A stretch of 64,000 nucleotides of DNA from Mustelus asterias (taxonomy: Eukaryota), in the NCBI RefSeq assembly GCF_964213995.1, contig NC_135801.1:115506001-115570000 (forward strand). The letters run 5' to 3'. Shown here one piece after another: positions 1-64,000 of the stretch. Below the pieces are notes generated by a model. That model saw only the letters and a program-made list of their open reading frames with translations. It made no database searches and was not told where the DNA came from. Each line of letters starts with the position of its first letter. The stretch's first letter is position 1. The position numbers and the translations under genes are program-made.

Positions 1-1140
1 GGGAGCTTGTAGAGGTGCTGTACTTAGATTTCCAGAAGACATTTGACAAAATGTCATATCAAAGGTTACTACACAAAATGAGAGCTCATGGCGTAAGGGG
101 GTAACAAATCAGCATGGAGAGTGGATTGGTTAGCTAACAGGAAATAGAGAGTAGAAATAAATGGATCATTATTGGTCGGCAAGATGTGATGAGTGGAGTG
201 TCATAGTGAACAGTTCTAGGACCTCAACTATTTACAATCTATATCATTGACTTGGATGAAGGGACTGAATGTATGGTTGCTAAATTTTCTGATAGCAAAA
301 AAGATAGATAGGAAAGTAAATTGTGAAGTGAACATACGGAACCTGCAAAGGGATATAAGTATTTGTCAAGACATCCCTTAAAATTCACTATCACATCTGC
401 TTCCAGTAGGTTAAGTGAGTGTGAAAAAAATGGCAGATTGACTATAATGTGTGAAAATGTGAAGTTGTTCACTTTGGCAGAAAAAATAGAAAAGCAGTAT
501 ATTCTTCAAATGGAGAGAAATTGCAGAACTCTGAAGTGCAGAAGGATGTCCTGGCACATGAATCACAAAATGTTAGTTTGTAGGTACAGCAAGTGATTAG
601 GAAGATAAATGGGATGTTGTTGCTCATTGCAGGGGGAATGGAATATAAAAGTAAAGATGTTTTGCTACTCTTGAACAAGGCATTGGTGAGACCATGTGTA
701 CAGTTTTGGTCTCCTTATTTAAAAAGAATATAAATACATTAGAAGCTATTCAGAGAAGGATCACTCCACTAATATCTGGGAAGGGCGGGGGGGGGGGATT
801 ATCTTATGAGGGAAGGTAGTTTCCATTGAAGTTTACAAGATGAGAGATGATCTTATTGAGAATGAACAGATTCTGAGGGGATTGATAAGGTTGATGCTGA
901 AAGCATATATCCCCTTGTGGGAGAGACTAGAACTAGGAGACAGTTTAAAAGTAAGGGATCTCCCATTTAAAAAGAGATGAAGAGAATTTTTTTCTCTTAG
1001 AAGATCACTAGCCTTTGGAACTCTCTTCTCCTGAGAATGACAGAAGAAAGTTCATTGAACATTTTTGAGACAGATAGATAGACTCTTGACTAACAAGTGA
1101 ATCAGTGGTTTCTGGGGCTAGGTGGGAATGTAGAGTTGGG
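1..1140 (+). mobile_element. Degenerate CR1-type LINE, 3' part of RT ORF2
   Basis: Frameshifted remnants of YLDFQK.FDK, LGPQLFTIYI.DLD, K.DVLLLLNKALVRP and VQFWSP motifs. Confidence 0.8.
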
Positions 1141-4100
1141 TACATTTTTAAATGCAGCTGTTATGTCTAATATAGCTTCCTCCATTTGCTAAAATCAGTG
1201 TCTACTTCTGGAACATTGTGATAATACCTAATGACCGATATTGTATATTCCATTGAAATGTCAAACAGATCTGACAGCATCTGTGGAGAGAGAAACAGTT
1301 TGAGTTTCAGGCCATGGATCTTTTCCCAGAACTGACAATAGTTTGAGATATTAGAACTTTTAAGCAAGGAAAGAAAGAGTCTGAGGTATCTTTCACTATC
1401 ACCACTTTATTATTTAATTTTTCCTGCCTTGCACTCTATCACAGTCTTCCCTTTTTTTCTTACTTAACCCCCAACACTTTTCCAAGCTGCAGACTGTGCC
1501 ATGGATGTAGGGATGAACTACCGAAGAATGCAGAAAAATGGGAGAATATATGAAACATAGCACAAAATTAAATTAAACTAATGATGAACTTCAAGATTGA
1601 ATGTAATTTTGTGTGGAAAATTCACTTTCAAAATTAAAAGGAAATGTTTTGCTTTATTAATTAAACTACATAATTTGATTGAAGATTATAGCCAGCAATT
1701 TATTAATGAGATTTGCACCAAATTTGTTGACATGTCTGAACATGTATGTTAAATATGGTGAGACAGCACAGGTTACACGTGGTGAGGTAGGAGAAATTAT
1801 ACATTGACTGCTTTCTTTTCTTCTTTCTCAGTTTTGAGTTTGAATTTTCTGATGACTTGTTTTGTTCAAATTTCTCCCGATTCTGCATTTGGTGAGTCCT
1901 GGCTGAGTTACCTTGTATACAGAAGGAAAGTGGTTAGGGAGTTGTGCACATTACTCAAGGTCACCAAGCAGGTGACTGTGGGTTCAAGCACTCCACCCTC
2001 CAGGCTGAAGACTGTACCATGAATATGGGGATCGAAGAACGAAGAACTGAGCCAGGGGGAAAGCATGAAGTAGAAAAATATAATCTACACTAATTATAGA
2101 GAACAATAACCATTAACTTATGAATGTAGCTTATGTGGGCAATTCTAATTAGAGGCTAAAAAGAAACATTTCGCTTTGTTCATGGAATTAAATAATTTGA
2201 TTGAAGGTTATAATTTACAATTTAATAATGAGGCTTGCTTAACATTGCAACAAAATTGGTGCACACATTTGAACAAGTGTGTTAGTGTTAACACATGGGC
2301 CAAAGATAGGTTTTATTTGCCAAGGCAATATTGACCTTTGTCCCCAGCGAATTAGACACTTGCATATGCTTAATGTTGGACTTCACGCTCTGTCTTTATA
2401 CAAATACTGTGAGAAGTAGTTTACACACTGAGCATGTTTTCCTGAAGAAAGGGGATCCTTGGAGTTGCTTCCATAAACAAGGGTGCCACATTCAGTGGGC
2501 AACAGAAATATTTGTTCTGGAAGGGATCTTTAGGCAAATAAACTCAAGGTGATAATTTTACACATAAAACATGAACTCCAGTAGCTCAAAGTCACAGAAA
2601 CAGGAGTGGGATTTAAATAAACGTAAAAGTAGCCATGGTTTTAAAAGAAACGTTTACATTATTAGTCTCATTAATACTTTTGTTGATCTTTACCTCTTAT
2701 TTCTTTTAATTAAGGGTATCTGGCTGAATGGCAGATCATATTGTTCTGTTTTTTCTGCATTTAATCTTCCTTTACAGGAAACAGGATAACAGGAAAAGTG
2801 GATTCATTTTGGAGAGTAATAAGTTTTACTCACACTGATAATGCAGCAATGTTCACCTGCAAAGTTAATCGCTCATTTATTCACAAATATTTCATTAGAA
2901 ATATTAATTTCACTATAAAAAGAAGAGTATACACCATAATTAAATCTCTACAGAACATGGAAAATCAATTTTCAATAAACCTGACATATTTTACTCTGGG
3001 CAGTAACCCATATCTATCTGACACATATGGTTGAAAAGTCAATGTTTAGTAACCTCAGAATTTAAAAGATGAATATTATGAAATGCAAACAGGAAAATCT
3101 GACAAAGCAGCCAACAAGGTTTGTTATTGTATGACAACAATGTACTTCATTATCTACCTTCTTTCTGTCATCTGAAGGAATATTTATCATTCTCAGGAAA
3201 AGCTATGACGGTGATGAAACATTTTAATATCTAACAGCTAACAGATCTAATGATTGCAGTTACCTTTTAATAGGAAAACAGGATGGAATGCAGAATCCTT
3301 CATGGCTTTTTGAGCCCAGACTTGGCGCATGGAGGCAACACACGCCTAAAGCAAGAGGCCTGAGGATTGATAGAAATTTGTTCTTGGACTCACTTGCACT
3401 TTTTATGCAAATGCTATTGCCAGTTCACTGTGTGGGAGGTACCAGATTTATCCTGCACCTTGCCATCAGCCATACTCAGTTACATCCTGGGATGAACTTG
3501 GAGCAGTCTATGGGGGTTACAGGCATGGACAAATTCCCATTCTTGCTGGTGCCATAGGTGGTTTTAACAAAAAATATCAAAATCATGCTTCATTTGGTGC
3601 TTGTGGGAGCCACTCAAGAGTCCTGTGTGATGACATGCTCAATTTGTGAATGGGGTCCTTTACTGACATTTTTCCCTATTTGGTTGTGCGCTACTTGCTT
3701 TAGATATTTACACAGGTAGTTAGTTATAACTGGCCTCACAATTTTGACATGGGGACCCATTCTTACGTGCAAAAATCCCACTGTTAAGTGGTATGCTTTG
3801 CACTCATTTCATAGTGAAAAAAATGGGCTTAATACATACTAATGTCTAACCCTTCAATCTAATTCGTACTCCTTTGGATTGGCATTTGATTTTGGTGGTA
3901 ACATAAACTGGTCAATAATAAATATGCAGCTTATTTTGTGCAATACTCTGTCTGACATTGTTTTCTACTGCCATCACAATGATAATATAGGGGGAGTGTA
4001 AAATGGTTGGTAATTTTCTATCACCGGCTTTCTATCACTGCCTAAGAACAATTTCACTCCCTTTAACTTTAACAGACTCTTCCTCCCTTTCACCAGATGC

Positions 4101-4740
4101 CAACTAGTCATCAAAATACAGATTTCTGCCAACGTTAAGGGCCTGCACTCTCAGATGTACTGTGATGCCCATCCTTTTACATCATGTTGAGATATGTATA
4201 AGTAAAATACTTAAGTTATGTTGCATTGTGTAAAGGCAACTCTTTGCTTACATGAGATTTAAGGAACGATTTTACAGAGATTGTTTGCAAAGGTCAATGA
4301 TCCCTATTGATTGTGTGTCCATAATGGAGAGAAAAACATCTGGGGCTATTTGATGCTCTGGCTGAATTTTCGATATTCACTCCAGCTTGTGTAGTTTGCT
4401 GCTGGGAGCATGAATTCGGAAAACATGATGCCATACAAAATGGGTATGAACTGGATAATGAAGTCTTATCCTAAGGGTAGTAGCCAGTCACAATATTCCT
4501 GTTTTTGGCATATTACACCAGTTATTATACACTGTGATAAGGAATATCTCCTCCGCTTTGAGAAAGGCTGAGATGTGTGTGAATGTAAAATTAGATCTGT
4601 GCCAACGGATATATCTGTCTTGTGATCTCTTAAGCAATAAGGATGTTTTTGTGACTCAACACTCCAATCATCAGTGCTATTTACATACAGCACATCTCAG
4701 AAATCATCGTCATGCAGCTTTTGATTCTTCTTCCATTATT

Positions 4741-4862
4741 TGCTAAATTCTCCCTCAGTGTACCCGAACAGGCACCAGAGTGTGGCGACTGGGGGATTTT
4801 AACAGTAACTAATTGCAGTGTTAATGTAAGCCTACTTGTGACATTAATAAATAAACTTTAAA
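4741..4862 (+). mobile_element. SINE 3' tail fragment (same tail as 23790-24072)
   Basis: gctaaattctccctcagtgtacccgaacaggcaccagagtgtggcgact...aataaataaacttta closely matches 23968-24070. Confidence 0.7.
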
Positions 4863-7800
4863 AACTTTAAAACATAATGGCCATGCTACTGATCACAGCA
4901 TTAACCTTACACTTTGAAGGTGATTCCATACCTGGCTATTAAAATAATGGATGCAGAATTGCTGGCTACATGATGATGATTACGGGCGGGATTCTCCGAT
5001 CTTGCCCATATCTGCACCGCTGCCAACGAGAATGGAGAATTTGACGTTTGGCCTAAACTCCATTCACTGCAGCGGCACCGGAGAATAACAGCCGCGAAAG
5101 AGATCGGAGGTTTTCGGTGTAAATATCCATAAATGGTTGGCAGCACAGCATATGACTTAATCTGCAAACTGATTGAGCGACCTCCTTCCATTTGTGCTTG
5201 ATGTGATCTGCTTTTGTTAGGCTTTACATCCTGTATCCTGTTAAACTTGATGCAGAATTATGAAAACAGGGGAGGAAATACACAAATTATACATAGGAGG
5301 CATCTCCAATGCAAAACACACCACACACGTGAACACAAAAACACATGCCGCACATTCCAGTGTTACTGTGACACATGTCCTTTCCCAGGACTTGCGAACC
5401 GTTGTCTCCCTCAGCCTTCCCTTCTCCCTACAACCTATTGCTTTTTTTAAAAAGCTGACTTTGTGTCAGCTGTCTGCTGTTTGCTGATTTAGTTCAACTT
5501 TTTTGTAGCTCTTTGCCTCCCTGGTGCTCTATAAGCCTGCTCTTCACATAGGTTTCTCAGCAAGAAAATAAAGACATGTAATTGAATTGGACTTTTATTT
5601 CTCAAATCATTTTTGCAGAAATATCCATTGTTTGAAGTAACTGAATCCAGTTTTCCCAATGTCGGTGTAGGTTTTTATACTAAGTCATTGAGATGAAAGA
5701 GGAGTCTTACATGATGACTCTATAGCGGGACTGTTGTTTTAAATTCTTGCAATATTTTTTAGCCCAGATGGAGAAACCTATCCAGCAAATCATCATTTCA
5801 GTCGAGAAACAAATGAAAGGCAGCCATCTGTTTTAGGACTGCAAAAGATTGTGAGTCATCCAATGGGAATAAAGTCATCTAAGTAACCCTCTTCTCACCC
5901 ACGAGAGACATTAGACATTCAGGAAAGGTCAGCAAGTCTGCTTGTGTCAGTGTTTAATATGAGAGCCTGCCTTCAGATGAGGCAACTCAGAGACTGGTCT
6001 TGTGCACAACAGTCATTGTAAACAGCTTCTGAATAGCTGCAAGAAGTTCCACTCTCAGGATGGTGGACACCGTTACCCAGACAAAGAGCTATTTGTTGAT
6101 GCTGCTGGGTTGCAAGTCCTGAAGAGAATTCAGCCACAGGAATAGGCCTTGTGGTTCAGCAGCAAAATAGCAAAGCTCAGCAAGAATGTACTGTCACCGA
6201 GTTGGAGGAATGAAATACCTTCTGTATAATCAACATCTCGAGGGACACTGGACACTGATGTAAGATGATGCTGTCATAGTTTAAACTGCAGTGCATCCAT
6301 CGACATAGCAAACACATTATCCAAGACCATGCTGGTCACTAATCTTTTGTGAAAAGCAGGAACCTTAAGTAATGACTTGTTTAAGGAACACTGTCAAGAA
6401 AGTTGCTGTACCGCAGAGATGAGAAATAATCCTATAATTGTAATTCCTCAGAGCAGCCTTCTGATTTCAATCATAGGATGTGTTCGGTTTCTTTATTGAA
6501 ACTGTACTATGAATATTGACAGTAAAGTGGCATTAAGTTTAGAAACACCGGACAGGTAGGTTTAACACCTCACTCCAACCCTGGCCTAATTTTCCGTCCC
6601 CCCACAGCAAGTTACCTTGGTCTTCACAACGGTAATGCATGGATTGGAACCTTGCCATGACAACCAGTGCCGTTACCACAGATCCCAGGACAAGATTGTG
6701 ATAGACCTTGTGTAGTCTAATTCCAATTCTCTTCCCGCACCTAGTGGTGCACTAAGGCAGACTTTTGCCTGTTACCATAGCTAGCAACTCCTGGAACAAG
6801 TCACTAGTCTGTCCTCAGCCACTCCACATCAAGTGTGGCTGACCAGGAGTCTCTCTCGCTCTTACCGCCAGCCATTGGTGTGTTTGGAAAGATTTGCAGG
6901 TTGACACTCAAACTATTTGAGCACATTATTAACGCACCTAGCTTGGTCACCAAGTCCCAGGGTAGGAGTCAAACCCAGAGCTTCTGGCTCAGAGACAGGG
7001 ATGCTACCCAATTTGTCACAAGACCATCTACATTGATGGAAAGAAATCTTTCAAATGTGTTTGCAAAAGGAAGACCTACTACTGCCCACTTTTTGTCTCC
7101 ATAAAGGCTACGTTACTGACCGTAATGGTTTGGTTGGTTAATATAAAGTGAGGGTAGTGGACGGGAGTTTTAACTGATGTGTCTCCAGCAGGAGGAGTAA
7201 GGAAATTCAGCCTGCAGAGCCTTCCTCATGGCACAGTCTTGCTTTTTCTCATTGCACAATGAGTGGAGGTGCAATAGCTACATAAGTTGGCTTTGAAGGG
7301 CTGCTCAGAGGAACACTGATTAGCAAGTCTGCTGAGGATGGTCTGCTAAGGTGAGGTGGGTCACAATACCCTCAGGCTTTATTGTAAGGATGTAGGATAT
7401 GAGTAATGTAAAGCATTAAAAAGAATTGGATATCCACTTGAATAAGAAAAAAATGAGTGGCTATGGGGAAAATGCAACAGACGGGGAGTAATTTGAACAG
7501 CACTTTCTCAGAGCTGGCGCAAGCATGATGGATAAATATCCTTCTTGTGTGCTGTAACATTCTATGTTGTAAATTTTAAGCACTTCTGCACTAACTCTTC
7601 ATGCATGACCAACCTACAGGTGTTGCTGCAACTACAAGCTGCATTCTATTTATTCTGACAACACAGCTGACAGATCTTCTTCATGACCTTAAACACAAGC
7701 TGTAAAAGGAAGTATATGGAGACCATTTACAGATGTTACTATAATCATACCTCCTTTGACAGGAAACAATTCCCCTTATGATATTCTCTTGCTTTTATGA

Positions 7801-8756
7801 CGCATATACAATAGCAACAGTAACAACAGCAGCTTTTGGACTCAGAGCACCTAAAGCATGACTCTGTTATATATTTCAAGTGGTTGCATCTCTCCAATGT
7901 ATGCTGTCACATGATCTGTAGCCATGGAAGCAGAGAGATTCATCGGATTCTGTGGCTCTTCCTTTGTAGACCGGGATCAAGCAACACCATTTTAATAAAC
8001 CTACATGTTTCACTGCAACCTACGAGTGTGGAACCTCATTACTTTTGTCTTTGTGGTAGCCACTGACCGATACGCAACAAAGAAGAAATTGGTGACGAGA
8101 GGTTGAGAATTTTTTTTTTTCGACCTGATTGAAAGAAAATGAAACCCAGCACTTTGGATTGAAAAGTCAATTGAAGGCAAGGAAAAGAATCTCCGACGCA
8201 CTACAAAAAGGTTTAATGGAAATAAAACCTGAGTAAGAAAGAAAGGTTAAACTTACATACTGTTCAGAAAAGTGGGTAGACTTCCAAAATGCAGAGAGCG
8301 CACACATAGCGAAGCAAAACGGGCTGCAAAATGGAGTCTCACAGAAACAAAAAAAATCTGTGCAATCTTAAAATGAAGCTACTACTTAGAAGAAAGAAAA
8401 AGTTCCAGGAAAAGGGAAACAATGACATTGTTAGCTAAGGGACTCTCTTGCATTGCACAAGAAAGAGAGGGAAAACTGAAGGAAGTATAAAACCCGATAA
8501 CCAAAATTGGCAGGAAAAGATAGCTCCATGGATGTATTTGATGAGGATTGTGAGACTTTCAACTCATAAGAAAGATTCCAGTATTTTCGCCAAGCAAACC
8601 AAGTATTGGATCACCTAAAGGTTGTAACATTTCTCAGTTTAGTCAGTTGCAAAACATTTACATTGCTAAAAAATTTAGTCCAACCAGCAAAGCCAGCAGT
8701 TAAAACCTACTATTAACTGACGAATGTCTTAAAGGAGCATTTCTCACCTAAACCAG

Positions 8757-10078
8757 GATTTTGATTTGATTTATTATTGTCACATGTATTAGTATACAGT
8801 GAAAAGTATTGTTTCTTACACTCTATACAGACAAAGCATACTGTTCATAGAGAAGGGAATGAGAGAATGCAGAATGTAGCGTTACAGTGATAGCTAGGGT
8901 GTAGAGAAAGATCAACTTAATATAAGGTAGGGAAGAAGCTATTCTTGAGTCAGTTGGTACGTGTCCTCAGACTTTTGTTTATTTTTTCCGACAAAAAACG
9001 GTGGAAGAGGTGCATGGGGTCTTTGATTATGCTGGATGCTTTGCCGAGGCAGCAGGAAGTGTAGACAGAGTCAATGGATGGGAGGCTGGTTTGCGTGATG
9101 GACTGAGCTTCATTCACAACCCTTTGTAGTTATTGCGGTCTTGGACAGAGCAGGAGCCACACCAAGCTGTGATACAACTAGAAAAAATACTTTCTATAGT
9201 GCATCTGTAAAAGTTGGTGAGAGTCAGAGTGGACATGTCAAATTTCCTTAGCCTTTTGAGAAGGAAGAGGTGTTGGCTGGCTTTCTTAACTATAGTGTCA
9301 GCGTGGAGGGACCAGGACAGGTTGTTGGTGATCTGGACACCTAAAACCTAGAAGCTCTCAATCATTTCCACTTCACCCCCATTAATGTAGACAGGGGCAT
9401 GTCCTCCACTACGCTTCCTGAAGTCGATGACAATCTCCTTTGTTTTGTTGACATTGAAGGAGAGATTATTGTTGTCGCACCAGTTCACCAGATTCTCTAT
9501 CTCTTTCCTGTACTCGTTTCATCATTGTACGAGACCCGACCCACTACGGTGGTGTCATCAGCAAGCTTGAAAATCGAGTTGGAGGGGAATTTGGCCACAC
9601 AATCATAGATGTATAAGGAGTATGGTAAGGGGCTGAGGACACAGCCTTGTGGGGCACTGGATGTTGAGGATGATTGTTGAGGAGGTGTTGTTGCCTACCT
9701 TTACTGATTGTGGTCTGTGGGTTAGGAAGTTCAGGATCCAGCAGCAGAGGGAGGAGCCAAGCCCCAGGCTATGGAGTTTGGAGATGAGTTTTGTAAGAAT
9801 AATGGTGTTGAAGGCTGAGCTTTAGTCAATAAATAGGAGTCTGACATAGGTGTCTTTGTTATCTAGGTGTTCCGGGGTTGAGCATAGGGCCAGGGATATA
9901 GCATCTGCTGTGGACCTGTTGCAGCAGTAGGCAAACTGTAGTGGATCCAGGCAATCTTGGAGGCCTGAATTGATTTGTGCCATGACTAACTTTTTGAAGC
10001 ACTTATAATGATAGATGTCAGAGCTCCCGGACAATCGTCATTCAGGCACGTTGCCTGGCTTTTGTTTGGTACCAGGAT
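8757..10078 (-). mobile_element. Rex1/Babar-like non-LTR retrotransposon, 5'-truncated
   Basis: RT remnant KCFKKLV..I...DPLQFAY..NRST.DAISLAL...[16 protein letters not shown]; 3' tail aataataaatcaaatcaaa on the minus strand; a similar tail occurs at ~46600-46700 (+). Confidence 0.8.
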
Positions 10079-10430
10079 GATCATAGAAATCATAGAAATC
10101 ATAGAAACCCTACAGTGCAGAAGGAGGCCATCCGGCCCATCGAGTCTGCACCGACCACAATCCCACCCAGGCCCTACCCCCACATATTTACCCGCTAATC
10201 CCTCTACCTACGCATTTTAGGATTCTAAGGGGCAATTTTTAACCTGGCCAATCAACCTAACCGGCACATCTTCGGACTGTGGGAGGAAACCGGAGCACCC
10301 GGAGGAAACCCACGCAGACATGAGGAGAATGTGCAAACTCCACACAGACAGTGACCCGAGCCGGGAATCAAACCCGGGACCCTGGAGCTGTGAAGCAGCA
10401 GTGCTAACCACTGCGCTACCGTGCCGCCCA
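10079..10430 (-). mobile_element. HE1-type tRNA-derived V-SINE, full length
   Basis: tRNA head with A/B boxes (ggcggcacggtagcgcagtggttagc...gggtttgattccc), V-domain gtgtggagtttgcacattctcc...gggtttcctccgggtgctccggtttcctcccacagtcc, and CR1-like (tttctatga)n tail. Confidence 0.9.
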
Positions 10431-11000
10431 TGATGATTCATTATTGCAGAAGGATTTTGTTTCCACTGCTGGAGGCAGGAGGAAGGCAAAAGAATTTCAC
10501 AGTTCATGGTGACCTTAAGAAGGCTAGCTAAATACTACAAATTAGGTGCGATGCTTAAAGATAGTGTTTGCAATATGTTAGTATGTGGACTCCAGAATGA
10601 AACTATTCAGAGAAAGCTGCTTACAGGAAGAACATGACCCTGAAATCAGCAGTGGACATTTCAGTTTCAATGGAGCTGGCTGCAAAAGAGGCTTCACAGA
10701 TAGGAGTTGGGGGTGAAGGTCCACAAAATGGAGACCACTAAGAATAAGTCTGCAAACCCAACAGGTATGTTACCAATGTGCGCAAGTTCAACACTTAGTG
10801 GAGGAATGCTGGAGTAGGGAAAGTAAGTGCAAAAATTGTAGCAAAAATTGCCAAAGCATGCTGGACAAACTTCCTCGACCCCTAAAATGCAGAAAAAATG
10901 AAAAATCCAAGTCTGCAGGAAAAAAATTACCCTATGTCAGGTGAAGAGGAGGACACCTTAGAAGACAATGTGGCAAAACAAGTGCAAGAGCTGGCACAGG

Positions 11001-11126
11001 TGGTGGGATTTTATGGCCTCGCTCATCCCAAAACCGTAAAACCCCACCTGAGGTCAATGGACCTTCCCATGCTCCGCCCTCACCTGCTCCGATTCCTGTA
11101 GTGGGCGGGGCGGTAAAATTCCAGTC
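11001..11126. mobile_element. ~130-bp MITE with terminal inverted repeats
   Basis: ggtgggattttatgg...ggtaaaattccagtc; homologous copies at ~48634-48762 and ~54987-55113; related elements at ~19858-19987, ~4984-5120 and ~56370-56497. Confidence 0.75.
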
Positions 11127-11984
11127 TGGGAATTTTGTTAGTAAATGGTGTTTCCACAATGTTTTTGGGTGTTCCAAAAACTAGATGGTAACCAAGTCAA
11201 AATAGAAATGGATACTGGGCTCGTGATATCATTGACATCTGAGACAATATATAAGCAGACATTAAAGCATTTACTATTGAAACCACTAAATGTAAACCTA
11301 AGGATGTATACAGAAGAAATCATACCAATAAATGGATACATTAATGTAAAAGTGGATGTGAATGGACAGACAGCGGAGTTGCCTCTCCATGTTGTTCACA
11401 GAAACTTTCCTGCTTTATTCGGTAGAGCGTGGTTGGGAAAAATCAAACTCGACTGGGAAGCTGTAAGTCAGCTGGCTCTGAAAAAAGTACAAAAGTGTGT
11501 TTGAAAACTCACTGGGCTCAATGGCTGGAGTTGAAGTCCAACTAAAAGTTAAGCCGGACAGTATACCAACATGTCTAAAAACCAGAACTAGGATTAATCT
11601 AGGATTAATCCATATGCCATCAGACCAAAAATCAGAGAAGAACCAGAAGGCCTAGTCCAAACAGGAATCATTGAACCAGTTACGACATGTGGTTGTGCTA
11701 CATGAATCGTGCCTGTACTGAAACCTGATGGCTCAGCAAGAATATGCAGAAATTTTATGACGATGATTAACCTGGTATTCTGAGCTGATCAATATCCACT
11801 GCTGTTAATTGAAGACTTATCTGCTGGACTATCTGGAAGTTCAGTAAAATAGATCTATCACAGTGTACTCCCATAATAATGTGGCTGCAAGCTCACAGCT
11901 GTTACTATCATGACACACAAAGGTTTGTTTTGATACAGGAAACCGCCATTTGGAATAACATCCGCACATGCTCTATTCCAGAGA

Positions 11985-12500
11985 AAGAAATCTTATGACA
12001 CCAGGTTAAAATGTTAAAATGTCACGGGCATTCAGCTCTGATCTTCAGGTAAGCGTCCTCCAAGACGGCCTTCACGACACACGACAACGCAGAATCGCTG
12101 ATCAGGAGATGACAGCCAAGTTCCGCACACATGAGGACGGCCTCAACCGGGATCTTGGGTTCATGTCACACTATCTGTAAACCTCATGACTTGCCTGGGC
12201 TTGCAAAATCTCACTGTCTTGGCTGGAGACAACACACATCTCTTTAACCTGTGCTTAACCCTCTCTCCACTCACATAGTTTGTACCTTTAAGACTTGATT
12301 ACCTGTAAACATTATTTTGTAAATTGAGTTTGTGTCTTTATATGCCCTGTTTGTGAACAGAACTCCCACTTACCTGATGAAGGAGCAGCGCTCCGAAAGC
12401 TTGTGGCTTGTACTACCAAGTAAACCTGTTGGACTTTAACCTGGTGTTGTGAGACGTCTTACTGTGTTTACTCCAGTCCAACGCCGGCATCTCCACATCA
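11985..12500 (+). mobile_element. Penelope-like element 3' fragment with hammerhead ribozyme motif
   Basis: 13-bp TSD tctattccagaga (11972-11984 / 12501-12513); GIY-YIG C-terminal remnant KFRTHEDGLNRDLGFMSHY; CTGATGA-stem-GAAA at 12374-12398; short inverted pLTR piece at the 5' end. Confidence 0.85.
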
Positions 12501-13782
12501 TCTATTCCAGAGATCCATGGATCAGATTCTAAGTGGGCTAACTGGTGCACAGTGTCATCTAGATGATATTCTCATCACAGGTTCAAGCAAACAAGAGCAC
12601 TTGAAGAACTTGGAAGCTACATTGGAATATCTGCAGAAGTCAATCTCCGAGTGAAAAAGGAAAATTGCAACTTTTTCCAGACATCCATAAATTATTCAGG
12701 TCACACCATTGATAAAGCTGGTTTGCATAAGAAAGCAAAAAGTTGGCTAGCAATTTTAGAAACACCACATCCTCAGAATGTGACACAACTGAGATTTCAT
12801 CTAGGATTAATCAACTATTATGGTAAATTTATTCCAAATTCAGCAAAGCTATTGAAGCCCTTGTACACTTTGCTATGTGTCAAACAGCCAGGGCATTGAA
12901 CAGAAGAATGTGAAAGAGCTTACGAAGAGGTTAAGGAAGTCAGAGTTATTGGTTCATTTCAATCTCAAACTGAAGTTACAACTTGCTTGTGATGCATCAC
13001 CCTGTTATGCAGTAGTCTCATGCATAATGCCCTCAGGAGAAGAACGATTGATAGCCTTCGCTTCTCGAACATTTACACCGCAGGAGGAAATTATGCTCAG
13101 CTAGAAAAAGTTCTAAGTGTTATAGTCTGAGCAGAAAGATTTAATCACTACCTTTATGGGCATCATTTTACACTTTTGACAGACCTTAGACCCTTGAAGA
13201 CAATCTTCGGGCCATATAAAGGTATTCCTACTTTAGCAGCTAGTAGGTTACAGAGGTGATCTTTAATGTTATGGGCGCACACCTACGATATTAAATATCA
13301 TCAGTCGGAACAAGATGATTTATCAAGATTGCTGTTCCAAATTAAGCAAGGACCTGAGTAAAATTATGTTAACAGTGGATAGTGCACCTGTGACTTCATC
13401 TTAAGTTCAGAGACACACAAGAACCGATCCAGTCATGGGGAAGATTATAGATATAGTCCTAAAAGGAACAATGATGGAAGGACGTCAAAAAACCCAGATC
13501 TAAAGCCTTACATCACCAGAAGATTTGAGTTGACAGTCCAGAGTGAAATTTTACAATGTGAAATCTGAGTCTTATTCCTCAGTGCTTGTGTGGAAGAGGT
13601 CTTGGACAGCTACATGAGATCTCCAGGTCTGTTAAGAATGAAGGAACTGGCACATAGTTATTTTAAGTGTCCAGGTTTAGATGCACAAAGCAAAGAGAAA
13701 TTGGGCCAATATCAGTCCTGTGCAAAGCTAAGAAACACTCCACTGCTACAACCCTTACATCTGTGGGAATGGCCAAAACAGC

Positions 13783-13989
13783 CGGATGTGGAGATGCCGG
13801 CATTCGACTGAGGTGGGCACAATAAGAAGTCTCACAACACCAGGTTAAAGTCCAACAGGTTTACATGGAATCATGAGCTTTCAGAGTACTGCTCCTTCAT
13901 CAGGACTCACCTGATGAAGGAGCAGCGCTCCAAAAGCTTGATTCCAAATGAACCTGTTGGACTTTAACCTGGTGTTGTGAGATTTCTTA
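13783..13989. mobile_element. Penelope pLTR-derived foldback insertion
   Basis: 9-bp TSD caaaacagc (13774-13782 / 13990-13998); ~80-bp inverted arms (13823-13904 / 13910-13989) homologous to 12370-12460. Confidence 0.85.
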
Positions 13990-15074
13990 CAAAACAGCTA
14001 TGGCAGAGAGTACGCCTAGATTGCCCAGGTCCGGTGGAGGAATGTATGTTCCTTGTATTGGTAGTTGCACATTCTAAATAGCCAGAAGTAGGGATCATAA
14101 AATCTATGACAGCAGAACAGACTATTGAGAAGCTGGATGAAATATTTGCTAGATTTGGTAGAGCTGACCAAATAGTAAGTGACAATGGAACACAATTTAT
14201 TTCAAAGTAGTTCAAAGGCTACTTAAAGGAAAATGGTATCCTACACATCAAGTCAGCTCCATACCATCAAGCAAAAAAAATGGATTGGCCAAATGATTTA
14301 TACAGCCACTAAAACACTCACTAAAGGTATCAAAGAACCAAGGGACCTTGTCAAAACAAGTAAATACATTTTTGTTATCCTACAGGAACACTGCACATCC
14401 AACAGCACAGAATTTATCAGCAATGCTGCTTTTAAAAAGCTTAAAACAAAGTTTGAACTTTTGACACCACCTGATACTTCAGAAATTGTCGAACGACAAT
14501 GAAAAGCACAAAAATTAAAGTTTGGTGAATTTAAAGGCAGTTATCTCACTAAATCTGCGTCAATGACATGAAACTACTTCTTATTAAGTAGAGACAAGGA
14601 ACATTGCTGTCCAATGAAGTAGCAATGAAGATAAGCTGCAGTAAACAAGAGGAACTGAAGCTGTAACATAAGCACCAGAGTGTATTGCAGAAATCCCAGT
14701 TGGGTGTAATAAAACATGTTTCCTGGTTCCTTCTTCATGCCCCCAATTAACACTGACATTAACACCCTGGCTGGCTCATATATCGAATAACTGCTTCAAA
14801 AGTGATACTGATGTCGTTTGCAGGTTACTGACAGTTTTATTTCCAAAACAAACAGTCAGAGAAGAGGGTCCCAGATAGATGGCTGCTGCTTAGAGAATTG
14901 TCGATGCCCATAGATTATCTGCATCATAACAGAGGCTGTCGGAAAAACAGAGATTCAAAATACTCTTCCCTTGGAATGAATTTAGGCTCCAATGTTTGCA
15001 ACATGCGGCTTTACTCACTGGGAGCCTTGCGAAGATGTGTCCAAGTTCCTCATATATGCTCCGGATTGATTAAA

Positions 15075-15340
15075 GTGTCAGCTCTGGTTTAGTTGGTCAC
15101 AATCTCATCTTTGAGTCAGAGGGTAACAGGGTCTAAACCCTCTCCAGTGACTTGAGCACAACATCCAGGCTGAAACTCCAGTGCAATAGACAATACAACA
15201 CTGTCAGAAAATGTTTGAATTAATGTTAAACTGAGGCACCAACACAAAGATCCCATAGCACTACTTTGAAGAAAACATTGGTAGTACATCTCATCGGCAA
15301 GAGACTTGCATTCACCTAATCACTGTGCACAAATTGTCTG
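15075..15340 (+). mobile_element. Degenerate Deu-domain tRNA-SINE (SacSINE1-like)
   Basis: gtgtcagctctggtttagttgg head; aaagatcccatagcactactttgaagaa Deu-like core; homologous to 56215-56750. Confidence 0.6.
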
Positions 15341-15508
15341 CTTCTGCCCACCACCAGGGGTTGGGGACGCAAGCTTCCTGCCTCTCACCCCCATCCTGTC
15401 CTGGAGATTCCATGTATTCCTCCTTGTAAGAGGACCATCAAAATTAAAAAACAATAAAAGTGCTGGAAATATTTAGCTGTTCAGGCAGCATCTTTGAGAA
15501 AAACAGGG

Positions 15509-17870
15509 GCCCATACTTTTGCCATGATGGAGAAGCTCTCTGCTGGAAATGGCCAAAAACTCAAAATCTCACTCCTGAACATGACATGTTCCATTTTGAG
15601 GGGGCTGAGTGGAGTCAGGTCAGAGTTCGTGCACGCGTGCATTACATATGCAGCTGGGGTCATTTAAATCACCAACTGCCTCCGCTGAAGTGGGATTTTG
15701 GAAGGCCAGGGGTGTGGAAACCAGGGTGTGCAGATTAGAACATGTGAGATCTGGTCTGAACTTGTTGGATTTGTTTGGATATCCAAGGTATCCCTTTGGA
15801 GAGATCAAGTACCCATTTGCAAATGGTTCTGGGACACCTTTGGGAGAGGTAAGGCAACATTTGGAATTGTTAGGAATGAATATGATTCTGCAATTTCTAT
15901 GCAAACATATTAGATTTGTCAAAGAGTTCTCTAGCTATCAAAGAACTGTCAATCTGTTAAGGAACTATAAAAGTTATCAAGGAGCTGCTGAAGCATATTA
16001 GGTGAGTTGGCATGGAATGGGTTGGGGCAAATGATGATGTGTGGCTATTAAGGGCTATGGAGTTGTAGGGGCTAAAGGAATATGAGGGGCCATCAGGGTG
16101 GGCAGAGGGGCATGGGCTGACATAGAGGGCATGAGGTGCCATGGAGGCTGGGTGGGGGCATGAGGTGCCATATGCTAACATGGATGGGGCAATGGGAGTG
16201 TCAGGTGGGTTAATGAGGTGTGAGAGGAGAGGGTTGGAGGGCTGTTTTTTTGTTTTATTGCTGATTTATTTCAACACAGTAGCAGAATACAGAGACAAGC
16301 CTTCCTCCTAGCCTGCCTCTGCATCCAGCAGCCTCATCCCTGGGGCAGCGGGCTCAACTTCCCATCCAGTGTCTCCCCCCCCCCCCCCCCCCCCCCCACC
16401 CCCACCCCCCACCCCCACCTACTGGAATGTTCCCAACTCTGTATCCAAGCCTGGAAGGAATTCTGGGCCAGAGTTCATGCTTCAGATCTGGATGAACTTT
16501 CATCAAAGTCTGTTAGCTCACACAGCATGAGACGCTGACAACATTGCTCAGTGAACACTCCCAATGAACTTGGCAACCTGGTTTTCCTGTCTCTTAAAGT
16601 TGAAAAATGTTTGCTGAAAGGACATGAGGGGCCAGTCTGGCAAATACAGCACTAGAAGCATTGATATAGATGGGCAGGAGGAGAAGCGCCATGATACCTC
16701 CAGGGGCCAGGAGCCCCTCAGTGATCACCCTCAGAAGGGATCGAGGAGGTGGGTAAGAAGGTAAACTCCAAGAGTCTGGACCCCAATACCTGGCAATAGT
16801 GCCACAAGAAGTTTAATGACATCAGATGGGTGGGGAACCTCAGTGAGTGCATCATTATGTCATCTCCTACCCAGTGCACCACCTAACTCTGACACGACTT
16901 AGTGCCCCACACCTCCAACACTCACTCAGCAAGCACACTGCCATTCAGAATTAATGCCTAACCTCCAGATACACCACCTCGCCCTCACATACCTACCAAT
17001 TCTACCAATATCACATTTATCTCTCACAGCCTCCATATATCTTCTGCTATTCAGTAATGGCAGGCACATCACTCAAACACAGCGCTTCACAATTACTAAC
17101 AGTCATCTCTCTTTTTTCCAAAAATATGTGGCACACAAGAAAAGGGAACAGAGCAAGGCCGGCGGGGGATGAGGGTATCCGCATCTCCTGTACTCTATGG
17201 AAGATATGATTCTCTGCATCAAGGGACCAGTTGCCAAAGGGCCCAAAGCATTCAATAGCACAAAGAACACATAAGAACTGCCACCTGCTCAACCCAAGGG
17301 GAAAGGGAAGAGAAACAGCACTGTACTAATGGAGAAGAACCATCACTTGAATTGACATGAGCAGCCACCAACTCAGGCACTGCAACTGCACTTACCTTGG
17401 CTGCTAGTGTAGAGTTGGGATCAGCACCTTGTGAGTTACTGGTGAGGAGCAGGTAGCAAACGCATCATGGCTAAGGAATGGTCCATTTACTCACTGAAGG
17501 GTGTGGTGGCAGATTAATAGGAGTACTTCAGAGGACTTACATGAGGACCACAACATAAAGGGTAGCATGGAGGAAAACACTGAATGGGCATACACACCAA
17601 AATGAAAGGTGAATTGGTGAAGACAGACTCTTGTTACTCTTAAGGAGCATGGAGGAAGTTGGCTTCAAATGGCTGACAGGATGGCAGAGAACTTGTCCTC
17701 TCCACAGCCAATACTCCATCTCCCTGTGTTGCAGATCCAGAGATACTGCCACTGTTGTCCTCATACCTATTTGCAGATTTTTTGTAGACAAGTCATCTCT
17801 GCCATCTCTGAGAAGATGTGACAATACTCTCTGGTAAATGATTGAAAACACCTCCAAAAAGACTTAGGAA
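15509..17870 (+). mobile_element. Degenerate Harbinger-like DNA transposon with Myb/SANT-like ORF remnant
   Basis: 16660-16830 reads as a Myb/SANT-like remnant (EEVGKKVNSK...W.*CHKKFND); related remnants at ~25480-25690, ~35000-35950 (-) and ~49200-49370; boundaries uncertain. Confidence 0.45.
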
Positions 17871-17899
17871 TCCTTTCAGATGCTTTCCAATGCAAAAAG

Positions 17900-18788
17900 T
17901 TCCATAGAGAGGTGGAGTGTCTTGGGCTACAAGAAGATTTAGATGGAATGGTCAAATGGGCAGACAAGTGGCAGATGGAATTTAACCCTGAAAAGCGTGA
18001 GGTAGTGCACTTTGGTAGGAGTGATTTAACAAGAAAGTATGCAATGAATGATAGGACACTAGGAGGTTCTGTGGAACAAAGGGACCTTGGCGTGTTTGTC
18101 CACAGATCTCTGAAGGCTGAAGGGCGTGTTAGTAGGATGGTAAAAAAGGCGTATGGGACATTTGCCTTTATCAATCGAGGCATAGATTACAAGTGCAAGG
18201 AAGTCATGTTGAAGTTGTATAGAACATTGGTGAGGCCACAGCTAGAGTACTGTGTGCAGTTCTGGTCGCCACATTATAGGAAGAATGTGATTGCACTGAA
18301 GGGAATGCAGAGGAGATTTACCAGGATGCTGCCTGGGATGGAACATTTAAGTTATGAAGAGAGATTGCGTAGGCTTGGGTTTTCGTTGGAGCAGAGAAGA
18401 CTGAGGGGCAACCTGGTCAAGGTATACAAGATAATGAGAGACCTGGACAGAATTGTAAAGGAGCAGCTTTTCCCCTCAGTTGAAGGGTCAGTCACAAGGG
18501 GGCATAGGTTCAAGGTGAAGGGCAGGAATGTTAGGGTGGATGTGAGCAAAAACCTTTTTACCCAGAGGCTGATGATTGTCTGGAATGCTCTGCGTGGGAG
18601 GGTGGTGGAGACGGGTTGCCTTACATCTTTTAAAAAGTATCTGGATGATCACTTAGCATGCTATAACATTCAGGCCTATGGGCCAAGTGATGACATATGG
18701 GATGAGGTGAGAGTTCAGGTGTTTCTAATGTGTTGCTGTGGACTCAATGGGCCGAAGAGCCTCTTTTGTGCTCTATGATTCTATGATA
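17900..18788 (+). mobile_element. CR1-type LINE 3' fragment (5'-truncated)
   Basis: 288-aa ORF: LQEDLDGMVKWADKWQMEFNPEK...LVRPQLEYCVQFWSPHY...TRGH...; ends in a ctatgattctatga tail. Confidence 0.92.
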
Positions 18789-20516
18789 ACCATTGTGCAG
18801 ATAAACTAGAACTATTTCACTAAACCCTGTTTAATCAAGCGGCTCCCACACTGAAATACATTGGATGCCATCCTTTTCTCCAATGCTAACAATTAGGAAT
18901 CCAAACAATTTTACCTGCAGGAAAACACCAAGTGGGACTGAGGAGCCATGAATAAATATTTACATCTGCACAGAAAAGATGTTTGGCATATTGTTTTGCA
19001 GACAGGAAACCAGCTAAATGAGGGTCGTAAAGTGTCCATTTCAAATTGAACACATTGTTGTGCATTCAAATTGTTGGCTCTGTACCAAATAGTATGTTAT
19101 CTGTTTAACAAAACTAGTGTGGGTTAAGCTTTTAGTCAAGGGTTTGATTTTAAATGTTATAAAAATACTTTATGTGGACTACCTTTTTCTGCTGTTGAGA
19201 TATAAAATTAGGAGACTGGGGTTTCAGTTCATGGAGAAGTAGTCCAGTATTGTAGAAAGAGACAATTGTTCTGTTAGAACAAATTCCACTTAAACCAGGC
19301 TGGGACAGGTAGCCAGTTTTGGGAATTGTCGGCTAGAGGAACAGATGGAGATTCTGGTGGTTTTGACAGTGCCTGTGTGCAGGATGTGTACAGGATGGAC
19401 AGCTTTTGTGAACACATTTTAAAATAATCTCGTGGAAGTGATAACACAACCCTAGCTTGAACATGCCAAGAAGAACTTTGTGGCCTTTATTGCTCATTTT
19501 GCCCCTGAAAATCTGGAGTAAAGTTTTAATATGTGCTTATGATTACATTCAGGTAAACATTATCATGTATTCAAGCGATTTGAGAAAGTGTGCAGTTTTA
19601 AAAATTTGTCTTCCCAGTTGTTTGTACAGCGTTGATAAAATAAATCGCTGCATTGAAGCCCAGCGAGGAAGATCGTTGAACTCCAGGTGTTGAACAGTTG
19701 TATGTTGGTTGAATTCATTCAATGTTAATTGTTGACCAAGTAAAAATAATTATGTCATCAACAAAAATGGAAGCGACTTAGGCTGACTCTGATGAACCAA
19801 ACGTTTTATATGTTTTATAGAAATTATTGATCAGAATACATGGATAAAAAAACATTTTGCGGAATTTTCCAGCACGTCCGCCCGAGGTTCATACAATCCC
19901 AACTGAGGCCAACGGAAAATGCCATTCACCAAGCCGAGCCTGCCCCCGGAATCGGGGAGGGCGGGCATACTGGTAAAATTCCAGCCCATGGTTTTCTGGG
20001 AAACAAGTCTACAAACCACAGAAAACTATTGAAAGATTAGTTTAGGGCTACCAAGACAAAAAGCATTTCTCAGGGCAATGCAGCAGACTGCAGAAAGGGA
20101 ATAGCAATCTGAAACATGTGGCAAGATGGAAGATCAGCCAGAATTAAAAATATTATGCAGGTGATAAAAGGGGACAAACAAGTTTTTATGATGACCAATA
20201 AAACTGATCGTCCAATGGTTCAGCGGTAAAATTCACAACTTATTGTAAAGCTGAGGCCCCAACCACCGCCACCCTCCTGCCAGCTCAATTACTGTGCTGC
20301 TTGAGCCCCCAAACACCTCCACCCTCTCCCCATCCCCTTCCTTTGCACTACCACCTAGTTTCACCTACTCCCACCTTCTGCCTGCTAAGATGGACAAAGA
20401 CCTCAACTCAGATCCAAATATTGAACCTCACCTGGATGCACATCACCTTTAAGCTGTTGGGAAACAGGAGGCACAAGTTGTCATGTACCATTGACTTAAT
20501 TTGGAAGATGAGACTT

Positions 20517-21550
20517 TTGGGGCGATTCTCCCAAAAGTGCTGAATTGGTGGGAAAATTGTTCTGGATCACGGCTGTTTTATCAGTGCAGCTTCTCACTCG
20601 AATCTCCGCACTCTGTGCACTGCAGAGGTCACAATTATGAATATCATTAAAAACCAGGGAGTGGCGGGGCCTATTCACACTGGAATCTGACAGCTCCGGA
20701 ACTTGGCACATGCGGGTGACCCCGATCTGTCAGTCTCCCCGTTTGCTGGCCAGCCCGGGACCCCCGCAGTTCTGCCCCTCCAGCCCACCCCATGGCCCAA
20801 TCGCAGCCCCCACAACAATTCCCGGGCCAGCCCTGAACCCCGCGCCCCGGAGCATCATGATGTCCAGCCCATCCCTGCCCCCCAGCAGTAGCGATCCCCC
20901 CACCACCTCACCCCGGCAGACTTCCCCCCTCGCAGACCACCACCCCAATTGCTGGCCTCCTTCCAGCCCAGATCGATCCCCATGCAGAGTGGCAGCGGGA
21001 CCCCCCCACCAATCACCCCCTAGGCTCCACCCACAAGAGGTCCCACCCCTTGGCAGTGCCCAATGCCTGGTGGGCAGTGCCAAGGTGTCACCTGGGCATG
21101 GGAACTTTGCCCATTAGGCAGTGCCGGGGGCACAGGCTGACACTGCCAGGGTGCCCATGCCCAGGGGGAACTATCCCCCACCACCCAATCCCCTGGGGAT
21201 ATCCGATTGCCCCTCCTTTATTCTGGCAGGGTCTCCCACTAGTTCCCCGAACATGGGGAGCTACTCTAAACCCCACCGGAATAAAGTACTCCTGGTGGGG
21301 TGGAATATTCTATCGGGCCTGGCAAGTTCCGTGCCAGGCCCAATAATGATATGCAAAATATATTTAAACTACATTGAAAAAAGATTCAAATTACTTAACC
21401 TTTCTTCCCGCCGGTTTCCAGCATGGTCTGGACTGCGACTGTTCTCCGGCTCCGGGAGACGCGCATGCGCAAATCCCGGAAAAAGGCCAACGCGCGATTC
21501 TCCCGACCGGACCCACCAGAAAAGTTGCGGGTCATGATGGGAGAATCGGG
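20517..21550 (+). mobile_element. ~1-kb GC-rich non-autonomous DNA transposon with TIRs
   Basis: Ends ggggcgattctccc ... gggagaatcggg; a homologous copy in opposite orientation lies at 29326-30490. Confidence 0.8.
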
Positions 21551-22109
21551 CTCTTCATTTGAAAATGTTCCCATTTAATAAATATTCATGGTATGCAAAT
21601 ACATGGGAAATATGTTACTGCCACAGGATTGTGTGATGCCAGTTTCAACACCAACACGCTGCTGACTGAATTTCTCACACCCAATCTGACATCGGGAAAC
21701 AGATTTCAGTGCCTACTGAATTAAATCCCCCCAGACGCCTCATTTCTGCTCTTACAGGCTCCATTAAATTCAATCATTGTATACCGTTGGGCAAGGATAT
21801 AGAAACAATGGAAAAAGTGCAATATAGATTCACTAGGATGTTACCAGGAAGGTATGAAAAAGGTGCTTTCTTTATTAGATCTGAGAAGCTTAAGGGGTGG
21901 CCTAATAGAGGTATTAAACTTGTGAAATGTTAATATGCGATAATTAAAATCAGATTGTTTGCAATATCTATGCAACAGTAACAAAGGTGCACAAACTTAC
22001 AGCCATCAAAAAGTGGAGGTTAGAACAATATTCTAAACCCAGGAGATAGTTGGCACATGGAATTGTTAATCTCAAAAACTGTTGAGCTAGAGTCCATAAT
22101 TACTCCAAC

Positions 22110-22575
22110 TCCAAAGATACTCAACAAGCTCGACACCGTACAGAACAAAACAGGTCATCGATCACCATCCCAACCACCACTTTCGACATTCACTCCCTCC
22201 AATGCACAGTAGCAACAGTGTGTACCATCTACAAGATACACTGCAGCAACTCACCAAGGCTCCTTTGATAGTACCTTCCAACCTGAGAAATCAAGCACCC
22301 AGAAGGACAAGGGCAGCAGATGCATAGGATCACCACGACTGGTAGGTTCCTCTCCAAGCCAAACACCATTCGGATTTTGAAATCTAGCACTGTTCCTTCA
22401 CTGTCACTTAGTCAAAATCCAGAAACTTCCTTCCTAACAGCACCGTGGGTGTACCTACATCACATGGGCTGCAGTGGTTCAAGAAGGCAGCTCACCACCA
22501 TCTTCTCAAGAGCAATTAGGAAAGGGCAATAAATGCTAGCCTAGCCAGCAAAGCCAACATCCTCTGAAAGAATAA
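22110..22575 (+). mobile_element. Non-LTR retrotransposon 3' fragment
   Basis: Tail gcagtggttcaagaaggcagctcaccacc...gggcaataaatgctagcctagccagc; the same tail is seen at ~45210-45395 (-) and on SINEs near 24200 and 32100. Confidence 0.6.
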
Positions 22576-23159
22576 TTTTGCTAAAAATTAGCTGATCTCA
22601 ACTGTGATGATATTGAGTATGAAACGTTTTCCTCAGACTATGTTTGGTGAAATTTAGTGCCAAACTGCGCTTTGTGGAAAAATGTTTCTGTTGCATCTTT
22701 TCCAGCACTCGGGTAAGAATCAAACCATCTTGATATCTCAAAGCAAACAAACAACTTTATAGATCGCAAGGGAAATGACTTCTCTTGAGAAAAACTATTT
22801 TTAACAGACATTAATTAAAAACTTCCTCTTGCTTCTTCGTGACTGGATTCACTGTGCAACAGATCATTCTAAAGGAAGTCACAGACTGGAAAAGGAAGGT
22901 AAACTTAGGCCGAAATATTCAGTAGTTCTGGTATTTATATAAAACTCCTGACTGTTCACACGGATATCTAATTAAATTGCTAACCTTGCCAACCTACAAA
23001 AGATTTAGATCTACTAAACTGGCCTGAATTAACTTACGGAATAGGACTGAAAATGTAGAGGTCTACAATACTTTGTATTACATAGTATTTACGGTAAAGA
23101 AACAGGCCATTCAGCCCAGAAAGTTTAAGGCAATTTCCCTCAACCTTACAGCATAAAAT

Positions 23160-23370
23160 AGAATCCTTACACTACAGAAGGAGGCCATTCAGCCCATCAA
23201 GCCTGCACCGACAACAATACTACCCAGGCCCTATCCCAGTAATCCCACACATTTACTCTGCTAATCCCCCTGACACTAAGGGACAATTTAGCATGGCCAA
23301 TTTGGACTGTGGGAGGAAACCGGGACACCCAGAGGAAACCCACGCAGACACGGACAGACAGTCACCCAAT
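23160..23370 (-). mobile_element. HE1 V-SINE partial copy
   Basis: Homologous to 10100-10355 with an internal deletion. Confidence 0.75.
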
Positions 23371-23789
23371 ACCATCTCACCCGATCAACTTTATCCAATC
23401 TTATACACCTTGATGTTCTAATAAAACAAATTTGACTTTTATATGAAACAAAGTTAAAATGACTTAATGCAGTTTTACAAGTAGGCTGTTTAGGCTGTTT
23501 CCTATAAGGTAGAGATTCTCTTTATTTCCCTTTATTTAATCATTTTCGTAAATTGACTGCTATATTATAAAGCAGAATTACATTTATTTGAAAACAAAAG
23601 TAATTTTTTGGTTTGAATATTTTTATTTTGGTTGACAATCCCCTCAAAGCTTACTGGGGAGTTAGTGGTGTTGTGGTAATGTCACTCAGTAAGTAATGCA
23701 TCAGGCTAATGCTCTGGGGGTTCAAATCCCACCATGGGAACTATGAAATTAGAATTATCTGGGATTGAAAGCCAGTTTCAGTAATGAAA

Positions 23790-24072
23790 CTAGCACAGTG
23801 ACACAGTGGTTAGCACTGCTGCCTCACAGCACCAGGGACCCAGGTTTGATTCCTGGCTTGGGTAACTGTCTGTGCGGAGTCTGCACGTTCTCCCCATGTC
23901 TGCCTGGGTTTCCTCCGGGTGCTCTTCCCACAGGCTGAAAGACTTGCTGGTTAGGTGCATTGGCCATACTAAATTCTCCCTCAGTGTACCCGAATAGGTG
24001 CCGGAGTGCGATGATTTGGGGATTTTCACAGTAATTTCATTGCCTACTTCTAATAAATAAACTTTACTTTAC
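23790..24072 (+). mobile_element. V-SINE with alternative 3' tail, nested in another tRNA-SINE (~23655-24270)
   Basis: HE1-like head and V-domain followed by a ccctcagtgtacccgaa...aataaataaactttactttac tail; the flanks form one interrupted SINE homologous to ~32080-32470 (-). Confidence 0.75.
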
Positions 24073-24644
24073 TAATGCCAATTGTTATAAAAGCCCATCT
24101 GATTCATCTTGTCCTTCAGGGAAGGAAATCTGCCACCTTTACCTGGCCTGGACGACATATGGTAATTGATCTAAAGTAATCTGATTGACTCTTAACTACC
24201 CACTGAAATGCTCACACTTAAGGGAATTAAGGATGGGCTGGCCTTGTCAGTGCTGCTCACATCCCATGAAAGAAAAACATGTTGGTTTAAACTTTGAGGG
24301 AAGTGGAAGTGTTATATAGATTCACATTTCAGAATTTGAAATTAGCATTTGTGCTTGTCAGGTGTTGGAAGTAGCTTGTAAATCTACCTCAATGAGAGAA
24401 GAGCTTGAACATTTTTTTGAGTTTTACTTTTCTTCTGTTTAGCTCATTGCTTGTAGGTCAAAGTTAACACCAGTCTGTAAATCATTGGTTGAAGGTATTC
24501 AGAAGTAGCTCTGGATGACACTTCTAGAGGTTTCTTTTGGACAAGCAACTAGAATCCATTTGACAGCTCCATGATAGAACAGTTAAGTTTGGAAGATCAC
24601 ATGTGAAAGATTATGGGAAATAGCTACAGTCACTATGTTCCATA

Positions 24645-25125
24645 CCAGTGGTGGGCAAACAGACCCCAGCCCACATGTGGCCCATCAGGGTTTGCAGTGC
24701 AGCATGCAAGACATTTTGTTGACTGTTGCCCATGTGCAGGTTTAATAGATTCTGCTGGTTTCCATTCATGTTGTTTTTTTCCTACCATATGGCTAAAGTG
24801 ATTCGCATGTAAAGAAAGAGTAAATGAAAGGAGGTGCATGCTGATTGCACACAACATGACTGTGAGAGCTGTGCACTGCATCCAATCAAGGGTAAATATT
24901 TATTTTGTTTTCAACTAATTGAAGTTAATGACAGTTCTATTAATATATGAATGGTTAAGCACTCTCTATAACTTGTTATGAAATATTCAGCATGTATTAA
25001 ATTTATTCAATCTTATTCATGGAGTCATGGTGGGTGAACACGCCCAATTTCAATTTTGTGGCCCACTGTGATGAAGGAGGGCCACTCAAGCGGCCCATTC
25101 AGTAGCCTAGGTTGTATATCACTCT
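24645..25125. mobile_element. Possible hAT-type MITE
   Basis: Starts cagtggtgggcaa, ends ggttgtatatcact; subterminal g(t/c)ggccc motifs at both ends; no clean 8-bp TSD. Confidence 0.4.
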
Positions 25126-26308
25126 TCTAGTCCATCACACTCTTGGTCACAAACATATGAAAATGGCAGACAGAGCTAGCCCATCATGCCTTTCGCTAAT
25201 GGCACAAGAGTTGGAACTAAACTCCCTTTCCCTCCATCTCACCGCTCCCCAATTCACACCCATGCCCAAAGTTAGCCCCTGAAAATGGGGCAGGTATCGT
25301 ATTGTGCAGTTAACACATGCCTGTTGAGTTGAATGCAGGCAGCGCACTAGATTTGTGCCGACTGCTAATTATAATGATTTCTGCATGAGCCATCACTCCC
25401 AGAGCTATTGATTGGCTGCAGGGGTCCCAATATAGTTACTAACTTACACTACTTAGTGCTGGTCTACACCTCTTAAAGGGGAGATGTTTGCAAGCGGAAC
25501 AGGTGCTGAGAAATATTCAGCAGTTGAATCTGACCTGGGAAAGAGAAAAGAATGGTTGACCATGGTAAAGAGTGGCTCCCACAGATCGGAGCCCTTGGTG
25601 AAGGAGATGGAAAGGAGGAGCGAGGCCCAGAAACCTGGAGACAGTTTTGGAAGAAGTTCATTAAACTCACAAATGTGGTCAAGGTCAGTACTTGCATTTT
25701 CAAATGCCATTTTCTACCAACTGGACCACTGTCCTGACCTCAATTCAGCACACCTCTACCACTCACCGACTAACAATCAGGAGTCATACTTAACATTAAT
25801 GGTGGCGATTCTTCCAGCCTGCTGTGCTGCTAGAGCCCACTGATTTTTATCATGATTCATGCTAGGGCACTCTGCAGTGTTCAGAGTGTGGAAGATTCAT
25901 TTTGAAACTCCAGCTTTTATGTGAATTCGGCACTTCAAATTTTTTTGGGAGAATCCCAGCCCGTATGTTTCAGCTCACTCTCATTTCTTTGTACTGTTGC
26001 AGCCCTCACATCTCACAGACAGCACACATGATATGACCAACCATATCATCAAAATGACTGCACAATGACTGACTTATCCATTGCTCTTGCAGGACAGCCA
26101 GTGGAATCAGGAACTAACTGGAGGGGGAAAGGTGTCTGCATGTCCTAACCCCGTGGAGGAGATGCTTCTGATCATTGTGATAATGACCACTGTTGAGCCC
26201 ACAGCCAATATCGATGGCACCTTCATGCCAAATCCTCCTTCCCACATTCCACTTCTCTCTCTCTTCCCACACTTTCTTCTGACTTACAAGTTATGAATTG
26301 TTTAAGCA

Positions 26309-26968
26309 TGGAATGTGTTGCCGGGCAAGGTGGTGGAGGCGGACACACTGGGAACGTTTAAGACTTATCTAGACAGCTATATGACCGGAGTGGGAATGGA
26401 GGGATACAAAAGAGTGGTCTAGTTTGGACCAGGGAGCGGCGCGGGCTAATTGTTCCTTGTTTCTCGTTTCAAGGCTTCATTCTATGATCATCTTGCTGGT
26501 GCCAGTACAGAGCGAGACTGCGGATAGTTGGGAACCTGTCTCGGGGGCAGGGAATTCATATGGTGTTCATGGAAGTGGAAATGACTAGGGTTGGGAAGCA
26601 TTTTCCGATCAGGGCCATTGTGATCTCCTGGACTCGTTTCGATCGCCTCAGGGGGTCGGAGAGGAATTTCCCAGATTTTTTTTTTCCCCATATTGGCCCT
26701 GGGGTTTTTCACTCTGGGTTTTCGCCTCTCCCTGGGGATCACATGGTCTGGAATAGGGGGGTGGGGGTGAGTTAATAGGTTGTAATGAACAAAGCATCGT
26801 AGCTGTGAGGGACAGCTCGGTGGATAGGATATTGGTATGTAGATAGGCTGGAAAATTGGGCGGGGATCCTGGATTCAGGATTCAATCCTGGACCGGAGAG
26901 CGGCGCGGGCTTGGAGGGCCGAAGGGCCTGTTCCTGTGCTGTATTGTTCTTTGTTCTTTTGTTCTTTT
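26309..26968 (+). mobile_element. CR1 3' end with extended 3' UTR
   Basis: End of ORF2 (WNVLPGKVVEADTLGTFKTYLDSYM), terminal gggccgaagggcctgttcctgtgctgta and (ttgttctt)n tail. Confidence 0.85.
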
Positions 26969-27487
26969 GTTTTCTTTACCTTTTCCTCATCCACTCACCC
27001 AACGTTATCCCTTTCTTTTCATTTCCAAAACCCAAGATTAGTTCGACAGTGGTGTGACGACAAGTGGACAGCAGAGATGGAGACACACAGTCATGCGATT
27101 TAGACACCAGCTCAAATACTGACACAACACAAATTTCAGAGGAGAGCATAAAGGCAGATTTGCACATGGCGAAACACTGGGTACAAGTACACTGCAGCCA
27201 GGGCAGGGATATATTTTTAAACAATTGCTTTAAAATTATGTTTGAGCAGAAACAAAGGGAAGAAAACACTTTTCAACATGGCGCAACTTTGCACGCAACT
27301 TACCCCAGAAGCATAAGTTACACCCAAAGTGGAAACTTTGTCCCAACCACACTGCAGATGACTAACCTTACATTTGCATCAAGTCTGTGGGTCTTTACCA
27401 CTCCCTTATATTTGGACAGTGGTTCAAATTCTATGGCATATTTTCCTCAGAAATTATTGCAGAACCATATTCTGATGTGGTTAAGGG
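26968..27487 (+). repeat. Left arm of a long inverted duplication (plus 26295-26310)
   Basis: Reverse complement of 28562-29080; six-frame ORFs are identical except one L/S change. Confidence 0.95.
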
Positions 27488-28561
27488 AAAATAAGAGGAA
27501 GAAATTAACCACATTTTTTTACTCCTGCAAGGCAAAAGGCCATTAATGCTGCTGCAATTTTAAAATACTTCTAATGCAAGTCATGACAACTTGCTACTAT
27601 TCCTGCTGTTGTGAGGCAACCCAATAGCCCTCAATCTGTGAACGACATACGGACAGCATTGTTATCTTTGATTAAATGTGATGTGGTAATAGTTCATTTC
27701 ATTTATAACCTTTTCTGAGGACCTGAAACAAAAAATGGGAACAATGGGGTTTCTGTAGCACTGGAGTAAACTACATACTAAAATTTCCTTTAACTGTAAT
27801 AGATAAGATATGACTGCCACAATTACACACCAGAGAATTCACATTGATTGAATTAGTAAGTGGCGGCAGTGTTAGCTGCAAATATTCCAACACTGCAGCC
27901 TTCTGCATCCACACCTTATCCAGACACTGGTACTCTTCAGCTGTTTGGAAGCCATTACACATTGATGCTAATCTCTAGCGGGGAATGAACCACTTATATT
28001 CAGATCACAGACTCTAGTACAGGAAGGTTTGTAAGGACTTTTATGAATCGTTAAGGAAATACTCAGGTCATTGCAGAATACAGCTATAAAGTCTACAATT
28101 AAGAAGTTGCAGGAATGAACTTTGTAAGCTGAGCTACATTAAGGAGGACAAGTCAGTAACTGTAAAACCCACTCGCTCTAAATAGCCAGATATTTGGCTT
28201 CAATCATATTTCCTGTTACAATTTCTAAAACATCCAACAAAAAGATAGAGATTTCATTGTACACTCTCCAGGTTATCTGATTAACTGTTGCAGTTTGTGA
28301 CTAAGTAACTATGTAGTTAATGCTATCACATACTTCATTATTAAATCTTACTCTATTGTGGGCCTCAATAGCAAATGTTGGCAGACTTTTTGACTGCAGA
28401 GATGTCACAGACAAACTGATCCCATTCACATCCAAATAGGGAAGGGCTTGGCTTTGTATGATTGTGCAAAATGAGTATTCATGAATTAAGAACATAAGAA
28501 ATGAGAGAGGGAGTAGGACATTCAGCCCCTCAACCCTGCTCCACCTTTTAATGAGATGATG

Positions 28562-29095
28562 CCCTTAACCACATCAGAATATGGTTCTGCAATAATTTCT
28601 GAGGAAAATATGCCATAGAATTTGAACCACTGTCCAAATATGAGGGAGTGGTAAAGACCCACAGACTTGATGCAAATGTAAGGTTAGTCATCTGCAGTGT
28701 GGTTGGGACAAAGTTTCCACTTTGGGTGTAACTTATGCTTCTGGGGTAAGTTGCGTGCAAAGTTGCGCCATGTTGAAAAGTGTTTTCTTCCCTTTGTTTC
28801 TGCTCAAACATAATTTTAAAGCAATTGTTTAAAAATATATCCCTGCCCTGGCTGCAGTGTACTTGTACCCAGTGTTTCGCCATGTGCAAATCTGCCTTTA
28901 TGCTCTCCTCTGAAATTTGTGTTGTGTCAGTATTTGAGCTGGTGTCTAAATCGCATGACTGTGTGTCTCCATCTCTGCTGTCCACTTGTCGTCACACCAC
29001 TGTCGAACTAATCTTGGGTTTTGGAAATGAAAAGAAAGGGATAACGTTGGGTGAGGGGGTGAGGGAAAAGTAAGGAAAACATGCTTAAACAATTC
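28562..29095 (-). repeat. Right arm of the inverted duplication, inserted in a CR1 3' UTR
   Basis: Flanked on both sides by contiguous antisense CR1 sequence (28488-28561 and 29096 onward). Confidence 0.95.
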
Positions 29096-29325
29096 TACTT
29101 CAACATTTTCCTGCACTATCCGCACACCTTTTGATGTTTTTAATATGTAGAAATCTATCCATTTCAGTCTTGAATATACTCAATGACTGAATCTCAGTGG
29201 CAGAGAATTCCAATGATTCACCATTCTCTGAGTGAAGAAATTCCCCCTCATCTCAGTCCTAAATGGCCAACCCCTTTTTCGGAGATATGTCCCTGATTCT
29301 GGAACCTTCTGCCAGGGGAAACATC

Positions 29326-30490
29326 GACTGCGATTCTCCCATTGCGACCCCCAACTTTTCTGTCAAGTCGCGGTGGGAGACGCGCGTCTCTGGCCTTGAA
29401 CAGGGATTTGCGCATGCGCCGGGAACACATGCGCATCTCCCAGAGCCGGCAAACAGTCGCCGGTCATACCATGCTGGAAACCGCCCGGAAGGCAGGCAAA
29501 TTATTTAAATCTTTTTTGCATGTATTTGAAATATGTATATGAGTTAATTATCGGGACCTTTTTGGTCCCGATTGAATCTCCCACCCTGCCAAGAGTACTT
29601 CATTCTGGCAGGATTCAGACTAGCTCTCCACATTCAGGGAACTATTGGGAGACCCCGCTGGAATGAAGAGGGAGCAATTGGGGCCCCCCAGGGGGTCGGC
29701 CGGCAGGGGGGGCGGCGCCCCATGGGCATGGGCACCCTGGCAGTGCCAGCCTGTGCCCCCTGGGACTGCCCAAGGGACAAAATGTCCATACCAAGGGGGC
29801 ATCCTGGCACTGCCCATTGGGCATTGGGCAGTGCCAAGGAGGTGGGGCCAATTGTTGGCAGGGCCTAGGGACGATTAGTGGGGGCGAGGGGGTCCTGCTG
29901 CCATTCTGCATGGGGATCGGTCTGGGATGGAGGGAGGCCAGCGATTCGGGTGGGCTTGGGGGAGGGGTGGTCTGCCGAGAAGGGGCCTGCCTCCAGGAGA
30001 GGGGTCTCACCCCGGGGGGGAGTCAGCAGGGGGGGTCTGCCGAGGTGAGGGGGGTCGGGGCATCGCCACTGATGGCGGTGGGGGGGGGGGGGGGGGGGGG
30101 AGAGGTGGGCTTCACATCAGGGTGCTCCAGGGCTGGTGGGGGGGCGGGGAGTCAGGGCTGGCCCGGGAATTGCTGCGGGGGCCGTGATCGGGCTGTGGGG
30201 GGAGGTGCTGGAGGGGCAGCACTGCGGGGGTCCCAGGCTGACCAGCGATCGAGCTGGCCAGCAAATGAGGAGTCTGACAGATCGGAGCCACTGCGCATGC
30301 GCAGAGTTCCAGAACTGTCAAACTCCAGCGCGAATAGGCCCCGCCCCCCCTGGGTTTTTAATGAGATTCATGACTGGGACCTCTGCAGTGCACAGAGTGC
30401 GGAGATTCAGGTGAGAAGCTGAACTGACAAAACAGTCGGGATTTAGAACAGTTTTGCCACCAATTCAGCACTTTTGGGAGAATCGCGGCC
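29326..30490 (-). mobile_element. ~1.15-kb non-autonomous DNA transposon with TIRs (inverted relative to 20517-21550)
   Basis: Ends gactgcgattctccc ... gggagaatcgcggcc; the internal sequence is the reverse complement of the 20.5-kb copy. Confidence 0.82.
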
Positions 30491-31299
30491 ATTATTCCTG
30501 CGTCCACCCTGTCGAGCCCTATAAGAATTTTGTATGTTTAAATGAGATCACCTCTCATTCTTCTAGATGCCAGAGAATAAAGGAACCAGTGGATTTAATC
30601 TTTCCTCACAGGACAATCCCTCCATCCCAGGTATTAGTCTGGTGAAGCTTTGTTGCACTCCCTCTATGGCAAGTTTATATTTTCTTAAATAAGGAGACCA
30701 AAACTGCACACAATACTTCAAGTGTGTCTCATCAAGCCTCTGTGTAATTTCAGTATACTCAAATCCTCTTTAACAAAGGCTGACATACAATTTGCCTTCT
30801 TAATTGCTTGCTGTACCTGAATGTTAGCTTCATTGACTCATGAACTATGTTACGATAACCTTCCAGGTAAGATTCCTCAAAAGTTCTTGATCAGTATGGG
30901 ATCCCTCGATCTATCACCGTCTGGCTGGGATACACCCAAATTGCTATATACCCATTGAGGATGGATGGCTGGCTCTGTGTCTTTATTCAACCCACCATAT
31001 GTTGGTACCAACAAAGGGTTTAATCTAACAAGGTCTGCTTTCCTTTGGATACCTTTTCCAGACCCAGTAGTTGTGTTTAAAAAGGAACAAATTTAACCAG
31101 GCTTTCTTGAGTTAAATTGGAGTAAGTATATTAACTACTAAAAAGATAAGGAAAATTGGTAAAACACATTTATGGACATTTAGATAAAGTATTGTGGATG
31201 CTGGAATCTGAAACACAAGCTCAAGCATTGTTCCATATAACCTTTTAAAAAATATTTTGTACTCAATTCTGACTTCTAATCAGGTAAATGTAGATACAA

Positions 31300-31630
31300 A
31301 AATAGAAAATGCTGGAAAATTTCAGTAGGTCTGACAGTATCTGTGGAGAGAGAATAGAGCAACATTTCAAATCAGAGTGACCTTTTGTCAGACCTGAAGA
31401 CAAAGAACATAGGACAAGATTTACATTGTGAAGGTGAAGGGGGGTCGGTGGGGGCGGGCGGGGGGAGGGGTGGGGGCATGGGTGGTCGGGGGGGGGGGGG
31501 TGGTGGGCTGTAATTGATGGGGTTGGCATAGCCAAAAAAACAAAGGGAATGTAAATGGTGATGATAAAGGCTAGTAATGGTGTTAATTGCGTCCATTAAG
31601 AGATTGGAATGTATAAACAAATATTCAGAG
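31300..31630 (-). mobile_element. Degenerate Penelope-like 3' end
   Basis: Minus strand ctgacaaaaggtcactctgatttgaaatgttg resembles a hammerhead core; the tgctggaaa...cagcatctgtggagagagaa motif also occurs at ~1260 and ~15460. Confidence 0.5.
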
Positions 31631-32489
31631 TGTAGGAATGTGGCAGACGGCCTTAGTGAAGTTGGCTTTTGTGGTGCGGGGGAGGGGGGGGGCGGGGGAG
31701 GGGGGGGCGGGGCAGGTGGGGAGATTATTACTTTATTTTCTTATTTTTATTTTTCCACTTTTAAAATCTCGCTTTCCATTTTGTTTCACTCCCACCTGAC
31801 CCCAGTCAGGATCTGGTGTATCTGTGAAGAACAGCATGTTCAGTGAACTGAAATGTACTCACCTTCAGCTGGACAAATAGGAGCCATGTAATTCTTAAAA
31901 ACAATGTTAGATTGGCTCCTCTCTTGGGACCAAGCGGAGGTCAGGTGAGGGGGTCTGGGAATAGCCCTGTCCCAGTGGTAGGAGTAGCTGCTCATATGGA
32001 ACAGGTACTCCATGAGGTGTGCCTAACGTGAATCCCACAAGCTATGGGAGATCAGATTTGGAGGGCACTGATGATTTTTGAAAAATTGATTCTTACATAG
32101 GATTTGGCCATTGCTGGCATTGCCAGCATTTGTGATCAACTCATAACTGCCCTTTGAGGGCAATTAAGAGTCAATCATATTACTGTGAGTCTAGAGTCTT
32201 CTTTAGGCCAAACCAGGCAAGGATGGCAAATTGCCTTCCCTAAGGGATGTTAGTGAACCAAATGGGTTTTTACAGCAATTAGGAATAGTTTCATGGTCAC
32301 CATTACTGAGACTAGCTTTCATCCCAGATGTATTTTTTGATTAATAGTTGAACTCACGAATCAAATTTAAATTTCATCAGCTGCCACGATGGGATTTGAA
32401 CCTGTGTTTCCAGAGCATCAGCCTGGGCCTCTAGGCCCAGTCCAGTGACATTATCACTACACCACCATTTCCCTCCCATGGGTCAAGCC

Positions 32490-32826
32490 ATGGTGGCATA
32501 GTGGTTGGCACTGCTGCCTCACAGCTCCAGGGACCTAGGTTTGATTCCCAGCTTGGGTCACTGTCTGTGTGGAGTCTTCACGTTCTCCCTGTGTCTGTGT
32601 GGGTTTTCTCCGGGTGCTCCGGTTTCCTCCCACAGTCCAAAGATGTGCAGGTTATGTTGATTGGCCATGATAAATTGCCCCTTAGTGTCCCGGGTTGCGT
32701 AGGTTAGAGGGATTAATGGGTTGGATATGTGGAGTTAGGGGAATAGGGCCTGGGTGGGATTGTTGTTGATGCAGACTCGATGGACCGAATGGCCTCCTTC
32801 TGCACTGTAGTGTTTCTATGGTTTCT
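32490..32826 (+). mobile_element. HE1 V-SINE
   Basis: tRNA head, V-domain and tttctatggtttcta tail. Confidence 0.88.
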
Positions 32827-35800
32827 AACTAGGAATTTCAGCCCATCAATCTCTATCTTGAGAGTCATCCTGGTACAAAAGAATTCTTGGCTGATCTTGG
32901 TCCGGAGTGGAAACTTAGGCAGGAAGCCATTTTGCTGGCTTCCCGCAACTTGCCTTCACTTCAAGGATGCGACATTCGAAGTGATTGCAGGTGCTGGATA
33001 TGTCTGCCCAAATATGCACATACATATTCAAATGTCACAGCAATGATGAAAGAAATTTTAAAACAATTTCCTGTCATTAACAACACTGGATGTAGAAAAT
33101 ACTGGAAGAGGGGTGTTAAAAAAACTTAAAGCTCCAAAGGGAGTGTAATTGAAAGCAGGAAATTAGTTATTTTGTCTTCAACTAACATGGAGGCAGTTGG
33201 CCCCTGTCCATCGCTCCAGGTGTTCACGGACAATTGCACTTGCTCTTACAGCTCAGGTTTGCACGAGTTCTTAACCATTTCAAAATGATTTAGACCTGAA
33301 AATAAAAGTTGGCCACAGCTTCTTTCCTCATTCCCAATTATCTTCAGATCTCAGTGTGTTTTATTGCATTAGAAACTAATTATTTTATTATAACTTGATC
33401 TGTATGCCTAGTGGCTGTAGTTCAAAACACTGGAGTTCCAAAACTAACATTTCAAATCAATATTCCAATATTTCTGAACACTTCAGCCTGCTAGCTTGAC
33501 CTAGTTCTGGGCAATGAAATGGGACAAGTAACAAATAATCTGTGAGAGCAAAAGAATGATTATAAATGACTACAGTGATATAATCAGTTCAATGTTAAAA
33601 TCAACTGCACTGGAAAAATGTAGGTTTCAGTGAGATAAGAAAGGATCTAATTCCAATTGGAGAGATGAGGTGGAGGAGAGATAGAAATGTCAACATGTTA
33701 GTGGATCCACGTTGGAGGACTCTGGCCTCAGTATTAAATCACCCCCCCCCCCCCCCCCACCCCCAACCATGATGGACAGGTAAGCCTAATTGCTAATTTA
33801 AAACAATACAGGGAACTTGACCGCAACACATTGGTGACTGAGTGGCCTGCTATGGAGAGATGGAATATTTCAATAAAGTATTTAAATTAGGCAATTTTAA
33901 TTCTGATGTTAATTTTACAGAAATGTTGTGGGTTTCCCCGGGCTTTGAAGCCAGATTTCAGGGAGGCAAGACCTCCAGACTCAGGAGAGTAAATGCTTTT
34001 TCCAGCACAAAAATAAATAACTTTGCAAAAAACAAAGCAGAGCCACTCTCTCTAAGAAGTAGGCTTCATTATTCTTTATGAGATTCGCAAATGTTGAAAA
34101 ACTGGATTGTAGAGTATTTTGTTGCAGTCCAGGCCATGTTAATATTCTTATAAAGGCTATCCTGTCTGTTGATATCTACGCTTGAAGTTATTTTATTGTT
34201 TTCTGACCAGAATAGCACAATAGAATGAAGATAGTCAAGCTACTAATCAGGACCCCAATCTTCCTGAGTTAATTTTCATTAATAGTATTACTTTTAAAAC
34301 TATAATAGATATTACTGTTGATTTATCTGCTGTCCAGAATTCTATTGTCTGTTACATAATGAGAGTTGTGTGTATAATTTGACATCTCTGAAAATTGATA
34401 CATTTTTAATTGAAATTCTTTTTTGCGTGGTTGTACGCTTTTAGTCGTTACGATTTATTGGCTAATGTCTCCTGTTCCACAGGCAGCTGGTCATTGAACT
34501 GTTGCTAATGTGCAAGAGCAGCAAAGTATCTGAGGGAATAATTTCTTGATGTTTAATTGTCTTTTTATGTTTTAAACACTGACAAAGGCTGTTGCTTTCT
34601 TTGACAATGGCAATTTTGTCAGCGGAAAAGAACTTTGTATATAACGCAAAATGTTATCACAAATGTTTGAACTGCTGGTTAACTGAAATGAAGTTCACAA
34701 GGATGCAAAGTAGATCCGGATGTGCAGGAGGCCACTCGGCCCATCTTAACTCATCCAGCCAGAATAAAATACTCGCATTCACCACCGCGTCAAATCCCCT
34801 GTCTCTTGAATAAGTCCAAAAGCTGAGCTGCTGCTGGAGGACCAAAACCGGGACAGTGGTCCTTATCCTCCCATCTGAGTGTCTGGATCCAAGAGAATGC
34901 AGCAACATTCTCTGGGGAAGCACGACCAATATAGTATTACATCATGCAGATGAGCTATAGCCAGGGCACCCCTTCTTTAAAGGCCACCTCATGGCTTTTG
35001 ATGCCCTTTATTGGTGTCCTCTGGAGGGCCAGGACCTGGAGGGTCCCAGTCGACTTTCGGGTATTACAGATGTAGCCGTGCCACCCTGTTCAGCCCACTG
35101 CACTTGAGATGCCCCGGTGTCAGGAAGGGGTGATTCAGAAGGGCTGGAGATTACCGGAGTCTCCTGGGTGGAAGGCCCCAGGATGGCCTTTAGCGCTTCC
35201 TCCTCCCTTGGGGCACTTGTGGGCACCTGGCACACTCTATGGGATGGAAGGGCAGCTGGAGCTAGCTCCAAAAGCCTCTGCATCACCTGGCACTGCCAGT
35301 CCTGGAGGTCCAACATTTTTTCCACCATGGTGTGAGACCTCTCAGCGATGGATCTCTGCATCTGGACCAAGCTCTGGAGTTCCTCTGCAATTGTTCTGTG
35401 ACTGGGCCTTGCTCTCAAATCCTGCAGCCATGACCCTCTGTCTGGAACATGCTCTCGAGGCCTTAGCCATGGTCCTCGTTGACTCAACCACGCCGCCAAT
35501 GACTACAAATTCCTGCCCCAGGCTTTCCACTGTGGCTGCCACCCTTGCAGTGTTGGCCGAGATCTCACATAATGTCGGCACCATCTCCTGTGCCTGAAAG
35601 TTGAAGGACTCCTCCAAGCAGCCTTGCAGTTGCCAGAATGTTGCTATCATCCCTTTGTGCAGTTCCTGGCTCTGCCTCTGCATCTCCAGCAGCTTTGGGA
35701 GAACTTTTTACAGTAGCTCGGTATCTGGCTTGGGGCCAGCTGTTTCCTGGGATCCACAGACCTCCGTCTGCCCGATCCCTTGGATGTTCCTGCTTCCACC

Positions 35801-35982
35801 TGATGTGCAACAGCCGCTGTGTGGTGCCCACCAGAGAGTGAACCTGAAGCCTGTCTGGTTATTCTACCCACCGAGGTGTGTGTCTCTGCACTGGTGATGC
35901 CTGTGAAGCCTGGTCAGTCCCTTCCTCAGTGCTTTCCACCGAGGTGCTGGCAGCTGTGACTCAGTTGGCAGCAGTCTAACCT

Positions 35983-38421
35983 CTAAATCTTTGGGTTCAA
36001 GTCCTGAAAAGGGATGGATTCGTCTACCGCGTGCATCGTGGCTTTCGCAATGTCGTGTTTCAATGCCTTGAAGGCCAATTGGGCCTCTGGCGTGAGTGGA
36101 AAAGTCGTGGACTTAATAAGCGGACGGGCTTTGTCCGCGTAGTTGGGGACCCACTGCGCATAATAGGAGAAGAAGCCTAGGCATCTCCTCAGTGCTTTTG
36201 CGCTAGCGGGCAAGGGAAGTTCAGCAAGGGGGCGCATACGGTCGGGATCAGGGCCAATGACCCCGTTTTCCACCACGTATCCCAGGATGGCTAACCGGCG
36301 CTTACGGAATACACACTTCTCCCTGTTGTAGGTCAAATTCAGGCGAGATGCAGTGCGTAAAAAGTTCTGGAGATTTGTGTCATGGTCCTGCTGATCACGG
36401 CCGCAGATGGTGACATTATCCAGGTACGGGAAGGTAGCCCGCAGCCTGTTCTGGTCCACCATTCGGTCCATAGCACGCTGGAAGACCGAGACCCCATTGG
36501 TGACACCAAATGGAACCCTAAGAAACTGATACAGACGACCATCCGCCTCAAAAGCCGTGTAGTGTCGGTCCTCTGGGCGAATGGGGAGTTGGTGGTAGGC
36601 GGACTTAAGGTCTATGGTGGAGAACACCCGGTACTGCGCAATCTGATTGACCATATCAGATATGCGCGGGAGAGGATACGCATCCAGCTGCGTATATCGA
36701 TTAATGGTCTGACTGTAATCAATGACCATCCGGGGTTTGTTCCCGCTCTTGACCACCACAACCTGTGCTCTCCACGGACTAACACTGGGCTGTATGATCC
36801 CTTCTTTGAGGAGTCGCTGAACCTCAGATCTGATGAAGATCCGATCTTCAGCGCTGTAACGCCTACTTTTAGTAGCGATGGGCTTGCAGCCTGGTACCAG
36901 ATTCTTGAATAAAGAGGGTGTGGTGATCTTTAATGTAGAAAGATTGCATGCGGGGCGCTTTGGACAATTTGGAGACTGCAGCTGTTCCCCTACTGTCAGC
37001 GAAGGGAGTGGCCCACTGTACTGTAGGATCACACTCTTCATGTGGACCATAAAGTTTAGTCCGAGGAGAATTGGTGCGCAAAGATGCGGCAACACAAGGA
37101 GCCTGAATCGCTCATAAATTGTGCCTTGCACTTTCAGAGTTACCACACAACGTCCTTGAACAGGGACAGACCGAGACCTTGATGCCATAGAGATTGTCTG
37201 TTTGGCAGGTTGAATCTGGAGTCCACACCTCTTTACAGTGTCAGGGTGAATAAAGCTCTCAGTGCTCCCGCTGTCAAACAGACAATAAATTGCACGACCA
37301 TTTACCTCTATATCCATCATTGAACAGTCAAGCCTGTGGTGCTTAGCCTGGTTCAGGGTGATCGACGCCACCGTTGGTCCTTGAACGTCACTGCAGGCAG
37401 CTGAGGTCGACACTGAGGACCCCTGCTGGTCGCTCCTGGTCGTCGTTGAACAAAATGGCCGCCCCCATGAATCGCACATGGTTGAGGGCGCCAAGCGTAG
37501 CGACTCCTGGTGGTCATCCTCCTCCGACTCCGTCGACCACAATGGCGTCGTCCTGGACTCGCACGTGGACGAACCCCGTGGGTACTTCGACGTCGATGGT
37601 GACGATCCCCGTTCCGAAGGGTCACAGGCTGCACTGCCGTTCTTGGGCTTCGATTTGCACACCTTCGCATAGTGCCCCTTTTTACCGCATTGGTTACAGA
37701 CCACCGCTTTAGCAGGACACTTTTGTCGTGGATGCTTGGCTCCTCCGCAGAAGTAGCACCGCGGGCCGCATGGGGCTGCCGCCGTCGTCGGGTCTACGTA
37801 GGAGCACGCCATAACACTGCACTTCGAGCCCGTGGGTCGAGGAGGGATTTGCGACTGCTCCTGCCACGTTGTCTCCACGTGGTCCTCCGGATACAGGACC
37901 AAGCTCTTCGAAGCCGCCTCAAGCATTTCAGCCAATTCCATAGCTTGGGTCAGGTTGAGATTCCCCTTTTCTAGCAGCTTGAGACGGATGTACGAAGACC
38001 CTACCCCTGCCACAAACGCATCTCGGGCGAGGTCATACATATACTGCTCAGCCGACACAGCTTTGCAGTCGCAGCCCCTGGCAAGCTGCAAGAGCTCATT
38101 GGCGTAATCCTCCATGGTTTCGCCCGACTGCCGACGTCGTGTAGCGAGGAGGTAACGAGCGTGGATCTCGTTGGGAGGTTTCGTGTAGCGCTTTTTTAAA
38201 AGCTCGAGGGCCCTCGGGTAAGTGGTGGCCGCACGGATCGCGAGGTAGACTGTGTCGCTTACCCTCGCATGGAGGACCCGGAGTCTGTCATCATCTGTGG
38301 TGACCGCTGCGGAGGCTGCCAGGTAGTCCTCAAAACACTTCAGCCAGTGGTCGAAGGTGTTAGAGGCGCCCACCGCACGTGGATCCAGCGTCAGACGTTC
38401 TGGCTTTAAGATTTGCTCCAT
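35983..38421 (-). CDS. Fused Gag-Pro-RT polyprotein of Gypsy A, truncated at the start of RNase H
   Basis: Two zinc knuckles (CYFCGGAKHPRQKC, CNQCGKKGHYAKVC), protease LFDSGST, RT PFG and YLDN; the last residues DLNPKI come from unrelated junction DNA. Confidence 0.9.
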   Translation of the reverse strand: MEQILKPERLTLDPRAVGASNTFDHWLKCFEDYLAASAAVTTDDDRLRVLHARVSDTVYLAIRAATTYPRALELLKKRYTKPPNEIHARYLLATRRRQSGETMEDYANELLQLARGCDCKAVSAEQYMYDLARDAFVAGVGSSYIRLKLLEKGNLNLTQAMELAEMLEAASKSLVLYPEDHVETTWQEQSQIPPRPTGSKCSVMACSYVDPTTAAAPCGPRCYFCGGAKHPRQKCPAKAVVCNQCGKKGHYAKVCKSKPKNGSAACDPSERGSSPSTSKYPRGSSTCESRTTPLWSTESEEDDHQESLRLAPSTMCDSWGRPFCSTTTRSDQQGSSVSTSAACSDVQGPTVASITLNQAKHHRLDCSMMDIEVNGRAIYCLFDSGSTESFIHPDTVKRCGLQIQPAKQTISMASRSRSVPVQGRCVVTLKVQGTIYERFRLLVLPHLCAPILLGLNFMVHMKSVILQYSGPLPSLTVGEQLQSPNCPKRPACNLSTLKITTPSLFKNLVPGCKPIATKSRRYSAEDRIFIRSEVQRLLKEGIIQPSVSPWRAQVVVVKSGNKPRMVIDYSQTINRYTQLDAYPLPRISDMVNQIAQYRVFSTIDLKSAYHQLPIRPEDRHYTAFEADGRLYQFLRVPFGVTNGVSVFQRAMDRMVDQNRLRATFPYLDNVTICGRDQQDHDTNLQNFLRTASRLNLTYNREKCVFRKRRLAILGYVVENGVIGPDPDRMRPLAELPLPASAKALRRCLGFFSYYAQWVPNYADKARPLIKSTTFPLTPEAQLAFKALKHDIAKATMHAVDESIPFQDLNPKI

Positions 38422-38769
38422 ACTCTCCTTTCCGTCGAGAGCTTAGTGTTAGACAATAAAATTGATGCACGTCAATTGAACTCAAGGCACGAAGCTTCGG
38501 TAACAGAAGGCTTTTATTGTCTAACAATGGAACTAATAGAACGTAAGTACACCATCCCAGACTGACGAGGTCCCGCCCGAGCAGGGGGTCTTATACCTCT
38601 CCCAGGAGGCGGAGCCCGACTGGGATGTGCCACAACAGTAACAACCACAGGTGTATTAATCCCACCCTAGCCCAACAACAACATTAGAACAATCCCACAG
38701 TGTGAACACCCTAGCCCAACAACAACATTAGAACAACCCCACAGTGGGAACCAACGATGGTTCACCACA
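36003..38769 (-). mobile_element. Gypsy LTR retrotransposon A: 5' LTR (38463-38769) plus 3'-truncated internal region
   Basis: LTR TGTGGTGAACC...GCATCA with TATA-like TATAAGA and AATAAA; internal region is homologous to the element at 59957 onward; no 3' LTR. Confidence 0.93.
38663..38746. repeat. ~44-bp-period tandem duplication in LTR A U3
   Basis: caccctagcccaacaacaacattagaacaa(t/c)cccacagtg x2. Confidence 0.9.
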
Positions 38770-39749
38770 GTAGATATTTAGTTAATGATCACTGTTAATT
38801 CCCCAGGAGAATTCTGTTGCATTTTAAAATATCTCTTCAATGAAATATCCCAAACAAGGTTGTTTATATTTAATATCCTGTCTAGGCAAGCAGGCTACTT
38901 ACAGCCTTGGACAGTTTCATGTGTATTTGCAGACAAAGAGGGAGGTCACCTGACCCTCTTGACTCCATCTTGTTTCAAACATCAATCTTCCATTTTGCTT
39001 TCAAAACTAAGATGTCCACTTTTCATAAATTCACAGGTGTAGCTATGTGGGTGTGACACCCCTCTAAGTGGAAGAAAAATGTCAGTCAATAGCGTTATTT
39101 CAAGCCAAATCATGACTGCACCATGATGGGACAGAGATATAAAGGATGTCAGAAAGCATTTCATGTGGAGTGATTCATAGAGTAATCTAGGCAGAGTAGG
39201 GTAGTGAAAATAACTCTGGAATCATTCAAGAGGGTACTTGATGCTTAATAGAAAAATAAATGAGATGATTCAAAATGCCTCCTATCCCTTTTTTCTAAAT
39301 CTTTTTCAGGCTTTCATGTACTTTCGATTTTATCCATTGAATTGTATTAGTTTAATGATTAGAGCAGGTGGTTTTGATGATTGGCATTACTGCTTTGATA
39401 TCAAGTTTCCTTGTGTTTTGGAGGTTGCTGAAAAAGGAGGCAGACTGCATTATAATAGTGTAGAGTCTTTCTGAAACTCATTCCAAAAAGGCAAACAGCT
39501 GTGCAAGATGAAACATTGGACATTTGAATGAAACATTTAAAGGTCCTTTAGAACTTTATAGAATGTCCACTCCTGTGGCAGGGAATAGGACACATACAAT
39601 TTTTAGTCTGGGAGCTTGGGCTGTCCGGTTACCATGTCTCTGGGAGAGTATTTAGGATGCATCCAAAATTAATTTATTTAACATAAATCCAAAAGCCAAA
39701 AAGCATAAAGAAGAATTTAACCACAAATATGTCAAATATATGAAAAATG

Positions 39750-39755
39750 TTTATT
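39750..39755 (-). terminator. Candidate distal KDR polyadenylation signal
   Basis: Minus strand reads ...ttttAATAAAcatttttcatatatttgacatatttgtggtt (AATAAA, downstream CA, then GT-rich). Other AATAAA candidates lie near 41590, 41766 and 42140; the real 3' end is unknown. Confidence 0.3.
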
Positions 39756-40107
39756 AAAAAAATTACAGAAGTTGAACCTTTTACACATTGTCCAATTGCT
39801 AAGAACTCTAAAACAAAACATGTATAGACAAAATTGCTTCTTTACATTCGACACACATTCACTTTCAAGATTTGAGTTGTATTTAGTTTGAAATTTTAAA
39901 CAGTTTTGCGAATATTACATTTTCAGTTTTAAACCATGGATGAGTTCAACAAATTATCATGGACCAGAGATGCGCTGGTAATAAATGAGGCAGTTAAGTG
40001 GATACTTTCACTGTCAAGCAGAAAACTGATGATAGCGGACCAATCCCATCATGCATGAGGCTGATTTGCATTGACATCAATTTTCGTCATCTGACTGTGG
40101 GACATGT

Positions 40108-40455
40108 CCCGGCCTCAACCGGGATATTGGGTTCATGTCACACTATTTGTAACTCCCACAGTTGCCTGGACCTGCAGAGTTTCACTGGCTGTCTTGTCTG
40201 GAGCCAATACACATCTTTTTAGCCTGTCTTGATGCTCTCTCCACTCCCATTGTTTTGTTTCTTAAAGACTTGATTAGTTGTAAGTATTCGCATTCCAACC
40301 ATTATTCGTGTAAATTGAGTCTGTGTCTTTATAAACTCTGTTTGTGAACAGAATTCCCACTCACCTGAAGAAGGGGCTTAGAGCTCCGAAAGCTTGTGTG
40401 GCTTTTGCTACCAAATAAACCTGTTGGACTTTAACCTGGTGTTGTTAAACTTCTT
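40108..40455 (+). mobile_element. Penelope-like 3' fragment with hammerhead motif
   Basis: 14-bp TSD actgtgggacatgt (40094-40107 / 40456-40469); GLNRDIGFMSHY remnant; CTGAAGA-stem-GAAA at 40365-40391. Confidence 0.87.
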
Positions 40456-42428
40456 ACTGTGGGACATGTGACAGATCCTTTTGTATATGATTGCATTAAT
40501 TAAACTAAAGGAATAAAATAAATCATTGGAAATCAGTTAATTTGATGGCAATATGTTTTTAACGAAATCTTTTTATAGTTTGTTCCTCATGAAATGAATT
40601 TAATCCTTAAACATGTGTTTGTTGCCTAGCAAACTCATCCAAAGATGAGTAGCCTCTCTGCAAAAGTTGATTACCTCGAATGTGGTTTGTCTTAATCCAA
40701 TATGTTGGGATACCCTCACAGAAACCAAATTGTTTTATATTTAAAAAATGAATTGGATAAGGCGTATTTCCCTCATTAAAACGCATTGCTTATTAATTGA
40801 CATAATGGCACCTTTAGAAGATGCACGGCTTTCATTATCTCACCTATTTGATAATAGAACTGCTTGTCCTGCAATCTTCCATAAGGATATGTGAGAATTC
40901 CAAGTACTAAGTTAATTGGTTTCAAGAATATCAGTGCAGTCAGATCAACTGACAGATTAACATTAGAAGTAAGCCCTTGCTGACACCTATATGCTCCACT
41001 TAGAAGTACATTTTCCAAAATCAAAGTGAGCTATCAGGGGGGCGGTAGAGGAAATGGTAGAATGAATTGTTTGGCCTTCTCTGAATTTAAAGGTCTGTCC
41101 ATGTATGTTTCCAATAACAGAACAATTCATTTCCTTTAACATTATCAAATATTTCTACTATAAAACACTGATTTTTGATAAAGTTTTTGTTGACAAACTG
41201 AATTCAGATCTAAGAATTTGCAAAAACATAGTAATATATGTATTTTACAATGGCATGATTTGCCTTGATAGGATGTTACTGCGTGTCTTTTGAAATATTT
41301 CACTTTTGGAAGACAAAAAACAGAGAACTAGAAAAGTAAAATGAATAGCTGCTCAAATATTCTCTTTATATAAAGTAATTTTGTAATAAAGAATCTTTCA
41401 TTTACGAAACAATATATTGATCAATAATACATTGGGCCGTTTCCATGGTGATTGTGCAAACCATAATGAAGGCTCCAAATATTCACATTCAAAAGTAGTA
41501 AAAGAGCTGTATTTAACCAATATATATAATACACAACACAATCTTTAATCACTTCCCATTTGATGCTATATATGTTTAGTTGGAAGCATTTTATTTTGAT
41601 TGCCACTCAATGAAGAGAGTGTATGTACCACCAGATGAACTTTTCCTGGTTTTCCTATTGCCCTAATCCATCCGCCATTCCTTGAAACATAGCAGTAAGA
41701 ATGTGTCCTGTATACAACATGCTCATTCAATGAAAATCCTCTTATCTGAATTCAATATATTACATTTATTTGTGAATATGCACACATTCAACACTCAGAT
41801 GCTATAAATAGGTGCCTCTCTATACTTGCTCTCTCACACGCTCTCTCTGCGCACACTCCAATGTCTAACTGGAGAGCTATCCATCAAACAAGGATGAAAT
41901 ATGGCATTATAGGACTTATACATTCAGACAACTTCAATGTCTATTAGGAACCCAGCCTTTGTTACCATGTAACTTTCAATTGTGCAGTGTCTTTGTTCAA
42001 CAGTTGCATCTCCTCAACCTAGAATTGCTTGAAGTATAAAAGGCAGCTTGATGCAGTGCCTTATTATGAAGTAAGTTTGAGCACTAACATAATAGTCAGT
42101 GTTTTCCACTTTTTCTAGAGAGCAATTCTGACAGCCTTGTTTATTTCTTGTGTTTTGTGTGATGGAGTTGATGTGTTGGACACTGAGCTGAACAGACTGG
42201 AGTTAGCTTGGCCCGGTGATTAGTCAGCTATACAGTAGATATATCATTGGCTGCAAGTTACTCCACTGCCTTTATCAGCTATACAAAGATACCTAGTAGT
42301 TCTATTGTTTAGAATAAAGTTCATATTTTGACAATATTCTAGATAATATATGCGGTAACTTTATTCACATAAGGCTCAGGTGAATTTGCTACAAGATTGG
42401 CATCCTCTGAGTTTTTTGCAGTGAATTC

Positions 42429-42627
42429 TTAAACGGGTGGCGCACTGTATCGAATCACAAGGTTATAATCAACTGGTAAGGTGCAGAAACCTTCCTTGGT
42501 TTTTGCTTCTTCATTGGTGTAAGGAGCTGTGTCAGTATCATCAGAATGGTATCCTGACTGGTAGCCACTCGTCTGGTTAGAGCCATCAGATGTCACAGAT
42601 TCTTTACTTTTGCTGGGTATTAGAGCA
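42429..42627 (-). CDS. kdr: KDR terminal coding exon (30)
   Basis: (S)[65 protein letters not shown]; [18 protein letters not shown] matches the KDR tail; phase fits exon 29. Confidence 0.94.
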
Positions 42628-42764
42628 CTGCAGATATAAAGAAAATCTATATTACAATTTATATACATCATTCTGAAATAATGTGGGTGCAAAAATACAA
42701 TTGAGAAAGTCTCCTTTCATTTCCGAGTTGCTTTTGAACCCAGACCAAACTGATTAGATGAAAC

Positions 42765-44100
42765 ATACATAGAAACTAGAAGTAGGAGTAGATCATTCGG
42801 CCCTAAGAGCCTGCTCCACCATTCATTATGATCATGGCTGATCATTAAATTCAATACCCTGATCCCGCCTTCCCTCCATATCCTTTGATCCCTTTATCCC
42901 CAAAGGCTATATCTAATTCCTTCTTAAAATCACAAAATGTTTTGGCCTCAACTGCTTTCTGTGGTAGTGAATTCCACAGATTCACCAATCTCTGGATGAA
43001 GAAATTTCTCCTCACCTCAGTCCTAAATGGTTTACCCCTTATCCTCAAACCAGGACTCCTATTTCTGGACTCCCCCACCATTGGGAACATTCTTTCTGAA
43101 TCTACCCTGTCTAATCCTGTTAGAATTTTAAAAGTTTCCATGAGATCCCCTTTCACTCTTCTTAACTCCAGTGAATATAATCCTAACTCTCATCACATGA
43201 CAGTCCCGCCATCCCAGGAATCTGCCTGGTAAACGTTTGCTGCAGTCCCTCTATAGCAAAAACATTCTTCCTCAGATAAGGATGCAGTGGGGTGGTACAG
43301 TGGCACAATGGTTAGCACTGCTGCCTCACAGCGCCAGGGACCTGGGTTCAATTCTGACCTTGGGTCACTGTCTGTGTGGAGTTTGCACATTCTCCCCATG
43401 TCTGTGTGGGTTTCCTCCACATACTCTGGTTTCCTCACACAGTCCAAACATGTGTGGGTTAGGTGGATTGGCCATGCTAAATTGCTCCTTAGTGTCAAGG
43501 AGATTAGCAGGGTAAATATGTGGGGTTATGGGGATAGGGCCTGGGTGGGATTGTTTTCGGTCCAAGCTCGATGGGCCAAATGGCCTCTTTCTGCATTGTA
43601 GGGATTCTATGGAATTTTATAAAGACACCAAAAATGCAGGTGTGGCCTCACCAATGCTCTACACAATTGCAATAAATATTCCTTTTCCTATACTCAAGTC
43701 CTCTCACTATGAAGGTCAACATACCATTTGCCTTCTTTACTGCCTGCCTCACCTGCACACTTACTTTCACTGACTGATGCACGAGGACACCAAGGTCTCG
43801 CTGAGTATCCATCTCTCTCAATTTACAACCATTCAAATAATAATCTGTCTTCCTATTATTGCTACCGAAGTGGATATGCTCAGATTTATCCACGTTATAC
43901 TGCATCTGCCATTCATATGCCCACTCACTCAGCCTGTCCAAGTCACGCTGAAGCATCTCTGCATCCTCCTCACAGCTCACCCTCCCACTCAACTTTGTAT
44001 CATCTGCAAATTTGGAGATAGTACATTTTATTCCCTCATCCAAATCATTAATATATAATGTGAACAGTTGGGGGTCTCAACACAGATCTCTGTGGTACCC
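42765..44100 (-). mobile_element. CR1 fragment in the last KDR intron, split by an HE1 SINE
   Basis: ORFs ISKFADDTKL...QRDLDRLSEW and GDLMETFKIL...FFIQRLVNLWNSLP. Confidence 0.88.
43289..43620 (+). mobile_element. HE1 V-SINE
   Basis: tRNA head, V-domain and gggattctatg tail. Confidence 0.88.
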
Positions 44101-46176
44101 CAATTGGAAAATTTTAAATGTTATATGTTGGCCATAAGAGTCATTAATGAAATGGGTTGGGTGAAAATCAGCCCACTACCTAATGTGTCAAAGTGCAAAG
44201 CTAACTTTAAATCATCACAAAATGTGCAGAATTTCTTTGCAGGGACATTGGTGCTATTATTAGATTTGGTCCTGCACAGTTTCTGCTTCTGGAACATCCT
44301 GTCGACTCCCTGGGCTTTTCTGAGATTGCCTTTTGGGATTTTTTTCATTTACATACTGCTGGCGCACCCCCAATGATATTGAACTGGAAGCATGGAGACT
44401 GGGAACAGTGAATTTCTGATGGCTGCAAATTGTCTAATGCTGCTTCTGCTGTGTGTTTTACCATGCATGATGGGTCTGTCAGTCCCTTCGGAGGTGGAAA
44501 GATGGCACCTTTTTATCAAAGAGCCCTTAAGTTGTGAGTTGGGGACGTGATGCCAAGGCAGCTTGCCATTTTTGAATCTGAGGGGCATGTCCTTGGCAAG
44601 CTGCAATCAGCAATGCCCGGGCAAAGATAGCTTAACAAATAGATACAGTTTATGTGATATGATCTTTACACACAGCTCCCTTGATAGGCACAAAGCCAAC
44701 AAGATGTCCTGCACTTCAGGCACTCCTGCCTCACATTTAAGGAGAAGGGGGAATCCCAAAAGAGTTCCATGATTTCCACAGGGTACTAGTGTCGAGCTCA
44801 GGCAAACTGCTTAATGGTGTATGGAGTGAAACTTAAATACAAACCAAAAAAAGGGCAACAAGTTAAAGGTGTAGGGCAAAGAAACTACAACAGAACAAAC
44901 ACATAAATGCATATACAAAAAAAAGCTCCAAAAGCATGATTGTTGAATAACTTCAAAATATCAGGCAGAACAATGTTAAGGGTATTTCAGATGGCTGTGT
45001 ATTTGTAGCAATGTGTCCCTGCATGAACAAAAATTAATGCCCAGTAATGCTGGCAGGTCTCCTGCACTCCATGTATAGGACCAGCAGGGAAATCAAGTAC
45101 CAAGTGGTCACAAGATCTGTACCCTGGTTATTTCCACCTGTGCAATTCTTAGTATATAAAAACTGAACCCCAGTCCCTAAATTGTCATTCTTAAAAGGGT
45201 TTTAAAAAAATTTGTTCATGGGATGTGAGTGTCATTGGCTGGACCAGAATTTATTGCCCATCCCTAACTGCCTTTGGTATGATTATGGTCTTCTTGAACC
45301 ATTGCAGTATGTGTGTTGTAGGTACACCCACAGTGCTGTTAGGAAGGGAATTCCAGGATTTTGACCCAGTGACAGTGAAGGAACAGCAATATAGTTGAAC
45401 ACATTGATCTTAAAGGGAACCACTAAGACCTTCAATCTATATGGCCAATAACTTACGTAAATGCCTGCCTGTTCTTAACTGGAAATTTCTCCCAGCCCCT
45501 TGAAAAGAAATCTTGATCTGGCAAGCAAATGGAATTTTCCATCACTTTAGAACAAATAGTTTGTGATAAATCCTTTATGGTTCCTCTGAGATGCAGCAGA
45601 ATAACATTGTACTGTTTTACTATCTTAGGATTTAAAAATCCATTTGATATGAACTAAATAAAAGTGATATTGACTCCAAGCACAACACATTCCCACTTCC
45701 ATTGGGAAGTATATCGGATATTAAATATTTTTGACTCATCAGAAAACAATTTCCTGAACACAAAACTAAAGCTGCCAAAATAAATCACACTTTTCAGTTT
45801 TACTCCAATATTCTAAATTCCATTATTAGGAATAACTGAAGTGATTTATCCTCCCACAGGGAAAAACTGTAAAGACACCCCAGGAATGAAAATATAAAAC
45901 AACTTCTTGTTAGGGCTGGAGCTGTCCTGAAATCTCACAATGTGAGGAAGATGTGCACTTGCAAAATTAGTCCATGTTTCCCTAAAATCTATGACATTCG
46001 CCAGAAAGACATCCACTCTGGAGAAGGAAATCTGATAAGGTACAAAACAAGATGGTGTTTCACATTATTCTCTTGATAAAAATGATGCACGGTTCTACTG
46101 AACATCTCTTTCCCCAAAGAAAACAATTTCTAATGAAGGCAATTACTATAAATCACCATGGGCCATGCAAACTTAC

Positions 46177-46262
46177 CTAAATGCCAAACTCTGACTCTGC
46201 CTTGTCCCCAGTGTTTGAAGTTCTTCTGATGAAAGTATCATGCCACTGTCAGTCTGGTTATC
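46177..46262 (-). CDS. kdr: KDR exon (29)
   Basis: DNQTDSGMILSSEELQTLGTRQSQSLAF; 86 bp; ag/gt. Confidence 0.93.
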
Positions 46263-46759
46263 CTAGTAAGGAAAAAAACACTCAATGTTGACTTCTTTAT
46301 AAGGAAGTGTAGAGTAAGAAAGGGCAATCATCTCAACATGTCTGCTCTGTTCACTGGCTATGTGCAGCTCATTGTTATGAACTCTACTCCACTCTTTTGA
46401 TCATCTGAGAGAAAGTACTCTATAAAATGCATCCTGATTCCTTGAGCAAAACCACAGGATAGCCATACACAATGGTATCACCAGCATTAAACCTGCTATC
46501 ATCCTACAAACATCAACTTGTCTCCATGCTCCAGTCCCCATTCTTTCCTTTGTAGCTCAAGACCTGTTATATCCTTTCCTTCTCCCCATGTCCTCGGTGA
46601 ACAATATGCTTTGTCTGTAACGACTCACAAGAAACAATACTTTTCACTGTATCCCAATACATGACAATAATAAATCAATTCAAAAAAAAATTCAATTCAA
46701 TCCTCTTGAATATTTGATCTTATCAGTGCATATTTCATTATCTCTCCAACCACCAAACC

Positions 46760-47047
46760 TTAAGACCATAAGACCATAAGACATAGGAGCGGAAGTAAGG
46801 CCATTCGGCCCATCGAGTCCACTCCACCATTCAATCATGGTTGATTTCAACTCCATTTACCCGCTCTCTCCCCATAGCCCTTAATTCCTCGAGAAATCAA
46901 GAATTTATCAATTTCTGTCTTGAAGACGCTCAACGTCTCGGCCTCCACAGCCCTCTGTGGCAATGAATTCCACAGACCCACCACTCTCTGGCTGAAGAAA
47001 TTTCTCCTCATCTCTGTTCTAAAGTGACTCCCTTTTATTCTAAGGCT
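46760..47047 (-). mobile_element. Young CR1 3' end
   Basis: FRTEMRRNFFSQRVVGLWNSLPQRAVEA; tail of (taagacca) repeats on the plus strand. Confidence 0.88.
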
Positions 47048-47485
47048 TATTTGAAATAAAGATTTATTTATCTGTTTTTGTAAGTAACGAATTGGTTCAA
47101 ACTCTGGCAGTCTTTTCCATACCCATATATACACTGAATTCCCTCTAACCTCTCGACTCACTTGTTCTTTGCTCTCATTATGGGGCAGCAGTGGCAGAGC
47201 CTCATTTATTGTCCATTCCTAGGCACCCTGAGAAGATGATGGCAGGCTTTCTCCTTGAACTACTGCCATGCTGCTGATAACAATGCTTCCACAATGTATT
47301 AAAATTGTTCATTCTGAACTGCTGTTTCCTTCATGTTTGTGTTTGTTACTCTAACTCAAATTGCCTACCAACATCTGTGTTACCTCTGTCTCAATTTATC
47401 CTAATGTCACGAAGAAATAATTAAGAACCAAATCTGTGATTTCGACTTGGAAAATAAAGACTTAATTTGGTGGATCTATATGTAC

Positions 47486-47579
47486 CTCTTGTACAACGAT
47501 AGCTGTTTGTTCCACAGGTACCTCATCAAAGGTTTTAACACTCTCAGGCCTGTTTCGCTTATTACTGCCATTCAGATAT
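47486..47579 (-). CDS. kdr: KDR exon (28)
   Basis: (R)YLNGSNKRNRPESVKTFDEVPVEQTAIVVQE; ttccag|A TAT ... GAG|gtac; 94 bp, phase 2 to 0. Confidence 0.9.
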
Positions 47580-48402
47580 CTGGAAAAATAAACACGATCC
47601 ATGGTATACAGTGTTCCAAAACGCATGTTCCAAAACGCCAGAAAGGATTTATTTTCCCATTGACATCACTGTAGCAATGGCACCAAATAGAAAGTACAAT
47701 ACTTCCATAAATAAACTTATGTAAGGAGCGATTCTGCAAACCAACTCTCCTGGCACAGATTGGAGTTCACAGGAGTGCATCTCAGAACAGTGCCTGCGAT
47801 TTGTCAACTAATAAGGGCTCAAATTTCCCAAGGTTCTCTCCCTGTGAGTACTGGTGCCCCAAAGGAGCACCAAATCACAGAGTCACCCTGTGATCTTGTG
47901 GGTTTTACAGACCAATACATTTTTAATAGTTCCTTACCCCACCCATGCCTCCCCCACCCACCCCACCTCCCTCCAGTTCATCCACTGACAAAGGAGGGCT
48001 GAGAATTTTTATCCTGTGAAATTTGAAGGTAACGGCACCAAATATGACCTATTGTCATTACTAGCAGTCATCTTGACATACTGAAAGCATCCAGCTTACT
48101 GACTATGAGCTGTCAGCTAATTATTTATCATCTATTGTAACTTACAGTAGCTGTCTTATCAACTGGTACATTGTTTTATCATGACTACTTTAACACTTTG
48201 GGTTTTATCCACTGTTGGAATGTTTCCATGAATTGTTCCACTCATTGTTCAGTGTTACATCGCACAACTTTAATGTTTAATCCTCTGAGCTGACCTACAA
48301 ATCAAACATAATGGCTCAGCACCATTTCCTCTTATTTTCCTTCTGTTCACAGACACACAAAAGCTTCCTTTAGGAACGATAGGATGTCTATCAGGTAATT
48401 AC

Positions 48403-48548
48403 CGTATTCCTGCTGTGTTGTCGTAGTGGAATCTTGGATCACACCCTTCCTGTTCCTCTGTACAGGAAGCAGGTGAAGTTGGCAGAGAAAGCCCGGAATC
48501 ATCTTCTAGAGTCAGTGACATGTTGAGTGGAATATAATCCTTTCCATC
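48403..48548 (-). CDS. kdr: KDR C-tail exon (27) with Y1175 and Y1214 equivalents
   Basis: [48 protein letters not shown]; the FHYDNTAGI motif is typical of KDR; 146 bp. Confidence 0.95.
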
Positions 48549-50026
48549 CTAAAAATTGGAGGGAGAGACATTTTTATATTTGCTGCAGGCATTGTATGCA
48601 AAGAAAAAGCACCAATACTGTGCAGTAACACTTGGGGGTGGGATTTTATGGCCTCGCTCGTCCCGAAACCGGAATATCCCGCCCGAGGTCAATGAATCTT
48701 TCCATGTTCCGCCCCTGGCCCGCTCCGATTCCCTTGGCGGGCCGGGTGGTAAAATTCCAGTCTTGGACTCAAACCTATCTGAAAGATTGAACAAGCTATA
48801 TTGCAATGTTGTCTTCAATTCCCAGCTGACTTAAATCTACAATATTCAGTGAAAGATAAATCAGACTCCTGAAATATGTGTGAACTGCATGGAATTTATT
48901 TAGGTACGTAATTGCAATTAATGGATAAAGTATCATTTTGGAATAACAGGACAAAAAAGATAAACATAAGCGTTCACTTGAAAATAATTCTGAACTAACG
49001 TTATTATTTATCACTTCCAGCACTTGTTCTGGCCAGAATACAGCACCCTTTAAGAGGTGCTGACTAAGCACACGGTTGGGTAGCTGTACTTTTTGGTAGG
49101 AGGTCCACTTTGGGGCGAGGTTAGCACCTCTTAAAGCTACCTTGCACTACTTAAAGCCAGCCAGTCAAGTGTAAGAAGCTGGGGAAGACTGTCTGGCCAG
49201 GAGCCTCAGTGCAGGTGGAGAGGGGGAATGATGTATTCTAACCACACAGAGCCAGGTCCCCAGTCAGACATTATGAAAAGCAGTGGGAGCATAGAGGCAA
49301 CATAGTCAATGCCACAAGTCTAGCCTGAATACATGGAATCAGTGCTGCAAGAAGATCAGGGGTGACCTTAAGCCCACGCTTGCCATCCATGTGAATGCTG
49401 GTGGGGGCTCAAGATCCAGAAATCGCAGTTCTCGCCACGAATTCAGGATTTCCGATCTTTCCCTTCCTCCGTCAGCGATATCATCAGGTTCATTCCCATA
49501 ATGGGTATGAACCTATTTTACATGAATTTGAATGTATTTAAATGTGATTAACCTGCCCCCTCGCCAGATATTGACCCCCACCAGCGTATAGTGACACCCC
49601 TCTGACGTGATGTCATGTCGGCGCAGTTTACAACAGGTTCACACAGACGTGAACCTGTTGTGAGTGTCTTCCCGAGGGCGTAAAGGTAAGTATAGTCCCT
49701 GGGGGAGAGGGACAGGGCCAGGCAATGGCCTGTTAATGTCTCCTGACACTGCACTCGACACAGATTGGCACCTGCACTTAACACAGCCAACCGTTTGAGT
49801 ATCAACCTGCAAAATCCTTCCAAATGCCAATGGCAGGCAGCAAGAGTAGAAGAGGCTCTTGGTCAGCCATGCTTGATGCGGAGTGGCACCCCTTAAGTTA
49901 TGAGCCTCTGGGAACAGGGTAGTGACCTGTTCCAGGAAAAAATAACTATGAAATCAGATGAAAGTCTGTCTTGTTGCAGGAAGAGGAACAACAAATAGAC
50001 AGTACATTTTACAAAGACACACTTAC

Positions 50027-50132
50027 CTGTTGAGCATTTGTCTGCAGTAGGTTTCCTAGGTGCTCCACTAGTTCAGAAAAGACAGGCCTTGCTTTGTAGT
50101 CCCCATGCCAACAGTCCAGCATTGTCTGATAG
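50027..50132 (-). CDS. kdr: KDR exon (26)
   Basis: [35 protein letters not shown]; 106 bp; ag/gt. Confidence 0.95.
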
Positions 50133-51024
50133 CTGATGGGACAGAACAATTCAGATGTTCACCATTTACTTGGATATTACATGAAATAATCCATTCAAAG
50201 GGTCCTGTCCATGTCATATATACGAGTATTGAAATGTCCTTGAACAAGTTGCTGCCTGTCAAATCCATGATAACTGTTCACAGAAGTCCCATGTTTGAAT
50301 CCCTTCAATCAAGTTTCCACCTCTGCTGCATTACCAAAACAGCTTCTATCAAGGTACAAATGACATCCTATGAGGTTGTGATAAAGGTAAACTTTCCCTC
50401 CTCTTCCAAGGGATATGGGAGGGGGGGCGCGAGGCAGGATAAGGATATTGAATTTGATGATTAGCCATAATCAAAATAAATGGCTTGAAAGGCTGAATGG
50501 CCCACTCTTGCTTCTAGTTTCTATGTTTCTTAACCTGTCTGCAGACATTGACATGGTCAACCATCCTATCCTTCTCCAAAATCACCCAGTGGGATGGGAC
50601 TGTATTTGCCTCACTGCATTCTTGGCCAGAGGATAACCTGCAATGGTTTTTCTTCCCAGATCATTAGCTCTGGTGTCTCCTTGGCCCCATCCAATTTTTC
50701 ATCCACAGCAAAATCATTCAAAAACACATAATTTTTCACATGTCAGAAGGATGTTTTATAAATGTTTGAAAAGAGAAATAAAACTACAGTGCTGTAGGGA
50801 AAGAGGAGGAGGGTGAGACTAATTGGATAATCATCCAAAGGCTACAAGATTCTACAAAAACATGTTCCTAGGAGAATAAGCAACCCTGTGGACATCCTTC
50901 TTATGTACTGGATTACAGAGGCCTGTGATTGAATATACTTTGGCGAAATGCATTTCAAATGCCGTAACTCAATCAATGAGAATCTACGAAATAAATTGGC
51001 ATGAAAACAATGGCATGGACTTAC

Positions 51025-51124
51025 ATTTCTGCAGATGCATATTCAGGACATCGCATTCGTGTGCCTTCTTTCAGCCTTTGACAAAATTCTTCATCAATCT
51101 GGACACCAGGGTATGGAGAAGCAC
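51025..51124 (-). CDS. kdr: KDR exon (25)
   Basis: (G)[32 protein letters not shown]; 100 bp; ag/gt. Confidence 0.95.
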
Positions 51125-51182
51125 CTAAGAAGTGATTCGTAAGAGCAGGACATGTCAACTTCACTGGGAAAATCACTTTTTA

Positions 51183-51362
<180 letters not shown>

Positions 51363-51654
51363 CTACAAGTGAACACATTGTTAGTTTACATTATAAATTC
51401 TTATCTAAATATTCCAAAGGATGACTTAAGATTACATTATTTTATATCATAAAGTATAATCATAAGGCTTAGGTAGAAGTAGATCAATTATCAATGATAG
51501 GTTCAATTTCCAATCCTTTAAATCAAATCGGCTCCATAATATGCAGACAATCCAATTCACCATTATGCTTCATTATCATAATTTCTAAATGTGCATGCCA
51601 AGGTTCTCTCAGTTCAGATTGCTGAGCTGCAGCACTCGCAGAATTAAATTTTCA

Positions 51655-51876
<222 letters not shown>

Positions 51877-52319
51877 TCACCATTTGTGCAATCATTACAC
51901 GGGCAGCAGTCCAGCTGGATCTGATAGAGAAATGTCTACAAGAATGGCTGAGAAAAATATTTTTGTGGCAGGAAAAGGAATTACCATTGCTTTCAAAAGA
52001 AGTCAGAGCACATGGTTGTGGAGAATGAGGTAGAGCACAATGTTGTACAATGAGTATTGGCAAGTCAGCAGCTTGTTTTACCTCTCTTCTGGTTTTTATT
52101 TCTATTGAGAACAGGTGTAAAACAGGTTGGCCACTTGCTATATCATTCATCGCACAAAGTCAACATCTACCCCAATTCATTTAAAAGAGTGGCCATTGAC
52201 ATAAACGAAATGTATTGACAAAAAGGCAGTGCAATTGATGAAGGTTCGATAGTCTCCATGTTATGGAAACTATGTTATGGGAAATTAGTGAAAAGTGAGG
52301 GCAAGTTATGGTTTTCTAC

Positions 52320-52417
52320 CTTTCGCGATGCCAGGAACTCCATCCCCCTGGCTACCTGGAAGCTGTAAGAGATAAGGTCCTCCATTGTCAACCAGTTTTT
52401 GTAAAGGTCATCGGCAG
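52320..52417 (-). CDS. kdr: KDR exon (22)
   Basis: (A)[32 protein letters not shown]; 98 bp; ag/gt. Confidence 0.95.
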
Positions 52418-52719
52418 CTGTTAAAAAATGAAAGGAAGTGTGAGTTGGTGGAGCTGGGTCCTAAAAAGCTGCTTCTGTTTTAATTCACTTCATTTATGTG
52501 CATCTTTTGATAACGGTTGTTAAATTTACAATCACATTTTATCAAAATAAACTTCTATTTGCAACGTGATTCATCTAATACTTTAGCCAAGAAGCTTTTA
52601 AATATGAAATGAACATCTCTTCATGCACTTTGCTTCATCACAGTTTCAGAAATTAAGCAATGATGCCCATTCAAAGGTAGACTTGTGGAAATTTGGAATG
52701 AGGTGCATCATCACTTTAC

Positions 52720-52876
52720 CTTCCTCCTCTTCCACCTCACTCAGTGATTTCTCTTCTGCAAATCCAGAGCTGGTGGAGCTCTCACTACTTGCAATGCTGT
52801 CCAAACGCCGTTTAAACTCATTCTCCATCTCAGCAGGATCTTTTTCTTTCATCTGTCTTAACTTCAGTGCTTTACT
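52720..52876 (-). CDS. kdr: KDR kinase-insert exon (21)
   Basis: SKALKLRQMKEKDPAEMENEFKRRLDSIASSESSTSSGFAEEKSLSEVEEEE; 157 bp; ag/gt. Confidence 0.93.
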
Positions 52877-54026
52877 CTGTAACAAGAGGAGAATGAGAAT
52901 ACAAATTATAAGTGAGTGAACAGAACATTTTCGTGTGATGTGCACAAAAAAAGCCATGCATACAAAAATATCATAACCTAGCAAGCTAGATATCAGTTGA
53001 AGTGGGTGGGCATTGAGAAGTTGAGATGAGTATTGATGGACTCGATGATCTATTCTCAGTTTTCACTTCCTATGCAGCAGTGGGAAGTGTTGAAAAGATC
53101 AAGGACATACTCTGCAGCCTGTGATCCACTTTCAGTGGCAGATTGCCTCACAAGGAACCCATAATAAATTATAATTACTCAGCACTTGTAGAAATTGCTG
53201 TTAACTTTTATGTGGTGCTAAAGATTTGCCACCGTTGTTATATGTCCATAGTCTAGCCATTTTAATCCTATCTTTTTATATGAGTCAGCCACATAGGAAT
53301 TCTGTTGGCAGTTTTCTCATTTCACTGAAGACAATGGGATCATAAAAGGGCAACAAACAGAGGGTAGTCTGGAAAAAAAACAGTCCTTCTGTGCTCTGAT
53401 TCCATTGTTTTCAATGGGGGAATGCCAACTGGGTTATTTTAACTGCAACATACAACTTGTTAGATTGACAAACAAAAAGTTCAATTTCAAGTTTTTTAAT
53501 TAATTTGTCCTTTTTAATTATTGAGTGATTAAGCATTTGCTTAACAATGATAACTTGGATTTAAATAGCACCTTTAACATTGTATACATTGGTCAAAGAG
53601 GTAGATTTTAAGGAAGAGCAGGAGAGAGAGAGGGAGAGTCAGAAAGAGCTTGAGGATCGAGGCACCCGAAGCACAGCTGCCAATGGTGCAGCAAAGAAAA
53701 TCACTAGAGGCCACAACTGGAGGAGTGGAGAAACCGCAGAGTAATATTAGTCGGTAAAATTAATCTTAATACACATATTCGATGATGCCTATCTGTGCTG
53801 GTCTGTCAGATTTTAGGTAGTTGTGCAAAGGTGCCAGCATTGGGCCAGTTAATAGCAAACTCATCTGAGTGAAAAGGTTACGGCTTCAAGTCTTACTTCA
53901 GAGGCTTGAGTATATAATCCAGGTTGGCATTTTAAGTCAGTAAAGTACTGAAAGTCTACTATAATATAATAAATGCCATCTCTAGGTGAGATGTTAAACA
54001 AAGGTCCTGTCGACCTCTCAGATATA

Positions 54027-54345
54027 TGGTGGCACAGTGGTTACCACTGCTGCCTCACAGCACCAGGGACCCGGGTTCAATTCCAGCCTCGGGTCACTAT
54101 CTGTGTGGAGCTTGCACATTCTCCCTGTGTCTGCGTGGATTTCCTCCGGGTGCTCCGGTTTCCTTCCACAGTCCAAAGATGTGCAGGTTAGGTTGATTGG
54201 CCATGCTAAATTGACCCGAGTGTCAGGGGGATTAGCAGGATAAATATGTGGAGTTACGGGAATAGGGCCTAGATGGAATTGTGGTCAGTGCAGACTCGAT
54301 GGGCCGAATGGCCTCCTTCTGCATTATAGGTATTCAATGATTGTA
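54027..54345 (+). mobile_element. HE1 V-SINE nested in a Deu-domain SINE (~53840-54510)
   Basis: V-domain and CR1-like tail; the flanks carry gagatgttaaac...ggtcctgtc and aaaatcccatggc Deu-like pieces. Confidence 0.8.
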
Positions 54346-54632
54346 CGCCTATAAAATCCCATGGCTACCTCACTAAAAACAGATTTTCTGGTGACTATCT
54401 CATTCCTGTTTGTGGGACTTTGGCACTGTTTTTCTTCACATCATACCAGTGAATGCATTGCAAAAGTAATTAACTGGCTATGAAGCACGTGTGGTCATTT
54501 TGAGGTTATGAAAGTCAAAATGGAGATTATTTCTTTCAATTAGACTAGAGTTTGGAGTTATTGAGACTGTGCCTCTTTGGAAACCTTAAATAACAGTGCA
54601 GTAACATGTACTGCAGAGCAACACAGATTCAC

Positions 54633-54721
54633 CTTGTAGGGGACATAGTTGTTTCGCTTGCTTCTCAAGTAGTTTGATAGGTTCCCATACTTGCAAAACT
54701 CAACAATCATCATCAATGGAC
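54633..54721 (-). CDS. kdr: KDR kinase exon (20): hinge
   Basis: (G)[29 protein letters not shown]; 89 bp; ag/gt. Confidence 0.95.
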
Positions 54722-55489
54722 CTGGAGTTAGAACAACAAGGTTAACAATATTATTAGCTGCCAGAAATGTACCAATACACTGGGCAAAGTAACCATTGTT
54801 CCCATTATGTTATTTTATATTAAATTCTGTTTGGTATTTACACAGATCAATGAAATTAATGTAATAATTGCATCAAATCAAACCCATGGTATTATTATTC
54901 TGTAGTATTTCTGATTTGTTTATCAATAACCTATCATTGCAGTTAATAATCATTTTATAAAACCCAAACAACTCATTGGACACAATGGACAGGATTTTAC
55001 AGCCTTGCTGGTCCTGAAACCGTAAAATCCCGCCTGAGGTCAACGGATCTTGCCATGCTCCACCCCTCGCCCACTCCGATTCCCAAGGCAGGCAGGCCGA
55101 TAAAATTCCAGCCTACGTTAGTTTAATCGGAGAGGTCACTGGTTCACAATTCTATTGTTAATGGTTTGGGATGTACAAAAAATGGATACAGAAACTGCAA
55201 TCCCCCCCCCCCCCCCCACCTCCGCCAACCAACTAAAAACATGCTGCTGCTAGTTGGCACCGGCTATCTAACTCACATGCATAGTATTACATTTGTTAGC
55301 TGAACGTAAATAAAATACAATTTACAAATGAATCTCTGTCCAAGCTTATTGGTGCGACCTATAAGAAAAGAGGAGTCCTTCAGGTCAGTGGAAATCAATG
55401 CTACCAGAGTGCCTGGTGTGAATGACTTCAAATGCGAAAGAGGTTAAGAAGTTCAATGACTTGTGTAAAAAAAATGAAGGTAAACCAAA

Positions 55490-55862
55490 ACTTCTCCTTA
55501 AGGAGAAAGGTTAAGAGATGATAAAATAACATTATAAAATCATCAAATGATGAGGGATTTCGATGGAGAAAATATTTCACTGGCAGAAGGGTCAGTGGCA
55601 AAAGGACACAGGTTTAAAATAATTGGCAAAAAGCTGAGGGGACATTTTTTTACTCAGCAATTTTTTCTGATCTGAGGTGTGCAATCTGATGGGTGATGGA
55701 AGCATATTTAATACCATCTTTCTAAAGGGAATCGGATTTGTAATTAAAATAAATATTTGCAGTGCTATGAGGAAAGAACAGGTTGGAGGACAAAATGGTA
55801 GATCTTTAAGAGAACTGGTACAGGTTGATAAATGTCCTCCTTCTGCATTGTATGATTCTATA
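55490..55862 (+). mobile_element. Degenerate CR1 3' fragment
   Basis: ggagaaaggttaagagatg...ggacacaggtttaaaataattggc; tail cctccttctgcattgtatgattcta. Confidence 0.6.
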
Positions 55863-56214
55863 CGTAGAGGAAGGATTATGATCTCGGATTTGATTTTGAG
55901 GTAATCTGTGCGAAGCTAGTTATAACAGAGGGGGTTGATTTCCTGATTGAACATTCACAGTGAAGTGCTGACATTGGACAGGAAACATCCCTGTACAGCC
56001 TAATTTATTTCAAAGTAATGTACTTTGTAATTAATATATACACATAAAGGAGTATTTTGATTATTTTTAATAAGTCAGAAGATATAATTTGCTGGGCTCA
56101 GACAGTGAAAGCTATAATTAATATTATAGCACAGGACCGTAAATTGATAAAGTTTATCCAAACCCATTGTCAGTGGTTTTGGAAACATTGAGGAAGTCTA
56201 CCACCAATTTAAGA

Positions 56215-56750
56215 GTGTCAGCTGTGACTCAGTTGGCAGCAGTCTAACCTCTAAATCTTTGGGTTCAAGTCCTACTCCAGGGCTTGAACACAAAAATCTA
56301 GGCTAACACTCTAGTACAGCACTGAAAGAATGCTACACTGTCAGAGGGGCCATCTTTTGGATAAGACAATGGGCAGGATTCTCCAGCCAATGGGATTCTC
56401 TGGTCCCACTGCAGTGAACGGAGATTTAGCTGAGTGCCAAATTTTCTGTCCTCACTTGCAGCAGTGGCGGGGCATGAACAACTGGGGAATTCCAGCCATT
56501 AATTTAAGATCCCATATGCCCACTTGGGTGGATGTAAAAGATTCCATGGCACTATTTTGAAGAAGAACAGTTGAGTTATCTCTGGTGTCCTGGTCATTCA
56601 ATCAACATTAGATTACCTGATCAATATCACATTGCTCTTTATGGGAGTTTACTGTGCAGATATTGGCCACCGTGCTTCTTAGATTACAACAGTGATTATA
56701 CTTCAAACTACAAAGTATCTTGAAATGTCTGGTGATCGTGAAAAATGCAA
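56215..56750 (+). mobile_element. Deu-domain tRNA-SINE (SacSINE1-like) interrupted by a MITE (~56370-56497)
   Basis: tRNA-like head; ggatgtaaaagattccatggcactattttgaagaagaacag...ggtgtcctgg Deu core. Confidence 0.7.
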
Positions 56751-57174
56751 GACTATGTTAAACTATTCTCCCAGGTAGATAGATGGAGTTGGTATAAGTG
56801 TTTAAGGGACTAGTAAAGGAATAAGATGCTCACTTCAACTCACATAACTACTTTTTAAAGATTCATGCTCAGGTATTGCTTTCCTTTTTTAATGCAAGTT
56901 CCGTATGGCGATGATCAAATTAGGTGAACTCATTTCTGAGTTACTTTACTAGTTATTTTTGCAAATTGCTGGAACTGCAAAGATGAACAGTTAACTCATT
57001 CACTATCTTGTAAAATAGTTGGATTAATTGGTTAACCCTTATATCACCAAAATCTTTTGAAAGATGAATACTAGTGAAAGTAAAAATTATTTGTTTAATT
57101 TTTTTCACAGAGAAGGGCAGTAAAAAAGCTGTTGTCCTAAAAGGGGTCAAAGGAAAGAGATTGTCTGGGCTCAC

Positions 57175-57288
57175 CTCCCACTTTTGTGCAGGCTCCCAGC
57201 AGGTTCACCACATTGAGGTGATGGCCAATGTGAATCAGGATCTTCAGCTCAGACATCAATGCTCTTTGTTCACTGCTTGTTGCACCAT
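57175..57288 (-). CDS. kdr: KDR kinase exon (19): alphaC helix
   Basis: (D)[37 protein letters not shown]; 114 bp; ag/gt. Confidence 0.95.
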
Positions 57289-57915
57289 CTGAAAGTAGCA
57301 GCCAGATAAATTCATAAGTTTAGAGGATGTGCATCCATGAATAAATACAGGGTATCTAATAATATTTACACATCACACTATGAATGTATAGACATGTGGA
57401 TGGAGCATGTGCAGAAATTTAACCATGCCACCACAAAATTTCAACATTTGCTACACACTGGGCACAGGCTTCTCCCAGCTGCCCATTAAATGGGAGCAGC
57501 AGTAGGATGAAGCCCTTAAGTGAGCATTAATTGACAATTCAAGGGCCTGAATTTACCCAGAGGTGGGCAGCCCTCCCAACACCTCCCCCAGCACTTGTAA
57601 AATCACTGTGGGGGCATGTGAGGTGAGCAAGTGGGAGGGCACGCTGCCAATGCCCCGCCAGCCTATTTTACAGATCCACCCTTCAGCTTTCTCTCCTGAG
57701 GCTGGCCTGTAAAAATCCAGCCTCATTTTAGGCAGAGGATTTAATTTAATCCAAAAATAATTGATCTTCAGTCAATGGTGACTTTAACATGTTATAAATT
57801 GATGGAGATTTACAATCAATAAATTGACTACACATGGCTTGGAAAAACAGCCTTCAGCACTTCAACAACCTGATGATCACAATTTGAGACAGAAATCTTT
57901 CCAGCTTTCAATTAC

Positions 57916-58020
57916 CTTTCAACATCTTGACAGCAACAGTTTTACAAGTCGAGGATTTTTCAATATTAAATGCAGCTGCTTCCACCACCTTGCCAAAAGC
58001 TCCTCGACCCAATGGTTTGC
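57916..58020 (-). CDS. kdr: KDR kinase exon (18): Gly-rich loop and VAVK lysine
   Basis: (G)[34 protein letters not shown]; 105 bp; ag/gt. Confidence 0.95.
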
Positions 58021-58626
58021 CTGGTTTGGGAAATGAAAGCAGGATCTTTCAATCATGAAAATGATATGAAATAATAAATCTGCTTCTTTGAATGTTCTTG
58101 GAAAATCCCACACTGCAGGGAATACAACAACGGGCGTTTTCAGACAATGGTGCACAACCTTAAAGAGAGAAAGACTTTTCTGAGGAAAACCCAACAGCTC
58201 TGGTGTTGGTAATGAAGCTGCATTGTGCTGAAGAACAGGTCAATATTACTGTCCAGAGATAGGTACAAAAATACAATACACAATGCAACCACAGCAGTAT
58301 GTCGTTTAATAAAGAACAGATTTTAATAAGTTCCATTGAAGAGTGTCGTTACTCCCTCTGATGTTTGATAAATAAGAAAACATGTACAGCACAATGATAC
58401 CTGATATTATCCCAATCATGTACTTTGAAACTCTGAGTTACAGATGTTAAACTTCTTAACAATACTTGCAGACAAAATGATTGAGAGTTACTAATACAGA
58501 ACAAGGTATATCCTCATGTCAAAAATGAGTGTTGTATGGATTAGAGATTGATTCAGCGTGTGCAGGTTTGATTCTAAAGGGAGGAATACATATGACAGCA
58601 ATGTGGTTTGGGGTGCAGAATCTCAC

Positions 58627-58762
58627 CTAATTTAAGTCTATCCCTCGGAAATTCCCATTTACTGGCATCATACGACAGCTGTTTACACTGTTCATCCATA
58701 GGTATTTCATCAGGGTCCATGATGATTGACAAGTAGCCTGTCTTCAGTTCTGCATCACTGGG
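58627..58762 (-). CDS. kdr: KDR juxtamembrane exon (17)
   Basis: [45 protein letters not shown]; ag/gt boundaries; 136 bp; contains the Y801-equivalent GYLSI. Confidence 0.95.
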
Positions 58763-59215
58763 CTGGAAAAGAGTGACAAATCAAGTTACTTTAGCTGCCA
58801 GCTCTGTGTTCTCATGGTGGTCATGCTCACTTTAGCGACTGTTGAGAAAGGACACAGAGCAGTCAATGATCCAGAATTAAATGTTGCCAAACAAACAAAA
58901 GCACACATCACACCAGCTGAACTGAACACACAAACCTAGTTCGCAATTACTTCAGATTTCATTGTAATAACTAAGGAGCATGCTAGGCATGCAACACTGA
59001 GCAACAAGGCTTTCCCTCCCCCATGAATGGCAATTCTAATTAACACACATTAGTCAATCCTTCGTTAAATCATGCAGCAGCATTACGGAAAGAAAGAAAA
59101 ATATGTGAGTGTTGTTTTAAACACAAAGGAAAATCCACATAAAAGGGCTACAGTCAGTTTTCATTTGTCAGGCAACGCATGTTCCCATGGGACAATACTG
59201 GGATTGTTTTATTAC

Positions 59216-59322
59216 CCGCTTTACTGTTCGCAAGATGATTATCAGAAGCAACCAAAAGAACAAGGCGATCACTCCAGTGCCAAACAGGATGATCAACTCC
59301 AGGTTTGCCTTGTCTTCAACTC
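59216..59322 (-). CDS. kdr: VEGFR2/KDR transmembrane exon (human exon 16 equivalent)
   Basis: ttccag|GA GTT...AAG CGG|gtaat; encodes (G)[35 protein letters not shown]; 107 bp, phase 1 to 0. Upstream Ig-domain exons lie beyond the window end. Confidence 0.93.
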
Positions 59323-59462
59323 CTGGAATAGAAGAAAAAAAAATCATTTCAGTTTTGTAGAGACATATTCGATCATTGATGAGTGGAAATTTATAAAGGA
59401 ATACATAAATACACAGATAAAGTCCTACATAGGTACCAAACCAATCAGAACAAGCAGTATAT

Positions 59463-59956
59463 AACATATAGAAACACAGAAACTAGAAGCAGGAGTAGCC
59501 TTCGAGCCTGCTCCGCCATTCATTTTGATCATGGCTGATCATCAAATTCAATATCCTGATTCCCCCTTGCTCCCATATCCCTTGATCTCTTTAGCCCCAA
59601 GAGCTGTATCTAATTTCTTCTTGAAATCAGACAACATTTTGACCCAGCTACATTCTCTGATAGTGAATTCCACATATTCACCACCTTCTGGGTGAAGAAA
59701 ATTCTCCTCACCTCAGTCCTAAAAGGTTTACCCCTTATCCTCAAACTATGACCCCTCGTTCTGGACTCCCCCACCATTGGGAACATTCTTCCTGAATCTA
59801 CCCTGTCCTCTCTCACTCTTATAAACTCTAGTGAATATAATCCTAATCGACTTAATCTCTCCTCATATGACAGACCTGCCAACCCAGGAATCAGCCTGGT
59901 AAACCTTCGCTGTACTCCCTCTATAGCAAGGACATATCTTCCTCAGATAAGGAGAC
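59463..59956 (-). mobile_element. CR1 3' fragment (host of Gypsy B)
   Basis: GLSYEERLSRLGLYSLE...TRGHSLRIRGKPFRTEVRR; same subfamily as 42765-43282. Confidence 0.88.
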
Positions 59957-60029
59957 TGTGGTGAACCATTGTTGGTTCCCACCAGGTAGTGCTGAGCCAG
60001 GGTCTGGCCAGTACTATGAGTCTGTATAT

Positions 60030-60099
60030 ATGTTACTGTTGGGGTTAGGGTTGGGCTGTTCTACATGTTACTGTTGGGGTTAGGGTTGGGCTGTTCTAC
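60030..60099 (+). repeat. 35-bp tandem duplication in LTR B U3
   Basis: atgttactgttggggttagggttgggctgttctac x2. Confidence 0.9.
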
Positions 60100-60343
60100 C
60101 TGTAATATAGTTCTTATGGTACATCCCAGTCGGGCTCCGCCTCCTGGGAGAGGTATAAAGGTCACTGCTCTGTCTGGGACCCTTTAGTCTGGGATCGTGT
60201 ATTATATATGGTAGGTCTATTGTTGTAGTCAATAAAAGCCTTTATTTCCCCGAGTACCTCTAGCCTCGTGAGTTATGTCGCGCATCAATTTTATTGACTA
60301 CAATTGAACTCTCTTCGTTGAAAAAAAAAACGACACAGAGAAC

Positions 60344-63300
60344 ATGGAGCAAATGCTTAAACCCGAACGGCTTACGTTGGACCCATGTGCGGTGGGCGCC
60401 TCCAACACCTTCGACCACTGGTTGAAATGCTTTCAGGATTACCTCGAAGCCTCCGCAGCGGTCACCACCGACAGACTCCGGGTCCTCCACGCGAGGGTAA
60501 GCGACGCTGTATATTTAGCGATCCGTGGGGCCACCGACTACAAAGGGGCCCTCGAGCTTCTTAAGAAGCGCTACATTAAACCGCCGAACGAGATGCATGC
60601 TCGATATCTCTTAGCCACTCGACGGCGGCAGCCCGGCGAAACGACGGAACAGTACGCGTGCGAGCTCCTACAGCTAGCCAGGGGCTGTAACTGCAAAGCA
60701 GTGTCGGCAGACCAGAACATGAACGACCTCGCTCGAGATGCGTTTGTGGCGGGAATCGGCTCGTCTTACATCCGCCTTCGGCTGTTGGAGCAAGGTAATC
60801 TCGATCTCACTAAGTCCATAGAGCTAGCGGATGCGCTAGAAACGGCCTCCAAAAGTCTGGCGATGTATCCCGACGACCACGTGGAGACAGCGTGGCAGGG
60901 GCAGTCACAGACCCCACTTCATCCAGCGGGACCGAAAAACTGCGTGATTGCATTCCCACCCTCGGGCCTGGCGACGGCAGCAGCTCCAGGCGGGAGTGAA
61001 GCACCCTCGGCAGTGATGTCCCACTAAAGCGGTGTTGTGCTCCGCCTGCGCAAGAAGGGGCATTATTCGAAGGTATGCCGATCCAAACTTCCATCCAGGA
61101 ACAGCAGTGCGGCGTGTGACTCCCCGGAGCCGGTTTCCTCGTCGTCGGCATCGTTGAAGGGCTTCTTCCACGTGCGAGGCCAGGACGTCACCATTCCAGA
61201 CGACGGAGTTGCAAGAGACGCGCGACCACCAGGGGCCGCTGGTTTTGGCACCATCGCCCACGTGCGACCTATGGGGGCAGCCATTTTGGTCGGCACCGAC
61301 CGCGAATGACCAGCAGGGGTCGTCATCAACCATCTCAGCTGCCTGCAGTGGCGCTCATGAACCAACGGTGGCGTCGATCATCCTGGACCAGGTAAAGCCT
61401 CACAGACTCGACAAGTCCATGATGGACATACAGGTAAACAAACGCACGATTTATTGTCTGTTTGACAGCGGGAGCACGGAGAGCTTCATTCACCCAGACG
61501 CCGTGAAGCGGTGTGGCCTCCGGATTCAGCCTGTCAAGCAGACAATTTCGATGGCGTCAAGGTCCCGGACTGTCACTGTGCTAGGGAGTTGCGTGGTAAA
61601 TCTGACGGTGCAGGGCACGGTTTACGAGAGCTTCAAGCTCCTGGTGTTACTGCACCTTTGCACGCCAATACTCCTAGGACTAAATTTCATGGTCCACTTG
61701 AAGAGTGTAACCTTACAGTATGGTGGGCCACTCCCTCCGCTTTCAGTGGGAGACTCACAGCCTCTAAATTGCCCAACACGCTCCATCTGTAGCCTCTCGA
61801 TGCTTAAGATTACCACACCCTCTTTATTCCAGAATCTCGTGCCAGGCTGCAAGCCCATCGCGACTAAGAGCAGGCGTTACAGCGCTGAGGATCGGATCTT
61901 CATTCGATCTGAGGTTCAGCGGCTCCTCAAGGAAGGGATCATACAACCTAGCGCTAGTCCTTGGAGAGCGCAGGTCGTGGTGGTCAAGAGTGGGAACAAA
62001 CCCCGGATGGTCATAGACTATAGTCAGACCATTAATAGATACATGCAGCTGGATGTGTATCCCCTCCCGCGCATATCTGACATGGTCAACCAGATTGCGC
62101 AGTACCGGGTGTTCGCCACCATCGATCTAAAGTCTGCTTACCACCAGCTCCCCATTCGCCCAGAGGACCGACAATACACGGCTTTTGAGGCGGATGGTCG
62201 CTTGTACCATTTTCTAAGGGTTCCTTTTGGTGTCACGAATGGGGTCTCGGTCTTCCAGCGTGCTATGGACCGAATGGTGGACCATAACGGACTGCGGGCT
62301 ACCTTCCCGTACCTGGATAACGTCACCATCTGCGGCCATGACCAGCAGGACCACGATGCCAACCTTCTTAGATTCCTACGCACTGCATCTCGCCTGAATC
62401 TGACCTACAACAGGGAGAAGTGTGTATTTCGTACGCGCCGCCTAGCTATCCTCGGATACGTGGTGGAAAACGGGGTCATTGGCCCTGATCCAGACCATAT
62501 GCGTCCCCTCCTCGAACTTCCCCTGCCCACTAGCGTAAAAGCACTGAGAAGATGCTTAGGCTTCTTCTCTTACTACGCACAGTGGGTTCCCAATTACACG
62601 GACAAAGCCCGTCCGCTCATCAAGTCTCCCTCTTTTCCCCTAGCACCAGAGGCTCGGTTGGCCTTTGAAAAACTAAAAGCCGACATCGCGAAAGCCACGA
62701 TGCACGCTATCGATGAGTCCATCCCCTTCCAGGTGGAGAGCGATGCATCTGATTTCGCCCTGGCCGCCACACTTAACCAGGCGGGCAGGCCTGTCGCCTT
62801 TTTCTCTCGCACCCTCCAAGGCCCCAAAATTCGACATTCGGCGGTGGAAAAGGAGGCCCAGGCCATTGTGGAGGCAGTCCGGCATTGGCGCCATTACTTG
62901 GCGGGAAAACGGTTCACCCTGCTCACGGACCAGCAGTCCGTGGCGTTCATGTTCAATAACACGTTACGGGGCAAGATCAAGAACGATAAGATCTTGAGGT
63001 GGAGAATTGAACTCTCCACCTATAATTACGACATCATGTATCGTCCAGGGAAACTCAACGAGCCCTCGGATGCCCTGTCGCGTGGAACATGCGCTAGTAT
63101 GCAGGAGAATCGATTGCAGGCTCTCCACAATGACCTCTGCCATCCGGGGGTCACTCGGCTCTGCCACTTCATAAAAGCCCGGAGTCTACCCTACTCGGTG
63201 GAGGATGTCAGGTCCATAACCAGAAGCTGCCGGGTATGCGCAGAATGCAAACCGCACTTTTACCGACCTGACAGGGCACAACTCGTTAAGGCCACTCGTC

Positions 63301-63935
63301 CCTTCGAAAGACTGAGTGTGGATTTTAAGGGCCCCCTTCCCTCGACAGATCGGAACGTGTACTTCCTCAATGTGGTTGATGAGTACTCACGATTCCCTTT
63401 TGTCATTCCCTGTTCTGATATGACCGCTGCCACGGTTATCAAGGCATTTCATGATCTTTTCACCCTGTTCGGTTACCCCTGTTACATCCACAGCGATAGG
63501 GGCTCGTCGTTCATGAGCGATGACTTGAGGCAATACCTGCTCTCATATGGGATTGCCTCTACTAGAACCACGAGCTACAACCCAAGGGGTAACGGACAGG
63601 TCGAACGAGAGAATGCTACAGTCTGGAAGGCTGTCTTACTGGCGTTTAGGTCTAAAGGTCTTCCAGTCTCCTGTTGGCAAGAGGTACTCCCTGATGCGCT
63701 CCACTCCATACGCTCACTCCTGTGTACGGCAACCAACGCTACTCCCCATGAGAGACTGTTTTCATTCCCTCGGAAGTCTTCCTCTGGGACCTCATTACCG
63801 TCTTGGTTGACATACTCAGGACCTGTCCTCCTGCGGCGACATGTTAGGACCCGCAAGTCCGACCCTTTGATTGAACAGGTCCATCTCCTCCACGCCAACC
63901 CTCAGTATGCCTATGTGGCATACCCTGACGGGTGA
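60344..63935 (+). pseudogene. Gag-Pol of Gypsy B, disrupted by a deletion/frameshift near 61000-61200 and a probable premature stop at 63933
   Basis: Gag is homologous to element A but lacks the first knuckle. The pol ORF (61209-63935) has protease FDSGS, RT YLDN, RNase H ESDAS...EKEA...TDQ, integrase HHCC (HNDLCH...CRVC) and D,D,E. The frame continues past TGA (EDTVSIRDL), suggesting a CGA-to-TGA change. Confidence 0.88.
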
Positions 63936-64000
63936 GAGGACACGGTCTCGATTCGAGACCTGGTGCCAGCAGGGGGCTTGGAAACCCCTGTCATTCCCAT

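Follow-up and report, generated by a model that had tools for sequence, protein, structure and literature searches.

Gypsy elements of Mustelus asterias with a clade-wide pairing between the LTR and the primer position, probably used for self-priming

Introduction

The window (the whole stretch of 64,000 nucleotides that was analysed) was found to contain two Gypsy elements, element A on the minus strand and element B on the plus strand. No TGG was found after the LTR-terminal CA in either of them, and a single A was present between the LTR end and a stretch that pairs with the inside of the LTR. The question raised by this locus is how such elements start reverse transcription. The initial annotation had proposed tRNA-independent self-priming, occlusion of the poly(A) signal, or both. 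To our knowledge, self-priming has been shown only for Tf1-type elements of fission yeasts, and has been predicted for chromoviruses and for one plant copia lineage.

Structure of elements A and B

Element B was complete. The left target-site duplication of 5 bp (59952..59956, plus strand) was followed by a 5′ LTR of 331 bp with TG...CA ends (59957..60287), and the 3′ LTR, which was 97.6% identical to it, was found beyond the window (L031 4874-5204) followed by the second copy of the duplication. The 5′ LTR contained a GC-box-like motif of putative promoter function, common to A and B, upstream of the TATA (60132..60144), followed by a predicted TATA box (60154..60159), an initiator-like motif (60184..60189) and an LTR arm, the predicted self-primer, at 60223..60237 (13-bp core at 60225-60237, AATAAA at 60231-60236). 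The rest of R together with U5 (60238..60287) forms the loop between arm and primer site and would be the strong-stop template. The primer-binding position was present at 60289..60303, one base past the LTR, followed by gag-pol (60344..63935), which contained a Gag with two CCHC knuckles, protease, reverse transcriptase with YLDN, RNase H and integrase, and was interrupted by stops in this copy.

The 5′ LTR of element A (38463..38769, minus strand) contained a predicted TATA box (38590..38595), an initiator-like motif (38560..38565, predicted start 38563) and an LTR arm, again the predicted self-primer (38512..38526, predicted +38 to +52), followed by the primer-binding position (38447..38461) and gag-pol (36003..38421). 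This gag-pol was a single open frame ending within the RNase H region, where the element is cut off, and no 3′ LTR was found nearby.

The hallmarks of Ty3/Gypsy elements were present, namely LTRs with TG...CA, target duplication, polypurine tract and the domain order PR-RT-RH-IN. A 5-bp target duplication was found in 40/44 copies and a purine tract ahead of the 3′ LTR in 44/44; the Gag of the A/B family contained two CCHC knuckles, and the RNase H catalytic residues aligned with those of Ty3. The reverse transcriptase contained YxDN instead of YxDD in A, in B (region 62310-62330) and in 94 of the 120 nearest homologues, the others having YxDD (24) or not being read (2). The LTRs of A and B were 74% identical over 253 nt and the internal parts 78% over 2.7 kb. 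A and B are sister subfamilies rather than distant elements.

In element B, 60289-60303 was the exact reverse complement of 60223-60237, and in element A, 38447-38461 was that of 38512-38526, as first annotated. The arms of A and B differed at 3 positions, and every change was matched on the opposite side. The longest complement to the post-LTR sequence did not exceed 9 nt in 2000 shuffles of the LTR of B. An Rfam search over the LTR-leader of B gave a sole match, a chance one outside the element. The 3′ LTR of B was preceded by two A nucleotides (L031 4859-4873) and the 5′ LTR followed by AT (60288-60289), a symmetric 2-nt extension that would fit one ribo-A of a primer remaining on the minus strand.

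Pairing across the genome copies

The junction word was found at 3086 places in the genome against 17 for the control, and 29 of its first 30 places were element junctions, 25 of them with 15/15 pairing. A second sample was drawn without this word because it includes part of the primer site. The second sample used a TATA-to-gag pattern that touches neither arm and selects on the TATA word; it had 3585 matches in the genome and 0 in the control. Among the matches listed, 100 copies were sampled, all within the first 79 Mb of one contig. All of them paired in one register, 64 with 15/15, 21 with 14 and 15 with 13 matches (L210 included), although the copies are not independent and shared ancestry inflates these and all other copy counts. 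The pairing expected in other copies was thus present throughout the sample.

The counts per position were made over 99 copies, with L210 left out. Watson-Crick pairs were found at positions 1-13 in 96-99 copies, at position 14 in 77, at position 15 in 88 and at position 16 in 8. The edge facing U5 was sharp, with pair 1 being Watson-Crick in 99/99 copies and the next three positions toward U5 in 0, 1 and 0 of 99. At least 9 multi-copy arm variants, transversions among them, were each matched in the primer site. Of 79 long copies, 71 had a 3′ LTR, and in these 8 of 923 bases at positions 1-13 differed in the primer site alone, against 7.2 expected from the LTR-LTR divergence of 1.56%, so that the copies were essentially perfect at insertion. 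The mismatches at positions 14-15 (22/142) were inherited by whole subfamilies. The obligatory duplex is therefore 13 bp, and the 15 bp given at first for the duplex are exact in A and B but are not its required length. Both LTRs of the copies carried the same arm. Two different known arm variants were found in the LTR pair of a single copy in L255 and again in L245, which suggests gene conversion or recombination between subfamilies.

Relatives in other hosts

The protein homologues were named from Trichinella, Trichuris, Nematostella, Xenia, Oculina, Actinostola, Elysia, Apostichopus and several sharks and rays; relatives of the clade thus occur in nematodes, cnidarians, a mollusc, an echinoderm and cartilaginous fishes. 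The DNA of distant relatives came from 79 metagenome loci and 2 viral loci, the latter from an IMG/VR scan and both weak and unrelated; 45 loci had a gag start and 43 had enough upstream DNA. Pairing of at least 12/13 was found in 33/43 relatives against 2/516 control places, several of the loci being re-assemblies of one element and the independent families numbering roughly 15. Among the 10/43 relatives below 12/13, four contained 10-11 matches in the same register and about six had no clear pairing. The reverse transcriptases of the relatives were 41-66% identical to that of B and spanned the depth of a 45-row tree, in which the only outgroups were two distant elements of the same genome. 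The labels for pairing and no pairing were not clustered in this tree, so the five rows without a pair resemble clade members that have decayed or been truncated. The pairing is real and clade-wide. Its retention despite changing letters, in 100/100 copies of the own genome and in 33/43 relatives, supports the proposed tRNA-independent self-priming.

The motifs were surveyed in 22 of the 33 pairing relatives, with obvious duplicates dropped. The primer site was found to contain the LTR end followed by A and TTTA (TTAA in one relative), and the arm ended with AAA followed by purine-C in 21/22. In relatives with a 3′ LTR (e.g. L102, L137, L156) the paired stretch lay 1 nt past the LTR end, as in the shark. 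AATAAA or ATTAAA was present within the arm in 9/22 relatives, and 5 of the other 13 contained one downstream, in the loop outside the duplex; hence the edge motif is conserved and the poly(A) signal is not. In the loops of L084-L161, many relatives were found to contain a small hairpin (RCC...GGY) beginning at the 3′ end of the arm, a possible landmark of the cut site.

Position of the primer in the RNA

A GC box, a TATA and an initiator-like word were common to all shark subfamilies. The distance from TATA to initiator was 31-33 nt and from initiator to arm 36-37 nt in 95/99 copies, the exceptions being two deletions and two copies without the word. The TATA at 60154 lies 69 nt before the arm of B, in agreement with the 65-70 nt of the initial annotation. 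From the usual TATA spacing of vertebrates the start is presumably at 60186, 32 nt after the TATA T, within a motif (60184..60189) that we take to match the initiator consensus; the arm would then occupy +38 to +52. The arm is thus likely to lie inside the RNA and not at its start as in Tf1, as had been suspected, a prediction based on motif spacing only. Between TATA and initiator, at about 60161-60182, a hairpin of 4-6 bp with some compensating changes was predicted; a transcript could contain it only within the copy of the 3′ LTR.

Helix at the gag start and masking of the poly(A) signal

Folding of 10 subfamily representatives gave a pairing probability of 0.89-0.98 for the core in 10/10. 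A second predicted helix, the R:AUG helix, joined the 7 nt directly 5′ of the arm to the gag start (7 bp). In element B its 5′ strand (60214-60220) pairs with the region of the gag start codon (60344-60350), with one mismatch, and in element A 38533-38527 pairs with 38421-38415. This helix was 7/7 paired in 89/99 copies, against 2/1980 in the control, and two-sided changes were found in L052 and L080. It is uninformative on the transcription start, since the corresponding sequence of the 3′ LTR could also take part in such a helix. The U5:AUG duplex of HIV resembles this helix.

The predicted unpaired share of the AAUAAA hexamer was 0.00-0.03 with the leader and 0.09-0.99 in LTR-only RNA (10/10 subfamilies). 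Since the pairing partner is present only behind the 5′ LTR, masking is plausible as an added role in sharks. The occlusion of the poly(A) signal advanced in the initial annotation is therefore kept for the shark family, where masking in the 5′ LTR is likely a side benefit by these folding predictions; it is not a conserved role, because 13/22 relatives contained no AATAAA or ATTAAA in the duplex.

Recopied primer site or plain RNA stem

Copying of the primer during plus-strand synthesis rebuilds the primer site in LTR elements. A self-primer would therefore force exact complementarity between arm and site, which is the chief, though indirect, argument for priming. G-U pairs were found at 6/1287 places in the 13-base core, against 120/693 in the neighbouring R:AUG helix; among multi-copy variants the counts were 0/117 and 10/70, respectively (p=3.5e-5). 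One polymorphic pair was present genome-wide as C-G (699), U-A (77), U-G (8) and C-A (12), and wobble is not commoner than mismatch at this pair. By RNAalifold on 13 chosen copies, the changes in the primer helix were two-sided, and the R:AUG helix was predicted too, with mostly one-sided changes. The near-absence of G-U in these sequences fits a primer site that would be recopied from the primer in each cycle, and strict selection for perfect pairing could likewise deplete G-U.

Proposed mechanism and alternatives

On these sequence patterns, self-priming in one of three variants is very probable. The best single mechanism, which is modestly favoured, is that the RNA itself supplies the primer for reverse transcription, an internal piece of its 5′ copy of R. 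Transcription would start at the initiator and place the arm inside the leader; the arm would then pair, as predicted by folding and supported by covariation, with the site that lies one base past the LTR, forming a duplex that in the shark family would be extended by the 7-bp helix with the gag start codon. By analogy with Tf1, in which RNase H cleavage of such a duplex falls between bases 11 and 12 (PMC7175516), the RNase H of the element would cut at the TAAA(A)|RC edge, leaving a 3′-OH that faces U5. The strong-stop DNA would span ~50 nt (about 51) to the LTR end and would jump to the 3′ R by means of the sequence that lies between this cut and the poly(A) site. The variant pattern suggests that the plus strand then copies ~13 nt of the primer, by which the site would be rewritten to match the LTR every cycle. 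With an internal primer a single cut, at its 3′ edge, would suffice, and the sequence as far as the poly(A) site would remain available for strand transfer, but the length of primer copied would have to be limited. In Ty3 the active sites of polymerase and RNase H are about 13 bp apart (PMC5371799), equal to the length of the core, which by analogy suggests such a limit. Against an internal primer, its uncut 37-nt 5′ extension would need a stop of plus-strand copying. The two extra duplexes of Tf1 were not found either, a U5-leader duplex beating shuffles in 1/10 subfamilies (p<0.05) by a crude test.

The 3′ copy of R could instead be the primer, the arm ahead of the poly(A) tail of the same or a partner RNA pairing with the site and being cut or trimmed after AAUAAAA. 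The same arm in both LTRs, its place just upstream of the expected poly(A) site and the predicted TATA-initiator hairpin (alignment columns 26-40), which transcripts would carry only in their 3′ copy, speak for such a primer. With a start at the initiator, however, just 50 nt separate the 5′ arm from the site, with which it pairs at high predicted probability in all subfamilies folded, and a cut after the arm would probably lose the strand-transfer sequence on that molecule, so that priming from the 3′ copy appears rather unlikely. Ordinary priming of the Tf1 type, in which a main or minor transcript starts at the arm and its first 13-15 nt are the primer, would require no additional plus-strand stop and would agree with alternative starts as in Tf2 (PMC5341516). 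It would also account for the sharp end of the pairing at position 15, but the abutting R:AUG helix also explains that edge. The TATA and the initiator lie 69 and 37 nt upstream at a spacing that is fixed in all shark subfamilies, no second TATA is common to A and B, the first base of the arm is U in 98/99 copies, and a start at the arm would put AAUAAA 9 nt from the cap; a start of this kind is accordingly unlikely.

Priming by something else, with the duplex being purely an RNA structure for masking of the 5′ poly(A) signal or for control of translation or packaging, is improbable. The fall of the unpaired share of the hexamer in the presence of the leader, the confinement of the partner to the 5′ LTR and the regulation of the HIV-1 poly(A) signal by a hairpin (PMC2645353) are what such a structure would lead one to expect, but the canonical signal is absent from the duplex of most surveyed relatives, G-U pairs are lacking unlike in the neighbouring structural helix, the edge of the duplex lies at a constant distance of 1 nt from the LTR end throughout the clade, and no other primer site was found in the element. 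A tRNA serves as primer for most Gypsy elements, and tRNA halves do so for some copia elements (PMC6317226), but priming by a tRNA, a tRNA half or another small RNA of the host is highly improbable here. The site tracks the own LTR of the element in the multi-copy shark variants and in many relatives, and so cannot track a fixed host RNA; in addition to the missing TGG, the longest match to a tRNA, which the initial annotation had named as a refuting observation, was 9 nt, and 5 nt when anchored, among 30 distinct tRNA genes with 10 anticodons (a partial set).

Comparison with known systems

The self-primed chromoviruses of the Tf1/sushi group (PMC7175516, PMC4600332, bioRxiv 10.1101/2022.12.06.519325) include Tf1, Tf2, Tj1 and Tosmo/Tcry of fission yeasts, which, like A and B, contain no tRNA site and have a site that pairs with their own LTR-derived RNA. 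In both groups the primer would arise by RNase H cleavage at the edge of the duplex. The primer of Tf1 is the first 11 nt of its RNA, whereas the arm of the shark family is predicted inside the RNA, with a 13-bp core. Tf1 needs a 'pretzel' of three duplexes (bioRxiv 10.1101/2022.12.06.519325), whereas in the shark no flanking U5-leader duplex was found and the gag-AUG helix abuts the primer duplex. No Chromo or SH3_Tf2-1 match (E<=0.05) was found in 11/11 long homologues or in the C-terminal frame of B. In contrast to the Tf1/sushi chromoviruses, the shark clade thus contained no chromodomain or Tf2-type SH3 but two CCHC knuckles and mostly YxDN, and by its domains it falls outside the chromoviruses. 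Searches of the own genome for chromoviruses found none: 20 SH3_Tf2-1 loci had integrase before reverse transcriptase, were retrovirus-like or had no reverse transcriptase match, and 17/17 chromodomain loci had no adjoining integrase.

Tf1/sushi elements are reported to self-prime, and plant Tcn1 and TAR are predicted to do so (PMC6317226, PMC4600332). In plant Tcn1 (Gypsy) and in TAR/Houba/Osr-1 (copia) the prediction likewise came from LTR complementarity (PMC6317226), and its occurrence in both lineages indicates that self-priming arose more than once. Tcn1 is a plant chromovirus and TAR a plant copia element, whereas the shark clade is neither. Further cases without a tRNA site are Skipper, fungal GalEa and bivalve TRIMs (PMC5006619, PMC6934838). 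In the poly(A) hairpin of HIV-1 and the 5′ poly(A) suppression of foamy virus, AAUAAA is held in a stem as in the shark duplex (PMC2645353, PMC3694450). The hairpin of HIV is contained in the repeat and is formed at both ends, whereas in the shark the pairing partner, the primer site, occurs solely downstream of the 5′ LTR, and relatives throughout the clade do not consistently keep the hexamer.

Membership of the Mag lineage would be judged by an RT phylogeny with Mag/SURL and by a double CCHC in Gag; of these features, two CCHC knuckles were found in the shark Gag. MolGy1-16, Cigr-1, Mag and CsRN1 are non-chromovirus animal Gypsy elements, as is the shark clade, and the LTR start resembles the CsRN1 motif TGTGGYG (PMC3601003). 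The hallmark of tRNA-primed Gypsy elements (Mag, CsRN1, Gmr1), a tRNA site starting with TGG, was absent from A, B and the sampled copies. The clade is apparently unnamed. In the main text of a mollusc Gypsy survey no mention of a primer-binding site was present (PMC6238403). No description of the primer site was found in passages of PMC3601003, PMC13524379, PMC4131045, PMC2678813, PMC6238403 and PMC5341516. Within the open literature, no paper on the primer site of the clade was found, and no match for YLDN combined with retrotransposon. The equivalent Ty3 mutant, D214N, has an active polymerase of low processivity and its transposition is blocked (PMC5371799); the YxDN clade is young and abundant despite this block in Ty3.

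Implications

It is tentatively proposed, at slightly less than even odds, that a large and apparently unnamed clade of animal Gypsy elements, found from cnidarians to sharks and having YxDN and no chromodomain, may have evolved self-priming independently of Tf1/sushi. Its primer would be cut from mid-leader RNA at a conserved TAAA|RC, and RNase H spacing would limit the copied primer to ~13 nt and so rewrite the site every cycle. In sharks the same duplex would hide the 5′ poly(A) signal and extend into the helix at the gag start, coupling priming, polyadenylation and translation. If this proposal is true, the use of an internal primer by a widespread animal clade outside the chromoviruses would mean that tRNA-free priming arose repeatedly and can operate without the RNA 5′ end, and internal self-priming would be expected to escape control by tRNA fragments. 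The absence of G-U beside a G-U-rich control helix offers a genome-only test of a recopied primer site against a mere RNA stem. More than 3500 young copies in one vertebrate genome allow sharp, testable predictions of the start, the cut site and a ~51-nt strong-stop.

Other observations

A database protein, PRKR-interacting protein 1 homolog isoform X1 of Mustelus asterias (P0003), was found to include this Gag with 99% identity; the model is fused to an element copy, either by exonisation or by annotation error. The window also contained an inverted repeat at 26968-27487 and 28562-29081, with arms of 520 nt that are 99% complementary and 1074 nt apart. An open frame of 162 codons overlaps the left arm, and the repeat may represent a young DNA transposon.
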